Below are positions 1 through 64,000 of a stretch of DNA of 64,000 bases, piece by piece. The notes beneath the pieces were generated by a model. The model had not been told where the DNA came from. It made no database searches and worked only from the letters and a program-made list of their open reading frames with translations. Positions within the stretch are counted from its first letter, which is position 1; the number at the start of each line of letters is the position of its first letter. The position numbers and the translations under genes were made by a program. Source of the DNA: Mytilus californianus (lineage: Eukaryota); NCBI RefSeq assembly GCF_021869535.1, contig NW_026262734.1, positions 87,048,001 to 87,112,000 of the forward strand, in the 5' to 3' direction.

Positions 1-167
1 CAGATATTCCACATTGTCTATTTTAAAAATTCTTAGAAGAAAAGGACCATACTCGCAATATTGATATTTGTATTGAACTCTAATATATGATGGTCTATAT
101 TGGGTTTACAGAATAGAGAATAATGACCAAACAAATAAATGAATAGAGAAAAATAAGCAAAAAACAA

Positions 168-330
168 ATAAAGAATAGGGAATAATTGGCACGTTGCAAA
201 AGTATAAAGAATAACTGTGGAAAATAAAAGAATGAGGTACTATAATACTTATTACAGAAATGGAGGATGTACAGAATAAAAATATCATATAATTACAGAC
301 ACATTTAAAAGTAAAGTAATTTTCATGAGA
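168..330. repeat. Near-identical dispersed duplicate of 10508-10660
   Basis: TAGGGAA(T/C)AATTGGCACG...AAAGTAATTTTCATGA at both sites; explains the twin ORFs 106..288 and 10507..10707. Confidence 0.85.
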
Positions 331-624
331 ATTCTACAAAATAAGCGTTATTTTTAAAGGTAAAGAAAAATGGCCCCAAAAATTAAAGAATACAGAAATG
401 AAGGACCTCCATCCAGATCCTCATATATCGTTAACGATCTCCTGTATTTGGCGATCGCAATACTGGTATACCAGAATTGTCTAAGATATTGTTTACAATA
501 CTTGAATATAATTTTATTCCAGTATTGTAAAATATCTTTTAAAAAAGACTATAATACTGGTATACCAGTATTGTACACAATAACGTATTTTCTAGATCTG
601 GGAAATATGACATGTTTATATAAA

Positions 625-1232
625 AAAAAGAAGATGTGGTATGATTGCCAATGAGACAACTCTCCACAAGAGACCAAATGACACAGAAATTAAAAACTCT
701 AGGTCACCGTACGGCCTCCAAAAATGAGCTATAAAAGGTCCCGAAATGACAAATGTAAAACAATTCAAACGAGAAAACTAACAAATTTATGATCAAAATA
801 ATGAACGAAAAACAAATATGACATACAGCAACAAACGACAACTACTGAATCACAGGCTCCTGACTTGGAACAGGCACATACATAATGTGGCGGGGTTTAA
901 CATGTTTGGCGGGCGCCCAACTCTCCCCCTAACTTGGGAAAGTGGTGTAACAGTGCAACAAATGAACAAACTATAAAATTCAGTTGAAAAGGGCTGAACT
1001 TATTAAGCGCTTCGGACGCATGAAATTATTAAACGTGTTGTTTTCTATTTTATCAGATAGATACAAAGCAAAATCAAGTAACAAAAACACATAATGGACG
1101 TGGCAGGGTACTTATACATCCCCACAACAAAACGACACTAAATACAGGTCTGAGAGTACTCGTAGTTACTGACAGCTAGTTCAAAGCCAATAACAACTAA
1201 TTTAAAAAATCATGCATGTAAGACCCAAATGA
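625..1232 (+). mobile_element. Abundant non-coding interspersed repeat family 1; copies at about 14838-14962 (+), 22163-22447 (-), 23935-24316 (-), 28668-28995 (+), 33270-33750 (+), 46657-46905 (+), 49362-49890 (+), 54500-54960 (mixed), 55680-56070 (+)
   Basis: AAGAAGATGTGGTATGATTGCCAATGAGACAACTCTCC... recurs many times on both strands; class cannot be assigned from the sequence alone. Confidence 0.8.
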
Positions 1233-1483
1233 TGTTTTAAGCTTCTTTTTACACAGAATATTTTAGATATATATTTGTTATTTTATTGTTTTACTGCTAA
1301 ATATATACATTTTATTTTTATAAATATTGAATCATTTTCAGGGGATAAACAATCAAATTTCTACCTTTTATCCAATAATTCTATATAGGCAGAATACAAG
1401 TTCTTCACATTTTAAGATACTTTTATTATTTCCTCTATTTGTTTGAAACAATCTATAGTTTGAAAAAAATGCATTTGATATTC

Positions 1484-2030
1484 GGTGCATTACATTTGCG
1501 CGCATTACCTTTACATTTGCGCGCAAAAATCATTACGCTTGCGCGCAGATTTCGATTACATTTACGAGCATTCTTTTACAGGTAAACTCAGGTAAATACA
1601 GGTAGATAAAACATATTTATTTATCTAACTATTTTTTTCGAGCAGGTTAAGTCCGTTTTAGTATGTACAAGCACTTAGTCCTGAAAATATACAGTCAGAT
1701 AAAAATGTAAAACAAAGCAAAGCTTCAAGTAAACACAAAATACAAAAATACATGGATGTGCTGAATAAAATTGCTCGTTGAAGTGCAATTACTAGATTTC
1801 TCACAATCACTTTATTTTTTTTTTTTTAATTCAATATGAATAATATATAATACAAATTTACAAATATGTTCAAAATTCATAAGAACTATTATTATTAGTA
1901 GTAATATTTATAATAAATAATCTTTATTTTTATCTGTGTTACCTGTACAATGAATGCGCGCAAATGTAAACAAAAGCTGCGCGCAAACGTAAAAATTTTA
2001 ATCCCCAAATGCGCGCAAATGTAATGCGCC
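1484..2030. mobile_element. MITE with terminal inverted repeats
   Basis: Left GGTGCATTACATTTGCGCGCA, right TGCGCGCAAATGTAATGCGCC, several subterminal GCGCGCA motifs in mirror orientation. Confidence 0.7.
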
Positions 2031-2592
2031 CTTGATATAAGGGTAGTGTTGAGTAAATTGTAAAATTTAATTACTTTCCAATCATATTGCTAAATAAACA
2101 CCCTAAGGGGACATGTCACCCACTTTTCTAAGATAAAAAGGCTTATTATTGTCATGTATATAAAATGTATTATAATCTGAACAATTACTTTGTTAATAAG
2201 TGATATGTGTGTAAGTATTCTGAAATTGTAAACACTTTTTAGCAATGAGAAAAAAAATTAAATAGTCATTTTCATTACAAATAACTCAATAAATTATATG
2301 CTATGAATCGTAGAAAGAAGGAACAACCAGAAAATACTGACAAAAATAAAAAGTCCATTCTAACTGTTTATAAGTATGGTCCTCTTAAGACACAGACCAC
2401 TGAAGATTTGAGACTGCCTTTGATGACAATTGCTCTTTATCATCATTTAAACATATAATTTGATCACTATTTTCAATTCATTTAGTACTGTACAATATTA
2501 TTCATCAATATCATGAGTATCAAATTTAATGCTGATAAATGTCCATTTTCATAACATCAATTATTATCATGATTTTAAGTTCTTGAAACACT

Positions 2593-2764
2593 TCATGTCA
2601 TATCATTCGACAAGGGCATCTGGTTAAATTGTCATGTCATATCATTCGATAAGGTAATCTTGTTAAATTGTCATGTCATATCATTCGATAAGGTAATCTG
2701 GTTAAATTGTCATGTCATATCATTCGATAAGGTAATCTGGTTAAATTGTCATGTCATATCATAT
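2593..2764. repeat. 39-bp minisatellite, about 4.4 copies
   Basis: GTCATGTCATATCATTCGATAAGGTAATCTGGTTAAATT in tandem. Confidence 0.9.
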
Positions 2765-3198
2765 TCCATTCATTATATTCTGCTAATTGAAATTAAAAAA
2801 AAATATTTAACTAAATGTTGTTTTTATAACCTCGAAACTCAGTCTGGTACAATACTGGAATACAACATGTACAATACTGGTAAACAATTGTATTCCAGTA
2901 TTGTAGACAATACTAGTATACCAATATTGCAATCGCCAAGTACAGGAGATCATAATTGAGATGAAGAGTAGCAATCAAAGAGCGGTTTCCTTGCTTTTTT
3001 GTGTGTTTTTTGTTGTGCATGTTCTGATTTTGTGTCGTGGATGGATACCCAATATCCTTTGTTTTTCTATTTTTCTATTAAGAAATCTGAAAAAAAAATT
3101 CAAAATGAAAACAAAGCACCGATAATACATTTTAAATGAATAAACTGAGACATACAAGGCTGGTTCTCTCCCTTGCAACATACGGGTATCTGAGGAAG

Positions 3199-3858
3199 AC
3201 AGGTTACACGTGTAGGTGTCCCTAGCAAAGAGCAATTCACACCAGAAACCGCAGCTTGAAAACAGGTTGCAAGTGTGGGTGTCCCTAGCTAAGAGCAAAT
3301 TGCACCAGAAACCGCAGCTTGAAAACAGGTTGCACGTGTAAGTGTCCCTAGCTAAGAGCAATTGACACCATAGATCGCAGCTTGAAAAACAGGTTGCACG
3401 TGTAGGTATCCCAAGCTAAGAGCAATTCACACCAGAGATCGCAGCTTGAAAACAGGTTACACGTGTAGGTGTCCATAACTAAAAGCAATTCAAACCAGAG
3501 ATCGCAGCTTGAAAACAGGTTGCACGTGTAAGTGTCCCTAGCTAAGAGCAATTCACACCAGAGATCGCAGCTTGAAAACAGGTTGCACGTGTAGGTATCC
3601 CAAGCTTAGAGCAATTCACACCAGAGATCGCAGCTTGAAAACAGGTTACACGTGTGAATGTCACTAGCTAAGAGCAATTCACACCAGAGATCGCAGCTTC
3701 AAAACAGATTGCACGTGAAGGTATCCCTAGCTAAGAGCAATTCACACCAGAGATCGCAGCTTGAAAACAGGTTGCACGTGAAGGTGTCCCTAGCTAAGAG
3801 CAATTCACACCAGAGACCACAGCTTGAAAACAGTTTGCACGTGTAGGTGTCCCTAGCT
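3199..3858. repeat. 63-bp minisatellite, about 10.5 copies
   Basis: CACGTGTAGGTGTCCCTAGCTAAGAGCAATTCACACCAGAGATCGCAGCTTGAAAACAGGTTG in tandem, one 1-bp insertion near 3385. Confidence 0.95.
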
Positions 3859-4852
3859 CAAGATATCGTTATATATTTTCCAAAAAGACTACTAAAATTT
3901 TCATTTTGAAAAACAAATAAAAAAAATAACATTCTTTACATTCATGTAATAGGTCCAAACTACACGAATACAAATATCTATTTGTTTTAAAGATGAATTT
4001 GATACTTTTTATATTTGGAGCGTTTGCAATAATTTTCTGGATTTATCTTCCTCAGAAACGCTCAAACTGTAACATTTGAATCGAAATGGACGTGTATTCA
4101 CTTGATGAGTTATATGACCAAATATGGACAATAAAAAATAGCCTAAACTACCTAAGGTCAAATTTGCCCGAGGGAGTTCGAACCTTAGTAGTTTTCTTTT
4201 TTTTTTATAATTTCTAAACATACCAAAATAAAAGGTATGCTATAAATCAAGTCAGTTCCGAAGTAGACTTATTTTAATAAAAAAAATTGATTCATATCTT
4301 GGCAACTTTTTGGCTCTTAGACACACGATACAGGTGACTAACGTAGTGGCTGTAAGGTTGCTAGCATGAGTCTGTTCCATTTATTTTTTTGATATGGTAG
4401 GTCTAATGACAGTTCTTTTACTTCTAAAAGACCTACCATAAAAACTAATTTAAACTTAATTCACGCATGGTTCATATATTATTTTACTCAACTCAAAATG
4501 ATAAATTAAAATGAAATGAAATACACAAAAGGACAAACATTAGACAATAAAGAAACATAAATCTTGACGAGGTTCTTAATTTATAACAGGCACATGCATG
4601 CAAGAAAACTAGTTTCTAAAATTAAAATGTCAACATTAAATGTCGTACCACAGAGATATTTACACATCTTTGCACGGAAATACTTATTAGGATTAGGCCT
4701 TCGACTCCTCCCCTCCCTTTCTAATATTTTCTGTGATATCGATAACCTCAATATTCCCTTTTAGTTTATTTTCCTTTATTTGGTGTGTTCTTGCAACTGT
4801 AAATATTACATTAACAAAGTTCATATGTGCCATCCTCTACCTTTATTTTTAT

Positions 4853-5200
4853 GGGCGCAGGACGTTTGCGGTTTCTTACCTGTAACACGAAAGAACATTT
4901 GCGGTCCAACACTATGGACTTTTGCGCTTTGCACTTTGATACACCTGGACGAAATTGACCGGACATTTGTGCTTTTTACCTATGACAGTTTACCTGTAAT
5001 CTAAACAAAATTTACTAAAGTCATGGAAAGACGTTCACATATTCTTTGAAATTTCTCCCGTACAAAAGTAAAACTCAGACAAAAATGTATTCGGGTAAAC
5101 GATACAGAAAACGAAATTTATATGAATGGAACATTTAAATTTTGCCCTAAATTCTTTAACAGCTTTATACAATACGTGGATTTAAAAATACCTTTAAAAC
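4853..5200 (+). mobile_element. Mutator/MULE transposase fossil with subterminal repeats
   Basis: 5101-5190 reads EIYMNGTFKFCPKFF/QLYTIRGFKN (MULE DGTF..P..F.QLYTIH motif, catalytic D to N, frameshift); GGACNTTTGCG-like repeats at 4860-4975. Confidence 0.65.
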
Positions 5201-5464
5201 TGAAACTATATTATCTCAAATTCATGGCATGGAACATTAAATACATGGCGGGGTTGATACTATTTGTGACAAGAACTGATGGTGTAATAGGACAAGACTG
5301 AAAATAAAAACTATATAAGAATGGAAAGTCATATAGTGCTCACATGATCATTTGGCAAGATTAGTTCATCTTTTTTGTAAAATATGCACTACGAACAACA
5401 AACCCGAATTATCCAAAATTATGTTGTTTTATTACACAATTACAGAGTTGACTATTGTGTACCT

Positions 5465-5691
5465 TTATTGGGGACATATGCAGTGATGGTGTGCTACATG
5501 AGGTTCACAAGGACACCCTACTGGACACGCTATCGTAGCATTATCTGGATGGCATTCAATTGGAATTTCGCAGAAACAGCAATTTGCAATTGGATTGTAA
5601 TAGTGACAGAGGGAATTTTCACCAACATGCTGACAAGTTCTGGTGCAGTCATCAGACTCTAAGTCGCACGGAATGCAACTAAGTGCAATGC
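5465..5691 (-). CDS. Exon 2 of a small secreted 14-Cys peptide (possibly a splice-defective allele or pseudogene)
   Basis: IALS-CIPCDLESDDCTRTCQHVGENSLCHYYNPIANCCFCEIPIECHPDNATIACPVGCPCEPHVAHHHCICPQ-TAA; polypyrimidine tract upstream but the in-phase acceptor reads TTTTACAA|GC, not CAG|GC; AATAAA at 5433-5428. Confidence 0.7.
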
Positions 5692-5875
5692 TTGTAAAAT
5701 GCAAAAAAAGGTATCGATGACATTGCTATCAGATATGAATCTAGACCATTGTTGGTATTTTAAAAAGAGATAGAATAGAATATTGTTTGGACGTTAGTTA
5801 TATTTTAAAAGAGGATTATAATTTAAATTTTTCCGTTCGAGTTTTTTGATGAACAAAAAGTTGCATTTGCTACAG

Positions 5876-6110
5876 GGGCCTCGGTGGTCAAATGGTCCAA
5901 GTAGTTCAACTACTATATCACTAGCCTGTCAACACTGAGGTTGTGAGTTCGAATCCCGCACGAGGCATGTGCGTCCGACTCCAATCCTAATTGACTAGGA
6001 TTGTCAGTTTTTCCTGTCGAATGTCGATGGTTCTCTCCAGCCCTCCGGCTCCTCCTCCAATAAAATCTGACCGCTACGAAATATCACAATAGTGGCGTTA
6101 AGCAATACAT
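5876..6110 (+). mobile_element. tRNA-derived SINE
   Basis: 5' GGGGCCTCGGTGGTCAAATGG (A box), GTTCGAATCCC (B box), body and AT-rich tail; reverse-strand fragment at about 16590-16640. Confidence 0.7.
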
Positions 6111-6429
6111 AAAGCAAATAAGCAATTAATTGATATAGATACGATACGAATTAGAATGTATATCCCCTAAACAACAACCCAACCACAATCAATGTATAGA
6201 CAATATGTCAAGATGTACATCGTTTGTTATAGACTTTTAAATAATATAAACAAATAGCAACATTTATTTATTTAAATAACAAAGCAAAACTATATGACAT
6301 AAGACAATTCAATCAATGACGATGATCCTGATTAGGACAGGTAATTGTTCAATAGACATTATAACATACAACACAATTGTGAAGGAAAATTCCTTGACTC
6401 TTAGATAACAGTATTAGTCATAAAAATGA

Positions 6430-6830
6430 ACAGTGTTGTCTTCAAATTTATCCGTAGTAAAACATCCTCAGAGATATTAAAGCAATATTAATACCTCAAC
6501 GTTCTTCATCATGTACCTATGACATTTTCCCTTCTAGATTGAAATGGAATAAATGAAAAAGAAACTGGATCACATTTCCCCTTATGAGTTTTCATGGTCG
6601 TGTATATTCAACATAGTAAGATAATAGTATTAGTGATAAAAAAAAATAGTGTTGTCTTCAAATTTATCCGTAGTAAATATCCTCAAAGATATTAAAGCAA
6701 AATCAACACCTCAAAGTTCTTCATCATGTACCTGTGACATTTTGTCTTCTAGATTGAAATGGAATAAATGAAACAGAAACTGGATCACATTTCCCCTAAT
6801 GAGTTTTCACGGTCGTGTATATTCAACATA
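6430..6830. repeat. Tandem duplication, two units of about 218 bp, inside the Cys-peptide intron
   Basis: AGTGTTGTCTTCAAATTTATCCGTAG...GTATATTCAACATAGT occurs at about 6433-6616 and 6648-6831. Confidence 0.9.
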
Positions 6831-7182
6831 GTTTTCGTCGTTTCAGTTCGGATAAGTAGAGATGTTTCGATTTGTTCCGAAACTTATGTTAATGGTGCAT
6901 GAAAATTTCCCTAGACAGTGTATTCTCTTCATTGAATATATCATGTTAAAAAACAAACAATTAACACATTAGATAAAATCATTCCGCTAATTGTTAACAT
7001 TTGTTTTCAAAATAAAAGTTTTTTAATTGTGTTGGATCTGACATGTACAAACATCAATATAAATGTTTTGCCATAAAAACGTACAGAAAGAAATGGTCTC
7101 CCAATATATCTAGACATATGCAATTAATATATAAATTGTACAATCAGGATTGATTTAACAAATACTGTCAATATTAACTTAC

Positions 7183-7225
7183 CATACAGACAGAGACATA
7201 TCACTCCAACAACAAAGGCTTTCAT
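7183..7225 (-). CDS. Exon 1 (signal peptide) of a small secreted Cys-rich peptide gene
   Basis: ATG AAA GCC...TAT G|GTAAGT = MKAFVVGVICLCLY + G; consensus donor, phase 1; TATA box 48 nt upstream. Confidence 0.7.
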
Positions 7226-7272
7226 ATTTAATGTTAATAAGATTTGTTTGTTTTGTTGCAACTTTTATTGTG

Positions 7273-7280
7273 TATTTATA
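7273..7280 (-). promoter_or_regulatory. Candidate TATA box of the Cys-rich peptide gene
   Basis: TATAAATA on the - strand, 48 nt upstream of the ATG at 7225. Confidence 0.5.
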
Positions 7281-8129
7281 CCAAATTATACATGGTTGCT
7301 TTTCAACGTAAGATGACAAATCGTCAAAGATCGATATAATTTTTACATAAATTCAATTCAAAAGCAATACATAGTTGTCGGGCATCAATCGTGACCAGGA
7401 TCTTCTGTAAAATCTATCGGTCCAACACAATTAATATTGCATGATGTTATGTAATCTTAACCACACATATAAAATGACGACATTTTTGAACAGTTATTTC
7501 CGTTTCGTAGAAACAAGTATCCGTTTTGTATGAACAATAAATAAACACTTCCCAAATAAGCCCAAGACGAGAAGGTAAAATTGACAATTTGACAGTCACC
7601 TTTAGAAATAATACATATATTATGAATTTGAGGTAGACGTGGTCAGAATATCACAATGATTTTTTTACGTATAATATGGAAAACTGATACAGACACTCAG
7701 CAATGCAGCATTTGGACGAGCCTTTTCTACCTAAATGTAGAACAATATTATTATTTTTTTTGTAACGATTAAGAGAAAACAATCTACACTATTTCGTCAT
7801 GTGTATTTGGGTGTAAGGTATGAGAAGTTTGTATCATAGCAGACAATTAAAGGCAGATACATTTCCGTTTTATATTTTTACTACAAAAATATTTATATTT
7901 TGTCATATTGAAGCATTTATAGAATCATATGCACGCTTACCTCATTTGTAATCAAATAATGGCATTTCACACTTATTCATATGTGTTAATTTTGATTGAT
8001 TGATATATAAACAACCGGTATTCAAATGGGTGCATCATTACGAGCCTACTTCTTTGGTACTCAAATGAAGCATAAGTCATACATAACCTTTTATAAGACA
8101 AATAAGAAAAGCATTGTCTTCCCAGTTAA

Positions 8130-8350
8130 CTAGAGATTAGGTATCTCTCTAAATTTCGACGTCTGCTACATACCCTTTAGCCAACTATATGACGTTGACA
8201 TATCTCAATTTGTACGTTACATTCGCGCAGCTTCACATTATGCGAAGGTCATTTACATGGGTGTGCTAAAACAAAAACTGCTCCAACAGAGTTTCTAAGT
8301 AACATTACATGCATTTTCCTTTTACCATCATAAATTGGTTTACGATCTTA
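8130..8350 (+). mobile_element. Older RT C-terminal remnant of the same retroelement clade
   Basis: Translates to YDVDISQFVRYIRAASHY..LKQKLLQQSF, a decayed match to the YGVYISQL.RY.RAC motif at 12701. Confidence 0.55.
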
Positions 8351-8992
8351 TCTGTCTTTTCAAACCAAATTTTCATTCTTTAAGATTATCCTTTTCTATA
8401 AATGTTCTTCTCGACGACAAGTTGCAAATATGTCAGGTTCATTCTCACGAAAACAAATTAACAACAAGTCTATTGAAAATGTTTTTTTCAAAAAGGGCTA
8501 CCAATTAAGGCACGACTACCGAAAAAACGGAAATAGGGATAAAATTTTATACTTTTTACTTTCAAAGGCTAATAATGGAAAAGACCGTCTCCCTTCATGT
8601 CCGCATTTTTGAAAGTTATATCTTAATGCTGTTCATCTTTTTAATCGATTTTGCTTTCCAAATGGTTTGATTTACTACTGCTGAGTTTTGAGTAGACCAA
8701 TTGCGCGCCTGGCGTTTAAAACTATAAGCCTGGTTTCTTTCACAGTTCTTACAATTGCTTGGTCGATACTACTTGTCATGGGCGTTTCGTCGCCTAGTAT
8801 GTCACCAGTTCAATTGTCAGCATACCTGCTATAAAATGAAATATCATTGATATCTTGGTCAGTTCATGGAAAACATTTTCTGTTTATAAAACTTTAAAAT
8901 CTTTCGAAATATATATGTTTCACCAACACAACTTTTTGAATGTATGGTTGAATCAATCATCTACAACATGTTTCTTAATGCTTTCACTCTAG

Positions 8993-9034
8993 CACCACTG
9001 ATGAGTCTTGTGTAGACGAAACACGTGTCTGGCG
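8993..9034 (+). ncRNA. Minimal type I hammerhead ribozyme, intact core, one stem I mismatch
   Basis: CACCA-CTGATGA-GTCttgtgtaGAC-GAAA-CACGTG-TC-TGGCG; a degenerate second hammerhead tail lies about 310 nt upstream near 8700. Confidence 0.7.
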
Positions 9035-11344
9035 TACCTATTCAAAAGTCTTGCATCTTTGGTGTGTTTAGACGATGTACAATGTATATGGCTCTTATCA
9101 AGATTTGAATCATCTATTACGATGAAAGTTTGGTTATATGCGACCATATCTGTAAAAAAAATCTTCTTTTAAGGTAGCACAATACAAAAGCAACTAAATT
9201 TTATCAAAATTTCATTTTCGGCTGTTTTTGTTACTTCTTAATATTCAAAAACCACAGAAGAAAAAATTATTAAAATATCTTGCAGTGTTAATGAGTTTTG
9301 ATGATAATTAGTTTTATAAACGAATGCACGTGTCTGACTGATACAAGATAAGAACATGTGGGCAGTACTATGTGGTTAATCAATAGAATCATTTGATAGC
9401 TTAACAACCACTGACCAGCAATTAAAATTACAGTTATGAAAAAGAGGTGGATTGGGGATTTATGGAAAAATGAAAGATAATGAATTCCAAATAAAAATAC
9501 ATTTCTGTATTGGGGATGTCAGGAGAAAAAACAAAACAATTATTTGGAGCTAAAGAGGGAATCAAAATATAAATGTACAGATATCAAACAAATATAATTG
9601 TCCAACAATAAATGTTGCTGATGTTTATACTAGAATTTCTTGAGGATAATGTTTAAATATGAATTCTTTTTAAAAGAAAATACAAATTAAAAGTTTCATT
9701 TTCAAACTGCAAAAAATGTAAAAAATCTACTTTATGTAAAACACCATATTGTCATTGTATACAATTATAATTCTAGAAATCCCCCATAAGGATCCTCTAG
9801 ACTGACCAACTGATCATTTTGTGTACACATGCATAACTTACTTTTTGTAACAATGCAAAAACCAAAAAATGTCATTTTATGTACTAAAAGAAAATGTAAA
9901 TGCAATGTGTAATTAAACTTCTGAGATCATTAATAGTAAAGGTTTATCATGGTGGGCGGAGTTTTGACCATATCAGTAGCAACTAACTTACAGCAAGGTC
10001 AATAATGATATAACATCTCCCGCCAGATCTGATTGTTGACGCATAGGGTGTGCATTTTCTTTATATATTTAGAATTGCTGAATTGGAATGCTTTCTTACT
10101 GGTCAAAACCTAATTGATTTATGATTAAAGGCCAATCCTGAAGTATTCCCATGATACATGTGTGAATTATATTGAAGTTAAAGGGGTACAGGTAGGAAAA
10201 TCCTTATTTATTCAATTGTGACACATTCATTTTTGTCATGAAAATGTAGTTTTAAATGAAATTGGCTCCTAGATGGGTGCCTCTATACGCTTGATTTTCA
10301 CACATGTTGTTCCTTGACCATTTATCTTCAAAATGGTGTCTCAGATTACCAAAAACATCAATAGAACAAATTTTATACCCAATTTAATTTAGTGATCTCT
10401 TATGAATTGAGGTTGCAAACTTCATTGAAAGTTTATGAGAGAATGAAATACAATAGGAAAAATCTGAGACACCCTTTTGGAGGTCAAACTGTGTTGCACA
10501 AGAATCTTAGGGAACAATTGGCACGGTGCAAAAGTATAAAGAATAACTGTGGAAAATAAAAGAATGAGGTACTATAATACTTATTACAGAAATGAAGGAT
10601 GTACAGAATAAAAATATCATATAATTACATACACATTTAAAAGTAAAGTAATTTTCATGAAAATATTTTGGGATAGTATGAATAACAAAGAAGCTAATTT
10701 CATTCAAGTGTGGACATCACAATATAGCAACTAATTACATAATAATTAATTATGTAATAATCATGTCATAATGAAATAATCACCACTTGAAAGATTAATC
10801 TTTCTACTTTCGTTTGGTACCTCATTTATAAAGTTTAAAGCTGAATGAAAGAAATTAGATCAAAATCTTTGTATTGTGCTACCTTAAGTGCGTTTAATTC
10901 AAAATAAAAAATAAATTATTTATTGAAATGGTTACAAATTCTATTATTAATGAAACGATGTATCACAACATACTAAGCTTTGATATTGCCTTGACTTTTT
11001 ATTACTTCAATGTTTCAAACAATGAATATGGTCAAAAATATTTTAAATGCAGCAATGTTTGCAATTATCCAGCATTTGATGCGTAAATTACTACTTGCAT
11101 TTTGTCTAATAGCATACAGGGCATTTTTCTTTGAAGCTTAATAACCCATACCATATGGCAAACAACCACGATACAGGTAACACCATAAAGGGATGTTCCT
11201 TAGTATGAAGACACCATCCTGTTTTAAAGTCACCTTAATATTATGTTTAGTTGTATGGATTTGAAGGGAAAATTATAGGACCCATTTCTCCTGACTTTAT
11301 TTCTCACAGATGCTACGTATAGAATAAACCGTCTTTCTGTCTTA

Positions 11345-11718
11345 AAGTTAATTCTCTGTCCTGCGTGTTCTTGCTTTTATTTGTACTGTATTCCTGTCAC
11401 GTAATGTTGTCATTTTAGCGGTATTTTTAACATTGCCATATAAGCGGGAGGCTTGGCTAGCCATAAAACCAAGTTCAACCCGCCAGTTTTTTCTTAAAAT
11501 GTCCTGTACCAAGTCAGGGATATGGCAGTTGTTATCAAACAGTCCGTCTCTATGTATGTTGGCGTTTGTTTTTGTAGCAGTTCAGTGGTTCTGTTGTTTC
11601 GTTGTTTTCCTCTTATAGTTGATGTGTTTCTCTCGGTTTTGGTTTGTGACCCGGATTTGTTTCGTTTAATCGATTTATGACTATTGAACAGCGGTATACT
11701 ACTGTTGGCTTTATTTAA
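11345..11718 (+). mobile_element. Interspersed repeat family 3; 3' fragment at about 46280-46345
   Basis: Shared end ATCGATTTATGA...AACAGCGGTATACTACTGTTG(G/C)CTTTATTT. Confidence 0.5.
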
Positions 11719-12700
11719 TATAGGTAAAAAAAGGTGGATTCTCAAGAACTATCATTAAATTATAAAACAATGCAAAGACTTTTTGGCGAATTAACTCATT
11801 AAAGGTACCAGGATTAAACATATGTATGCAAGACGCGCGTTTCGTATACATGAGAAATGTACTTTGTTTTTTAGAAGTAAAGCTACATTTATTATTTCTT
11901 TTATAAAGTTTGAAAATGCAGTAGTTCACCTCATGGTTTAAAAATGATGAGAATCATTCGTTGTGTGTTATATAACTGTTTTTTCCGCAACACATCCCGT
12001 TTGGTCAATGTCCTCAACAACTTCCGTTTGGTCAATTTGCGTAACAATTTTTTGTTTGTGGTAATATAATTGAACAGACGTTTCTATTAGATCAGTATTG
12101 CAAGGTGAACATGACAGGTGATGTCATGTTTAATTTGAATATATTTTTAATCATTTAAGAAGTACAACTGATACTTTGTATACCACAGACCCTCTGATAC
12201 AATGGTGGCGTCTTGATCGATCTCGTATATTTTGTTGCCTAGCAACTATTAAAATGACGATCACTCAATAAAATGGCTAAATATAGAGCTTTATTCTATT
12301 TATATTTAATATCCAACCTGTTTTGCATGCAGTTGATTATACAAATTTAAAAATCAGCACCAGCAACTTCAACTTCTATCGAAAACTAGTCAGACGATAT
12401 GACTGCGAGTAAAATAGAGGAAATAATTGATGGAACAATAGCACTTTTTAACCTATAATGTTAATCAGAAATCGAAATGAAAATACGTATCCGTTTATAA
12501 GTAAGATAATGTTCCAGATTATTAATTAACAAATTACACAGAAAAGGAGGAATAGAGTAGAACGGAATCACCACATACAACTGTAATATTATCATTATTC
12601 ATTGTTTATAATTTTGATTAGCACTCGGCACACAAAGTTAATACAGGTAAAAAGGATGGATTCTCCAGAACTATCAGTAACTTTTCAAAGAATGCAAATG

Positions 12701-13170
12701 TGTAGCAATATTCCAGAATCGCCCGCGTACGGAGTATATATCTCTCAGTTGAAACGATATTTCAGGGCTTGCATTTCCTATCATGATTTCCTTGATAGAG
12801 GGTTGCTGCTCACAAGGTAGCTATTAAACCAAGAGTTCCAAGAAGTGAAGTTGAAATCATCCCTTCGTAAGTTTTACGGACGCCATCACATTGGTTGACC
12901 GTTATGGAATACCCGTTTCACAGATGATAGCGGATATGTTCTTAATGTTGTAACTACTATCCCGTCCCTTTTCCTGAATGTGACCTACCGAATTAGACTT
13001 ATTACCGGGTTTGTACTAACATAAGCAACACGACGGGTGTCACATGTGGAGCAGAATCTGCTTACTCTTCCGGAGCACCTGAGATCACCCCCAGTTTTTG
13101 GTGGGGTTCGTGTTGCTCAGTCTTTAGTTTTCTCTGTTGTGTTTTGTGTACTATTGTTTGTCTGTTGGCC
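12701..13170 (+). mobile_element. 3' end of a non-LTR retroelement: RT C-terminal remnant plus 3' UTR
   Basis: CSNIPESPAYGVYISQLKRYFRACISYHDFLDRGLLLTR*LLNQEFQEVKLKSSLRKFYGRHH..VDRYG, followed by the UTR that recurs alone at about 17155-17460 (+), 29590-29790 (-), 32400-32680 (-), 36700-36970 (+). Confidence 0.75.
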
Positions 13171-16100
13171 TTGTTATGTTTAATTCAGATATATTTTAAT
13201 CATTTAAGAAGTACAACTTGTACATTGTATAAACTTTATCTTTTTAAACTTTGTTCTGGAAATTTTTGTTACGAAATATATATCTGTCCACTCCTTTAAA
13301 CTACACAGGATTTTGTTATCTTAGCTGTTGTATAAAATCACAGCTCGGTGATGGTTTCCAATTGATAAACACAAAAATAACATAACAATTCACCTGCCGT
13401 AACGAGGAGTTTTTTTGTGGTTAATATGTGTTTATATGTTCGAATATTTATAAACATGATAAACTACAAAAATCTCACTGTAGCAGATGAATCAGTGTTT
13501 TATATGTTATCATTCGCTTCAGTGGATTTAAAAAAAAAATGTAAATAAATTATATGTTTTAAAAGTCCTGTTCAGTATTACACTATACATGTACTTGTAT
13601 CATGGATGAGAAGTAGATTTATTTAAAGGTCAGTGATTTTATTATCAATTTATATTTTATGTCAAAAATACGAAAAGGGTTATTTGATGGTCTATAGCCA
13701 ACAAATGATGACATACATTGTTGTAATTTTGAACTATTCACAAAAGTTATACGGTATAAATTGTGTTTTTGATGAATATATATGACCACCTTGAGGTCAA
13801 CCCAATATGTAAGACAATCCCAAAAAGAGAAAGGATATTGCGTGAAGATAAAAAAAAAGCACTTAAAGTCCTAAACGACATATGCATGCATAGCAAATTT
13901 TGTGATATTGTGTGACAAAAGCGTTTTTTAAAATAAATCGGCTATTGTTATTATACAAAATTATGTGATTAATAGGAACAAGTTCTCCCATATTAATATT
14001 TTGAGGGGCAAAATCGCGGCATTTAAGAACAATGAAGATGTAAAACACTCACCATAAGATACAAAGCCCAGTCTTTGAATTTACTCGGCATTACCTATTT
14101 CGGTCAATGCGTCCGTCTGTCTGTAAGTTCGATGTTCTAGATAGCATGACGTAATGGTAAACTTGAAACTAACTATCAATATGCATTATGACTTTTAAAA
14201 AACATGCTTTTGCATATAAAAAAATTGGATAATGATTTTACAGTTCACTGAAAGTGCAACCGGGACGTTAGTTAGTTGTTCTATTGACACATATTTTGGT
14301 TTTTATGTTGATATACTGTTACATATCTGTCCAAGATTAGGGGAATTGAACGCTCACAAACAAGTTTTAAAGTGTTGACTTGCACTGAGGGTGATGCATG
14401 CAAAAGCAGGAGAGGCTTACCCTTTAAAAGTGATTTCTTATGCAGTTTTTGTGTGTTATTTTAATTTGTATCTTCTTGATCGATTAATAAAATCTGATCA
14501 TCGGTAAACCAGTTTTGTCTATTAAGTTTAATCCCGCCATATCCTGAGTTTGCCTGTCCCAAGCCATGAGTCGTCATGTCAGTGGTTGTCGATTGCTATT
14601 CGGTGACTTGTTCGTGTGGTTCTTAACATTCTTGCCCTTTGATTTTTATAGGACAATTATCTGATTGTCAATCATTCAACATCTCACATTTTTACTACAT
14701 ACAGTATCCGTGTAAAGCTTCTTACATCAATGTTTAGTTTAAGATCAAGCGACATGACTGATTTTATCAACAAACTAACCACAAACAATTCAAACATTAT
14801 AAAGAAGTGTCAAGTACAAACAACACTAATTATAAAAAGAAGATGTGGTATGATTGCCAATGAGACAACTCTCCACAATAGAGCAAATGACACAGAAATT
14901 AACAACTATCGGTCACCGTACGGCCTTCAATTTTGAGCAAAGCCCATACTGCATAGTCAGCTAAGTTTTTTTTTCTTTTTCAGAATTTAAAATACTCCTA
15001 CGTATTTAGAAAAAAATGGCAACTTTATATATCTTCATGTATAAATATATTAATCGAGGTTTTTGAGGTATTAAAGTAATGTTTTCTCAAACTCATTTGT
15101 ATGCATATACCTTTACGATTTCCAACAAAGATTTTAATATGTAACATTGAAGTGTTAATGTCACTTGATATTTAAAGATTTGAATATGTGTTTTTTTACC
15201 GCTCATACGAATCTAGTCCAAAATATTTTAAGTCGTGTTACGGTTATTTTATAACGAAAGGATGTTTTCAATTTTATACTTATATAATGTGCATGTTGGG
15301 AATTTTGTCAAATTATTCATGCTATTCATTAAATTCGAAGCTTGATTAATAGAATACAATCTCACAGATAACATAAATATACGCCCGTTAATCAATGAGT
15401 CCTGCTATGGTTTACCGTTCATCCGTTAGCTCACCAACTGTTCATGTATTGGTTGATTGTTTGTTCTTAGTCCAGTTGGAAATAGTTCAGACATATTCAC
15501 TATAAATTAACAATAATTGTAGGTAAAATCTGCTACACGTTTTGTGAGACATGAAATATGCTTTACTGATTTTAATGAAATTTGAACACAAGGAAAAATA
15601 AAATTTATATAAATTTTTTTTTTTTTTTTTTTTTTTTTGGCGATAGTCCGAGCAGTTTTTTGATATTGAAGTATTGCATTTATAACTTATTGATATTCTG
15701 ATATAATTAACCAACTTTTGGGAATAATTACCCATCCTTTGACGTAAAGAAAAATAACCCGGACTTATTTTAATGCCCGGAGATATGGAGATGAATTTTG
15801 GAACATTTGTCCATACTAATGACTTAGTAAACAGATTAAGTTTTCTTATTATTTCTTGTGATCCACATTTGTCATGAACATCTAATTTTATTATGATGAA
15901 GCTGTGAAAATTTACTGTGCGTATGGCTGTGAGTTGTTTTAATTCCACATTGGCTAGAGGTATAGGGAAAGGTTGAGATCTCACAACACATGTTTAAGCA
16001 CGCCGCAGTTTTTGCGCCTGTCCAAAGTCAGGAACCTTTGGCCTTTGTCAGTCTTTTGTGTCTTTTGGGTTTATTTAATTATTTCGGAGTTTAGTGTCAC

Positions 16101-19100
16101 GTCCATTTTCGCTGAACTAGTTTACATTTTAAAGGGGCCAGCTTAAGCCCGCCCCCCGGGTGCTGGATTTTCTCGCTGTGTTGAAGACCCATTGGTGGCC
16201 TTCGACTGTTTTCTTCTCTTTGGTCAGGTCGGTGTCTCTTTGACAAATTCTCCTTTTCCATTTTCCATTTTATTGATGATTAAGCTAAATTCCCTAAAAT
16301 TGGATGATGCAAACATTTAACCGTTTATGTAATCAATATAACACATTTCAAGATATGTATATATAATAGTTATTTCTGTTACAATAACAAACTCCACATG
16401 AGACTATAAATCGTGTGATGCTGCGAACATTATACATTAAGTTATTGTACGACAAAAGGAAATACTCAATACATTAATTGTTTTATCTGAATTAGCAATG
16501 AGGTCAGTTTAAAAAAAAAAAACTAAAATCATAATGATGAGAAATACACGACAAGGATAGTCAATCAAAATTGGAGACAAACCAAACTTGCCACGAGCGT
16601 AGTTCGAATGCAAACTCAGTGTTGACAGTCTGGTGAACACTGTAAATAGTCTAATGAGACCAGAGAGAGAAAGTGCAATTATTTTTTTTCTTTGTGTTGT
16701 TTAGCAGGTTACTTAGAAGTGCTCATTTGTATATGCATCATAAGCTTGGATTTCAGTGCAGAAGACTGCAAAGTTGGGGAGTGGGAAACTTCTACGACAA
16801 GGAGAAAACAAACATTGCTATGACCTTATTACATTGTTGTTAACCTAAATATACTGCGACCGATAAATATAGTGAAATGTCATTGATGACATGACTTGTG
16901 AAAATAGTGTAATAAGAGAAACTGACTCCACCCAAAATTGTGTGTACATATTTATATCAAGATAGAACATTACTTAGACTAAATCAGTCAAAATTGTTAT
17001 CATTTGTTTTATATAGAAATTTTTTCTTCAATTGCACAATTTTATGTGTTCTCAAACACATTTACATTGAATGTTTATGACAGTCAGACAGTGACACAAA
17101 AGAGAAAAGCAATAATAAAACAAAACATAACACAAAGAACAGAACATTTTAATACAATACCCTTCCCTTTTCACGAATGTGACCTACCGAATTAGACTAT
17201 TTACCGGATTTGTAATAACGTAAGCAACACGACGGGTGCCACATGTGGAGCAGAATCTGCTTACCCTTCCGGAGCGCCTGAGATCACCCCCAGTTTTTGT
17301 CGGGGTTCGTGTTGCTTAGTCTTTAGTTTCTATGATGTGTCATCTGTACTATTATTTGTCTGTTTGTCTTTTTATTTTTGGCCATGGCGTTGTCAGTTTG
17401 TTTTCGATCTATGAGTTTGACTGTCCCTCTGGTATCTTTCGTCCCTCTTTTAATCATCTATGGCACATGAAATCTATCATTGGATCGATAGTGGCTTTAC
17501 AATATATATGTTATTATACCATGTATACTGGGTTTCATATAAGCATAGATAAGATAACGTACGTTTTGTAACTCTGCACCATATACTTTATTCAGGTTGA
17601 CAGTATTCCATATTTTTTGTAGTGAAACAGGAGCTGTAAGAATTACTTCGGGCTTCAATTTCTTTAAACCTCAAGAGAGTAGATGGAATATTGTTAATTA
17701 ATCAGCTAATTAATCAAGTATTCAACTCATTTAGATCCTCGTGTTCAATTCCGATAAGTAATGGATAAGGCTTCATACCATAGTACATTGCTAAACATAA
17801 TTCATCTTGTCTACAGCTAAGTTATTACTAAATTGATCAACTTTCAGTGTATATGTATTCGCTATTTAAGCCGAAACAATGCATCGTCAAGCATCTTTCA
17901 AAATAGAAAATAGCAACTAAAGCTGTGTTACTTTACTCTTATTTTTTTTTATTTCGTTGATGACTATTTTTTTGTGCATTGATTCCCATGATGTTTTGGT
18001 CTTCAACCATCAACTGCAATTGCGCATTTAAAACCAATACTCACCATGGTTTCTGGTAATGAAATAGCTAGGTCTAATATGGTCAACCGATATTCCAGTC
18101 TTACATGCAGCAAGACAGAGAAGGTACCAAAGTTGCAAAAAAAAAATATTGAAGAAAAAAAATACCATAATCAACTTAATCAGATAGACATGATGTCCAT
18201 TTAAGAATGTTTGCTATTCTGTTTCAAAATAACAAGCTTTTTTAAAGACTGTTATAAATTGATAGTATATAAATAAAGAAACTAAAAAAGCAGAAAAAAA
18301 TTAAGGGTCCGTGTGCTTGTTTTCGAGATATAAGCCATTGAAAATTTGGCGGGAAATAATTCTCTCTAGACTTTTCATATATTTAACATTGGCACCCTTT
18401 TTCTTTAAAAAAACTATGAAAAAATAAATGGATTTTATAGCTTTTTCAAATATGGCTATTTACACTATATGTAATAAGATTATGAAAAAAAATAGGGGTT
18501 AGCGGGCAAAATTTTTATTGACACTAACATGGATAAAACTAGAGGATTCCGAATATCTGACAAAAAGTCAAAAACGAGAGTAGCGAACATCCTTAAGATG
18601 GCTTTGTAATTACTGAGAAAGCAATGTGATTGTTGGATTATCACTAATACATAGATGACTCGACTTAAGTTAGAGAGATAACTATTCTAACTTCAGGTGT
18701 AAAGAAAGGTTTCAAACATGTTATTCTTATGAATTTCAATGACATTTTCTCTCCATCACCACAATACACTATACTTTTAAGATATATTTACAGATTCCTT
18801 TGTTATATTTTATGTACTTTAAAGTAAAAGCGAAGTATATATCCGTGTTACACCCATAAATAAATTCAGTCATTATATTGTTTACTGCGTATTTTAAATA
18901 TATTTGATTCGTCCTTGTTAGGTTGATTTAGTTGAAGTTTAATAACAATATGTTACAAATTTCCCCTGTAATGAGACTCCTTGTTTACAAACAAATAATT
19001 TTCACATGTCTATTTGCTAAAGTTGCCCGTTTTTTTTTAATGTCTACAATTTGCATATACTCTGACTTCCTTATTTGTAAATACATGTACCCCTGTTGTT

Positions 19101-22100
19101 TACAATATGTATACAGTGTGCGTTCAAATATTATTTATCTTAAAAGAATATGTGTGATACTTTGAAAAGTTTAAAACCTTGTGTCTTTTTAACATGATGT
19201 TAATAATATAATTCAAAAACTTATACCCAATAATATTATTAGAAAATGCAACTGTGAGGGAACTCACGTAAGGATATACCCCCTCCATAAAAAAACAACC
19301 TATCATATATGAAATTTGATTTTCTGTACCTTAACATTTTGGACAAGGACTATATTTCTGTATGCACATGGTCAGATAAAGTTCCAAAACTATGTTATGT
19401 TTTATCAATATTTGTCTTGCCATTTTTGAAGATTTTCGCTGAGGATGTACAGACAGACGAACAGAGGTTTTAAAAATAAAAATAAGTACTAACTGTACTA
19501 TATAATTATAATGATAATGATTTGCGTTTGAACTTCCAGTGGCAAATATTACATGTTTATCATGATGACTAGTTGATGTAACATGAATATATAAACGTTT
19601 CGTTGTACGAGAAGACACAATTTACCGGATTGTTAAGTTCTCCTCCCATGCAAATATTTTTTACCGTTCGTGTATGAGCCTAATTGGAAGTCAATATCGT
19701 AATCATAGTGGAAGTAATAAGTAGTATGCAAAAATTAACCGACCGTAGGTGACCCTCAGGGCCGGGTAGTTGAGGTCATAAACACCCACGTAGTAGAATA
19801 CAACAATAATGAAGGTTAATAGATATTACATGTATCTGTAACTGCGAAGTGTACAACTAATTATATTTCAATTTTATAAAAAAAAAAAAAAAAAGCTGTG
19901 GGGAACCACTCCAGAATTTAAAATGCAAATAAACATAAGTTTCATCACTTCCTAATTTATCCTGACCAGGAACTGATAGAAATACAATGGAAAGTAAGAC
20001 ATACACCAATGCACTTTGATATGACGCCAAATATTGCTCATCAGATTTCCACTTCATTAAACATATGACTGTTACTATATTGTACTAGTGGATAAGGAAT
20101 TGTTCAACCTTCTGAAGCTTCAAAGTTCACACCCGTTTGAGTGAGGTTCGTATTGTATAACCTTCAGTTACATATTAGCAATTTGTTGATTGTTGTGCTT
20201 TGTTTGTTTCTATTTTTGTGATTGCCGATTGGTATTTTCCGAATTTGTCCTTATAAATAACAAATGACAGAAAGAAAGTGTATTATCAAGGAGTCGGTTT
20301 CACAAAAAAACTTATGACTAAGATTGATCGTTAGTATACTGATAACGTGAATATACTCAAATTGCACCTTTTTGACGGTTTTTTCACCCTAACAGACGAA
20401 AATGTCCAATCTGTGTTTATTTTGTTTATATCTTTTATTCTAATTAAAAGTAAGTTCTATAAATTTATTTTGAGTTCATACTGAATCGTAGAAAATGGGT
20501 TTGATCCGATCTCCAAAAGACACAAGATTCTGTAATTAGGAGTACCTAAACTGTACCCATTCCTAATTTCGTATCAGTACAAATCGGTCGGAATTAGCAA
20601 TAGGATTGTTAAAATAATAAAAATAGAAGTCAATTTCAAATGCATTGAACGTTTCATAGCTAGTGTTGTCACGAAAGGTAGACATTCATAATTTGTTTTA
20701 ATATTTACATCAAGGTTGCACTATAGATTTGTTTACGTATAGAAGGTGTATATCAACACGTAGATGGTTCAAATTGAATTTTAGATTGAAAATTTCTATC
20801 ATTTAATTTTAAAATAGGCAGTATTAGTGTTGCGCATTCACAAAGGACTTAATATGAAGAACGTTTCATTATTATATTTAAGCTCTTTTTAATACGGTTG
20901 GGTATTCCTTTTAATACGGTTAGACTTCCTTATATACTATTTAATTATGATAGAAAATTCAGTTCACTATTTGTCATCTTTAAATAGCGTTGATACATTA
21001 TAATTATGAGGGTCAGGATGGGGTCCTTCCTTTTTTTACTCTTTGGCTTTTTGAAACAATTTTTCTCTATTCTTTATTCGTTTTACCTATTATCCTCTAT
21101 TCTTTTTATTTTAGCACCAACACAAATTCTCGATGTTTTATAATTTTTGCACATTTGTCTATATTATTTTTTCTGCACTTTTTGCCAATTATTCCTTATT
21201 TTGTGAACCCCATCCAGATCCTCGTGTATATGAAACGGTCTAAGTGATACATTCGTTAGATTATGATTTCGTCTTTGGAAATTCAATGCACGTAAAACGT
21301 AAGTAATTTAAAATATTTTGGAAATTTTACAAAAGTGAATATGAACTGTATGTACAATTTCTACTTTTGATGGAAAAACAGAAACCAACAAATAATCTGC
21401 AAAAAATAAATTGAATGATGCACATTTAAATATGCGAGGAGATATTTTATAAATTTGTAGATGTAAGTTTTGACTTTGACAATTCTGTGAAACTCATTTC
21501 AGTTAAATACTTTAAAAGTTTCACAATGGTGATAAAAATGTATTGTGCAATGTACGTACAATTTCTACTTTGAGGGAAAAGTAGAAACGGACACTTTAAC
21601 TGCCATACATGTATGTTCAACCGAATGCTTCACGTGTATATGAAAGAGGATATTCTATATATTTGTAATATTATACTTTTTGTCTTGGTCAATTCAAAGT
21701 ATCTTCATTTAACTGTAAGTATGTTTGTTTTTAAATTTTACAAAGGGTAAGGGATCGACCATTTAACTTCAAGGGGGGTTATGGTTTTTTCCTAAAAAAA
21801 TATTCCGATCCCCAATTTGATAAAAGAAACAGTATTGTGGTCAAGCAGATGACAAAAAAAATTATTCTGAATCCTTATTTTCCCCAAACCTTATAGTGTC
21901 AAATTATGAAAAATTAATTTGATTGATAGCGTTGAAAAATCCTTTTAAAATAAATCTGTAGTAAAATCATTACAAAATTATCTATAATTCACAAATTTGC
22001 GTTTTTTGCTTGCAGGATAATTAATATTATCTCCAAATAGAAAAAAAATCATACACGAAATCTCAAATCTAAAGTATGAATCTTAAAAACCACCGTTTAT

Positions 22101-22610
22101 CCCAGTCGATGTTCTTTAAATAACTTTATAACCCCTCCACATTCTGTAGTGTATTATAATTATGTGCCTGTCCAAAGTCAGGAGCCTGCAATTCAGTGGT
22201 TGTCGTTTGTTGCTGTGTTACATATTTTATTTCGTTCATTATATTGTACATAAATTAGTCCGTAAGTTTTCTCGTTTGAATTGTTTTACATTTGTCATTT
22301 CGGGGCCTTGAATAGACGCTTATGCGGTATGGGCTTTGCTCATTGTTGAAGGCCGTATGGTGACATATAGTTGTTAACTTCTATGTCATTTGGTCTCTTG
22401 CGGATAGTTGTCTCATTGGCAATGATACCACGTCTTCTTTTTTATATAAACCTGATGCAGATACATAATATATTCATTTCGTTGTATTGCAGAAACTCCA
22501 ATGAACATAATATTATGTTGACGAAAACTTAACAACACTCAGCCTCGCACCATTATGACTGGTTTTAAGTTTTTCACATAAACAGCCAACAGATAAAAAA
22601 AAATATAAAA

Positions 22611-22745
22611 ATGAATGCTTTGGTTGTTCTGACGTGTATAATTGGAATATATTCTCGGGTAAATGCTGAAGACAACATAGATGGCAATAAGTTGGCACAG
22701 GAACTCAGAAAGATTAAGGAAGATATTGGTATCAATTATATGCAG
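22611..22745 (+). CDS. CACHD1-like exon 1 (signal peptide)
   Basis: MNALVVLTCIIGIYSRVNAEDNIDGNKLAQELRKIKEDIGINYMQ, donor CAG|GTAATA, phase 0. Confidence 0.85.
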
Positions 22746-25700
22746 GTAATATACATGTATTGCACAAGATAGCACAATAACTTAATAAAATTAAAGTAGA
22801 TATCGGTGTCATTTATATAAACTAAGGTAATGTTATACATAATAAGTTAGCATTGCATAAACACGGGAACTTTTAAGAATTACAGAAGATATCTTTGTCA
22901 ATTATATGCCGGTAATGTACATGGATAACAATACGTCAGCACAGGAACTTAGAAGATAATGGAAGCTAGTGGCGTTAAGTGTGTGTAGGTAATGTACATA
23001 CATGCCAATAAGATGGCACAGGAACTTACAATTAAGATAAAGGAACATACATGTATTGGCGCCAATTATATGCAGGCAATGTACATTGATGGCAATAAGT
23101 TAGCGCAGGATCTTATAAAGATAAAGGAAGATATTGGCGTAAATTATATGCAGGTAAATTAATGTACAGTACATGTACATGACAAAAAGTTAACACAAAA
23201 ACTTAGAAAGATAAAGAAGATATTGAAGTCAATTATATGCAGGTAATGGGCTTATATGACAATAAGTTAGCAAAGGAACTTAAAAAGATAAAGCAATATA
23301 TCTTTTTTATGCAGGTCATATATATAGACAATGAAACTCTTGCATACAGTTTTAATTTTTTTTAATCCCGTTAAGTTTACTGAATTTACAACAAATAAAT
23401 TAAAAAACCGTCAAAAAGTTACATTTTTTAAAAAACTCAATTCACTAATATGTATATCAAATATGTAATTAGAGATATTTTTTTTTTGTAAAGTTGCTTT
23501 AATTAACGAAGTTAATATGTTAGTGTCAGTTTACGTTGGATTATAATATTAAAGTGTGTGAATCTTAAAGAAGTAACAAAAAAGGCGGGAAAAATATGAG
23601 GGCCAGAGTTGTTTTACAAAGTGAAGTTACTTTTCTTGAGGGATAATTTTTTTTATTGACTTTAAAAATCAATTATTAATAGTGTCTGCAGAGTATCTTG
23701 TTTATGTTTATTTTAACATCAGATTTACATATCTATAAAATCAAATTATGAGTTTAAAATGAAAATTAAAAACCATATGCCCACACATATAAGCAATGTT
23801 ACGAATAGCTAGGTTAACACGAACGTATTTATTAAATAAAAGCAAATACAATATCACTTTATATATTTTGTATGTCGGAAGCGCTTTCCTGTATTTAGTT
23901 TTATCGGGAACGCCGAAGTAAAAAATATACATATATATCTTTTTATGTTGTAATGTTACACTATTGTTTCAGATAAGGGTGAAGGTTTGGTACAATTAAA
24001 ACGTTTAAACCAGCTGCAATTGTTTGCACCTGTCCTAAGTCAAGAATCTGATGTTCAGTAGTTGTCGTTTGTTGATGTGGTTCATAAGTGTTTCTCGTTT
24101 CTCGTTTTTTATATAATAGATTAGACCGTTGGTTTTCCCGTTTGAATGGTTTTACACTAGTAATTTTTTGGGCCCTTTATACATGTAGCTTGCTGTTCGG
24201 TGTGAGCCAAGGCTCCGTGTTGAAGACCGTACTTTGACCTATAATGGTTTACTTTTATTAATTTTGACTTGGATGGAGAGTTGTCTCATTGGCACTCATA
24301 CCACATCTTCGTATATCTATCTATGACGACTTTTTGTGTATTTTTAAACTTGAGGACCTATATGACCAATAGGAATAAAAAAGAGAGGCCAAATTTATCT
24401 AAGGTCAACTTTGCCTGATAAAATTAAACCTCGGTTAATCTATTTCTTATCATAATCATCGGAATTTTAGGAAATATAAAGATATTTTGTTTTCGATTGT
24501 TTGTGCACAACTGTTTCACGCATTTGTTTGTAGAATGTTAATTTTCATTTGGCATTATGTCAGGTGATCACTTTGTACGCCAGACGCGCGTTTCGTCCAG
24601 AAAAGACTGATCAATGACACTCGAATCAAATTGCTGAAACGAGCCAAATAAAGTATGAAGTTAGAAAATATTGATGACCCATGATATCATCAAAAACTAT
24701 TCATTTTTTTAATACAAAAAATGTGTGGAGCCTTAGTTTTTTTGTTTTTGTTTTTTTTTTTATCTCCAAACATTATTTATTTAAATTTGCACAATGCTGC
24801 CAAAAAAACATTTAAACATTATTAAAGATGCATTGTTGTTAAATACAAAGATGTTGTTGGTCTTAAAGCCAGATATAGTATACATTTTAAATTAATCTTA
24901 TTCGTATATCAACGTAAATAGTTCACATCTCAATTGGATACATGCATTTTTGTAAAACCTACTAGAATGTCTCTTGCTACGATTATTATCATTCATAATG
25001 TTTACAAACTATATAAAATAAGAATATGTGCTATGAATACCAATGGAACAACCTTTTACCGAAGCTAAATGACGCGGACATTCAACAATGAGTAATGCCG
25101 TACAGTTAGCTATGAAAGTTCCCGACATAATAATATGTAAAACAATGCATTTCCATTGCTGAATTCTATACTATATCATACAAATCGAAAGAGGGTTGAC
25201 AGCAATGTTTTCTATATTCAGTTATACATTCGGCACAAACAAGAATAAGAATTTCAATATACAACAATGTATATGAAAAAAAAAAAAACCAAATTTAATT
25301 AAAAATCAACAAAATATATTATCATAAATTACTTCAATGTATTTGATATTTTTTAAGAGGGTCTGGATGGAGTTCATATGATAGAGAAACGTGGAGGTAT
25401 AGTGCAGAAAAAATGGAAGAACATAAAGAATAGAAAAAATAACAGCCCACAAAAAAAGAGAGAATAATAAAGTGTTAAACTATAAACAATAAAGAATAAT
25501 GGGTAAAAATATAAAAACTAAACAAAATGGCTTCAATAATAAAAAAATACAGAATTGAGGTCCTCTTTAAAGGCAGTATCAGCATTCCAAGATATTTTCT
25601 GCAGCATTTTCTACATCAATTTCTAAAGGAATAATAACTATTCAATCTAGTCAAATACAAATATGAGACGTGATACTCATGCAGTCATAGGATTTCGGGG

Positions 25701-28700
25701 CCTTTCATAACTTGCTACGTGTATGTTGTATGGGTTTTTCTCATGGTTGAAGGCCGTACCGTGACACATCTACATATTTTTGAATAAGAGTTATAAACTA
25801 CTCACGCTGACAAAAATCATTTGAAATACAATCTTATTGACGTTGGAATATACAAAAAATAGTTAGTCACATGATACGATTATTTTTGTCATAATCATCA
25901 CAATATTATTAAACTCTGTACAAAAAGTCATCAAAGATAAAAGTACCAGACGGGCTATTTGTAAAAAAACAAGACCAATCAGTGACGCTCGAATATCAGA
26001 AAGTAAAAATGCCCTAACAAAGAATCATAATTTGAGTATGTTTATTTCAGGAACAGTTCAATAATTTTCCCTATGAGATTAAGTCGGATACAGGGAACCA
26101 GTTATTAGAAAGGGTAAGATTGGTTGTTTGTTTAATGTCCTGTGGCAAATATTTCACTTATGTGTAAGAATAGAACGATTTTATAAAATACTTTAACAGT
26201 AGGTAAGTGTTAAAAAGTTGGTTGACCGGGATAAGGAACGGGAAATTGAGAGTCTGCTGGATAGGGATAGGCATTTTGCTTGCAAAAGGCTATCTACTGA
26301 CCAATTAAAGCGTTGATGCAAGGATTTGTCACGTGTAGACTACATACATGGCACTCGCCTTACTCGAGGAATTGGATTAAGCGTGTCTTTTCCGACCGGA
26401 CGTGACTGCGTATATGTCTATCCTGCACAGCCTAAATGGACATAAGCAACTTTTAACAGCCAACGAGAGTCAAGGGATGCCCATATGCCTATACCCCAGT
26501 CAACCCTTGAGGTTGGGTTACTAATATTCATATTATCTACAAAGGTAATGCAGTGCAATGTAAAACAGCTCATAAAGGTATTATTTACAGACGTAGATAT
26601 GAAAGATTCCGGTTAAAATTGCATTATATTTAAAGCTGTAAGGTTTTAGCAAGTAGGCCATCCATTTAACACAATTGTGTAATGAAGGGAGTCCTTTTGT
26701 AATGACAAATATAACAAACACGCACTGCATGCACCTTATACATCATATACATATTGTATATTCTTGAATGACTAAGATTTACTATAAAACAAGTGTACGT
26801 GGACTTCCTTGTAAAAGTAAAATCTTTATAAATGTACTGCTATTGAATTATTGTCCTCGCGTACCTAAATTCGTCGATATTTTCCTTGTGCAGTGACCTT
26901 TACTACGAGACCTCTCGTTAAAACTTCGACCACCGCACAACGCAAATGCGAAGGAAAAATCGTGATTAAAGAATGTACACAAACGTGCACTTGAAGTTAA
27001 AAAGTAATAACTGATTTTAAAGAACAAATTAAATACACCAAATCATTAAACAAATGTCAATGAAGATTAATTAACAAATGGGAACGCATGGAAAATATAA
27101 AAAAATTACATGTGATAGGGCTCTATCAATTCACTTATTGTTCACGTGCTCCACGTGCCCTGTTTTGTTTGCTTGTCAATGTCACGATCCGGTAAACTTC
27201 GGCAACAAACTCGAACGCTGATTAGCTCCCGATCAACAATCACTGAATGAAATATGTTTTGTCCACAATACTTCATAGATGCGTTAAAATGTAAAAGAAA
27301 CGTGCATACATGACTTAGTTTAGTATGTATGCATGTATTGGTTCAATAATACCGATAAAATTATAATTGCAATAAACTAGTTATATATGACTTTAAAAAA
27401 CTGTAAACAGTGTTAGTTATATCTATCCAGGCTTGCGATACATATGCTTATTTGATGAACATTACTTGAACTTTAAAATTCGTTTGTCATCAATTCATGG
27501 TTCTAAATTTGTAAATCCAAACAACCAATGGCACAAATGATTCAAGAGCACTCAACCTTGTACAATACCAAAACGGAACAAGGAACCCTGCTCAGAAAAA
27601 ATACTAGTCTTCTAGTAATCATAATCAAAATGATTATACTTTGAAGTCCTTTTCCGCATCTACTAACAACTTGTCAATATGCACTGTATCCTATAAAATG
27701 CATTTTTAATTCTTTTTGTTTCATTTATCGTTTTTTATATACATGTAGATTCAATTAAGTTTAGACACGTCACTGAATGACTTGAATTTAGTCATAAACG
27801 ATGTGAATTCTAAAATTGTAACTGTGCATTCAAGTAACCCAGATTCTACGTCAACAAGTTTTGATCGATGCTGCGACTTACAGGACAGTGCCTTGACCTA
27901 CTTACCAGAGTTCCAATCAAAAGTAAGTGATTTTTTTTTATTATTCGTTCTTGACGAGATAAAACAGGATCATTGTATGCATACACATGTTTATAATCCA
28001 TATTGACTCTCCTTTCTGTTGCAAAAAGTTATATGGATGTAAAATATCGTACATGTTATCAGCAATTTGAAAAAATAAACAAGCTACTATGTCCGCGATT
28101 AAAATATGAAAAAATATATTTTGATTTTTTAAAATATTGATAACATTTAATATAAATGGTTATTACCAATAATAAGGTTAAACAGGACGATTTGGAGCTT
28201 GACTTATTTTATAACCAACTGTCTATTGTTGAAGACTGTAGGTTGACCTCTGAATGTCTTCGGTTGTTGTCATTGGGTTGCTGTCTCATATACTCAAAAC
28301 TTGCATCTTGTAAGCATGATCCTCTCCGATAAATTTACACTGATTCACGTTAAGGTGTTGCATTTATTCATTTAAAAATGTAAACTAAAATGAAGTCAAA
28401 GTATTATGGATGCCATTAACCACTAAAGGCATTAACAACAAAGTTAAATAAAGTTAATATAAAATATGTATATTACAGGAATAGATTACTTTTATCTGTA
28501 TTGGCAAAACCTTTCAAAATGTTTGGCCCCAAATGCTCTTTAACCTCGTACTATATTTCACCTGTTAATTTTTTTTTCAAATTCGAGCGTCAGTGATGAG
28601 TCTTTTGAAGACGACACGCGCCTGGTGTACAACATTTTTAGTCTGTTATTTTTGTTGATATACGAATAAGAAGATGTGGTATGATTGTCAATGAGACAAC

Positions 28701-31700
28701 TCTCCACAAGAGACAAATTGACACAGAAATTAACAACTATAGGTTACCGTATGGGTTTCAACAATGAGCAAAGCCCATACAGCAGAGTCAGCTATAAAAG
28801 GCCCCGAAATGACAAATGTAAAACAATTTAAACGAGAAAACTAACGACCTAATTTATGTACAAAATAATGAACGAAAAAAAAAATATGTTACACAGTCAC
28901 AAACGTAAACCACTAAATTACAGGCTACGGACTATGGACAGAATATGGCGGGGTTGAACCCTCCCCTTACCTGGGTCAGTGGTGTAACAGTACACCCGGA
29001 GTTAGTTGTTGAGTTTTATTTTATATTTTCTAATTAATTTGTTTTCTAATATTATTTTAGGTTGATCTGAATAAAGCATGTGTTACGACATCACCTATAG
29101 CTGTAGCCAATTTAAAATACCCGACAGAACAAATCGGTGCAACAATGAAAACCAACTACGAGTACAACAAGAACGTTTTATGGCAGCACTACAGCACAAC
29201 AGAAGGCGTGTCTGTCATTTACCCAGCCACAAAATGGCACAATTGTCAAAATTTTGATCCGAGATTTAAGTAAGAATATTTGTATTTCCTTCACAAGACA
29301 AGCCTTAAAGAACAAGTGTATGTGTGCATTTGTGTGCTAATAAAATAGCACTATTGTCAGAATTTTGATCCTAGATTTAAATAAGAAAATGTTTACTTCC
29401 TAAACAACTAAGACGAAGGTAAAAAATAAGTTTGTCTGTGCATGTGCATGTATACATTTGTGTAAGCTTACAATTGTAGGTGTCTCGGTAGATGTGTGTC
29501 TGTGTATGTTTGTGTAAGCATACAGTAGTAGGTGTCTGTATGTGTTTTCAGACGTAATATCAAAGTATTGTTAACATATCAATATTAATGATCAAAAAGA
29601 GTGGAAAGGTACAAAAGAGATATTCAAACTCAGAAGTCGATAACAAACTGACAATGCCATGGGAAAAAACGAATACACAAATTGAATATAGGAAACTAAA
29701 GACTGAGCAACACGAACCCCACCAAAAACCGAGGGGGGGGGGGGGGGGGGTTCATGTGCTCCGGAAGGGTAAGCAGATCTTAACACCGGCAGGACTTATC
29801 ATAAACTTCCAAATCTGTCAAACCGTGTTATTTAAAAAATGCCTTCCCTGCACACCCTAATTTTGTCTGGAGATCATGAGATTCATTTTGCTATCATTCA
29901 ATATTTTGTACGTTTTACGCATGGAACCCTCTTACTAGACGTCGATATACAATCATTATATTTACGTATAAATAGCAAAATCGACTGCCAAGAGACAGTA
30001 ATGATGACCGAAACATTAATCATGTTCGAGCGGCATGCTGAAGGCAACGAAAATAACACTATGTAAATATTGTGCGTCCAAAGCCATTTTCTGGACTAAC
30101 CTTCATTAGGAACACTCAAACATAAAAAAAAAATTAAAAGAAAAGGGTACATATAAATACCTAATAACTCGAAGTGCTATATGATCACAATAATAAAACA
30201 TCAGCAGCGGTATCTACCCAGTGCTAGTAACTTAGTAATACTACTATCCCAAAGGCAGTTGAGTTCTTGTTGTATATTCTCAATTTGTCGGTTTACTTTA
30301 AATGAACGTTCTTTTCTGCTTACGGTTTCACTCCAAGGGTGACTGGGGATAAGAAATATGGTAACTTTGGTCTTCGTCAGACCAGCAGTTAAATCCTTGC
30401 AAAGTTAGGCGTCCGCTTGGTCATGCGCAGCCACGTCCGGTCAGAATGGGGGCGTTATATACGATGTATCCTATACAAAGACTGCCACGCTGTCTGCGCG
30501 TTAATAACCTTTGTAACAACTTCTTAAGGGGTCCGTTGGTGGCCTGTTTCCAGGCCAAATTTCTCCGACCATCATCCCGGAAGACATCTATTACAGAACC
30601 TAACTATTGTATTATTGTTAATTTCTTCTCGTCCTCAAGATGCATGAAACATTTGCAACTGGATGCTTAGCAACCAACAAAATCAATCAATATTAGGTTT
30701 TCCACATCAATCACTATTCATCTTTATTTTCTTTTTCTTCGTTAGATCTTCATACGCAGCTGCTGCTTCGCCGACAGATAAGGATGTTGTTTTAGTGATT
30801 GATACAAGTTCTTCTATGAGACAGCCGTCTGGAGTAATAGACAAAACCAAAATTGTAATAGCCAAAGAAGCAGCTAACAATGTATTACAAACACTCAAAC
30901 CAAATGATAGGGTAGGTTATTTTATTTTACAAACATTATGACTAATTTAATCTAATGCATCCTGGGAAATATTTTCAAAAAGTGTTCACCAAAACGTTGT
31001 GATTGGATAAAAAGGTCCGAATCAATGGAAATTCAACCAATGACGTGACGTTATTTTCATTTTGGTGTTCGAACAATGAAATCACCCATAGTCCTTTAGA
31101 TTTTAAACGGCTAATTGAAGTGTAGGTCATTTTATCGTACAAAAATTAGGCGGAAGATACCAAGGGGACATTCAAAACTCACAAGTTGAGGAGAAACTGG
31201 CAACGTTTGACGAAAAACGCAAAATTACGAACAATTCCACAAAAGAAAATTATATAGAAAATTAAACACTTAGCAACACATGTTATTCATGCTAATTAAA
31301 AATTAGGTGATAAGTCTCAGTCGTAGATGTCACAATCGGAAAGAGAAGACGCGATTGTGATGATGACAATTGGAACATATCGATTGCAAAGTTTTGTGTA
31401 AAAATAAACAATGAAATACAATAACATTAAAAGATGATTTCACCATTAATAGTAGACGTGACGTCATGAACCCAATATGAAATCTACTGACCCCATACGA
31501 ATCCATTGGGGTCACCACGTGACGGCGTTAAACATAATCATAACTTCACTAATTTACCCGAGGTACGATAAGTAAATATATAATACTGGAGTAAAACATC
31601 TCCGCGAATCATGCAATTTAATTGGTAACTCTGACGAGGTATTATATCATCCCATATACCATGTGAAAAAAAACGAAGATAAGAATGGTATTTATTGCTA

Positions 31701-34700
31701 TTTAATGTTAAAATCAGGACGCTCCGGTATAACATATTGGTTTTTTTTCGGGCTTCACATGATAGCTGGGCTCTTCTTCCCTGTCAGTGCCGTATGTCTC
31801 ATCTATATGGAACGATAACTAAGAAAGCCAGCAGATAATGGTAGGTCTTTTTTGTGTATTTTCAAAATGTTGGCCTAAGAGGTCAGTGATAGGTTGTACA
31901 TAAAATTTATTGTAAACCAGTCATTTTATTTTTGCTCGTTGCACCTAATTAGAGCATACATGTAGATTGATGTTTTACTTTTAGCGGCAAATATTACATG
32001 CATATTCCTGACGATAAACGTATAAAGAGCTTTGAATATACAAAGTAACCGTATTCAGGATGAAATGTCACCCTAGCCTCTGGGCCAACCATCAATTGTT
32101 CTTACCCTTTAATGCTAAATGGAGGAGAAAAAACAAATATCAATGTTATTGCCTTTGGTTTTTAACTGACCGGAGACCGAACCATGGTCATCCAAAACTC
32201 ATGTTTGCAATTAATGTATTTAATATTAAATCTAAAAGATTAAATATATATAAGAAAATACTCCTGTTGAAATGATAAAATCCGTCTGTATGACTGTCTT
32301 TCCAGTAAAATACTTAGGTCTCTGTCGAATTTGCTTTAATCTCTTTCAGGGGATACATTAAATACTGACAGGGAACATGAGCACATAGCTATATTAATAT
32401 CTTGAACAACATTTAATAAGAGAGAGGCGAAAGATACAAAAGGGACATCCAAACGCATACGTCGAAAATGAAATGACAACACCATGGTTAGAAAAGAAAA
32501 AGACAATCAGACAAACAACAGTACACAAAACACAACATTTAAAACTAAAGACTAAGCAACACAAACCGCACCAAAAACTAGGGGGTGATCTCAGGTGCTC
32601 CGGAAGGGTATGCAGCTCCTGCGCCACATGTGGCACCCGTCTTGTTGCTCATTTTAGTACAAACCCGGTAATAACTATATATACATAATAAAGCAAAATT
32701 AATAGGACTTTTATTTTTCAGGTAGGGATTGTTCGATTTGATAAAAATGCATATACCCCGACAGGAGATAACTACCATTCCTGTTATGAAAACCAACTCG
32801 CATTTGCAACAAAAGAAAATACGGACAAACTTAAGCAGTATGTGTTTTCAATAGAGTCAGGTGATTTTGAATCAAACTTTGCAAATGCTCTTTTTTCTGC
32901 ATTCAATTACTATAATTCAACCGATGAAGATGTTCAAGTTGAAAATAGAGGTAAGTTAGTTTATTGTTTGTTTGCTTGGACTAGTAAATACATTTTAGTC
33001 TTAAACGGCTTCTTTGATCTAAACATCAACTGAAACTAAAAAGGCTACCTCATGCCAAGAGTTTACATTTCGTTTCATACATTTTAGTGATGTAATTCGT
33101 TACTGTTCTGAAATTTGGTTTGTAGTAAATCCAATAAGTGGCTTTTCAGACATTTAAGTATGTTGCTGTTTTATAGAAGTAAACACAACATGTGATGTAC
33201 ATATGTAGCATTCTTTTTTCATTGGTTGTTACGATAAGGTGTATTCCATTACCTGAATATAAAAGTATTATAGGGATATGTGGTATAATTGCCAATGTGA
33301 CAGCTGTCCACCAAAGTTCTAATGAAGTGGATTTAAGCAATTATAGGCCTTCAACAATGAGAAAACTGCATATCGTGTAGTCGGCTGTAAAAGGCCCCGA
33401 CATGTAAAATATGAAACAATTAAAAAAAGAAAACTAACAGCCTAATTTATAACAAAACAATTTACCAAAAACAAATAAAACAGACATAAACGAACGACAA
33501 CCACTGAACTACAGGCTACTGACTTTGGACAAGCACATAAAGAATGTTTTAGGGTTAAACATGTTTGAAGGCTTAACCCTCCTCTATCCTGGGACAGTGG
33601 TGTAACAGGACAACATTAGAAATAACTATAAAAATCAGTATCACTTTACTCAAAAGATTGGTACCTCAGGTACAAAAAAAAAATAACATCAAAACAATAG
33701 ACAACAAGCACCGAAACAAAGTGCCCACAGTTACTGAAAACTAGTTTATAGCCAATTTTAAAGTATTTGGACGCTAAGATTCATCTAATATATAAATATT
33801 GACGGTCAATATTAGAAATATTGAAAATACAACATAAAATACACAGAAAGAACATTGAGGTTCATTTCCATAATACACTATTTTCATATGTAATATATAG
33901 ATTAAGGACTTTCACTCAGTTAAAACTTTATATATGGACCTGTTAGATTAATATTGTCACTCGGACTCGTCCTCGGTCGATATAATATGAACAGGTCCAT
34001 ATATAACGTTTTAACCTCGACTAAAGTCCATAATTGATAATTATAAACTACTAAAAAAAGCCTGAACATAGACTGGACAGATGTTTATCGACTGTAAGCG
34101 AATGGTATAAACAGTAGTTATGTATCCCAGTGCATAAGTAAAAAATTAATGTGTGAAAGATTGGTTCGATTTGTACATGTATATATTTTTATTTACTTTT
34201 CTTGAGCTTTGTTATTGTTTCTCATTTAATTATATATTTTTGTAATCCAACTCTTCAAAAAAGAATTTTATACCTCAGTTGCTATGAATAGATATAAAAA
34301 CAGACACATACAGAAAAACATCCTTGTGCCTTTATTGCAACAATTTATGAAGCTGGAAATGTAGCAAGCTTTAAACAGTTAACTTAAAAGTTATTGCAAA
34401 TTAAAATTTCTCAGATTTTGATAAATGTTTGTGGTGTTTATAATATAGTTAGGTCCCGTTAATTCAGTTCTAATCTTAACTCGGCTTTCTGAAACTTGTT
34501 AATTTCAAATGGTATACATTACAAAAAAATGTCTGGTGTGGCGCCTTTCATAAAAAAAGTTTTATAATAAATTAGTTTCATTTGTGTTACAAGGGAAACA
34601 TCGATATGTGAATATAAAGCAAAATAAACCGTCAAAATTTTGAGGTGAATTCAGAGATGTGTTAAATACGGCAGCCTTAAATAGAAATTACATCAGAAAA

Positions 34701-37700
34701 ACACATTGTAATTAACAATGGTACATATTTTGTTTACATAGAGTATGGTTCAGCATTAGTAAACCGCCAATATCATACATTGTGTACCACATAATGGGCG
34801 ATGACCCTCCCGTTCAGATAAATACAACATAGCACCGACCAACAAAACAATTTCACAATTGCATAAATTAATCTTTTCAGAAAAAATCATTCTATTCATC
34901 AGTGATGGAATGTCCTCATCTGGGAAAAACCCGGTTCAAGTAATCAGCGATGAGAATTCAAAATATAACAACAAAATTACAATATTTACTTATCTGATTG
35001 GACAAGGTAAATTAAATGTTAATCTTTATTAATACATTTGTGTCCTCCCTACGTACAAAAATGTCACGCACATGTTATGTGATGATTGTAGAACCGTGTG
35101 GTTAAAACGGAAGCGTAGATTACGCTTTGGTAGGTAAACATACATATTACCTTAGCTGTATTTGGAAAAACTTTTAGGAATTTTTGGTCCTCAATGCTCT
35201 TCAACTTCGTACTTTATTTGGCCTTTTTATCTTTTTTTTTTATTCGAGCGTCAGTGATGAGTCTTTTGTAAACGAAACGCGCGTCTGGCGCAAATACAAA
35301 ATTTCAATCCTGGTATCTATGATGAGTTTATTTGCATAAACACGCTAAAAAGATAAGATTGTCTATAGGTAAATAAAACAGGAACTAATTAATACAAAAC
35401 CAAAGGACATGTTTACGCTACCACATCAAAACAAAAGGAAAACGTAAAAGCCGAAGCTGTATCCAGGTCCTTTATTTTGCGATGTTTTAATAAAAAAAAG
35501 TTCTTTCATATAATCATCACAACGAGATTCATAATTGGTTCACACTCTAAATATACATGAATCATTTTCACTTGACATTCATCAGTTTACGATTATCATT
35601 GTGTTTTTAAGGTTGATATTAATCGCATATAAATATCGTATTTCAGACTTACTTCGTAACGAGGTAATTGCCTATATACATATATTGGGCAGCTCAAATT
35701 ATCCGTTTTGGTTGCACGGGATGTATAGATACGCAGCCACGTTCGATTGAAACTGGCGTTAAATTCATTTCCATGACCCAACTTTTAAAAGGGAATTTTG
35801 GAAAACAAGATATGCACCCAACACACTCGATTTGTTACTCGAATTTTCACATTTAATGCTGACCGTAACACGTTGCATAGCTAAACTGTAACCCTTCTCT
35901 GAATATGCACGACATATTTCCAATTGGACGTGAAGAAAATCGATTCACAGAAAACAGATATGTCCAGACAACGACCTTGTTTTCAATTAAAACAATTAAT
36001 GTGAAACACTGCTGCCGCTTTTTGAACTTTAATTCTCATAGTGTAGTGTGATTGAAAAGATAATTCAAATTCACATATTATTGTAAGATACATTAACGTA
36101 TATGGTTTGTTAATACGATGACTTTGTCTAGTTTAGAAAGTATATCTGATATTTTTTGTTTGTTCTTTTGTTTTTTTCCCCTTGGATAAAGTATACAGTT
36201 TAATAGATATAAGTCTAAATTGAAAACAACGTTCAAACCTATGATTGCGTTGAATAAAAACCGCAATTTTTATACGTGTGCATGCAAAACAAATTTCTTG
36301 GTAGAGGGGTCTAAATACAGCACAAACAACATTTTCCAAAAGACCAAAAAAGTGACAAAGTATATTTTAACAAAACGCATTTGACTAACAGGTCGAACAA
36401 CGGATGTTCTTAAACTCTGCTGACTGCCATTGGCGATTGCCAAATAAACGGATATATATACAATTGAATGATTCACCGTTTTACTTTAATAGACGAAAGT
36501 GCAAAGGTACAGTTACAAAGTATGGCAAATCAGGATCTATACAATCCATCTGTTGGACCTAAACAAGTAGGTATTTAAATTTAAATTTACAAACGTTTCG
36601 GAAAATTCCTGAAACAGATGTTGTATATGTAGGACGTTAGTTCAAGCATATCACACTTTTCAATTATAAAGTAGAATCTACAAATTATTTAATGTTTTAC
36701 GATGTTTATCACCGGGTTTGTACTTACATAAGCAACACGACGGGTGCCGGGTGTTGAGCAGGATCTGCCTACCCTTTTGGAGCACCTGATATCACCACCA
36801 GATTTTAGTGGGGTTCGTGTTGCTTAGTCTTTAGTGCTCTATGTTATGTTTTGTGTACTGTTGTTTGTCTTTTGTTTATTTTTCTTTTCTTTTTGCCATT
36901 TCGTTGTTGGTTTGTTTTCTACTAATGAGTTTGAATACCCCTTTGGTATTTGTTGCTTCTCTTTTAAGTGCAAATGGGAGGAAAACATATTTAAGGTAGA
37001 ACTGTATTTTGTTCCTTTATTTTTTTAATATTTTTTTATACTTTAAGTATTCCTGAATAAAATATGCATTTGATGGTATTGTTATGGAATGTGTTGCAAA
37101 GTTGAAATATATACAGCAGTGCAATTTTGTTATTAGATTAAGTCCATGAGAATGATAAAATGAAAAAAAAAAAACAATTCAACGTTAAAATGACCTTCAT
37201 CATTCAACAACATATCGTTATTGGTATCAATTGCATTTTTTAGATTGGACATTTTGAATATTTTGACCAAACCAACCAGCAATATCTTTCAACTAGATTG
37301 GCTACGTTTTATGAGCATTTGTCTACAGGAAGTCCAACAGGCGAATCCACATTCACTGTACCATATGTAGATCCCTTCTCAGGAGTGGGTAGGTACATGT
37401 ATATTGAAATAAAAAAGGCACTTCAATATATATGTTATTGGGGGCACTCAAGAAACGAAACATAGTAATTTCGTTTCTTATTTTAGTAATAGGATCGTCA
37501 AATACATTGTACTACTTAAAGAAGAGGAATTCAATTTTGTTCCGTTTGTTATATTGGTATCTTTTTCGTGTTTATTGTCGAAATAATTAGCGTTTCTATT
37601 AAGTGTTTTTTTTAAACATTTTTCTCTACGAATAAAAGGGAAGCGTGATAACGTGAATTAAAGAGAGCAACCAAAGGATCTCAAGTAAAACATTTGCATC

Positions 37701-40700
37701 TGTAAAGAAAAAGAAACGAAATTGTTGAAAAAAATAAGTTGATCAGACTTTTATTTTCTGCAGGATTGATCACATCATTATGTCGCCGTGTTCATGTTTC
37801 GACTGGTTTTCATGGAGTTATGTGCACAGATGTGAAAATAAGTAAACTATTGACAGAAATAGAGTACTTCTCCGAGGACGAATTCACCTACGCATTCCTG
37901 ATAGATGGTACTGGGAGAGCACTTATGCATCCTTTGTTACCAAATGCAGCTTTTGTCAAATCTACCGAAGATCCTGTTTTATTAGACATTAGTGTATTAG
38001 AAAGAGAAGAAAATTCAAAATCAGTCATTGAATCGATGAAAAGGTAGAATTGTTGTATAATTATATTTCACTCTATAAGTGGTGCTATATTCATTCCACC
38101 TTGTGCGGCCGTTCATCAAATACGTATTTCCGTCAACACTTTCTCGGGTACTACTCAATTCCCCATTTCCATTCTCAATTTTAATAGACAGAATGACATC
38201 ATAATTAATCAGAAGCATGAAGGTGGTAGGTTTAAGCGATTTAGTATTTTCGGATTTGTCAGACGCCGATTTACGGTTTGCTATTATTTTAAAATGTTCA
38301 TTGTGACGAATGAATTTTAATGTTGTCGTCACACTATTATAAAGTACTACAGAAGATTACGGCCTAACATTTAGTCACCAACTTAGTGATGAGTGTGGGT
38401 GCTTTCCTTATCTTTCACGACACCTACGTCTCATTTTGCCGATACTATAAGCTACACGGCGCGGGGGTTTGCTTAACAATGTGTGCATTCATTTTTATCT
38501 TCGTTAACGATTAGGTAAGGTTGATTAAAGATTATGTGATTGAATCTCCTTTGGTAGCCTGTGGAGAAGTCATATGCCTAACTGGACCTCCCCGTCTATT
38601 ATTCAAACTGATATGCGCGGAATGCATAAATACGTAGCCAAGTCAAGTCGAAAACTGCCTCATGTAGGGAAAAATGCTATTCTCTTATTAGATTGCCTGC
38701 TGTTTAAACATTTCTATTTTTAATCTTATTACATAGCCATTTCCTGTTGCACCCTGAATTTACCGGTAGACCAATTTTGCAAAAATCTATTTATTTTTTT
38801 GTTGTTTCATCTTTTTTTACCCTGATTGGCATAAAATGTTTCTCTCTTGACGCGTCATAAACAACAATCTTACAAGTAAGGTCGACATGATTGGAATATT
38901 TTTCAGTCTGATCAATCTTTTGAACGTTCGACACATAGATAAATTTTGCTCGTACAACGGACATCGTAGTAAGGTAGAACATGTTGTTTGATACTCATCA
39001 ATACATCACATAGAAAGGATATTTAGTGGTTATACAACAGATTTTTGTTTTTCAGAGGAGGAACTGGATCTAAATCTTTTGCAAAATTTTTCACCAAACC
39101 ACGTGGGACACTGGTAAATGACGGAAGTAGTGATATCAGTCGCCAAGCACATTTCTTTTGGGGACCAGTACGTATAGTATAATATTTGTCTATATTAAGT
39201 AGTGTTATTTCACTCTAGATACCGGTTTGTAATTAATTGATTGTACAGTGTCGAGCATGCCACTACTTTGTAAGGAAGACCACAGATGCAAATTATTAGA
39301 AAAAAAAGATGAAGTACAATACATAAGTAATACAAACGTTTAAACAATCGCGCATCACATGAAAATATAAGTTAGATAACTAGGTTTGAAAAAAAATCGA
39401 CACACACGATGTATTCGTGTTGAAGTGGTAATAATACGTCATCGTTTTTACTCCGAATGTTTAATTATGTAAATATAAATGTCAGGATTTTGTAATACAT
39501 TGGTTGTCGTTGGGTGTTGTCTTATGTGTGCTTATTGTTTTAATATCAATAAGGCCATTGTTTTGTTCATTTGAAATGATATTAATATTTCTTCGTTTTG
39601 CGTACATTTTAAGCCTTTACAGTAAGAGTTTTTCTCAATATTGAATACCGTACGTTGAAAAACTGTTTATTACACATTTTATTTAGTCTCTTGTAAATAG
39701 TAGTTTCATTGGCAATCATTCCACATCTGGCAATGCTTAATGTTCGCATGATTCAATTTCAGATACCAAACAGCAATTTTTCCGTATGCGTTGTTCTTGT
39801 GAACGAATCTTATGCCGAAATGACAGAATCTCAGTTTCCACTCAGTGACGCAGATTTTGACAACGTTTTTATGAACCACGATCGTAGTTTGCTTACTGAT
39901 TCATTTTCTAATTGTAAATTCTACAAGAGGAGGGTGACACTGGGTAGGTACCAGCTCAGTTTCAACGACACAATAATTATCCAGCATGCAATAAAAACTC
40001 ATGTACACGAAACACATATCCTGGAACACAAATATAACACATCGGATATTTTTTGGCAATTTGGATGCTTACCCTTCAACAGATTCATTGGCGCAGACTG
40101 AGAATGCACAATTTGCATTACAAACATCAATAAAAATAGCTCTAGTAATAAACGATTGAAAAAAACGATGCTTATTAAGGACCCTCTGGGATTCCACGTA
40201 TTTGTACAAGCAAATGTTTCAAAAGAATATGAAAAAAGCATTAGCAAAAATACCGAACTCCAAAGTTAATTAAAAATTGGGGAAATCCATAAAACATGAA
40301 AAATTAAAACCTTAAAGTATATCAACTAACGAAACGAATAGAAAACAAATGTCATATTCTCGACTTAGTACAGGCATTGTGGCAAAATGTGGATATCTCT
40401 TGATGTATTAACTGATGTATCATGTATTACTATGTATTGTTAAAAAAAAGTATATTTTTATTTCATTTTTCGAAATAGTTTTAATTTATTTTTCGAAGGC
40501 GGGTATTTCATTATTTTGATTTATGATTGTAACAACTATGGCATGCTATGTTCTATTTATCTTATAATATTTTTGTAATTAATTCCCTTTGACTCATTTA
40601 CCATTTCAGATAGAAGTTGTGTCAAGTTTTCACAAGCTGCCTTTGAGAACCCTTTTCAATATTTGGACCGTGACGAGACTGCGAGGGATATTAGTAAATA

Positions 40701-43700
40701 CAAGGATTTTCTAACAAAAACAAGCGTTACTAATCCCGGATTTCACGTAAATACAACATTTCATGTCCATATCTTATATTAAAGAAGAGACTAAGGAGCC
40801 GCTCGAAACACAAGAGTCAAGTAAAACTGAAAACGCCATGGCAAAAAAAAATATAGACAACGAAAAGACAAAACACTTTATAGAAAACTAAAGACTAAGC
40901 AACACAAAAAAAATGGATTTTAAATAATCTTAATTTATTACGAATAAATATTACGCAAAATTTGGAAAAAAAGTTCAAAACTAAGTTTACATATATTAAC
41001 TCTTATTCTTTTAAGCACAGCTTAATTATTATTTTTGTCAGGTTTTATTTATTTCTGTAATTTAATGTCTTGTGTTCTTGAAATTAACATGCAATACATG
41101 GCTTAATATTATGACGATTGATGCCATCACATTAGGATATGCCAAGCCTCCTATTGTCGCTTATGATGTTTTTAAAATAGCATTACTTAATTCATCCAAT
41201 ATATTATTGGGACTTGTTCTAGCTTAGGTATATACTCATTTGTCATCTGGAGAAGGAGAGGAAAGGGTAAGATGGGGCTACTGTTTGTGTCTTCGAAAAT
41301 AAAAAAAGAACAGTAGTACTACCAAATATCATCCGGTCAACTAATATATCGTATATGTATATAGATGTTACCAGAACGTCAGAAAACATCATTTACTTTT
41401 TTAAACTGTGTCTGGCATGTTTGCTCAAGAACTTCAAGCTACTTGGTTTTACTGCATAATTAAAACATATCCGAAGTAGTCTAATTGTGAGTTATAGCCA
41501 TTTATTCGTAATGCATTTTCAATAGGGTACAAGTGGTGTTCCATATTTTATTTCTCGAAGACTAGAAAAACTAGAAAAAAATTGGTAGCAGTTCCTGTTA
41601 CTAGAAATGTCAGCATTGCATCACAGCCAAACAAAATGTATTGTCATCCGGCAAAAGTTGACTTCAAATGAATTTGAAAAACAACATCTATTTTTTTAGC
41701 TAAATGAAAATGGCAAATTTTTAATGGCTCCCACTTGCAGAAATTGAATATACTTTCTATACTTTGCAAGATATGAATGTGATTTTCTGTATTTGTCAAA
41801 ACTTATTGCATAAGCTTTCGATTAAAAGTAATTCCAATCCTATATCATCCAATCAGAAGCCTTACAAGATTCTATTTTGAGTACCATCCTGGGGTAAAAA
41901 AAAACCTTGCAGGAAAAAATGTAAGCATATAATTGCGTTCTTGTAACCATATGAGCCAAGACCCTACCTACAAAAATATTTTGCAATGAGATGGTTTATA
42001 TAACTATATCAATTAATATTGCACACGTTTTATTTTTAATCAGATCTAAAATTATAATAGATCAAGTACATATATCATATATATTGCAAAGAATCTTTTA
42101 CAAAATGAAGGAATATAGATAGATTAAAATGTTATACATAATATCAGCTGATACTAGAAGTATGCCATAATGACTTGTACACTAAAAGAAATCAATACCT
42201 AAAACATCCATAAGGCATTAAAGTCGAAACGGTAAATTAAAAAAAAAATACGGATAAACTCAAAGCCATTTTAAAAACGAGAGCACATTGCGACTACAGA
42301 AAACAAAATCAAATAAAAGTGCTAACCATACTAAAAGTCTTTAAAATTCAGATGGAATATATTTTCTACGTCAGGAGTAGATTACCTTTTGTTTCCTATT
42401 TTGACATCGGACTCGGACTTCTCTTAAACTTAGTATTACTGTGCGTACTGTTGTGCGTTTGTTTTTTCTACATTGGCTAGAGGTAAAGGGGGAGGGTTGA
42501 GATCTCAAAAAACATGTTTGACCCCGCTGCATGATTGCGCCTGTCCCAAGTCAGGAGCCTTTGGCCTTTGTTAGTCTTGTATCATTTTTAGTTTTAGTTT
42601 CTTGTGTATAATTTGGAGTTTAGTATGACGTCCATTATCACTGAACTAGTATACATATTTGTTTAGGGGCCAGCTGAAGGACGCCTCCGGATGCGGGAGT
42701 TTCTCGCTGCATTGAAGACCCATTGGTGGCCTTCGACTGCTGTCTGCTCTATGGTTGGGTTGTTGTCTCTTTGACACATTCCCCATTTCCATTCTCAATT
42801 TTACCTTAGCTGTATTTGGCAAAACTTTTAGAAATTTTTGGTCCTCAATGCTCTTCAACTTCGTACTTTATTTGGCTTTTTTAACTTTTTTTTTATTCGA
42901 GCGTCACTGAGGAGTCTTTTGTAGACGAAACGCGCGTCTGGCGCAAATACAAAATTTCAATCCTTGTATCTATGATGAGTTTATTTGTACATTACTGATA
43001 GTCATATTTTCATGATCAGAATTAATAAACAAATAAGATGGAAACTTAGCTTATGATTTATTGAAAAATAACTCGAATCTTACTTAATTTTTTTGGACCA
43101 ATTTCTTACAGTCAACATTACGAGCATCTGTTTGGGCTTCGTACAAAGCTGAACAATTTTGGAAGACCCATCCGGCGACGTACGTTGCATGGCGGTACAT
43201 AGCAACAAAGGCAGGACTTATCAGGGTATATCCCGGAGTTTTGTTACTAAAATCATATGACCACGAGAAGCGAGCTTGGTAAACATTATCATACGCTGTT
43301 GTGCTGTTAGTTAATAGTCAGACCCAACATAACCTTGAATTAATAATTGCATTGAATTTGTGACAGTATGCCAAATTGCAAACACACATCGTTAAAGACA
43401 AGACATGGAATTATTTAGAATTTCTCAAATTGATTATAAACTTTATTAGCTATTAATACATTTTGTTTGAAAAGCCTTATTATGAAATAGCTTGTTTTTT
43501 TTTAAAAATAAGTCGCTTGTTTCTAATACAAGTAGAAATTGATAATGCTATTTTTAAAAGTAGAACAATTCTTAATGTCCAACATTGTTTTCAAAATAAA
43601 TTGAGAGCGTTAACCCATGACTTCAAAACGTCAACCATTAATTACAAGATAGTCCTTCAATGTCTCCCAAAAAAAAACCATGATATTTAATATTGTAGTT

Positions 43701-46700
43701 CTAGCATTATTACTTTCACACAAAGGACATTACATAAAATTTGATATCCTTCATTTGTTATGCTGTAGCATAAAATAAGATGTAATTGCTGAAAGACCCC
43801 TTCCTAAATTATTGAAATCAATTGTTTAACATTAATCACTATATCTTGATAAATATTAAAAATTCACGCAATCTGACAAACGCTCTCATGTGTGTATCGA
43901 ATACAAATATAATATGGCGTGAATATCATTGCCAGGTGGCGACAGACAATGGCACACCCAGACACCATGTTTTTAACAACGCCATATGTTGACGCCTGGG
44001 GATCTGGAATAGTTCTTTCCTTTGTACATACTATACATAAAAAAGGGTGATTATAATTTATATTGTTATAAGTAAATGTTGTGCAAAACTCAAAACTAAC
44101 AAAAATGCAAAATAGACTGAAAAAAAGCGTAAAATACCATGGGTACATTCAAAACTCATAAGTAAATAAGAAAACGACAGCACCATTACAAAATACAAAG
44201 GACGATATAATACCAACAAATTCTCTAACACTACATAGAAAACTAAAGACTGAGCATCACGAATCACACAAAAACATTGGGCTGGTGTCGGGTGTGCTCT
44301 GATACATTGATGGTACTCGACATAGTGTTCAATGAAAAAATAGAGGTCTTACTTTATAAACTTCCCCAGGGTTAACACTTGTTATGCATTGCGGTATATT
44401 TTCCAGCAGTATGATACAAAAATGCCAGGGAAGACTGGACCAGTGGAACCCCAATGCGCCTTTTGTGTTTTACCTGGTTTACAAAAAGCTTTAAAAGTGT
44501 TATAGATCGAGGGAAGCAAAATTCAATTTGGTTATTAAATCAGGCATGGAGTTTGGGGACTTTTGTCTTAACATCTTTACACATTGTTAAATTTTAGTAT
44601 CTACCTTTAACATAAGTAAGCTAATGATACATAAAATAACAAAAACTGCATGAACCAAAGAGTTTGACAAATCATACCAACCACTTACAGCAAACTTATA
44701 ACTATTTTATTACTTCATCTTGTTGATACTATCTGTCTGCATTTCTTAAGTTTGACCTATGTTGCAGTTTTTTCCTACAAAATTTATTATTTAAATCATA
44801 TGTTGTTTACATTTCTACATGTAGATAGTATTTTTCTCTAATATCAGAAAAAAACATATTAATCAATTATATGCTTTTTTGAATGTTTTTAAGATGGATG
44901 TTTGGTTAGTTATTTATGGAACTGAAATTCTGGGATGTTTTTGCTTTGAATGATTATGTTAACTGTCAAATAAGTAACATTTATTTTAATTACATATTGT
45001 TTTATTTACATATTTATTTATGTTTGTAGATCTAATATAGTAACTGCTGCAGCTGGTGCAGATTTTCCATTGGAATACTTCAATTGGTTCATAACAAGTG
45101 TCTATCCATCTTGTGGCGATAACAGGTAAAACTTGAAAAACGTAATATCTAATTATATTTCCTCGTTAAGAAAAAGTCCAGAAAACGACTGAGCACATTG
45201 GTGGAAATAAAACAAAAAACTTCTGAAATCCATAAATAAAAAACACCTTCTGTGTGTTTATATTTTACATGCTTATTGTTGATGAATGTTTCCTTTTACT
45301 GCATTTGTACTCTCTTTTTGGTGACATGAATTTTAGGGTTGATGAACAATCTCTAATTACGGTTTATTTTATTTAAGTGGGTACAGATGTATTATCGTAG
45401 ATGACAGTGGATTTGTAGTTATGCACCCACGACTGAAAGAGACTACTGAAGAATCTGCATTTGAGGAACCAAAACATATAACTGTAGAGGTTAGATTACC
45501 ATTATAGTACTATACCTACTGAACATTGTTAAAAACTAACAAAATTTAAATATATGTATACATATGAGTTTTATGTCCGTTACCTATATATATATATAAA
45601 ATGACTGAATAATAGCCAACGATAAATCTTACGGGGCGATGGATCATAAAATTATGATACATTACACTACAAAATATAATATATAACAAGTCTAAAAATC
45701 TTACTGATGAAGGATATTAGTTATCCGAAATATCTAAAATTTGTTCATGATTTAATTTTTTTTTGATGATGTTGTACCCTTTTAGACTAAATATACAATG
45801 TTCTCTGTGTTGAAGCATGGAAGTAAGGTCTTGAATGTAACTTTACAAGTTCTAAGTTTGCAATTCAAAATTTTGTGATATCAGAGTCTATGTATCTCCA
45901 ATCACCAGTATCATTTTAGCTCTGTCCTATATTCTAAATATTAAATCTGTCTATAGAACAACGTAACTGGTTTTGCCATGTTCCAGCTTGCTAATGTTAG
46001 ATGGATTTTGATTGCAAGGAATTAGATGTAACCACATCGTGGCGTTTGGTACTATTCCATTTAACATGTTTAAAGTTATATTTTCATTCCCATGTGTTGT
46101 CTTTTCTATTGTTGAATGCTTGACCTATTAATGGTGTGTATTAAACAACACGACCAATACAATTTGTGTTACATTTATGCTTGATGCTTGGGTAACTATG
46201 CCGAGGATCTCTGTAAGGATTAATCAACATTAACCATACTAATGCTTAATGAAGAGTATCGTTTCGTTTTATTTTTGGTTGGTTTTATCTCTATCGATTT
46301 ATGAGTTTCGAAAACAGCGGTATACTACTGTTGCCTTTATTTACTTCTAAGAACTAATGCTAAGACAGACAACGATAGATTCCCAAATGATATTTCGTTT
46401 GAAAAAGGAATGATTACCGAATGTACAGAAGATAAGTAATGTGTTTAAATCTCGTTGACATCATGACAAGAAATGGAAATCCGATAGCTGCAGTACTGCA
46501 GTAAAGAAAATGAATACATCCAATTACAGGAACCTGGTATTGCTAATATACTGAAAAGAGAAGGCGTGTTAAACTCAAAAGACTGCCAAGATTATTCGAC
46601 GAATAAAGATCTTTGGTCCTATAGAGTGAGTATGTTTTGGTCAAAACCTAAATACAAGTAGATATAAGAAGATGTGGTATGGGTGCCAATGAGACAACTC

Positions 46701-49700
46701 TCCATCCAAGTCACACTTTGTAAAAGTAAACCATCATAGGTCAAAGTACGGTCTTCAACACGGAGACTTGGCTCACACCGAACAGCAAGCTATTAAGGGC
46801 CCCAAAAATGACTAGTGTAAAACCATTCAAACGGAAAAACCAACGGACTAATCTATATAAAAAACGAGAAACACTTATGAACCGAAACAAACAAACGACA
46901 ACCAAGAACCTTTATGAAGGTCTTTATGAAAAACATTTACAAGGATAAATAGAGGTACGTTTGAATAACATTTTTGAAATATATTTGGTTTTCTATTCAC
47001 ATAAAAATATATTATGTGCATTTGTTTTCTTTATTAGCTCACACATATACCAAGTTTACGCGTTACGTCATATTATTTCTGTTTTAATAAAGAGTGAGTT
47101 ACGGTGAAGTATAACTTCAAGAAAGATAATTATAATGTATTTTGACGGAGATATTGCAACATTATAGTTAACATCAAATTGAATTTAATTTTGTATTTAT
47201 CATTTCGAAAGGTGACGGTTCCTTCCGGGAAATCTAGTGGACTAAACTTCGCAGACACAGATAATACATTTGAAATACGACCTATTACTGATACCAATCT
47301 GTTCATTATTAGAAGCCGTTCAACTCCAGCTTCTTCAACATGTACTTGTGTAAGTTAACATTGAAATAAATATGATTTCTTAAAACACAAATAATGCATA
47401 TAGCCATTTACAAATAAATGTCAAGTAGCCATCGTATTTCTCTGTTTAAGCAGTTTTATGTTATGATAAGATACGTTGATAAGTCTGCTAATGGAAAAAT
47501 AACATTTAGATTGCAAACATATAGATAATCAAAACTATTTCATACACATTTATGTGGCGTACCTATTAATGTCGTTTAAAGTTGTTTTAGCTGAATATTT
47601 AAGTGTATAGTCATCCAAGTATGCTAGCAGTCTTTCTGATTTTTAGTTTATCTATTCTAAGTTTATGAACGCATACAATATTATAATGAAATGATACATT
47701 CTACATAATTTTTCTAATAGTAGGAAGTGGGTGTAATTTTAGCTTTTTTATTTCTTTAAAATCATAGGACGGCTCGAAGTCACCAGATGTTGTAGAGTGT
47801 AAGAACAACTGTAACTGTCTGTGTCATAGCTACATCATCTATGATGTTTGTGCCAACAAGTATAATACAGAGTAAGTATAAGTCGCAGTAACTTACTTTT
47901 CGAACGCTTATTCAATCTTGATGGTGTAATGTGTTTTGAAGTCATGGAAGTTTGTTATAAAGAGAAAGCTAGCAATATGACAATAACATTGTGTGAATTG
48001 AAGAGAAACCAATACAACGTCGAATAAAACACATGAAAAAAAAACAATAGTCTACAAAACAGTACAGAGAAAACTGAAGACAGAGCAACTAGAATACAGC
48101 GAAAACCGAAAAAATCTGAAAGGAACGCTATTACAACGATTTTATTCAAAATGGATACATAAAAAACAGTCAAGTGTTATTCATCATGTCAAGTTATAAA
48201 AGACCCGAATAGTTTTATCTGCATATAAAACTGACTGTATAAGATTTCTCACCAACACCAATGTCCTTGAAAGATTTATAAAGTTATAACAATCAATGAA
48301 TACTTATCATGCTTATGATATATTCCATTTCATGATATACACATGAACATACGATGTATCACCTATGCGCAAGGAAGGATTAGCAAAAAGTATGTTACCT
48401 TTATTGAATGGTTATTTTAGAATTGATTTCATGGTGCAGCTATTTACTGATGTTTTTCATGTCATATTTGCTCAATTCTTTTTTAAAGATTGTAATCGCA
48501 GAAATATATATATATATATATATGTATTTTTTGTACGTTTAGATCTGCTACTTTACCATGCAGTGCGAGACTCCCTGATACATCAGGAGTTAGTGAACCT
48601 GACGTAACAGATGGACTGAAAGCATGCAATGTTCCGACATGTCATCTCAAATCAACAAACCAGTAGGTTGACTTATGTTTTATTACTGACTAACGACATG
48701 AAAAACGTTACGATTTACGTTTTTTTACCTATTTCCTGGTGTTAATATAATCTCTGTTCCAACTTGTGACATTTTAATATCTTAAATGACGCTACGTATG
48801 AATATTCACATTATACGGGGTTCTTCAATAAGGCTATTATCCTGAGGCAAAGAAAAACCCAACAGATCCAGTACTTTATGAGAGAAAAACATTATAATAA
48901 CTGTATAATGCATGCTTTCAAATGTCGTACTTTACAATATAAAGACAACCCATTCACATACCAAAAACTAATCAAAGATACAGACACTCTACCGATCGCA
49001 CTAAAATGGCCTATTGTTATCGAAGTAAGCCAAAGTCTTATTTACAATGTGTACCTATATTCTGGTCTTTTCAGTAATTAAGTGGGATCCATGGTACTGA
49101 ATCTTTTATTGTATGTGTGCTATTTTAGGGATTGTTTTAGCGAGTCAGAATGTAGCTGGTGTGAGTACACGGACATTGGTGAACAGATAGAAACACCATG
49201 TTGTAGACTAAAGGAGGAATGCACATTCGGTAAAACAAAGTCTACAAAAAGAGATACTTGTGGTATGTTTTAACAAATACATAGATAGATAGATGACATA
49301 CTCTAAAATCAGTAGTCGGGGTTATCTAAGTTTTTTTTCAAAACTTTTTTACTAATTATAAAAAAGAAGATGTGGTATGATTGCCAATGAGACAATTCTT
49401 CACAAGAGACCAAATGAAACAGAACTTAATATCTATCATCTTCAACAATGAGCAAAGCCCATACCGCATAGTCAGCTGTAAAAGGCCCCGAAATGACAAA
49501 TATAAATAAAAATCAGACGAGAAAACTATCGGCCTAATTTATGTACAAAATAAAATGAACGAAAAACAAACATGTTACACAGCAACAAACGACAACTAAA
49601 AAACAGGCTTCTGACTTGGGACAGGAACATACATACAGAATGTGGCGGATTTAAACATGTTAGCGGGATGCCAACCATCTCCCTAATCTGGGACAGTGGT

Positions 49701-51393
49701 ATAACAGTACAACATAAGAACGAACTATACAAATCAGTTGAAAAAGACTTAACTCATCAGATGGATGCAATTAGAAATACATCTAACAAAAACACAGAGT
49801 TGACGTGGCCGGGTACTTGTACATTCCAGCAACAAAAAAACACTAAGTACAGATCTGAGCTCAAGCGTACTCGCAGTATCTGACAGCTAAACCAATATTG
49901 ACTTCTGTGTGTTTGTGTTCTTATTTATATGTTTCGGAGTTTAGTTTGACGTCCATTTTCACTGAACTAATACACATTTTTTTTTAGAGGCCAGCTAAAC
50001 CCGCCTCCGGGTGCGGGATTTTCTCGCTGTGTTGATGACCCATTGGTGGCCTTGGGCTGTTTAATGCTCTTTGGTATGGTTGTTGTGTCTTTGGCACATT
50101 CCCCATTTCCATTCTCAATTTTAATTTCCGTTATTTTTATCTGCTTTTCAACAATAAATATTGTAATAACTTAAATTCGAGGTAAAATCACAACTCAGAG
50201 TGTCGACGAAAACACATATAAGTCAAGTTAACCATAGCTCAATTGGACAACAATTTAACAATATAATTTTCTTAAATTGATCAAATATGGTTTTATTTAT
50301 GTATCATCTTTTCTGATAATATTTGGTTACACAGTTGAACATTTTTAAATTCCGTCTTTTTGATAAAGAGTCTAAGCGGTTTATACTTGATTTTCATATC
50401 CACTTCATATGTGCCTGTTTAATGCTAGTTATATTAATTCATTTTCATGTTGAATTGCTGTCCCTTCTTGCTGCTGATTACTGTCAGGTGTCCCGAACTG
50501 ATGTCCATAGAGGCGTTTCTCTCATAGGATGTTGTTTGGTTTTTTTCAGGGATCTCGAAGTTAATGATCATCAAAAATTCCAAACTGATATTGTAGATTT
50601 TACATCGGTATATGCAATGGTATTTTTATATACTTGACATCATATCGAAATCAAATAAAGATTTCTATTAGATATTTTAAAATATTCAATTTATATTTCT
50701 AAGAACACAACTGAATTCATATGTTATGTCTCAACTCAGAAAAAAAATGTTTTATTAACGAATCAGCGGCTTCATGTATGCGTTTTCTTAAATATGTTTC
50801 ACTGTGAAGGCGTTACAACTGTTTATGCTTGTCAAAAAGTACGGCTTTTCTCGGGTATCAGTTTTCTTCCCAGTTTTTCGATAAATCATGTTTCATACTA
50901 TGAAGTTGTAGCATCTCAGGCATACGATTTTATTATTGAAATCTAATAACTACGGTTATACATGTATGTGGTTGTGCAATAATTACCTTATTGCATTTTG
51001 CATTTCGATATATATTATATTTAACGAAAGATTTTCATTGTATATCATTTATTTTTTTTAGCACCGGTGACTACAACAACAGCAACAACCAAAGCACCAC
51101 CAATCACCGAATCTAGTAAAATGGCAGCAATAGTTGGTGGATCTATAGCTGCTGGAATATTAATCGTTCTTCTTGTATATGGAATAAGAAGATACTGTCA
51201 ATATTATCAGAAAACCCATGACAATGTCGACCCATATTTAAATGCTATTCCTGATAACCCAAATGAGCTTCATCAATTTTCAGAGAAGGATGAATTCAGT
51301 GGTAAAGATCGATATCCGCCTCCTTATCAGCGGGGACATAATCCAAACTTTTATGTTGATAATACGGGATTTACTGCTGAAAATGCTATATGA
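22611..51393 (+). CDS. CACHD1: VWA and Cache domain-containing membrane protein (CACHD1 / alpha-2-delta family), 23 coding exons, 1146 aa
   Basis: Exons joined by hand with GT-AG sites and matching phases: 22611-22745, 26051-26113, 27749-27922, 29061-29269, 30746-30911, 32722-32950, 34881-35006, 36493-36566, 37244-37388, 37764-38043, 39056-39167, 39763-39943, 40610-40746, 43112-43278, 43936-44046, 45030-45125, 45378-45489, 46530-46625, 47212-47349, 47768-47871, 48543-48662, 49129-49262, 51062-51393 (3441 nt, no internal stop). Signal peptide; WQHYSTTEGVSVIYP..FDPRF pre-VWA motif; VWA KDVVLVIDTSSSM and IILFISDG; Cache motifs PYVDPFSGVG, YAFLIDGTGRALMHP, PYVDAWGSG, IVDDSGFVVMHP; TM helix. Family is secure; strict orthology to CACHD1 is not (may be a lineage-specific paralogue). 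Confidence 0.9.
22681..23318 (+). repeat. Degenerate tandem array (8 units, about 75-90 bp) of the 3' half of exon 1 plus its splice donor
   Basis: ATGGCAATAAGTTGGCACAGGAACT..AAGAT.AAGGAAGATATTGG..AATTATATGCAGGTAAT repeated 7 more times into intron 1. Confidence 0.85.
26051..26113 (+). CDS. CACHD1-like exon 2
   Basis: tttatttcag|EQFNNFPYEIKSDTGNQLLER|gtaaga, phase 0-0. Confidence 0.8.
27749..27922 (+). CDS. CACHD1-like exon 3
   Basis: tgtag|IQLSLDTSLNDLNLVINDVNSK...RCCDLQDSALTYLPEFQSK|gtaagt, phase 0-0. Confidence 0.85.
29061..29269 (+). CDS. CACHD1-like exon 4 (pre-VWA region)
   Basis: ttttag|VDLNKACV...LWQHYSTTEGVSVIYPATKWHNCQNFDPRF|gtaaga, phase 0-2. Confidence 0.9.
30330..30700 (+). 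mobile_element. SINE-like repeat; inverted relative at about 26130-26515
   Basis: Shared CAAGGG(T)TGACTGGGG...CACGTCCGGTC block and a CAAT-repeat tail. Confidence 0.5.
30746..30911 (+). CDS. CACHD1-like exon 5 (VWA start, MIDAS DxSxS)
   Basis: gttag|SSYAAAASPTDKDVVLVIDTSSSMRQ...AANNVLQTLKPNDR|gtaggt, phase 2-0. Confidence 0.92.
32722..32950 (+). CDS. CACHD1-like exon 6 (VWA)
   Basis: tttttcag|VGIVRFDKNAY...ESNFANALFSAFNYYNSTDEDVQVENR|gtaagt, phase 0-1. Confidence 0.9.
33900..34035. mobile_element. Short hairpin-shaped MITE
   Basis: GGACTTT..GTTAAAAC.TTATATATGGACCTGTT mirrored by AACAGGTCCATATATAACGTTTTAAC..AAAGTCC. Confidence 0.55.
34881..35006 (+). CDS. CACHD1-like exon 7 (VWA)
   Basis: cttttcag|KIILFISDGMSSSGKNPVQVISDENSKYNNKITIFTYLIGQ|gtaaat, phase 1-1. 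Confidence 0.9.
35150..35330 (+). mobile_element. Hammerhead-bearing interspersed repeat with mutated core (35249-35290); further copies at about 28490-28630 (+), 42805-42985 (+), 24578-24619 (-), 25945-25995 (-), 11800-11850 (-)
   Basis: Shared block TACCTTAGCTGTATTTGG...CTCAATGCTCTTCAACTTCGTAC...GAGCGTCA(C/G)TGATGAGTC...GAAACGCGCGTCTGGCG. Confidence 0.75.
36493..36566 (+). CDS. CACHD1-like exon 8
   Basis: taatag|ESAKVQLQSMANQDLYNPSVGPKQ|gtaggt, phase 1-0. Confidence 0.82.
37244..37388 (+). CDS. CACHD1-like exon 9 (Cache)
   Basis: tttttag|IGHFEYFDQ...TFTVPYVDPFSGV|gtaggt, phase 0-1. Confidence 0.9.
37764..38043 (+). CDS. CACHD1-like exon 10 (Cache)
   Basis: ctgcag|LITSLCRRVHVSTGFHGVMCTDV...YAFLIDGTGRALMHP...SVIESMK|gtagaa, phase 1-2. 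Confidence 0.92.
39056..39167 (+). CDS. CACHD1-like exon 11
   Basis: ttttcag|GGTGSKSFAKFFTKPRGTLVNDGSSDISRQAHFFWGP|gtacgt, phase 2-0. Confidence 0.87.
39763..39943 (+). CDS. CACHD1-like exon 12
   Basis: tttcag|IPNSNFSVCVVLV...FSNCKFYKRRVTL|gtaggt, phase 0-1. Confidence 0.88.
40610..40746 (+). CDS. CACHD1-like exon 13
   Basis: catttcag|RSCVKFSQAAFENPFQYLDRDET...TNPGFH|gtaaat, phase 1-0. Confidence 0.88.
42362..42805 (+). mobile_element. Interspersed repeat family 2; copies at about 15945-16272 (+), 49893-50122 (+), 58283-58600 (-)
   Basis: ACATTGGCTAGAGGTA...GAAGACCCATTGGTGGCCTT...GACACATTCCCCATTTCCATTCTCAATTTT shared between copies. Confidence 0.8.
42902..42943 (+). ncRNA. Minimal type I hammerhead ribozyme, intact core (retrozyme/PLE-type repeat)
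   Basis: CGTCA-CTGAGGA-GTCttttgtaGAC-GAAA-CGCGCG-TC-TGGCG. Confidence 0.75.
43112..43278 (+). CDS. CACHD1-like exon 14
   Basis: tcttacag|STLRASVW...WRYIATKAGLIRVYPGVLLLKSYDHEKRA|gtaaac, phase 0-2. Confidence 0.9.
43936..44046 (+). CDS. CACHD1-like exon 15 (second Cache pair)
   Basis: ttgccag|WRQTMAHPDTMFLTTPYVDAWGSGIVLSFVHTIHKK|gtgatt, phase 2-2. Confidence 0.88.
45030..45125 (+). CDS. CACHD1-like exon 16
   Basis: tttgtag|SNIVTAAAGADFPLEYFNWFITSVYPSCGDN|gtaaaa, phase 2-2. Confidence 0.88.
45378..45489 (+). CDS. CACHD1-like exon 17
   Basis: atttaag|GYRCIIVDDSGFVVMHPRLKETTEESAFEEPKHITVE|gttaga, phase 2-0; a second in-frame acceptor (tacag) would start the exon at 45387. Confidence 0.85.
46530..46625 (+). 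CDS. CACHD1-like exon 18
   Basis: attacag|EPGIANILKREGVLNSKDCQDYSTNKDLWSYR|gtgagt, phase 0-0. Confidence 0.88.
47212..47349 (+). CDS. CACHD1-like exon 19
   Basis: cgaaag|VTVPSGKSSGLNFADTDNTFEIRPITDTNLFIIRSRSTPASSTCTC|gtaagt, phase 0-0. Confidence 0.85.
47768..47871 (+). CDS. CACHD1-like exon 20 (Cys-rich)
   Basis: atcatag|DGSKSPDVVECKNNCNCLCHSYIIYDVCANKYNT|gtaagt, phase 0-2. Confidence 0.87.
48543..48662 (+). CDS. CACHD1-like exon 21
   Basis: gtttag|SATLPCSARLPDTSGVSEPDVTDGLKACNVPTCHLKSTN|gtaggt, phase 2-2. Confidence 0.87.
49129..49262 (+). CDS. CACHD1-like exon 22 (Cys-rich, PSI-like)
   Basis: attttag|DCFSESECSWCEYTDIGEQIETPCCRLKEECTFGKTKSTKRDTC|gtatgt, phase 2-1. Confidence 0.88.
51062..51393 (+). 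CDS. CACHD1-like exon 23 (Thr-rich stalk, TM helix, cytoplasmic tail, stop)
   Basis: ttttttag|PVTTTTATTKAPP..AAIVGGSIAAGILIVLLVYGI RRY...YPPPY...ENAI-TGA, phase 1 in. Confidence 0.9.
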
Positions 51394-53883
51394 TCTAAAA
51401 ATCAAACAGATAATGCAAACTTTCGAATCTATTAGTAAAGATGTATGTACACTCAAAAATTCCATGATAGTTCTATACCATAACAAAATGTATTATATTC
51501 ATTATGTCATACACAGATATGTAATTTTACTAAAGTCTCTTTTATTTCAAATATATCATTTGTATTCTCTGTATATGTACATGTACACTATTGTCGATAT
51601 TACTCTTAATGCCAGCATTAGCTATTCGTATGCATAACTTTTCTTTTTAAATGTCACTTGCCTCATGACAGCGCTAAGTATATCTTCATTTGCACATTTA
51701 AAAACGTGGAATGTTGAGGTAAATTGATTGGTCAGCTCGAGCTTATTTGCACTATTCTCAATTTCGTCAATTTTTTAGAATGAAATTTAAATCATTTGTA
51801 TCTGATTGTAAAACTTTTATATCAATGCATGTCTGTAGATATGGATCAAAATAGTAATTTTTATTACTCTAGTAAGAAGAATGATATCATAACAAAAACT
51901 CCAATATATATTATCAACATAGTATACTGTTTTTATTAAATGGACGCATACATTTTATATGAAGCGACGAAACCCAAATGATCACTTACATGTAGGACAT
52001 CGAACAACTTTGACGATATTTCAATGCTAGATCATTACAACACTAAACCATTATCAAAATAAAACGGGAACGACATTACATTGATGTTTCCATAATCTAT
52101 TGTATAAATGTACCATGCATTTTGTGATTATTTTTTTGCTTTGCATTTCAAAATACGCTCAAGTTATAACTTCTCTATCAATAAGGATAAACTTCAGTAC
52201 TTAGATCCAAAATATGTGTGTTCTAACATGTCTAAACAATATTCTTAATTTTCATTTAAAAAGGTTGAACTTGTAAATGGACATGTTTTTAACTTTGCAT
52301 GCCCGTCCCCATCATTTCCAGAAATTCAATTACGATCTACATATCTGAGATGTTTCTCTTACAGTATGTTAATCTTTAGTGTGTAGCGGGCTTATATTTC
52401 CCCTTCATTCATCCCATTTCCGTTACACACCTGCATGTAATAAATGGCTACTACATAACAATTATCAATGTATAGTACTGTGTTTAAATCTCCTTATGAT
52501 CATTTCAATTTTATATCCATGTACTCTTTGTCCACCGCATTTTGTATCTGTACGAGACGTCAGGCTATCTTCGCCGTGTGTTGGTAGTTGGTGATTGTCT
52601 CTGTTTATGAGTATGTTGTTTCTTGTCGAGGAGTAGGTTGTTGGTGGTCGATCTATTATACTGTCCAATATTTTTGTTAATTCTTATTTTACTTTTTTTG
52701 TATTACTTATTTATGCTAACAATGTTTATTGAAAACAATAATTTACTCTATCTATTTATGTATGTCTTTTGTGGTGTTTTTATCTACTAAGAGTTGTTGT
52801 TACATTTACATAACATTCTTTCCATTTATTATTAGATAAGTTGTGATAATATATAAATCACAGTTTTTTACAAAATAAAAAGTATAAATGTCTCCTTTTT
52901 TACACTTCTGGGACTTTATGGTGGTACTGTTATAGCAAAATAAAAGAAGGACACACACTGTTGAGAATAATTGTTTTGAAATTATCAATGACGGTAAAAC
53001 ATACTTATAAAGTATCTAAAGTATTCAGTTTCTCGAATTCAGTTGTCTTCTGAAAATGCCTGTAAAAAGTTATGAATATGGCAGTTGTTTTTCATTTTTT
53101 CGGTTGATTGATAGCGTTTGATTTTGACAGTTTTTATGGACTTTCCCTTTTTGAGTTCGATATTTTTGTTATACTTTTGTACTGTCCATTTTTTTTTTTA
53201 TTCTTGTTTTACATTTTTTGTATTACTTATTTATGTTAACAATGTTTATTAAAAACAATATTTTAATCTTTCTATCTAAGGGAGATAATCGAACTTACTA
53301 ATGCTTCCCTAACTAATAGTATTGCCGGGTAGATGTACCCTGTTGTGAGTTCATTCGTTGTTCTTAATCTGTTTTTTATTAATTTTTCTCACTTTGTTTA
53401 AAAGGAAAGTAATAATTTTTCCGTCAAATTTTAGTCATCAATCATCAATTTACAATTTATACTAATATTACCTGCTCAATGTATTTTTTTTTTTTTTTTT
53501 TTTTGTGTATTTGTATATTTGGGATAATGTATGAATTATAAATGTATTCTTAATTTTATGATTTAATAATTTTTCGTCATGTTTTAATTAATAAGCGATT
53601 GACATTTAAAATGTACATCCTGTTTGATATGTATTCAACTTTAATTGTTAGATATTGCTTTAAAAAGTTTACTTTCATAAAAAGTTTAGAAAAAAATGAT
53701 ATTTTCAAACAGCCTAAATATTTTCCATCCAAGTAAGGCACCGACGATTCGTGGATCTTTTAGGGGGATTGGGTAGTTTTTGTATATGCATTGATTGGCA
53801 ACGTTCATTAAGGGATGATAATTATCGACCCTCAAATTCCACGAATTATAATATCACTAATAAAAGTAAACATCTTAGTCGTA

Positions 53884-54590
53884 ATTTTTAGCTCACCTGG
53901 CCTGAAGGGCCAAGTGAGCATTTCTCATCACTTGGCGTCTGTCGTCCGTCGTCGTCGTCTGTTAACTTTTACAAAAATATTCTCTTTTGAAACTACTGGG
54001 CCAAATATCTAGTTACAAAATGTGTCCGATGACCCGGCTGCCAACCGAGATGGCCGACATGGCTAAAAATAGAACATAGGGGTGAAATGCAAGTTTTGTC
54101 TATTATTTTGAAAAACGTTATAAATAGAGAAAATCTGACAGGGCAGAAATGTTCAGAATGTTGAGCTCTACCAATTGTCTATATACGTCAAAACTGTCAG
54201 ACGACTTCCTATAGGAGTTATTGCCCTTAAACATGTTAAAGACAAATTTTACCATTTTTCTATTTTTCATTTTTTGACTATTATCTTGAAAACTATAATA
54301 AATAGAAGGAATCTTTAAATACAAAAATGAACAGCAAGACAAGTTCTACAATTAAGGCTTATGGTCGAAATCATCACTCGATTCCTTATAAGAGTTATTG
54401 GCCTTTGAGGATTATTACCAATTTTTTTGCCATTTTGCCTTATATCTTAAAAATTATAATAGATAGATAGAAATTTGAATAAGCAAAAATGATCAGCAAG
54501 ACAAGATCTCAACTTAAAACGGTATGGAAGAAATCGACCGACGATTCCTTTTTGGAGTTATTGCCCATTAAAGACGATTTTTGCCATGTT
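53884..54590 (+). mobile_element. Helentron-associated (HINE/DINE-1-like) non-autonomous element
   Basis: TTTTTAGCTCACCTG...AAGTGAGC short inverted repeat, (GTC)n microsatellite, then 3-4 degenerate internal units of about 165 bp. Confidence 0.6.
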
Positions 54591-56412
54591 TTTGCGTTAC
54601 TTGTGTCTTTTTTGTTGTTGGATGTATAGATATGCTGCCCAGTCCGGTCTGTGTTTTTGTTATATGTTTTCTGCTTTGTATCGATCTGATGAGTTAATAT
54701 AAATAAGAAGATGTGGTATGAGTGCCAATGAGACAACTCTCCATCCAAGTCACAATGTATAAAAAGTTAACAATTATATGTCAAAATACGGCCTTCCACA
54801 CGGAGCCTTGGCTCACACCGAACAGACCTTTTCAACTAAATTTTAAAGTTGGTTTTTATTTTGTACTGTTACACCACAGTCCCAGGTCAGGGGGGAGGGG
54901 TTTGGCGCCATTGGATAGTTGTCTCATTGGCAATCATACCACATCTCCTGATTTTTATCTAATGAAAAGATATGTAAAAATATCTGCAAATGCAAATCAA
55001 CAAGCTGTAGTGAATAATAACAGTAATGATGTCGAAATGTCTTCATAAGTTTGCACTCTTACGCTGAAAATATATTTTTGATTATTGTTTTGCTAAAGTT
55101 TGCTAGTTTTTTTTTTTTGTTTTTTTTTTGTCCAGCTTACCTTCAGTTGCATCTTTTAAATTGCAAATAATTGTTGATTTGATATTACTACGTTTGATTA
55201 AAAGGATAAAATATGGTCGTACTCTTTCAACAGAAAAAAGAAAAGAAAAACGACATACTGAAATATATAAATACAAAAAAGCAAGTATAAAAACCACGTG
55301 TTAATAAAAATTAATTAAAAAAGAAGTGGTGATATGATTGTCAATTAGACAACTATTTAACAGAGACCATATGACATGGACACCGTGTTTTAGGCTATCA
55401 TTAATCACAAGACATGATGTAAAACAATTAAACTAAAAGGCGACATGTTGTCCTGGTGTCAGATTTTTGAATAACCGAATGTTGCCTGATCTGTGATTTT
55501 TACCTGTCCTTTCCTATTCCCGATTGTGAGTGTGGTTTTGTATGGCTGTTGTTGCATGCATAGCAGAAGACACTTACCCTGTCCACGCATCTTGTCTCGC
55601 TCCTTTCGCCGTACATGCGATTCTCGCAGTTTTTATACAATTACTAAGATTTTGTATGATTAACAAACTATTCACTAATTACCAAATGACGTAGATGTAA
55701 GCAATCATAAAGCACTGTACTCAATAATGAGCAAAACCCAAACCGTTTGGTAAACTATAACAGGCTCCAAAATGTCAAAATGTATAACAATTCAAACGAA
55801 AAATCCAAATGTTTGAGTATGATCAAAATAATTTACAAAAACAATTATGACAGACATGCAGCGACCAACGACAACACCTTAAAGGCTTCTACTTGGGACT
55901 GGCACATAAAAATGTTCCGTGCCGATGATAAACATAATAGCGGACTCTGGAATTTCCTCTAGCCTGTGACAGTAATAACAGCACAACATCAAACGAAATT
56001 TTAAAATCAGTTAAAAAAGGCTCGGCTCATCAGATAGACACAAATAAAAAACAACAAACACAAGGACCAGTGTTTGATATTGACGTTTGATTACCCTAGA
56101 TAATTTAAAGTAGATCACGGGCAAGTAAAAGCTGCAGTGTACTTGTGCGATATAAAGTTGGAAACATGTAAAATAAAGATTCTAGCCTCACTTTATCCAG
56201 AAATCGTCATTTTAATCAACCCTGACAATATCGTCAAATTCACTGATTTTTTTAGTAATACCCTTGTTTTTTTCCTTTCTAACTATAGCGAATTTAAAAT
56301 TATTGGCCAATCCAATCTTATTTATCTTTAACTACCTTAAAATATTAATCATATTTTCGTACATAGAACAGGTGCTTTGGTTGTTGACGCACATTTGAAT
56401 TGACCAATTAAA

Positions 56413-56415
<3 letters not shown>

Positions 56416-56445
<30 letters not shown>
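56416..56445. repeat. (TA)n microsatellite
   Basis: Direct reading; shorter runs at about 45586 and 48505. Confidence 0.9.
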
Positions 56446-56449
<4 letters not shown>

Positions 56450-56679
56450 CAAAATAGAATCATGTGTCGACCCCAAACTCGAGATGAACATATGGCAGCA
56501 TACACTTGGTAAACTTGTTTTTGTATTTCAGAGAAATCAAAAACTAAACATGATGAAATAATTATGTGTTCAAAATTGCAGTTTATATTGCATCGATATT
56601 TCTTAAGCAAGTATATACAATTTGGACAAGTGGTTTCGAGGAAAATGGCAGGGTCATTTCCCTGAGGGTTTCTTATCGT

Positions 56680-56810
56680 CGAGTTGCAAGTTGCGAGTTG
56701 AAAAGGCCGAGTTGTGAGTTGCAAAAGTCGAGTTACGTGTTAAGAAATTCGAGTTGCGAATTACGAAGGTCGAATTGCGAGTTACGAAGGTCGAGTTGCG
56801 AGTTACAATA
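56680..56810 (+). repeat. 21-bp minisatellite with 7-bp sub-period (GAGTTGC GAGTTAC GAAGGTC)n
   Basis: Direct reading; the same array occurs inverted at about 59065-59228. Confidence 0.85.
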
Positions 56811-57288
56811 ATATTATGTTTCTCTAATTTCTTAAGAATTATATATATATAAACGGTCGTATATATAAACGGCCGGGTCGTCTGATTTTTGAAATAGAAT
56901 TTTCAGGTTTACTTCGTTTTTAATAAACAAAGCATATATGTACCCGAACTTAGTTATACGCTACATGAGGAAGTGTCCCGGTATTTAGATTACAGGATTT
57001 GAAAGAGTTATGTGATACATATTTATAAGAGTCTATATGTTGCAAAGTCACGCACGCTTAAATTTCTTTCATGAGAGCGACATTGTTCATTTTCTAAAAT
57101 AAAACAGGATATACTGTAGATATAAGACAAAATGTATACCATACTGAACAAATCAAGCATAAGAAAATAAATCATGTAGACAAATTAAATATACTTGCAA
57201 ATTATCGACATCTCACAGAATATAGCATGCACTGCGTTAGGCCTAAAGTAAATACTTATCAAATGTACCAGGCTTATAATATTTTCTA

Positions 57289-57330
57289 CGCCAGACGCGC
57301 GTTTCGTCTATACAAGACTCATCAGTGACG
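57289..57330 (-). ncRNA. Minimal type I hammerhead ribozyme, intact core
   Basis: Reverse complement reads CGTCA-CTGATGA-GTCttgtataGAC-GAAA-CGCGCG-TC-TGGCG. Confidence 0.8.
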
Positions 57331-59064
57331 CTTGATTAAAGGATATTCATTAGCATACCAAGTGCTAACTCTTCGTCTTTCGCAAAGATTTAGGGTATAT
57401 AGGCACAATTGTACATTTAACTTAGGAAAATATCTCATGAGTTAGTCAGAAATGTGATATGCTATGTGCTTTATGTGATAAATTAAATAATTTTGAACTT
57501 TGTTAACTTTGTGATTCAACCCCAAGCAGAGAGTGTATATATATACCAAATAGTTAATAATCGAGTTGTTCAATGTATGTATATCTGAATACTACAACGC
57601 AAAAATAAGCATGCTATATATGTCTTTCTATGGCATTATGGTAAATTCCTGGCATAGGAGATCATAATATGGATTTTTTTTTTAATTTGGAAAGTCTTTA
57701 TTTTACAATAAGCTATACCGCTGTTACAAAAAATAAAGGAACAGTTTTAAGGAATGTTAGTGCGTGTGTTTTTACGGTATGAGCACGGAAGCCTTGTCTG
57801 TCACAAGTTTACCTTTTTTACCTGCATGCAGCCTTGATACAAATGTTATAGTTTCAGATATCAGCTGGATATTGTACATTTTTCTAAATAAAAATGTGCT
57901 TCCTTTTCATTTTAATATCATGCCTGTCACGAGATCACCCGAAAAAAGTTAAACCCGGGTAAGTATGGCATCAAGTTGTATTTTTCAAATAACTAACAAC
58001 TCTTTAAAACTGCACTTTTTTCATATTGATGTAAAATGTTTTGACGTTTTATACAGACAATTCAAACTCTATTTAATCAGTTTCCCACCTACTGCACAAT
58101 GAGTTCCGTGTCAAAAAAAAAGTTAAAAGATTTATATTTGTCAGCATGTTATTCCTAAAGAACTTGATTGATTTGGGTATGATTAAAATGTTTTTTAGAA
58201 AGAAGTTACATATTCCAAAACTGCGTCTTTTGTCTCTTTTACAAAAGTATCTTTGACAGCTACATGTATAGAATAAAGAATAGAAACGGGGAATGTGTCA
58301 AAGAGACAACAACCCAACCAAAATATACAAGTCAACCCAAGGCCACCAATGGGTCTTCAACACAGCGAGAAATCCCACACCCAGAGACAGCCCCGAACAG
58401 GCCCCGAAACACAATGTAAACTAGATCGAGAAAATGGACGCCATTCTATGCTCCGAAACATATAGATGAACCAAAATTAAAAAATATACAAGACCAACAA
58501 AGGCAAGAGGTTCCTGACTTAGGGAAAACGCAAAAAATTCGGCGGGGTTAAACAGGTTTTATGAGCGCTCAACCTTCCACCTTCACCTCTAGCCAATGTA
58601 GACATACATGTATATAACTTAAACGTCTACAATTTTGAGTGTCACTGCCAAAGAAAAATTTGTTCGGTCCCTAACAAATATTGCCCCTGCAGCTGCCCCA
58701 AAGAGCCCACTCTTAACTAAATCGGCAAAAGGGGTCTTTTACATATATGCACTATAGTTTAGTTGCTATCTCCCTTTACGTTTAATATGACGGTGCTAGC
58801 TATGAAATTTAATAATGATTAAACTACAAGCCATTCGCTGTATTTCAAAAGGCTATATGTTTCTTCAGAAAATAACCATACTTTGAGTAGTGATTATGTA
58901 AGCAATCCATTATTTTTTTTTAAACGAGACTCAGATGAAGTCCAAACAACAAAAAGAATCAGCAATACTGTATACAATTCTATAAGCAATCATCATTCAA
59001 AAATGTTAAAGAGGTACACAAACAAAAATTAAAATAGTTTTCCCATTTTCACGCAAATCTAATT

Positions 59065-59228
59065 TTGTAACTCGCAACTCGACTTTCGTAACTCGCAACT
59101 CGACCCTCGTAACTCGCACCTCGACCTTCTTAACTCGCAACTCGACCTTCGTAACTCGTAACTCGACCTTCGTAACTCGCAACTCGACTTTCGTAACTCG
59201 CAACTCGACTTTTGTAACTCGCAACTCT
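59065..59228 (-). repeat. Inverted copy of the 21-bp minisatellite, about 7.5 units
   Basis: (GTAACTCGCAACTCGACYTTC)n on +. Confidence 0.9.
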
Positions 59229-59282
59229 ATACTCGACAACAAGTGAATCTCCATTTCCCTAAAGGGGAAGGTGTTAACAAAG

Positions 59283-60110
59283 TTGAATGTCTGAAAGTAC
59301 CTAACAGCCACGTTAGTCTATTCTCCAGGACCCAACACATCGTGTTTCTGCAGTACAGAATAGGACAAACTCTACAATATTCCGTGGCTCATATGAAGGG
59401 TGGGTGCTTCATCAGGGGTCCTGATCCAATCCTTCATGTTGTACTAAGCTTTGACTATCGAGCTACTCAGTATTTCTTTTAAGTTCCGATGTCTACTATA
59501 CGCCACCATTGCGAAGTAGTTTTTTATAATGTTTTCGCAAAGCTTTATTTATATTTCCTAACGAAAAGTGATATTTAGTTACAAATACTAGTGGTATCTG
59601 CTTGTCAGATTCTTGTTTAAAGCGGAGTAACTCTGATCGTTCGATATTGAGAGCCGATTCACAGTTACGATGTATTTCATGATCCTTATATCCCCTTTGC
59701 TTGAGATGGCCTTTGAATTTACAAATTGTATCTTTTAAATTTTGCGTGTTGCTGTTGTTTCGGTGGTGGCGAATAGCATCCCTTTTATAAATCCAGAGAA
59801 AACTGTTGGGTAATGCATAGACGTCCTATCTAAATATTGAAATATATTAGTAGGTTTGATGTAGCACTTTATATCAAGAATACCGGTGTTCCTGAACCTC
59901 AACCTTTTATGTACGACTGTATCGAGAAAAATAATTTCTTCGTTTGAAATTTCATAAGTAAACTTTAATAAAGGGTGGTGATCATTTGCTATTTTAAAAA
60001 ACTCCTCAACCTCTTCTCGTGATGAATGAGCTATTATAAACGCATCATCTCTATACCTTCCGTAAAATAAGATCTTATTTTCATACTTATATTTTTCAAT
60101 AATTTACATG
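59283..60110 (-). mobile_element. Inverted, 5'-truncated second copy of the same PLE (RT C-half plus terminal repeat)
   Basis: Reverse complement of about 61530-62370 with scattered substitutions, a 35-nt deletion in the thumb, and YLDRTSMHYPTVF retained where the + copy is deleted. Confidence 0.88.
59327..59422 (-). ncRNA. Second copy of the hammerhead-like motif (CTGATGA core)
   Basis: Same architecture in the inverted PLE copy; core box differs only at the free N7 position. Confidence 0.5.
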
Positions 60111-60788
60111 TTGAATGTCTGAAAGTACCTAAAAGCCACGTTTGCCTATTCTCCAGGACCCAACACATCGTGTTCCTGCAGTACAGAATAGGACAAACTC
60201 TTCTGTGATGTTCTTCATTTGATCCCTAAACAAATTGTTCATTTCAACATTGCCCAGATCAGGGGTGCATCTCATATTCAGGTGACAGACGGGCGCGGCA
60301 TATTATTATATGTTTTGCCGTACACCATTCCTTCTCTGGCTTTTGCTATGCTGAGTCTCTGATTCATTACCTCATCTATTCGGTTAACAGCTTCAAAAGC
60401 AATATCTATGGGTGATGGTCCGGTACTGTTATTTAGATCTGTTAGGTCCAGATCATCGAAGTCACTGTCGTTCATTTCATTAGCAGCGATCGCGAGTGCT
60501 TCTTGGTTTAATGGTGGATGTGAACTGTCCATCTTTCTACTTTTCTTTAATTTTAGCTTGTTCCTTCCTGTCTTATTCATAATATGAATGAAATAATCGA
60601 ACTAGGTTACCAGAGATTCTTTTAGCTCTGCTTTTTCCAAACTCATAAATTAACACGTGTCAGCAAATTTTTGACAATGGCGAGACTTAAGAATGCCTTG
60701 CAGAAACACTTATCAAGTGTGAGTCCCTGAGTGTTGAATGTCTGAAAGTACCTAGCAGCCACGTTTGCCTATTCTCCAGGACCCAACA
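60111..60788 (-). mobile_element. PLE terminal-repeat fragments (60111-60210, 60733-60788) enclosing a probable PLE 5' region with ORF start (60580-60278)
   Basis: Both fragments match the element 3' end (GTTGAATGTCTGAAAGTACC...GGACCCAACA on +); between them a 100-codon ATG ORF MNKTGRNKLKLKKSRK... Confidence 0.6.
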
Positions 60789-61064
60789 GATGAGCTCAAC
60801 ATCATGATTTATTATTAAATAGATGTACGATAAAATGTGTGCATTCAGTTCCCATTTGTCTGTGATTGCAGACAGCTGGTTTTCCCATTGTGGTTTGTTT
60901 TAGGCGTAAAGGTTATAACTGTGATCGCAATTATAACTATCAGAATTGCAATCGTCAATATTAAGAATGGCTCGCAGATTTAAAAAAGAAAGTAAAAACT
61001 GTTAAACAAAAAATAAGAAAACTCGATCGGGTTTCTAGAAAGAAAAGACAAAAAAAAGCAAACG

Positions 61065-62210
61065 ATGGCAGTAAATGAATTGCCCCCATGCAGACCAATT
61101 ATTTCTCAATGTAACTCTGTCACCGAAAGGGTTAGCAAATTTATTGATTACTTTTTGATACCTATAGTTAAAAGACAGACCAGTTACATTAGAAATAGTG
61201 GGGATTTCATAAATAAAATAGAAAGTTTATGGCCTGATCGGGATTGCCTTTTAATCTCTTTTGACTGCACCAGCATGTATACAAACATGGAGTTCAATGA
61301 ACTCATTTAATCTGTTGGACGGGCTTATAGCAGTGCAGTAATAGAAGATTATCCGATAAAATTACCTAGCTGTGAAACAATTAAATCGTTAGTAGCCACA
61401 GTGTTGAAAAACAATTATTTTGAATTTAATGACCGATACTTTGTACAGAAAATAGGCGCTAGTATGGGAAGTAAATGCAGCCAAGAAATTTGTTATATTA
61501 GAGCATTCGAAGTTATCAATGAAATTAGTAAAAAATATAAGTATAAAAATAAGATCTTATTTTACGGAAGGTATAGAGATGATGCGTTTATAATAGCTCA
61601 TTCATCACGAGAAGAGGTTGAGAAGGTTTTTTTTAAATAGCAAATGATCATCACCCTTTATTAAAGTTTACTTATGAAATTTCAAACGAAGAAATTATTT
61701 TTCTCGATACAGTCGTACATAAAGGGTTGAGGTTCAGGAACACCGGTATCCTTGATATAAAGAGCTACATCAAACCTACTAATACATTTCAATATTTAGA
61801 TGTATAACCTAACAGTCTTCTCTGCATTGATAAAAGGGGAAGCTATTCGCCACCACCGAAACAACAGCAACACAAAGAATTTAAAAGATACAATTTGTAA
61901 ATTCAAATGCCATCTTAAGCAAAGGGGATATAAGGAGCATGAAATACATCGTAACTGTGAATCGGCTCTCAATATCGAACGATCAGAGTTACGAAACTTT
62001 AAACAAGAATCTGACAAGCAGATACCACTAGTATTTGTAACTAAATATCACTTTTCGTTAGGAAATATAAATAAAGCTTTGCGAAAACATTATAAAAAAC
62101 TACTTCGCTATGCGAAATGTAGTGAGCTATTTCCAAAACCACCAATGGTGGCGTATAGTAGACATCGGAACTTAAAAGAAATACTGACCAGCTCGATAGT
62201 CAAAGCTTAG
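61065..62210 (+). mobile_element. Decayed Penelope-like retroelement RT (one stop, a frameshift and a deletion)
   Basis: PCRPIISQCNS..TERVSKFIDYFL, LLISFDCTSMYTN, KIGASMGS, GRYRDDAF, IKFTYE/IIFLDT, YIKPTNTFQYL, KGEAIR, PKPPMVAYSRHRNLKEIL are PLE RT and thumb motifs; TAA at 61308-61310, frameshift near 61637. Confidence 0.88.
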
Positions 62211-62231
62211 TACAACATGAAGAATTGGGTC

Positions 62232-62327
62232 AGGACCCCTGACGAAGCACCCACCCTTCATAAAAGCCACGGAATATTGTAGAGTTTGTCCTATTCTGTA
62301 CTGCAGAAACACGATGTGTTGGGTCCT
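62232..62327 (+). ncRNA. Candidate type I hammerhead-like ribozyme in the PLE terminal repeat
   Basis: AGGACCC-CTGACGA-[60 nt]-GAAA-CACgatGTG-TT-GGGTCCT: 7-bp stem I, core boxes, stem III, GUU site; stem II junction is non-canonical. Confidence 0.5.
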
Positions 62328-62849
62328 GGAGAATAGGCAAACATGGCTGTTAGGTACTTTCAGACATTCAAAACATACACTTGGTAAACTTTTTTTGTAT
62401 TTCAGAGACATAAAAAATTAACCATGATGAAATAATTATGTGTTATATTGCATCGATATTTCTTAAGCAAGTATATACAATATGGACAAGTAGTTTCGAG
62501 GAAATATCAGGGTCATTTCCCTAAAGGAGACGAAGTTAACAAAGTTAACATCAAACCCTGAAGACTAAAGACACGAAAAACCGATCTAAGTGAACCGACA
62601 ATTACTGAAAACTAGTTCAAAGTTTATGACAACTTATATATAAGTATGTTTCCCAGACTAAAATCAATCAGTTACTGTACACAACCATCGAATTAAGTGT
62701 AAGTATGTCAAAAGCAGTCTGAAAAAACGTCACCTTGTGCAATGCTAAAATACAAGTTTCGACAGGATGCAAGACCGTCGGCTCAACTGTAATATACGGC
62801 AGAAGTAGTTCTTTACCATATTATATATGCATATGTAAATGCTCTTTTG

Positions 62850-63570
62850 TTCCGACGTTGGAAAGTTCCGGGCGGAAAGAATTATCTAGCCGAAACGTTC
62901 CGGAGTAACTTATTAACTAGTTACTTTGTTCTTCCACTGGTTTAAAAGTTCCACCGGAACAAAGTGACTAGTTGAAAAGTTCCAACGGAACATATCAACT
63001 AGTTAGAAAGTTCCTTTTTGCCAAATTAGTCAAAACCGGAACTTATCAACTAGCCACAAAGTTCCTCTTTGGCAAATAAGTCTAAACCGGAACTAACAAA
63101 CTAGCCCAAAAGTTCAAACGGAACTTATCAACCAGTCACAAAGTTCCATTTGGAGAATTGATACAAAGAACCACATGAGGACGGGGGTATTCTTCCCTCT
63201 CTTGAGGGTACTATGAATACTAAATTTGCATGATAATGCAACTTATTCCGTTTTATGTGAGCTATGAAATACAACTTAAATTTTGCATATTTGTCACCAA
63301 AGAAACCCCTTTCAGTGCGTTGGGTATTCTTGTAAATTAATGATTTGCTCTTATATATACTGATACTCATTCTTCCCCCTCTTTCTACAAAAAGGACGAA
63401 ATATGGTATATTCGGAACGATGTAACTAGTTGTTCTGTTCCGCCAGAACATTTCAACTAGCTACATTGTTCCGGGACTTTTCAACTAGCTACTTTTTTCC
63501 GGAACTTTTCGACTGCACTCGGAATAAAACAACTAGTTGAAAAGTTCCGCCGGAACAAAGTAACTGACAG
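62850..63570. repeat. Modular array of palindromic motifs (AAAGTTCC-spacer-GGAAC...ACTAG), foldback-like
   Basis: About 6 units at 62940-63150, inverted units at 63415-63510, and a further direct unit at 63530-63565. Confidence 0.65.
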
Positions 63571-63659
63571 AACATAGTGGCTGTTACACATACAGCAGCA
63601 GAATATCTATGAAATCTGTATGAAATAATATGTATGCCTGTTAACGTAGTTTCAAATGA

Positions 63660-63720
63660 CTGACACATTAACACATTGACACATCGACACATAGACACAT
63701 GGACACATAAACACATCGAC
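63660..63720. repeat. 8-bp tandem repeat (GACACATN)n
   Basis: tgacacat taacacat tgacacat cgacacat agacacat ggacacat aaacacat. Confidence 0.85.
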
Positions 63721-64000
63721 ATTAATTAATTGTATAAAACAATATTTCAGAAAGTTGGAGAACTATTTTTTCTGTATAACCCATGACTCTTTTTGCGTTT
63801 TTCAGTGAACAATTTTTAAGTTTTCTCATTTAGGTTAGTATCTCAGTTACAATGAGTAATTAATCAACTATAATTGGTTTTGAGAATTGTACTAGTTTTG
63901 TTTTACAACTTTTATGTGATGTATTTACTGGTATCAAAATGCAATCCTTGGAAATAATGTAAAGTAGATATTATTGGAATGTGTCAAGGTAGCGTTTTTT

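What the first reader, a model, noticed from the sequence alone, without database searches (positions are those of the whole stretch)
5428..7280. Unannotated two-exon gene for an acidic, His-rich, 14-cysteine secreted peptide
Seen: on the - strand, a TATA box (7280-7273), a 43-nt signal-peptide exon ending in GTAAGT, a 1.49-kb phase-1 intron, a Cys-rich exon and AATAAA about 30 nt after the stop. Joined product is 89 aa, MKAFVVGVICLCLYGIALS followed by a 70-aa mature part with 14 Cys, 7 His, 9 Asp/Glu and 1 Arg; spacing C-x2-C-x6-C-x3-C-x8-C-x8-CC-x-C-x5-C-x8-C-x3-C-x-C-x8-C-x-C. Known: mussel defensins, mytilins and myticins are cationic with 6-8 Cys, so this does not fit them; the oyster I84 (cvSI) protease inhibitors are small and 12-Cys, but I recall a different spacing. 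Inference: a possibly undescribed family of secreted inhibitor, metal-binding or immune peptides. The ORF track misses exon 1 entirely.
Basis: partly seen in the sequence, partly recalled or inferred. Interest (0 to 1): 0.75.

Follow-up and report, generated by a model that had tools for sequence, protein, structure and literature searches.

The report
Mussel 14-cysteine peptide gene, splice-damaged copy

Summary
Composition and Cys spacing are as stated.

The join 7183->5691 is not a canonical splice. The intron would end AA (5693-5692). The only AG lies one base further on, and using it with the GTAAGT donor shifts the frame and stops after 24 codons.

Three paralogs on the same chromosome share the architecture: TATAAATA, 55-56 nt, ATG, a 40-43-nt signal exon, a phase-1 intron and 14 Cys. 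All three have AG|G at that acceptor. The gene model is therefore right by homology, and the window copy carries a G->A splice-site mutation, confirmed in a second DNA sample.

Compared with the sister-species sequence it also has 6 non-synonymous and 2 synonymous changes, several at conserved residues. Paralog dN/dS of 0.13-0.5 shows a genuine coding family.

No relatives were found in Pfam, PDB, 1.84 billion protein representatives or fold searches. Function is unknown. One member is basic, so acidity is not a family trait.

Verdict: an undescribed lineage-restricted family; the window copy is probably a young pseudogene or null allele.

The parts
7273..7280 (-). TATAAATA box, 55 nt upstream of the ATG
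   Evidence: The identical octamer lies 56 nt upstream of the ATG in all three paralogs.
7183..7225 (-). Coding part of exon 1: 43 nt, MKAFVVGVICLCLY plus the first base of a Gly codon (most of a signal peptide)
   Evidence: The paralog exon 1 peptides are MRIFVAVVICLCLY, MKLLLVGIVCVCLY and MHSLFIIVFFGIV, all phase 1.
7177..7182 (-). Consensus 5' splice site GTAAGT (ATG|GTAAGT)
   Evidence: It is identical in L006 and L007, and GTCAGT in L008.
7183..7190 (-). Cryptic phase-2 donor CT|GTATGG, with the cut after 7188. It arises from the Leu codon CTG, which only this copy has.
   Evidence: joined to the AG at 5692-5691 it gives an in-frame 87-codon model. L006 has CTA and L007 has CTT at that codon, so they have no GT there.
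5693..7182 (-). Intron as defined by homology (1490 nt), phase 1
6403..6832 (.). Two tandem copies of a 215-bp unit inside the intron
   Evidence: 91% matches.
5886..6090 (+). Very high-copy interspersed repeat inside the intron, tRNA-derived-SINE-like and antisense to the gene
   Evidence: table 2: summed contig depth exceeds 150,000 in the DNA runs, against 5-9 for the flanks, and RNA reads map only partly. ARAGORN finds no tRNA. The box-B-like GAGTTCGAATCCC is read from the reverse complement.
5692..5693 (-). Mutated 3' splice site: AA where all three paralogs have AG
   Evidence: Alignment A3. The same base is seen in an independent DNA sample of the same species (X3, table 3, row 5692).
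5691..5692 (-). Displaced AG, one base downstream. Using it starts exon 2 at 5690 and shifts the frame relative to the GTAAGT donor.
5465..5691 (-). Coding exon 2 as defined by homology: GC + IALS + a 70-aa, 14-Cys peptide + TAA
5457..5464 (-). Donor-like AG|GTACAC directly after the stop codon
   Evidence: A4: AG|GTAAA in all three paralogs, with conservation ending there. X3 and X10 read A at 5459, which gives GTAAAC. The RNA contig of X13 ends at 5463 (table 8).
5464..5469 (-). AATAAA overlapping the stop codon (alternative poly(A) signal)
   Evidence: present in L006 and L007, absent in L008.
5428..5433 (-).
   Evidence: It is not conserved in the paralogs and is interrupted by a 1-base insertion in organism C (table 4).

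Best explanation
The locus is one of four clustered paralogs of an unannotated gene family. All four lie on the minus strand within 378 kb of one chromosome, and the family is so far seen only in mussels.

Each gene is built the same way. A TATA-box promoter is followed by a tiny first coding exon that holds most of a signal peptide. A phase-1 intron of 1-2 kb follows. A second exon supplies the last residues of the signal peptide (G-I-A/V/S-L-S) and a roughly 70-residue peptide with 14 invariant cysteines, which probably form seven disulfides. The peptide also has a conserved CEIPIEC core and a C-terminal HHHC-x-CP motif. In three of the four members an N-glycosylation sequon lies at one conserved position.

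The family product is therefore a secreted, disulfide-locked mini-protein. The invariant His triplet beside Cys makes extracellular metal or ligand binding my best guess for its chemistry, but this is inference only.

The window copy itself is most probably disabled. The last base of its intron has changed from G to A, which moves the AG one base downstream. Splicing from the strong GTAAGT donor would then yield a frameshifted 24-codon product. The copy has also replaced several family-conserved residues, as expected for a young pseudogene or null allele in a birth-and-death cluster.
For: A real gene family:
- Four loci hit at E 1e-45 to 5e-9, with no stop codons. A profile search adds no further members.
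- All four share the TATAAATA-to-ATG distance (55-56 nt), the exon 1 length (40-43 nt), the intron phase and the 14 Cys.
- dN/dS between paralogs is 0.13-0.52, with dS from 0.33 to saturation.

Damage to the window copy:
- The acceptor column is G in L006, L007 and L008, and A in the window (A3).
- No in-frame GT..AG model uses donor 7183 with an exon 2 start at 5691.
- The A at 5692 is confirmed in the DNA contig of a second sample (X3).
- Against the roughly 96% identical organism C sequence there are 6 non-synonymous and 2 synonymous differences. At 5 of the 6, organism C carries the residue found in at least two of the three paralogs (P-H before Cys-5 in all three; G-E before HHH in two; P in one).
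- No reads fall on either exon in the one raw RNA run of the same species (X21).

Transcription in a sister species: a 232-nt contig from an RNA-seq run (X13) covers 5689-5463 only, which is exon 2, with zero depth on the single-copy intron.

No known relatives.
Against: - Exon 2 is still fully open, all 14 Cys are intact, and the promoter, ATG and donor are intact. Any inactivation is recent, or the copy may still work.
- The window-specific Leu codon CTG creates a phase-2 donor (CT|GTATGG). Paired with the displaced AG it restores the frame as an 87-codon model, which could be compensation.
- The N:S ratio of 6:2 rests on very few changes and is not significantly different from purifying selection.
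- X21 was sampled at about 6% and its tissue is unknown, so the lack of reads is weak evidence.
- The organism C DNA contig shows T at the same acceptor base, at low depth (3.6). This is odd if that ortholog is functional and transcribed.
- The function is not tested at all.
Confidence: 0.55

Rival explanations
1. The copy is functional through compensatory splice-site use. The window-specific donor CT|GTATGG (exon 1 ends at 7188) joins the displaced acceptor AAG|C (exon 2 starts at 5690). This gives an in-frame 87-residue precursor that lacks only Tyr-Gly in the signal peptide.
For: - One search lists this canonical GT..AG model as in frame and open to the normal stop.
- The GT exists only because this copy uses CTG for Leu13, where L006 and L007 have CTA and CTT.
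- The exon 2 frame and all 14 Cys are intact.
Against: - A perfect ATG|GTAAGT donor lies 5 nt downstream and should dominate.
- GTATGG is a weaker site.
- No RNA evidence exists for any junction.
- Conserved residues have been replaced in this copy.
Confidence: 0.17
2. The intron is removed with a non-canonical GT..AA boundary (7183 joined to 5691), and the 89-residue precursor is made.
For: - This join reproduces exactly the exon phase and the Gly codon of all three paralogs.
- The organism C sequence also lacks G at this base, yet its exon 2 is found in an RNA library.
Against: - From general knowledge, non-AG acceptors are extremely rare in U2-type introns.
- An AG one base downstream would be chosen instead.
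- No junction read supports the join.
Confidence: 0.1
3. The AA acceptor is an assembly or sequencing error, or a rare allele of the sequenced individual, and the species normally carries an intact AG.
For: - Mussel genomes are highly heterozygous (general knowledge).
- The neighbouring difference at 5459 is private to the assembly, since X3 differs there.
- Runs of a second study (X5, X6) hold only half of the sampled words, so divergent haplotypes exist.
Against: An independent DNA sample (X3) has the same base at 5692, with depth 8.3 and no alternative (table 3). However, it comes from the same study as the probable source sample.
Confidence: 0.13
4. It is a chance open reading frame with no gene.
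For: No protein, Pfam or structural relatives were found outside this genome.
Against: - There are four paralogs with conserved promoter spacing, signal exon, intron phase and 14 Cys.
- dN/dS is well below 1.
- Exon 2 is present in an RNA library of a sister species.
Confidence: 0.01

Closest known systems
Mytimycins (Mytilida antifungal peptides; type I array has 14 Cys; PMC8004829)
   Same: - Restricted to mussels.
- Secreted, with a mature peptide of about 54-70 residues and up to 14 Cys.
- Multigene, with copy-number and presence/absence variation.
   Different: - The mytimycin type I array is CC-C-C-CC-C-CC-C-C-C-C-C. Here it is C-C-C-C-C-CC-C-C-C-C-C-C-C, with no leading CC and a single CC.
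- Mytimycin precursors carry a dibasic site and a C-terminal EF-hand pro-region. Here the stop comes three residues after the last Cys.
- Mytimycins have a non-coding exon 1.
- No sequence similarity was detected in any search.
Classical mussel cysteine-rich AMPs (defensins, mytilins, myticins) and MgCRP-I
   Same: - A small secreted Cys-rich peptide with the signal peptide on a separate small exon.
- A lineage-restricted, tandemly duplicated, fast-evolving family.
   Different: - Those families have 6-8 Cys, are cationic, and have pro-regions (general knowledge; PMC4558851 abstract for CRP-I).
- Here there are 14 Cys and no pro-region.
- Three of the four members are acidic (pI 5.0-5.4).
- No Pfam or fold match was found.
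Oyster cvSI serine-protease inhibitors (MEROPS I84)
   Different: - 14 Cys here, against 12.
- No hit to anything in a profile search of 1.84 billion representatives.
- I could not align directly to a cvSI sequence, because none was available by reference.
Other unannotated secreted Cys-rich peptide genes and birth-and-death clusters noted by this scan in the same genome (for example s1-302583, s1-333275)
   Same: - The same kind of object: small secreted Cys-rich peptide genes invisible to ORF tracks.
- They occur in clusters that mix working and dead copies.
   Different: A different Cys array (14 Cys). There is no WAP fold or other recognised fold.

Membership tests
Mytimycin | Cys array starting with CC and holding two or three CC doublets (types I-III) | tested here: not met
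   The array read was compared with Table 1 of PMC8004829. There is a single CC in the middle and no leading CC.
Mytimycin | C-terminal pro-region with a dibasic site and an EF-hand domain | tested here: not met
   A stop codon falls three residues after the last Cys in all four paralogs. Pfam finds no EF-hand.
CS-alpha-beta defensin / mytilin / myticin | 6-8 Cys, a cationic mature peptide, and a defensin-type fold or profile | tested here: not met
   - 14 Cys, and pI 4.97 in the window copy.
- No Pfam family at E<=10.
- The best fold matches are not significant: E>2 and Z<=2.6.
Macin (mytimacin) | Match to the Pfam Macin profile | tested here: not met
   hmmscan against Pfam-A returned 0 families at E<=10.
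MEROPS I84 (cvSI) | Sequence homology to cvSI-1/2/3 and a 12-Cys framework | tested here: inconclusive
   - 14 Cys, not 12.
- No true hit in the profile search of 1.84 billion representatives.
- I could not confirm that cvSI sequences are in that library, and I could not align to one directly.
Metallothionein | Cytosolic (no signal peptide), C-x-C / C-x-x-C clusters, essentially no His or aromatic residues | tested here: not met
   - A conserved hydrophobic signal exon is present.
- The peptide has 7 His and several Tyr/Phe.
- There is no Pfam hit.
Secretory-pathway peptide gene (generic) | N-terminal hydrophobic signal peptide with a small-residue cleavage motif | tested here: inconclusive
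   - Exon 1 peptides are more than 75% hydrophobic in all four paralogs. Exon 2 starts with I-A/V/S-L-S before the first Cys, giving small residues (Ala, Val or Ser) at -3 and Ser at -1.
- In three of the four members an NxS/T sequon lies at one conserved position; L008 has its sequon elsewhere.
- No signal-peptide predictor was available, and the joined sequence was not submitted anywhere.
Functional (intact) gene copy | Canonical GT..AG intron boundaries that keep the reading frame | tested here: not met
   The acceptor is AA in the window and AG in the three paralogs. The strong donor joined to the nearest AG is out of frame.

The most novel reading that the evidence does not exclude
The four genes define a previously undescribed, Mytilus-restricted class of secreted seven-disulfide peptides. 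The class has a conserved HHHC-x-CP metal-binding tail and both anionic and cationic members. It would act in host defence or in metal handling in byssus, shell or haemolymph. In this reading the window copy stays functional by a compensatory shift of its splice donor that matches the one-base shift of its acceptor.
Probability: 0.12. Interest if true: 0.6.

Novelty: new variant of a known kind. Interest (0 to 1): 0.42.

Why it matters
Mussels are known for large, lineage-restricted repertoires of secreted cysteine-rich peptides that evolve by tandem duplication, gene death and presence/absence variation. This locus adds a family that neither Pfam nor the protein collections searched contain. 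It has an unusual 14-Cys, His-rich framework and includes both acidic and basic members.

It also captures one copy apparently at the moment of inactivation: a single-base loss of the 3' splice site while the reading frame is still intact. If the peptides prove to bind metals or microbes, they would be a new scaffold for mussel immunity or biomaterial chemistry. If not, the locus is still a clean example of why ORF-based and homology-based annotation misses such genes.

Tried and rejected
1. Pfam scan of exon 2 at E<=10 found nothing.
2. PDB sequence search gave only chance rows, with E 0.34 and 1.2.
3. The word-index protein search found no candidate.
4. The profile search of 1.84 billion representatives gave a single hit, P0001. 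It is a translated tandem repeat matched in five short stretches, so I rejected it as spurious.
5. The ESM Atlas feature search had a best score of 0.77 to a TILa/FOLN cluster, below any useful threshold.
6. The AlphaFold2 model of the intact paralog L006 had pLDDT 73.8 for the best model and about 52 for the other four.
   - Foldseek against PDB gave no match at E<=0.001.
   - VIA-align wide gave a best Z of 2.6, to Evasin-3.
   - The atlas fold search gave TM<0.5.
   - No fold was assigned.
7. Exact-product look-ups of exon 2 of the window copy and of L006 in public assemblies found nothing on record.
8. A search for a shared third exon downstream of the four paralogs by blastn gave no block common to all.
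9. ARAGORN on the intron repeat found no tRNA.
10. Earlier notes of this scan had nothing at this place.
11. A chance ORF, mytimycin membership and metallothionein were considered and rejected (see membership tests).

Joins were only enumerated in a local script to check reading frames. SignalP was not available.
Full report
**1. The observation**

On the minus strand the window reads as follows:
- TATAAATA at 7280-7273.
- ATG at 7225-7223.
- 43 coding bases (MKAFVVGVICLCLY plus a G) up to 7183.
- A perfect donor, ATG|GTAAGT.

About 1.5 kb further on, an open frame runs from 5725 to a TAA at 5467-5465. The 70 residues from the first Cys hold 14 Cys, 7 His, 9 Asp/Glu and 1 Arg, with pI 4.97. 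The spacing is C-x2-C-x6-C-x3-C-x8-C-x8-CC-x-C-x5-C-x8-C-x3-C-x-C-x8-C-x-C. AATAAA lies at 5433-5428, 31 nt after the stop. All of this is confirmed.

**2. The splice is not as written**

Exon 1 ends in phase 1, so exon 2 must contribute two bases (GC) to the Gly codon and start at 5691. The two bases before 5691 are 5693-5692 = AA.

The only AG here is 5692-5691, which starts exon 2 at 5690. Joined to the GTAAGT donor this is out of frame. The reading becomes ...LCLY-ALHLVAFRAT-stop, 24 codons (direct reading).

A local enumeration of every GT..AG pair that keeps the frame open gives no 7183/5691 model. With the acceptor at 5690, only two weaker donors restore the frame:
- CT|GTATGG, with the cut after 7188, giving 87 codons.
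- AA|GTTAAT, with the cut after 7179, giving 90 codons.

**3. Paralogs show what the gene should look like**

A six-frame search of the window's own genome (1.65 Gb in 175 contigs) with exon 2 finds three more copies on the same chromosome, all on the minus strand. They lie 91 kb, 358 kb and 376 kb away, at E 9.5e-30, 4.6e-23 and 5.3e-9, with no stops. A profile of the four finds no further member.

I fetched 10 kb around each copy (L006, L007, L008). All four genes share the following:
- TATAAATA 55-56 nt upstream of the ATG.
- A 40-43-nt coding exon 1 that is more than 75% hydrophobic: MRIFVAVVICLCLY, MKLLLVGIVCVCLY and MHSLFIIVFFGIV.
- A phase-1 GT(A/C)AGT donor.
- A 1-2 kb intron.
- An exon 2 beginning G(C/T)-ATT, that is (G)-I-A/V/S-L-S-C.
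- 14 Cys with almost identical spacing.

The invariant motifs are CEIPIEC (CEVPIEC in L007), HHHC-x-CP, a P-H pair before the fifth Cys, and the CC-x-C.

Nei-Gojobori dN/dS between paralogs is 0.13-0.52, with dS from 0.33 to saturation. This is an old coding family under purifying selection, not a chance ORF.

Three members are acidic (pI 5.0-5.4). L008 has 11 Lys/Arg and a pI of 8.4, so acidity is not a family character. In three of the four members an NxS/T sequon lies at one conserved position; L008 has its sequon elsewhere. This fits passage through the secretory pathway.

**4. The window copy has a damaged acceptor**

In the alignment of the intron/exon 2 boundary (A3), L006, L007 and L008 read ...CAG|GC...CAG|GC and ...TAG|GT. 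The window reads ...CAA|GC.

The base is not an assembly slip as far as I can tell. The contig of an independent DNA sample of the same species (X3) covers 5350-5928 and shows no alternative at 5692, at depth 8.3 (tables 3 and 8). That sample comes from the same study as the probable source, so population frequency is unknown.

**5. Further signs of relaxed constraint**

Two runs of a related species share one haplotype about 96% identical to the window across exon 2. X10 is labelled organism C and behaves as DNA, because its contig runs through the acceptor into the intron. X13 is RNA-seq labelled 'mollusc metagenome'.

Translating the eight shared differences gives 6 non-synonymous and 2 synonymous changes (dN/dS 0.73). 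At five of the six non-synonymous sites the related species carries the residue found in at least two of the three paralogs: P-H before Cys-5 in all three, G-E before HHH in two, and P after TR/K in one. The replacements therefore happened on the window's lineage.

The numbers are small. The pattern is what neutral decay would give and differs from the family-wide ratio.

One observation remains unexplained. The X10 contig shows T at 5692 (minus strand), again not G, at depth 3.6. Either the acceptor was already lost before the two species split, or the base is polymorphic, or this is a low-depth error.

**6. Expression**

The only raw-read RNA run of the same species (X21, about 6% sampled, tissue unknown) put no read on either exon. 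All 880 laid reads belong to the intron repeat. This is weak negative evidence.

In X13, a genuine RNA-seq library, a 232-nt contig covers 5689-5463 and nothing else. It has zero depth on the single-copy intron and downstream sequence (tables 2 and 8). The contig spans exon 2 almost exactly, from the acceptor to the AG after the stop codon. This suggests a processed transcript in the sister species, but a contig cannot prove a junction.

Six further small runs of organism C, from five further studies, hold the same share of words as X13 (0.25); a seventh, X10, holds 0.31. Their RNA label is a guess. Read laying and the look-up of sequencing runs are capped at one call each, so I could not test the paralogs.

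**7. The 3' end**

What is conserved is the sequence straight after the stop: TAA/TAG-AG|GTAAA in L006, L007 and L008, after which similarity collapses. The window has GTACAC, but X3 and X10 read A at 5459, which gives GTAAAC.

There are two readings:
- A splice donor opening a 3'-UTR intron, consistent with the X13 contig ending at 5463.
- The AATAAA that overlaps the stop codon in three of the four genes, serving as the poly(A) signal.

blastn found no third exon shared by all paralogs. This is left open.

**8. What it is related to**

Nothing detectable:
- Pfam: 0 families at E<=10.
- PDB sequences: only chance rows.
- Word-index search of 5.8 billion clusters: no candidate.
- HMMER profile search of 1.84 billion representatives: one hit, a 963-aa translated tandem repeat matched in five short pieces, which I reject as spurious.
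- ESM Atlas features: best score 0.77.

An AlphaFold2 model of the intact paralog L006, built on a four-sequence alignment, reached pLDDT 73.8 in one model and about 52 in the other four. It is mostly beta-hairpins. Searches with it gave the following:
- Foldseek against PDB: best E 2.6.
- VIA-align wide: best Z 2.6.
- Atlas fold search: TM<0.5.

With such a shallow alignment the model is not trustworthy, so 'no known fold' is not a claim I make.

The only mussel peptides with 14 Cys that I found in the literature are type I mytimycins. Their array is CC-C-C-CC-C-CC-C-C-C-C-C and their precursors carry a C-terminal EF-hand pro-region (PMC8004829). Neither holds here.

Other agents' notes on this genome call it the California mussel. 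The assembly size and contig count match my memory of that assembly, but I did not verify the species. Those notes also show that unannotated secreted Cys-rich peptide genes, including clusters with dead copies, are common in this genome.

**9. How it most likely works**

Shown here:
- A TATA-driven, two-coding-exon gene family.
- An N-terminal hydrophobic leader split by a phase-1 intron.
- 14 invariant Cys.
- Purifying selection across the family.
- A tandem cluster of four genes.

Inferred:
- The leader is cleaved after (I)-A/V/S-L-S. The -3/-1 rule fits, but no predictor was run.
- The 14 Cys form seven disulfides in an extracellular mini-protein.
- The invariant His triplet next to two Cys, and the conserved acidic and His positions, suggest binding of a divalent metal or another ligand. 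A membrane-disruptive action is less likely, at least for the three acidic members. The basic L008 could act differently.
- For the window copy, splicing from GTAAGT to the displaced AG gives a frameshift and early stop, so no peptide is made.

My odds for the window copy are:

| Reading | Probability |
|---|---|
| Disabled (pseudogene or null allele) | about 0.55 |
| Rescued by the cryptic phase-2 donor | about 0.17 |
| AA is a rare allele or an error | about 0.13 |
| Non-canonical AA acceptor used | about 0.10 |

**10. Verdict**

The family appears undescribed and lineage-restricted, which is of moderate interest. It is of a kind well known in mussels, and many similar cases have turned up in this same genome. 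The window copy is probably the defective member.

Noticed in passing
window 5886-6090 (+ strand, inside the intron): An extremely high-copy interspersed repeat with a tRNA-like box-B motif, probably a tRNA-derived SINE. Summed contig depth exceeds 150,000 in the DNA runs, against 5-9 in the flanks. Many partial RNA reads hit it in the raw RNA run. ARAGORN calls no tRNA.
   Followed up: partly
window 6403-6832: Two tandem copies of a 215-bp unit (91% identical) within the intron.
   Followed up: no
window 5457-5464; L006:2802-2809; L007:2700-2707; L008:2760-2767 (approximate): The donor-like motif AG|GTAAA directly after the stop codon is conserved in all paralogs, while the sequence beyond it diverges. 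This suggests a 3'-UTR intron, or a constraint linked to the AATAAA that overlaps the stop. The window haplotype alone has GTACAC; X3 and X10 read GTAAAC.
   Followed up: partly
L008:2768-2986 (-), exon 1 ATG at L008:5110: The most divergent paralog is strongly basic (11 Lys/Arg, pI 8.4) while keeping all 14 Cys. A charge switch within one small family could mean functional divergence, for example towards an antimicrobial-type member.
   Followed up: no
window 5692 in run X10 (organism C): The related species shows T (minus strand) at the very base that is A in the window and G in all paralogs. That makes two different non-G states at an essential splice base, in a low-depth contig (3.6). Unexplained.
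   Followed up: no
window 7159-7330: None of the four runs, including the DNA run X3 of the same species, laid any contig on exon 1 and the promoter (table 2). The tool warns that holes prove nothing, but presence/absence variation of this segment was not excluded.
   Followed up: no
window 1-64000: The window is otherwise poor in long open frames. Only four ORFs reach 130 aa: 15487-15984, 39709-40101, 51242-51637 and 61800-62210. None was examined.
   Followed up: no

What the first reader, a model, noticed from the sequence alone, without database searches (positions are those of the whole stretch)
61065..62370. Penelope-like RT that ends with no C-terminal GIY-YIG endonuclease in two independently decayed copies
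Seen: the RT ORF stops at ..RHRNLKEILTSSIVKA-TAG and the terminal repeat ends about 160 nt later; the inverted copy has the same TAG at the same place although it carries different lesions, so the stop predates decay. No Cys linker or GIY-YIG motif follows in the frame I read. Known: Penelope/Poseidon and Neptune PLEs carry GIY-YIG right after this motif; endonuclease-less PLEs (Athena, Coprina) are mostly telomere-associated; Naiad/Chlamys put the nuclease at the N terminus. Inference: an endonuclease-less or domain-permuted PLE lineage sitting at an apparently interstitial site.
Basis: partly seen in the sequence, partly recalled or inferred. Interest (0 to 1): 0.7.

Follow-up and report, generated by a model that had tools for sequence, protein, structure and literature searches.

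The report
Nuclease-less Penelope-like retrotransposon in a mussel
Two broken, inverted copies of a 3.4-kb mussel retrotransposon whose reverse transcriptase ends by design before the point where related elements carry their DNA-cutting domain; it belongs to a large, old nuclease-less group that has still spread to ordinary chromosome-internal sites.

Summary
Both window copies stop at the same TAG after ...RHRNLKEILT/SSSIVKA, and the element ends 161 nt later.

The stop is native to the family. A tandem array elsewhere in this Mytilus genome holds a complete 3,399-nt unit. It has ORF1 (223 aa, all-helical) and a reverse transcriptase (RT) ORF ending at the same TAG. A hammerhead ribozyme core starts 19 nt after the stop. 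A six-frame search found no GIY-YIG endonuclease (EN) anywhere in the unit.

More than 90 homologous proteins of about 643 aa, at 33-70% identity, end at the same motif. They come from Mytilus, Pinctada, Saccostrea, Saccoglossus and unnamed assemblies. In an exhaustive search the best 57 cluster representatives all lack the nuclease. The nearest nuclease-bearing relatives are at most about 35% identical and carry it C-terminally behind a CX2-5CxxC linker, the Neptune/Nematis trait.

The domain-permuted (Naiad) reading fails: there is no N-terminal EN, no CxC motif and no insertion in the fingers domain (IFD); the DKG motif is kept and a hammerhead is present. The telomeric (Athena/Coprina) habit also fails: about 90 sharp 3' ends are dispersed inside chromosomes, with no telomeric repeats, variable 5' truncation and tandem or inverted arrangements.

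How the element obtains a 3'-OH primer is not known. Verdict: a real nuclease-less Penelope-like element (PLE) lineage and a new variant of a known kind. Its named clade could not be tested.

The parts
60787..62371 (+). Plus-strand copy of the element. It corresponds to unit positions 1123-1396 joined to 2071-3399 of the natural 3,399-nt unit (L031:5068-8466). About 675 nt encoding the N-terminal RT motifs are deleted internally.
   Evidence: blastn of the natural unit against the window, 95.8-97.5% identity; translation.
61065..62210 (+). Decayed RT coding remnant (RT motifs 2-7 and thumb), broken by one in-frame stop and two frame changes. It ends at the family's native TAG (62208-62210).
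   Evidence: (RVT_1, weak); alignment with homologues.
62211..62371 (+). 161-nt 3' UTR / terminal repeat. The sharp 3' terminus ...GACATTCAA is shared by all genomic copies.
   Evidence: one search gave 87 candidates, 40 scored, all 91-100% identical.
62230..62329 (+). Type-I hammerhead-like ribozyme core. Stem I is 9 bp (62230-62238 with 62321-62329), CUGACGA is at 62239-62245, a 60-nt stem-II segment follows, GAAA is at 62306-62309, and stem III is CAC/GUG. Cleavage is predicted between 62320 and 62321.
   Evidence: Own descriptor scan. The same geometry occurs in complete copies and in relatives L039 and L040. Rfam does not report it.
59283..60105 (-). Minus-strand 5'-truncated copy (unit positions 2541-3399). 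It has the same stop (59444-59446 on the + strand) and the same hammerhead core (59325-59424).
60111..60201 (-). Fragment of the 3' terminal repeat (unit 3309-3399), lying in tandem upstream of the truncated minus copy (a pseudo-LTR-like junction).
   Evidence: (D4, I9).
60199..60731 (-). 5' part of an element (unit 86-616): the 5' UTR and the first ~100 codons of ORF1 (ATG at 60580, open to 60278).
   Evidence: ORF1 profile hits in the window.
60734..60791 (-). Another fragment of the 3' terminal repeat (unit 3342-3399), directly upstream of the 5' part. Here the minus-strand structure abuts the plus-strand copy head to head.
   Evidence: (I11).

Best explanation
WHAT IT IS
The locus is a compound, decayed insertion of a ~3.4-kb Penelope-like retrotransposon family of a Mytilus genome. 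It consists of head-to-head inverted copies plus terminal-repeat fragments.

The family's natural unit encodes two proteins:
- ORF1, 223 aa, a three-helix, coiled-coil-like protein with no known domain.
- An RT-only ORF2 of about 643 aa. It has a KR-rich start, the PLE motifs GxKF and DKG, the RT core and the thumb.

ORF2 stops about 10 residues before the point where canonical PLEs continue into the CX2-5CxxC linker and the GIY-YIG nuclease. Nineteen nt after the stop lies a type-I hammerhead ribozyme core, and 161 nt after the stop the element ends. There is no endonuclease at either end or in any frame.

This state is old and selected. A large assemblage of ~640-aa RT-only proteins in bivalves and other marine invertebrates ends at the same motif.

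SHOWN
- About 90 copies with one precise 3' terminus.
- Variable 5' truncation.
- Partial tandems and inverted pairs.
- Dispersed chromosome-internal sites.
These are the footprints of target-primed reverse transcription seen in nuclease-bearing PLEs.

INFERRED
- The RT copies a unit-length RNA starting at the fixed 3' terminus. The RNA is probably trimmed by the hammerhead from tandem or read-through transcripts.
- The priming 3'-OH is not made by the element. My preferred reading (about 50%) is that it uses pre-existing nicks, breaks or replication intermediates.
- The main alternative (about 25-30%) is a nick made in trans by the nuclease of co-resident EN+ PLEs.
For: - Complete unit and same stop. 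The array at C165 has a 3,400-nt period. The RT frame of 597-628 aa ends ...IVKA*.
- No GIY-YIG: Pfam; six-frame search with a PLE-EN HMM, with positive controls.
- ORF1: the fold is all-alpha, with no PDB fold match at E <= 1e-3. It is homologous to the ORF1 of the Pinctada element, 26% identity, E 2e-20.
- Depth of the trait: of the 120 proteins listed of 133 found, the first 99 lack the nuclease, and their ends align. In the exhaustive search, none of the best 57 representatives has it.
- Tree: the query lies in a clade of 29 nuclease-less rows (SH-aLRT 98). All 31 nuclease-bearing rows lie in a separate clade (SH-aLRT 99).
- Hammerhead core in the Mytilus copies, L039 and Pinctada L040.
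- Insertion footprints.
- Interstitial, no telomeric repeats.
Against: - The source of the 3'-OH is not shown by anything here.
- The test for target-site duplications on 11 simple copies was at chance level. It is inconclusive, because BLAST-defined 5' junctions are imprecise.
- In the array copies used as reference, the RT frame is separated from its KR-rich start by a frame change. No single copy was shown to be fully intact.
- The tree used a quick search, is unrooted and has no named reference elements. Whether the nuclease was lost or never present, and the clade's name, stay open.
- ORF1 is not detectable in the more distant relatives (L039, L041-L043), so it is not a constant of the group.
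Confidence: 0.8

Rival explanations
1. The family makes its own RT but no nick. It depends on the GIY-YIG nuclease of co-resident nuclease-bearing PLEs, supplied in trans.
For: - The genome holds at least 1,480 GIY-YIG candidates, including open frames of 755-911 aa and tandem arrays.
- The family shows the tandem/inverted compound structure that the literature ties to nuclease-bearing PLEs and says EN-deficient fungal and protist PLEs lack (PMC3846280).
Against: - No nucleotide similarity between this family's UTRs or termini and 30 sampled EN+ loci at E <= 0.01.
- No target-site duplications above chance.
- In rotifers no cross-mobilisation of EN-deficient PLEs by EN+ PLEs was seen (PMC3846280).
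- In PLEs the nuclease is normally part of the RT polypeptide, so trans action needs an extra assumption (inference).
Confidence: 0.27
2. The family is already covered by a named group. It would be an animal branch of the Coprina/Neptune assemblage or a relative of the Neptune-like nuclease-less MjPLE01 of kuruma shrimp, so nothing new beyond a new host.
For: - The nearest nuclease-bearing relatives carry the CX2-5CxxC linker (regex count 43 of 50; by eye about 38-40 lie in the true linker). PMC8557442 gives this as the Neptune/Nematis trait.
- The same paper reports Neptune as paraphyletic with EN- Coprina, and cites MjPLE01 as an EN loss inside a Neptune-like lineage.
Against: - No named reference sequence could be brought into the tree.
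- The defining habits of Coprina (telomere attachment, reverse-complement telomeric repeats at the 3' end) are not met.
- The held library has no paper describing a large interstitial EN- clade in bivalves.
Confidence: 0.3
3. It is a domain-permuted (Naiad/Chlamys-type) PLE whose N-terminal nuclease was missed because copies are 5'-truncated.
For: - Naiads dominate bivalve genomes and were first mistaken for EN- elements for this very reason (PMC8557442).
- The unit length of 3.4 kb is in the Naiad range.
- ORF1 (223 aa) has the size quoted for the Naiad EN domain (220-275 aa).
Against: - Complete units were recovered. ORF1 is all-helical with no GIY-YIG signal.
- The DKG motif is kept, not changed to DKA. 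There is no CxC motif between the KR block and GxKF. The RT3-RT4 spacing matches canonical PLEs, so there is no IFD.
- A hammerhead core is present.
Confidence: 0.02
4. It is a recent deletion derivative or decay artefact. The stop and missing nuclease would be a lesion of a young non-autonomous subfamily of an EN+ element.
For: The two window copies are 95-97% alike, so on their own they cannot date the stop.
Against: - The same end occurs in copies 82-100% identical across the genome.
- The same end occurs in homologues at 33-70% identity in other genera and phyla.
- No EN+ protein above about 35% identity was found among 1.84 billion representatives.
Confidence: 0.02

Closest known systems
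Neptune / Nematis-type Penelope-like elements (C-terminal GIY-YIG with a CX2-5CxxC linker)
   Same: - RT with a KR-rich start, GxKF and DKG motifs and the same thumb-end motif (..AY.R..NL.D.L..).
- Hammerhead in the terminal repeat.
- 5' truncation and tandem/inverted compound insertions.
- These are the nearest nuclease-bearing relatives in searches and in the tree.
   Different: - The ORF stops about 10 residues before the linker, so there is no nuclease.
- There is a separate upstream ORF1.
- RT identity is only about 30-35%.
MjPLE01 (Neptune-like EN- PLE of kuruma shrimp, Koyama et al. 2013, as cited in PMC8557442 and PMC3846280)
   Same: An animal PLE without the nuclease that coexists with EN+ PLEs in one genome. 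It is cited as an example of EN loss inside an EN+ clade.
   Different: It was not compared directly, because neither its sequence nor the paper is held. Here the EN- state characterises a whole deep assemblage of at least 45 of 89 sampled clusters, not one family.
Athena and Coprina (telomere-associated EN-deficient PLEs)
   Same: - No nuclease and a hammerhead motif near the 3' end.
- Athena also has an upstream ORF1 with a coiled coil (PMC8557442, Fig. 1 legend).
   Different: - No reverse-complement telomeric repeats at the 3' end and no telomeric repeats at 5' junctions.
- Copies lie tens of Mb inside chromosomes.
- The tandem/inverted structure is said to be absent from fungal and protist EN- PLEs (PMC3846280).
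- Athena is rotifer-specific.
Naiad / Chlamys (N-terminal GIY-YIG) and the EN- Chlamys PLE-X families
   Same: - Same unit size range and abundance in bivalves.
- The RT ends the ORF.
- PLE-X families also spread without an identified nuclease.
   Different: No N-terminal nuclease, DKG rather than DKA, no CxC, no IFD, and a hammerhead is present.

Membership tests
Penelope-like elements (as a class) | RT with the PLE-specific N-terminal motifs (GxKF/Y, DKG) and an RT core related to other PLE RTs | tested here: met
   - The natural copy reads ..GRGLKFIP.. and ..SDKGGAIVI...
- It aligns over its full length with GIY-YIG-bearing PLE proteins P0100, P0104 and P0113.
- Pfam RVT_1 scores only 27.6 bits against a cut-off of 29.6. 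Homologues carry precomputed PF00078, PF26215 and PF28514.
Penelope-like elements (as a class) | Hammerhead ribozyme motif in the terminal repeat | tested here: met
   - The core nucleotides and three stems were found by an own descriptor in all Mytilus copies, in L039 and in Pinctada L040.
- The minimum-free-energy fold of the Pinctada motif gives the three-way junction.
- Rfam models miss it because stems II and III are expanded.
- Cleavage was not tested.
Penelope-like elements (as a class) | Variable 5' truncation, partial tandems (pseudo-LTRs) and adjacent inverted copies | tested here: met
   Examples are the arrays at C165; loci L015, L016, L025; the inverted pairs in L008, L028, L029, L036; and the window itself.
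Canonical EN+ PLEs (Penelope/Poseidon, Neptune, Nematis, Hydra) | C-terminal GIY-YIG endonuclease in the RT ORF | tested here: not met
   - The stop falls before the linker, with only 161 nt to the element end.
- The six-frame EN HMM search was negative while the controls were positive.
- Pfam was negative.
Naiad / Chlamys | N-terminal GIY-YIG endonuclease joined to the RT through a CxC motif | tested here: not met
   - ORF1 is a separate, all-helical protein.
- There is no GIY-YIG signal.
- There is no CxC between the KR block and GxKF.
Naiad / Chlamys | DKG changed to DKA; IFD of about 20 aa between RT3(A) and RT4(B); no canonical hammerhead | tested here: not met
   DKG is kept. The RT3-RT4 spacing is within a few residues of that in EN+ P0100. 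A hammerhead core is present.
Athena / Coprina (EN-deficient, telomere-associated) | Absence of the endonuclease domain | tested here: met
Athena / Coprina (EN-deficient, telomere-associated) | Reverse-complement telomeric repeats at the 3' end, telomeric repeats capping truncated 5' ends, location at chromosome termini | tested here: not met
   - The 3' end is ...GACATTCAA(CA) in all copies, and the flanks are unrelated unique or repeat DNA.
- No (TTAGGG)n of 2 or more units occurs in 170 kb of loci or in the window.
- Copies lie at Mb-scale internal positions on at least 15 contigs.
Athena / Coprina / MjPLE01 | Placement of the RT inside the named clade in a phylogeny with reference sequences | not testable with these tools
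   No named reference sequences are available. The key papers (PNAS 2007, MBE 2017, Mar Biotechnol 2013) are not held, and no supplements are held.

The most novel reading that the evidence does not exclude
A major, ancient clade of animal Penelope-like elements retrotransposes genome-wide with no nuclease of its own, while keeping the tandem/inverted insertion architecture thought to reflect nuclease action.

If so, PLE integration does not intrinsically need GIY-YIG. Priming could occur at replication or repair intermediates, perhaps with hammerhead-processed or circular RNA templates.

If the root lies among the several deep nuclease-less lineages, the C-terminal nuclease of Neptune-like PLEs would be a later acquisition by an RT-only ancestor rather than the ancestral state.
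Probability: 0.3. Interest if true: 0.75.

Novelty: new variant of a known kind. Interest (0 to 1): 0.58.

Why it matters
The textbook picture of PLEs (PMC8557442) has two parts. Nuclease-bearing elements spread inside chromosomes. Nuclease-less ones are confined to chromosome ends, apart from sporadic losses.

Here a nuclease-less lineage is deep and diverse. It includes the best 57 of the 50%-identity cluster representatives in the exhaustive search, from several animal phyla. It is conserved in ORF length and dispersed inside mussel chromosomes, with the same insertion footprints as nuclease-bearing PLEs.

This gives a natural system for three questions: how a telomerase-related RT finds primers without an endonuclease; whether the nuclease was gained or lost in the Neptune-like radiation; and what the ribozyme placed directly after the stop codon contributes.

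Practically, it warns annotators that RT-only PLE models in bivalves are not always truncated Naiads or decayed canonical elements.

Tried and rejected
- Rfam scans of the window region, the natural unit and the Pinctada unit reported no hammerhead inside the element. A first pattern with a gap of at most 34 nt also found none.
- Pfam on ORF1 and on the extra ORFs of distant relatives gave nothing above noise.
- Foldseek of the ORF1 model against the PDB gave only non-specific helical matches, best E = 1.6. The ESM Atlas feature search gave unnamed mollusc and cnidarian clusters at 0.83-0.85, below the level that counts.
- The test for target-site duplications was at chance level and is inconclusive.
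- A search for termini shared with EN+ families found none in the 30 loci available. This sample is small against at least 1,480 candidates.
No expression or read-end data were obtained, and I did not try another route.
- The PNAS 2007 and MBE 2017 papers are not held, and no supplements of PMC8557442 are held.
Natural complete copies served instead.

Full report
1. WHAT IS IN THE WINDOW

The window is AT-rich eukaryotic DNA of about 32% GC. It lies at 87.05-87.11 Mb of a 115.5-Mb contig in a 1.65-Gb assembly. Protein hits of 86-95% identity to Mytilus edulis and M. coruscus models show that the host is a Mytilus mussel.

The region 59283-62371 holds a compound structure (repeat finding; blastn with a natural full-length unit).

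On the plus strand there is one copy at 60787-62371. It has an internal deletion of unit positions 1397-2070.

On the minus strand, read from high to low coordinates, there are four pieces:
- a 58-nt fragment of the 3' terminal repeat (60791-60734);
- the 5' part of an element with the start of ORF1 (60731-60199);
- a 91-nt fragment of the terminal repeat (60201-60111);
- a 5'-truncated copy (60105-59283).

The plus and minus structures meet head to head. PMC8557442 (section 6) describes exactly this arrangement as typical of PLE insertions: partial tandems forming pseudo-LTRs, plus an adjacent inverted truncated copy.

The plus copy's last RT frame ends ...RHRNLKEILTSSIVKA, then TAG at 62208-62210. 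Similarity to other copies ends at 62371, 161 nt later. The minus copy has the same stop at 59444-59446 and ends at 59283.

The two copies are 95-97% alike and carry different stops, frame changes and deletions. By themselves two such similar copies could not date the stop. The following evidence does.

3. THE STOP IS NATIVE TO THE FAMILY

A search of the window's own genome found at least 54 matches at 82-100% identity. One is a tandem array on contig C165 with a 3,400-nt period.

One array unit, L031:5068-8466 (3,399 nt), served as a natural reference. I built no consensus. The unit contains:
- ORF1, 223 aa.
- An RT frame of 597-628 aa that ends at the same ...IVKA-TAG.
- The same 161-nt 3' UTR.

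With its KR-rich start (MARRFKK...) the RT ORF is about 643 aa. In the array copies a frame change separates this start from the rest. In another copy (L038) the two run in one frame.

All genomic copies end at the same 3' terminus (...GACATTCAA, usually followed by CA). Their 5' ends vary: unit positions 1, 122, 431, 522, 609, 1361, 1717, 1793, 1951, 2002, 2041, 2109, 2245 and others. Several form partial tandems or inverted pairs.

Searching with the 161-nt UTR gave 87 candidates; 40 were scored and all were 91-100% identical. They lie on many contigs at internal positions.

4. NO NUCLEASE ANYWHERE

Pfam finds only a weak RVT_1 match in ORF2 and nothing in ORF1.

I built a PLE-endonuclease HMM from the C-terminal domains of homologues and ran it over all six frames of these targets:
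- the natural unit and the rest of the array;
- window 58000-64000;
- two further full-length Mytilus copies;
- the Pinctada tandem;
- three more relatives with 4-kb flanks.

Nothing scored better than E = 0.57. Three EN+ control loci of the same genome scored 1e-26 to 1e-37.

ORF1 folds as three long helices, 57-91, 111-162 and 167-200 (mean pLDDT 72; above 85 over most of residues 60-200). That is not the alpha/beta GIY-YIG fold. Foldseek found no significant PDB match.

ORF1 is conserved in the pearl-oyster relative (244 aa, 26% identity, E 2e-20) and in two unnamed proteins at 56-62% identity. It was not detected in more distant relatives.

5. THE TRAIT IS OLD AND WIDESPREAD

- The word-indexed search returned 133 homologues. 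The first 99 listed (33-95% identity) lack GIY-YIG and those of full length are about 640-650 aa. They come from Mytilus, Pinctada, Saccostrea, Saccoglossus and many unnamed assemblies; a partial Montipora protein is listed a little further down.
- In an alignment of 18 proteins, the 15 nuclease-less ones end within 0 to about 35 residues of the conserved ..P..AY.R..NL.D.L.. motif. The three nuclease-bearing ones continue from that point into a Cys-rich linker and GIY-YIG.
- The exhaustive HMMER search of 1.84 billion representatives found 16,649 relatives at E <= 1e-3 and 1,041 at E <= 1e-30. None of the best 57 has the nuclease. The first EN+ protein appears at 267 bits and 35% identity. All 52 EN domains detected are C-terminal.
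- A maximum-likelihood tree of 89 near-full-length RTs (quick IQ-TREE search, unrooted) places the query in a clade of 29 nuclease-less rows (SH-aLRT 98). All 31 EN+ rows fall in one other clade (SH-aLRT 99) that also holds 13 EN- rows. The remaining EN- lineages form an unresolved grade. At least five changes of state are needed. Gain cannot be told from loss without a root.
- The nearest EN+ relatives, and the co-resident Mytilus EN+ families, carry a CX2-5CxxC linker. PMC8557442 gives this as the Neptune/Nematis trait.

6. A RIBOZYME DIRECTLY AFTER THE STOP

Rfam reported no hammerhead in the element.

My own descriptor then found a type-I hammerhead core in both window copies (62230-62329 and 59325-59424) and in the array copies. 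It has a 9-bp stem I, CUGA(U/C)GA, a 60-nt stem-II segment, GAAA, a 3-bp stem III and U-H before stem I.

The same geometry occurs right after the RT stop in the element of P0008, whose RT is 52% identical. The Pinctada element has a fully canonical core: CUGAUGA, a GGCGG/CCGCC stem II, GAAA and GUC. Its minimum-free-energy fold reproduces the three-way junction.

Self-cleavage is not shown. The position leaves no room for a nuclease domain, and it is a PLE hallmark that Naiads lack (PMC8557442).

7. COMPARISON WITH KNOWN GROUPS

- Naiad/Chlamys (N-terminal nuclease) is excluded. There is no N-terminal EN, DKG is kept rather than changed to DKA, there is no CxC and no IFD, and a hammerhead is present.
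- Athena/Coprina share the lack of nuclease. Athena also shares an upstream coiled-coil ORF. Their defining telomeric habit is not met: no telomeric repeats in 170 kb of family loci or in the window, diverse flanks and internal chromosomal positions.
- I could not place this clade against named references. No paper in the held library describes a large interstitial nuclease-less PLE clade in bivalves.

8. MECHANISM

Shown: a fixed 3' terminus, variable 5' truncation and tandem/inverted compound copies at dispersed sites. These are the footprints of target-primed reverse transcription.

Inferred: the template is a unit-length RNA, plausibly processed by the hammerhead from tandem or read-through transcripts. 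The RT starts at the conserved 3' terminus.

The origin of the priming 3'-OH is unknown. I lean towards pre-existing nicks, breaks or replication intermediates, for three reasons: no duplications above chance in 11 copies, no termini shared with 30 EN+ loci, and the persistence of the RT-only design across a very deep clade.

A nick made in trans by the abundant co-resident EN+ PLEs remains a serious alternative.

9. LIMITS

- The tree is unrooted and comes from a quick search.
- There are no named references.
- No family consensus was built.

Noticed in passing
window 42907-42944 (+) and 57288-57331 (-): Two nearly identical canonical minimal type-I hammerhead ribozymes (6-bp stem I, 4-bp stem II, 13-nt stem-II segment). 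Rfam Hammerhead_1 scores the second at 32.8 bits, just under its cut-off of 34. They belong to another PLE or retrozyme family, not to the element studied.
   Followed up: partly
window 59031-59261, with an inverted counterpart at 56672-56813: An array of a 21-nt tandem repeat (CGCAACTCGACCTTCGTAACT-like, 8 or more units) abuts the 3' end of the minus-strand copy. An inverted array of the same repeat lies 2.3 kb to the left.
   Followed up: no
window 56518-56644 vs 62392-62504, and 59252-59284 vs 62514-62546: Direct repeats of host or other-repeat sequence (80-92% identity) flank the compound PLE structure on both sides. The PLE copies may therefore sit inside, or between, copies of another repeated element.
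   Followed up: no
window 62870-63565: A cluster of 31-nt-spaced short repeats with internal palindromes (CGGAAC...AACTAG...GTTCC). They gave weak, below-threshold matches to plant miRNA precursor models, which are most likely chance hits on a hairpin-rich repeat.
   Followed up: no
L042 (1869-3296, 6173-6634) and L043/L044 (1997-3769, 6428-7015): More distant nuclease-less relatives (P0078, P0092; 36-38% RT identity) carry a large upstream ORF (475 or 590 aa) and a downstream ORF (153 or 195 aa), none with a Pfam match. In one 27.9-kb contig the whole set recurs about 10.5 kb apart. These may be larger multi-ORF elements built around the same RT-only gene.
   Followed up: partly
G000 genome-wide, e.g. 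C110:55838761-55861102: The same genome holds at least 1,480 GIY-YIG candidates. They include a tandem array with a 3,927-nt period and open 755-aa frames of a canonical C-terminal-nuclease PLE, and frames of 855-911 aa that could not be fetched.
   Followed up: partly
L039 (466-1590): The element of P0008 (52% RT identity) repeats every ~3.05 kb. It has no ORF1-like frame between RT copies, only about 1.1 kb of non-coding DNA that includes the hammerhead core. ORF1 is therefore not universal in the clade.
   Followed up: partly
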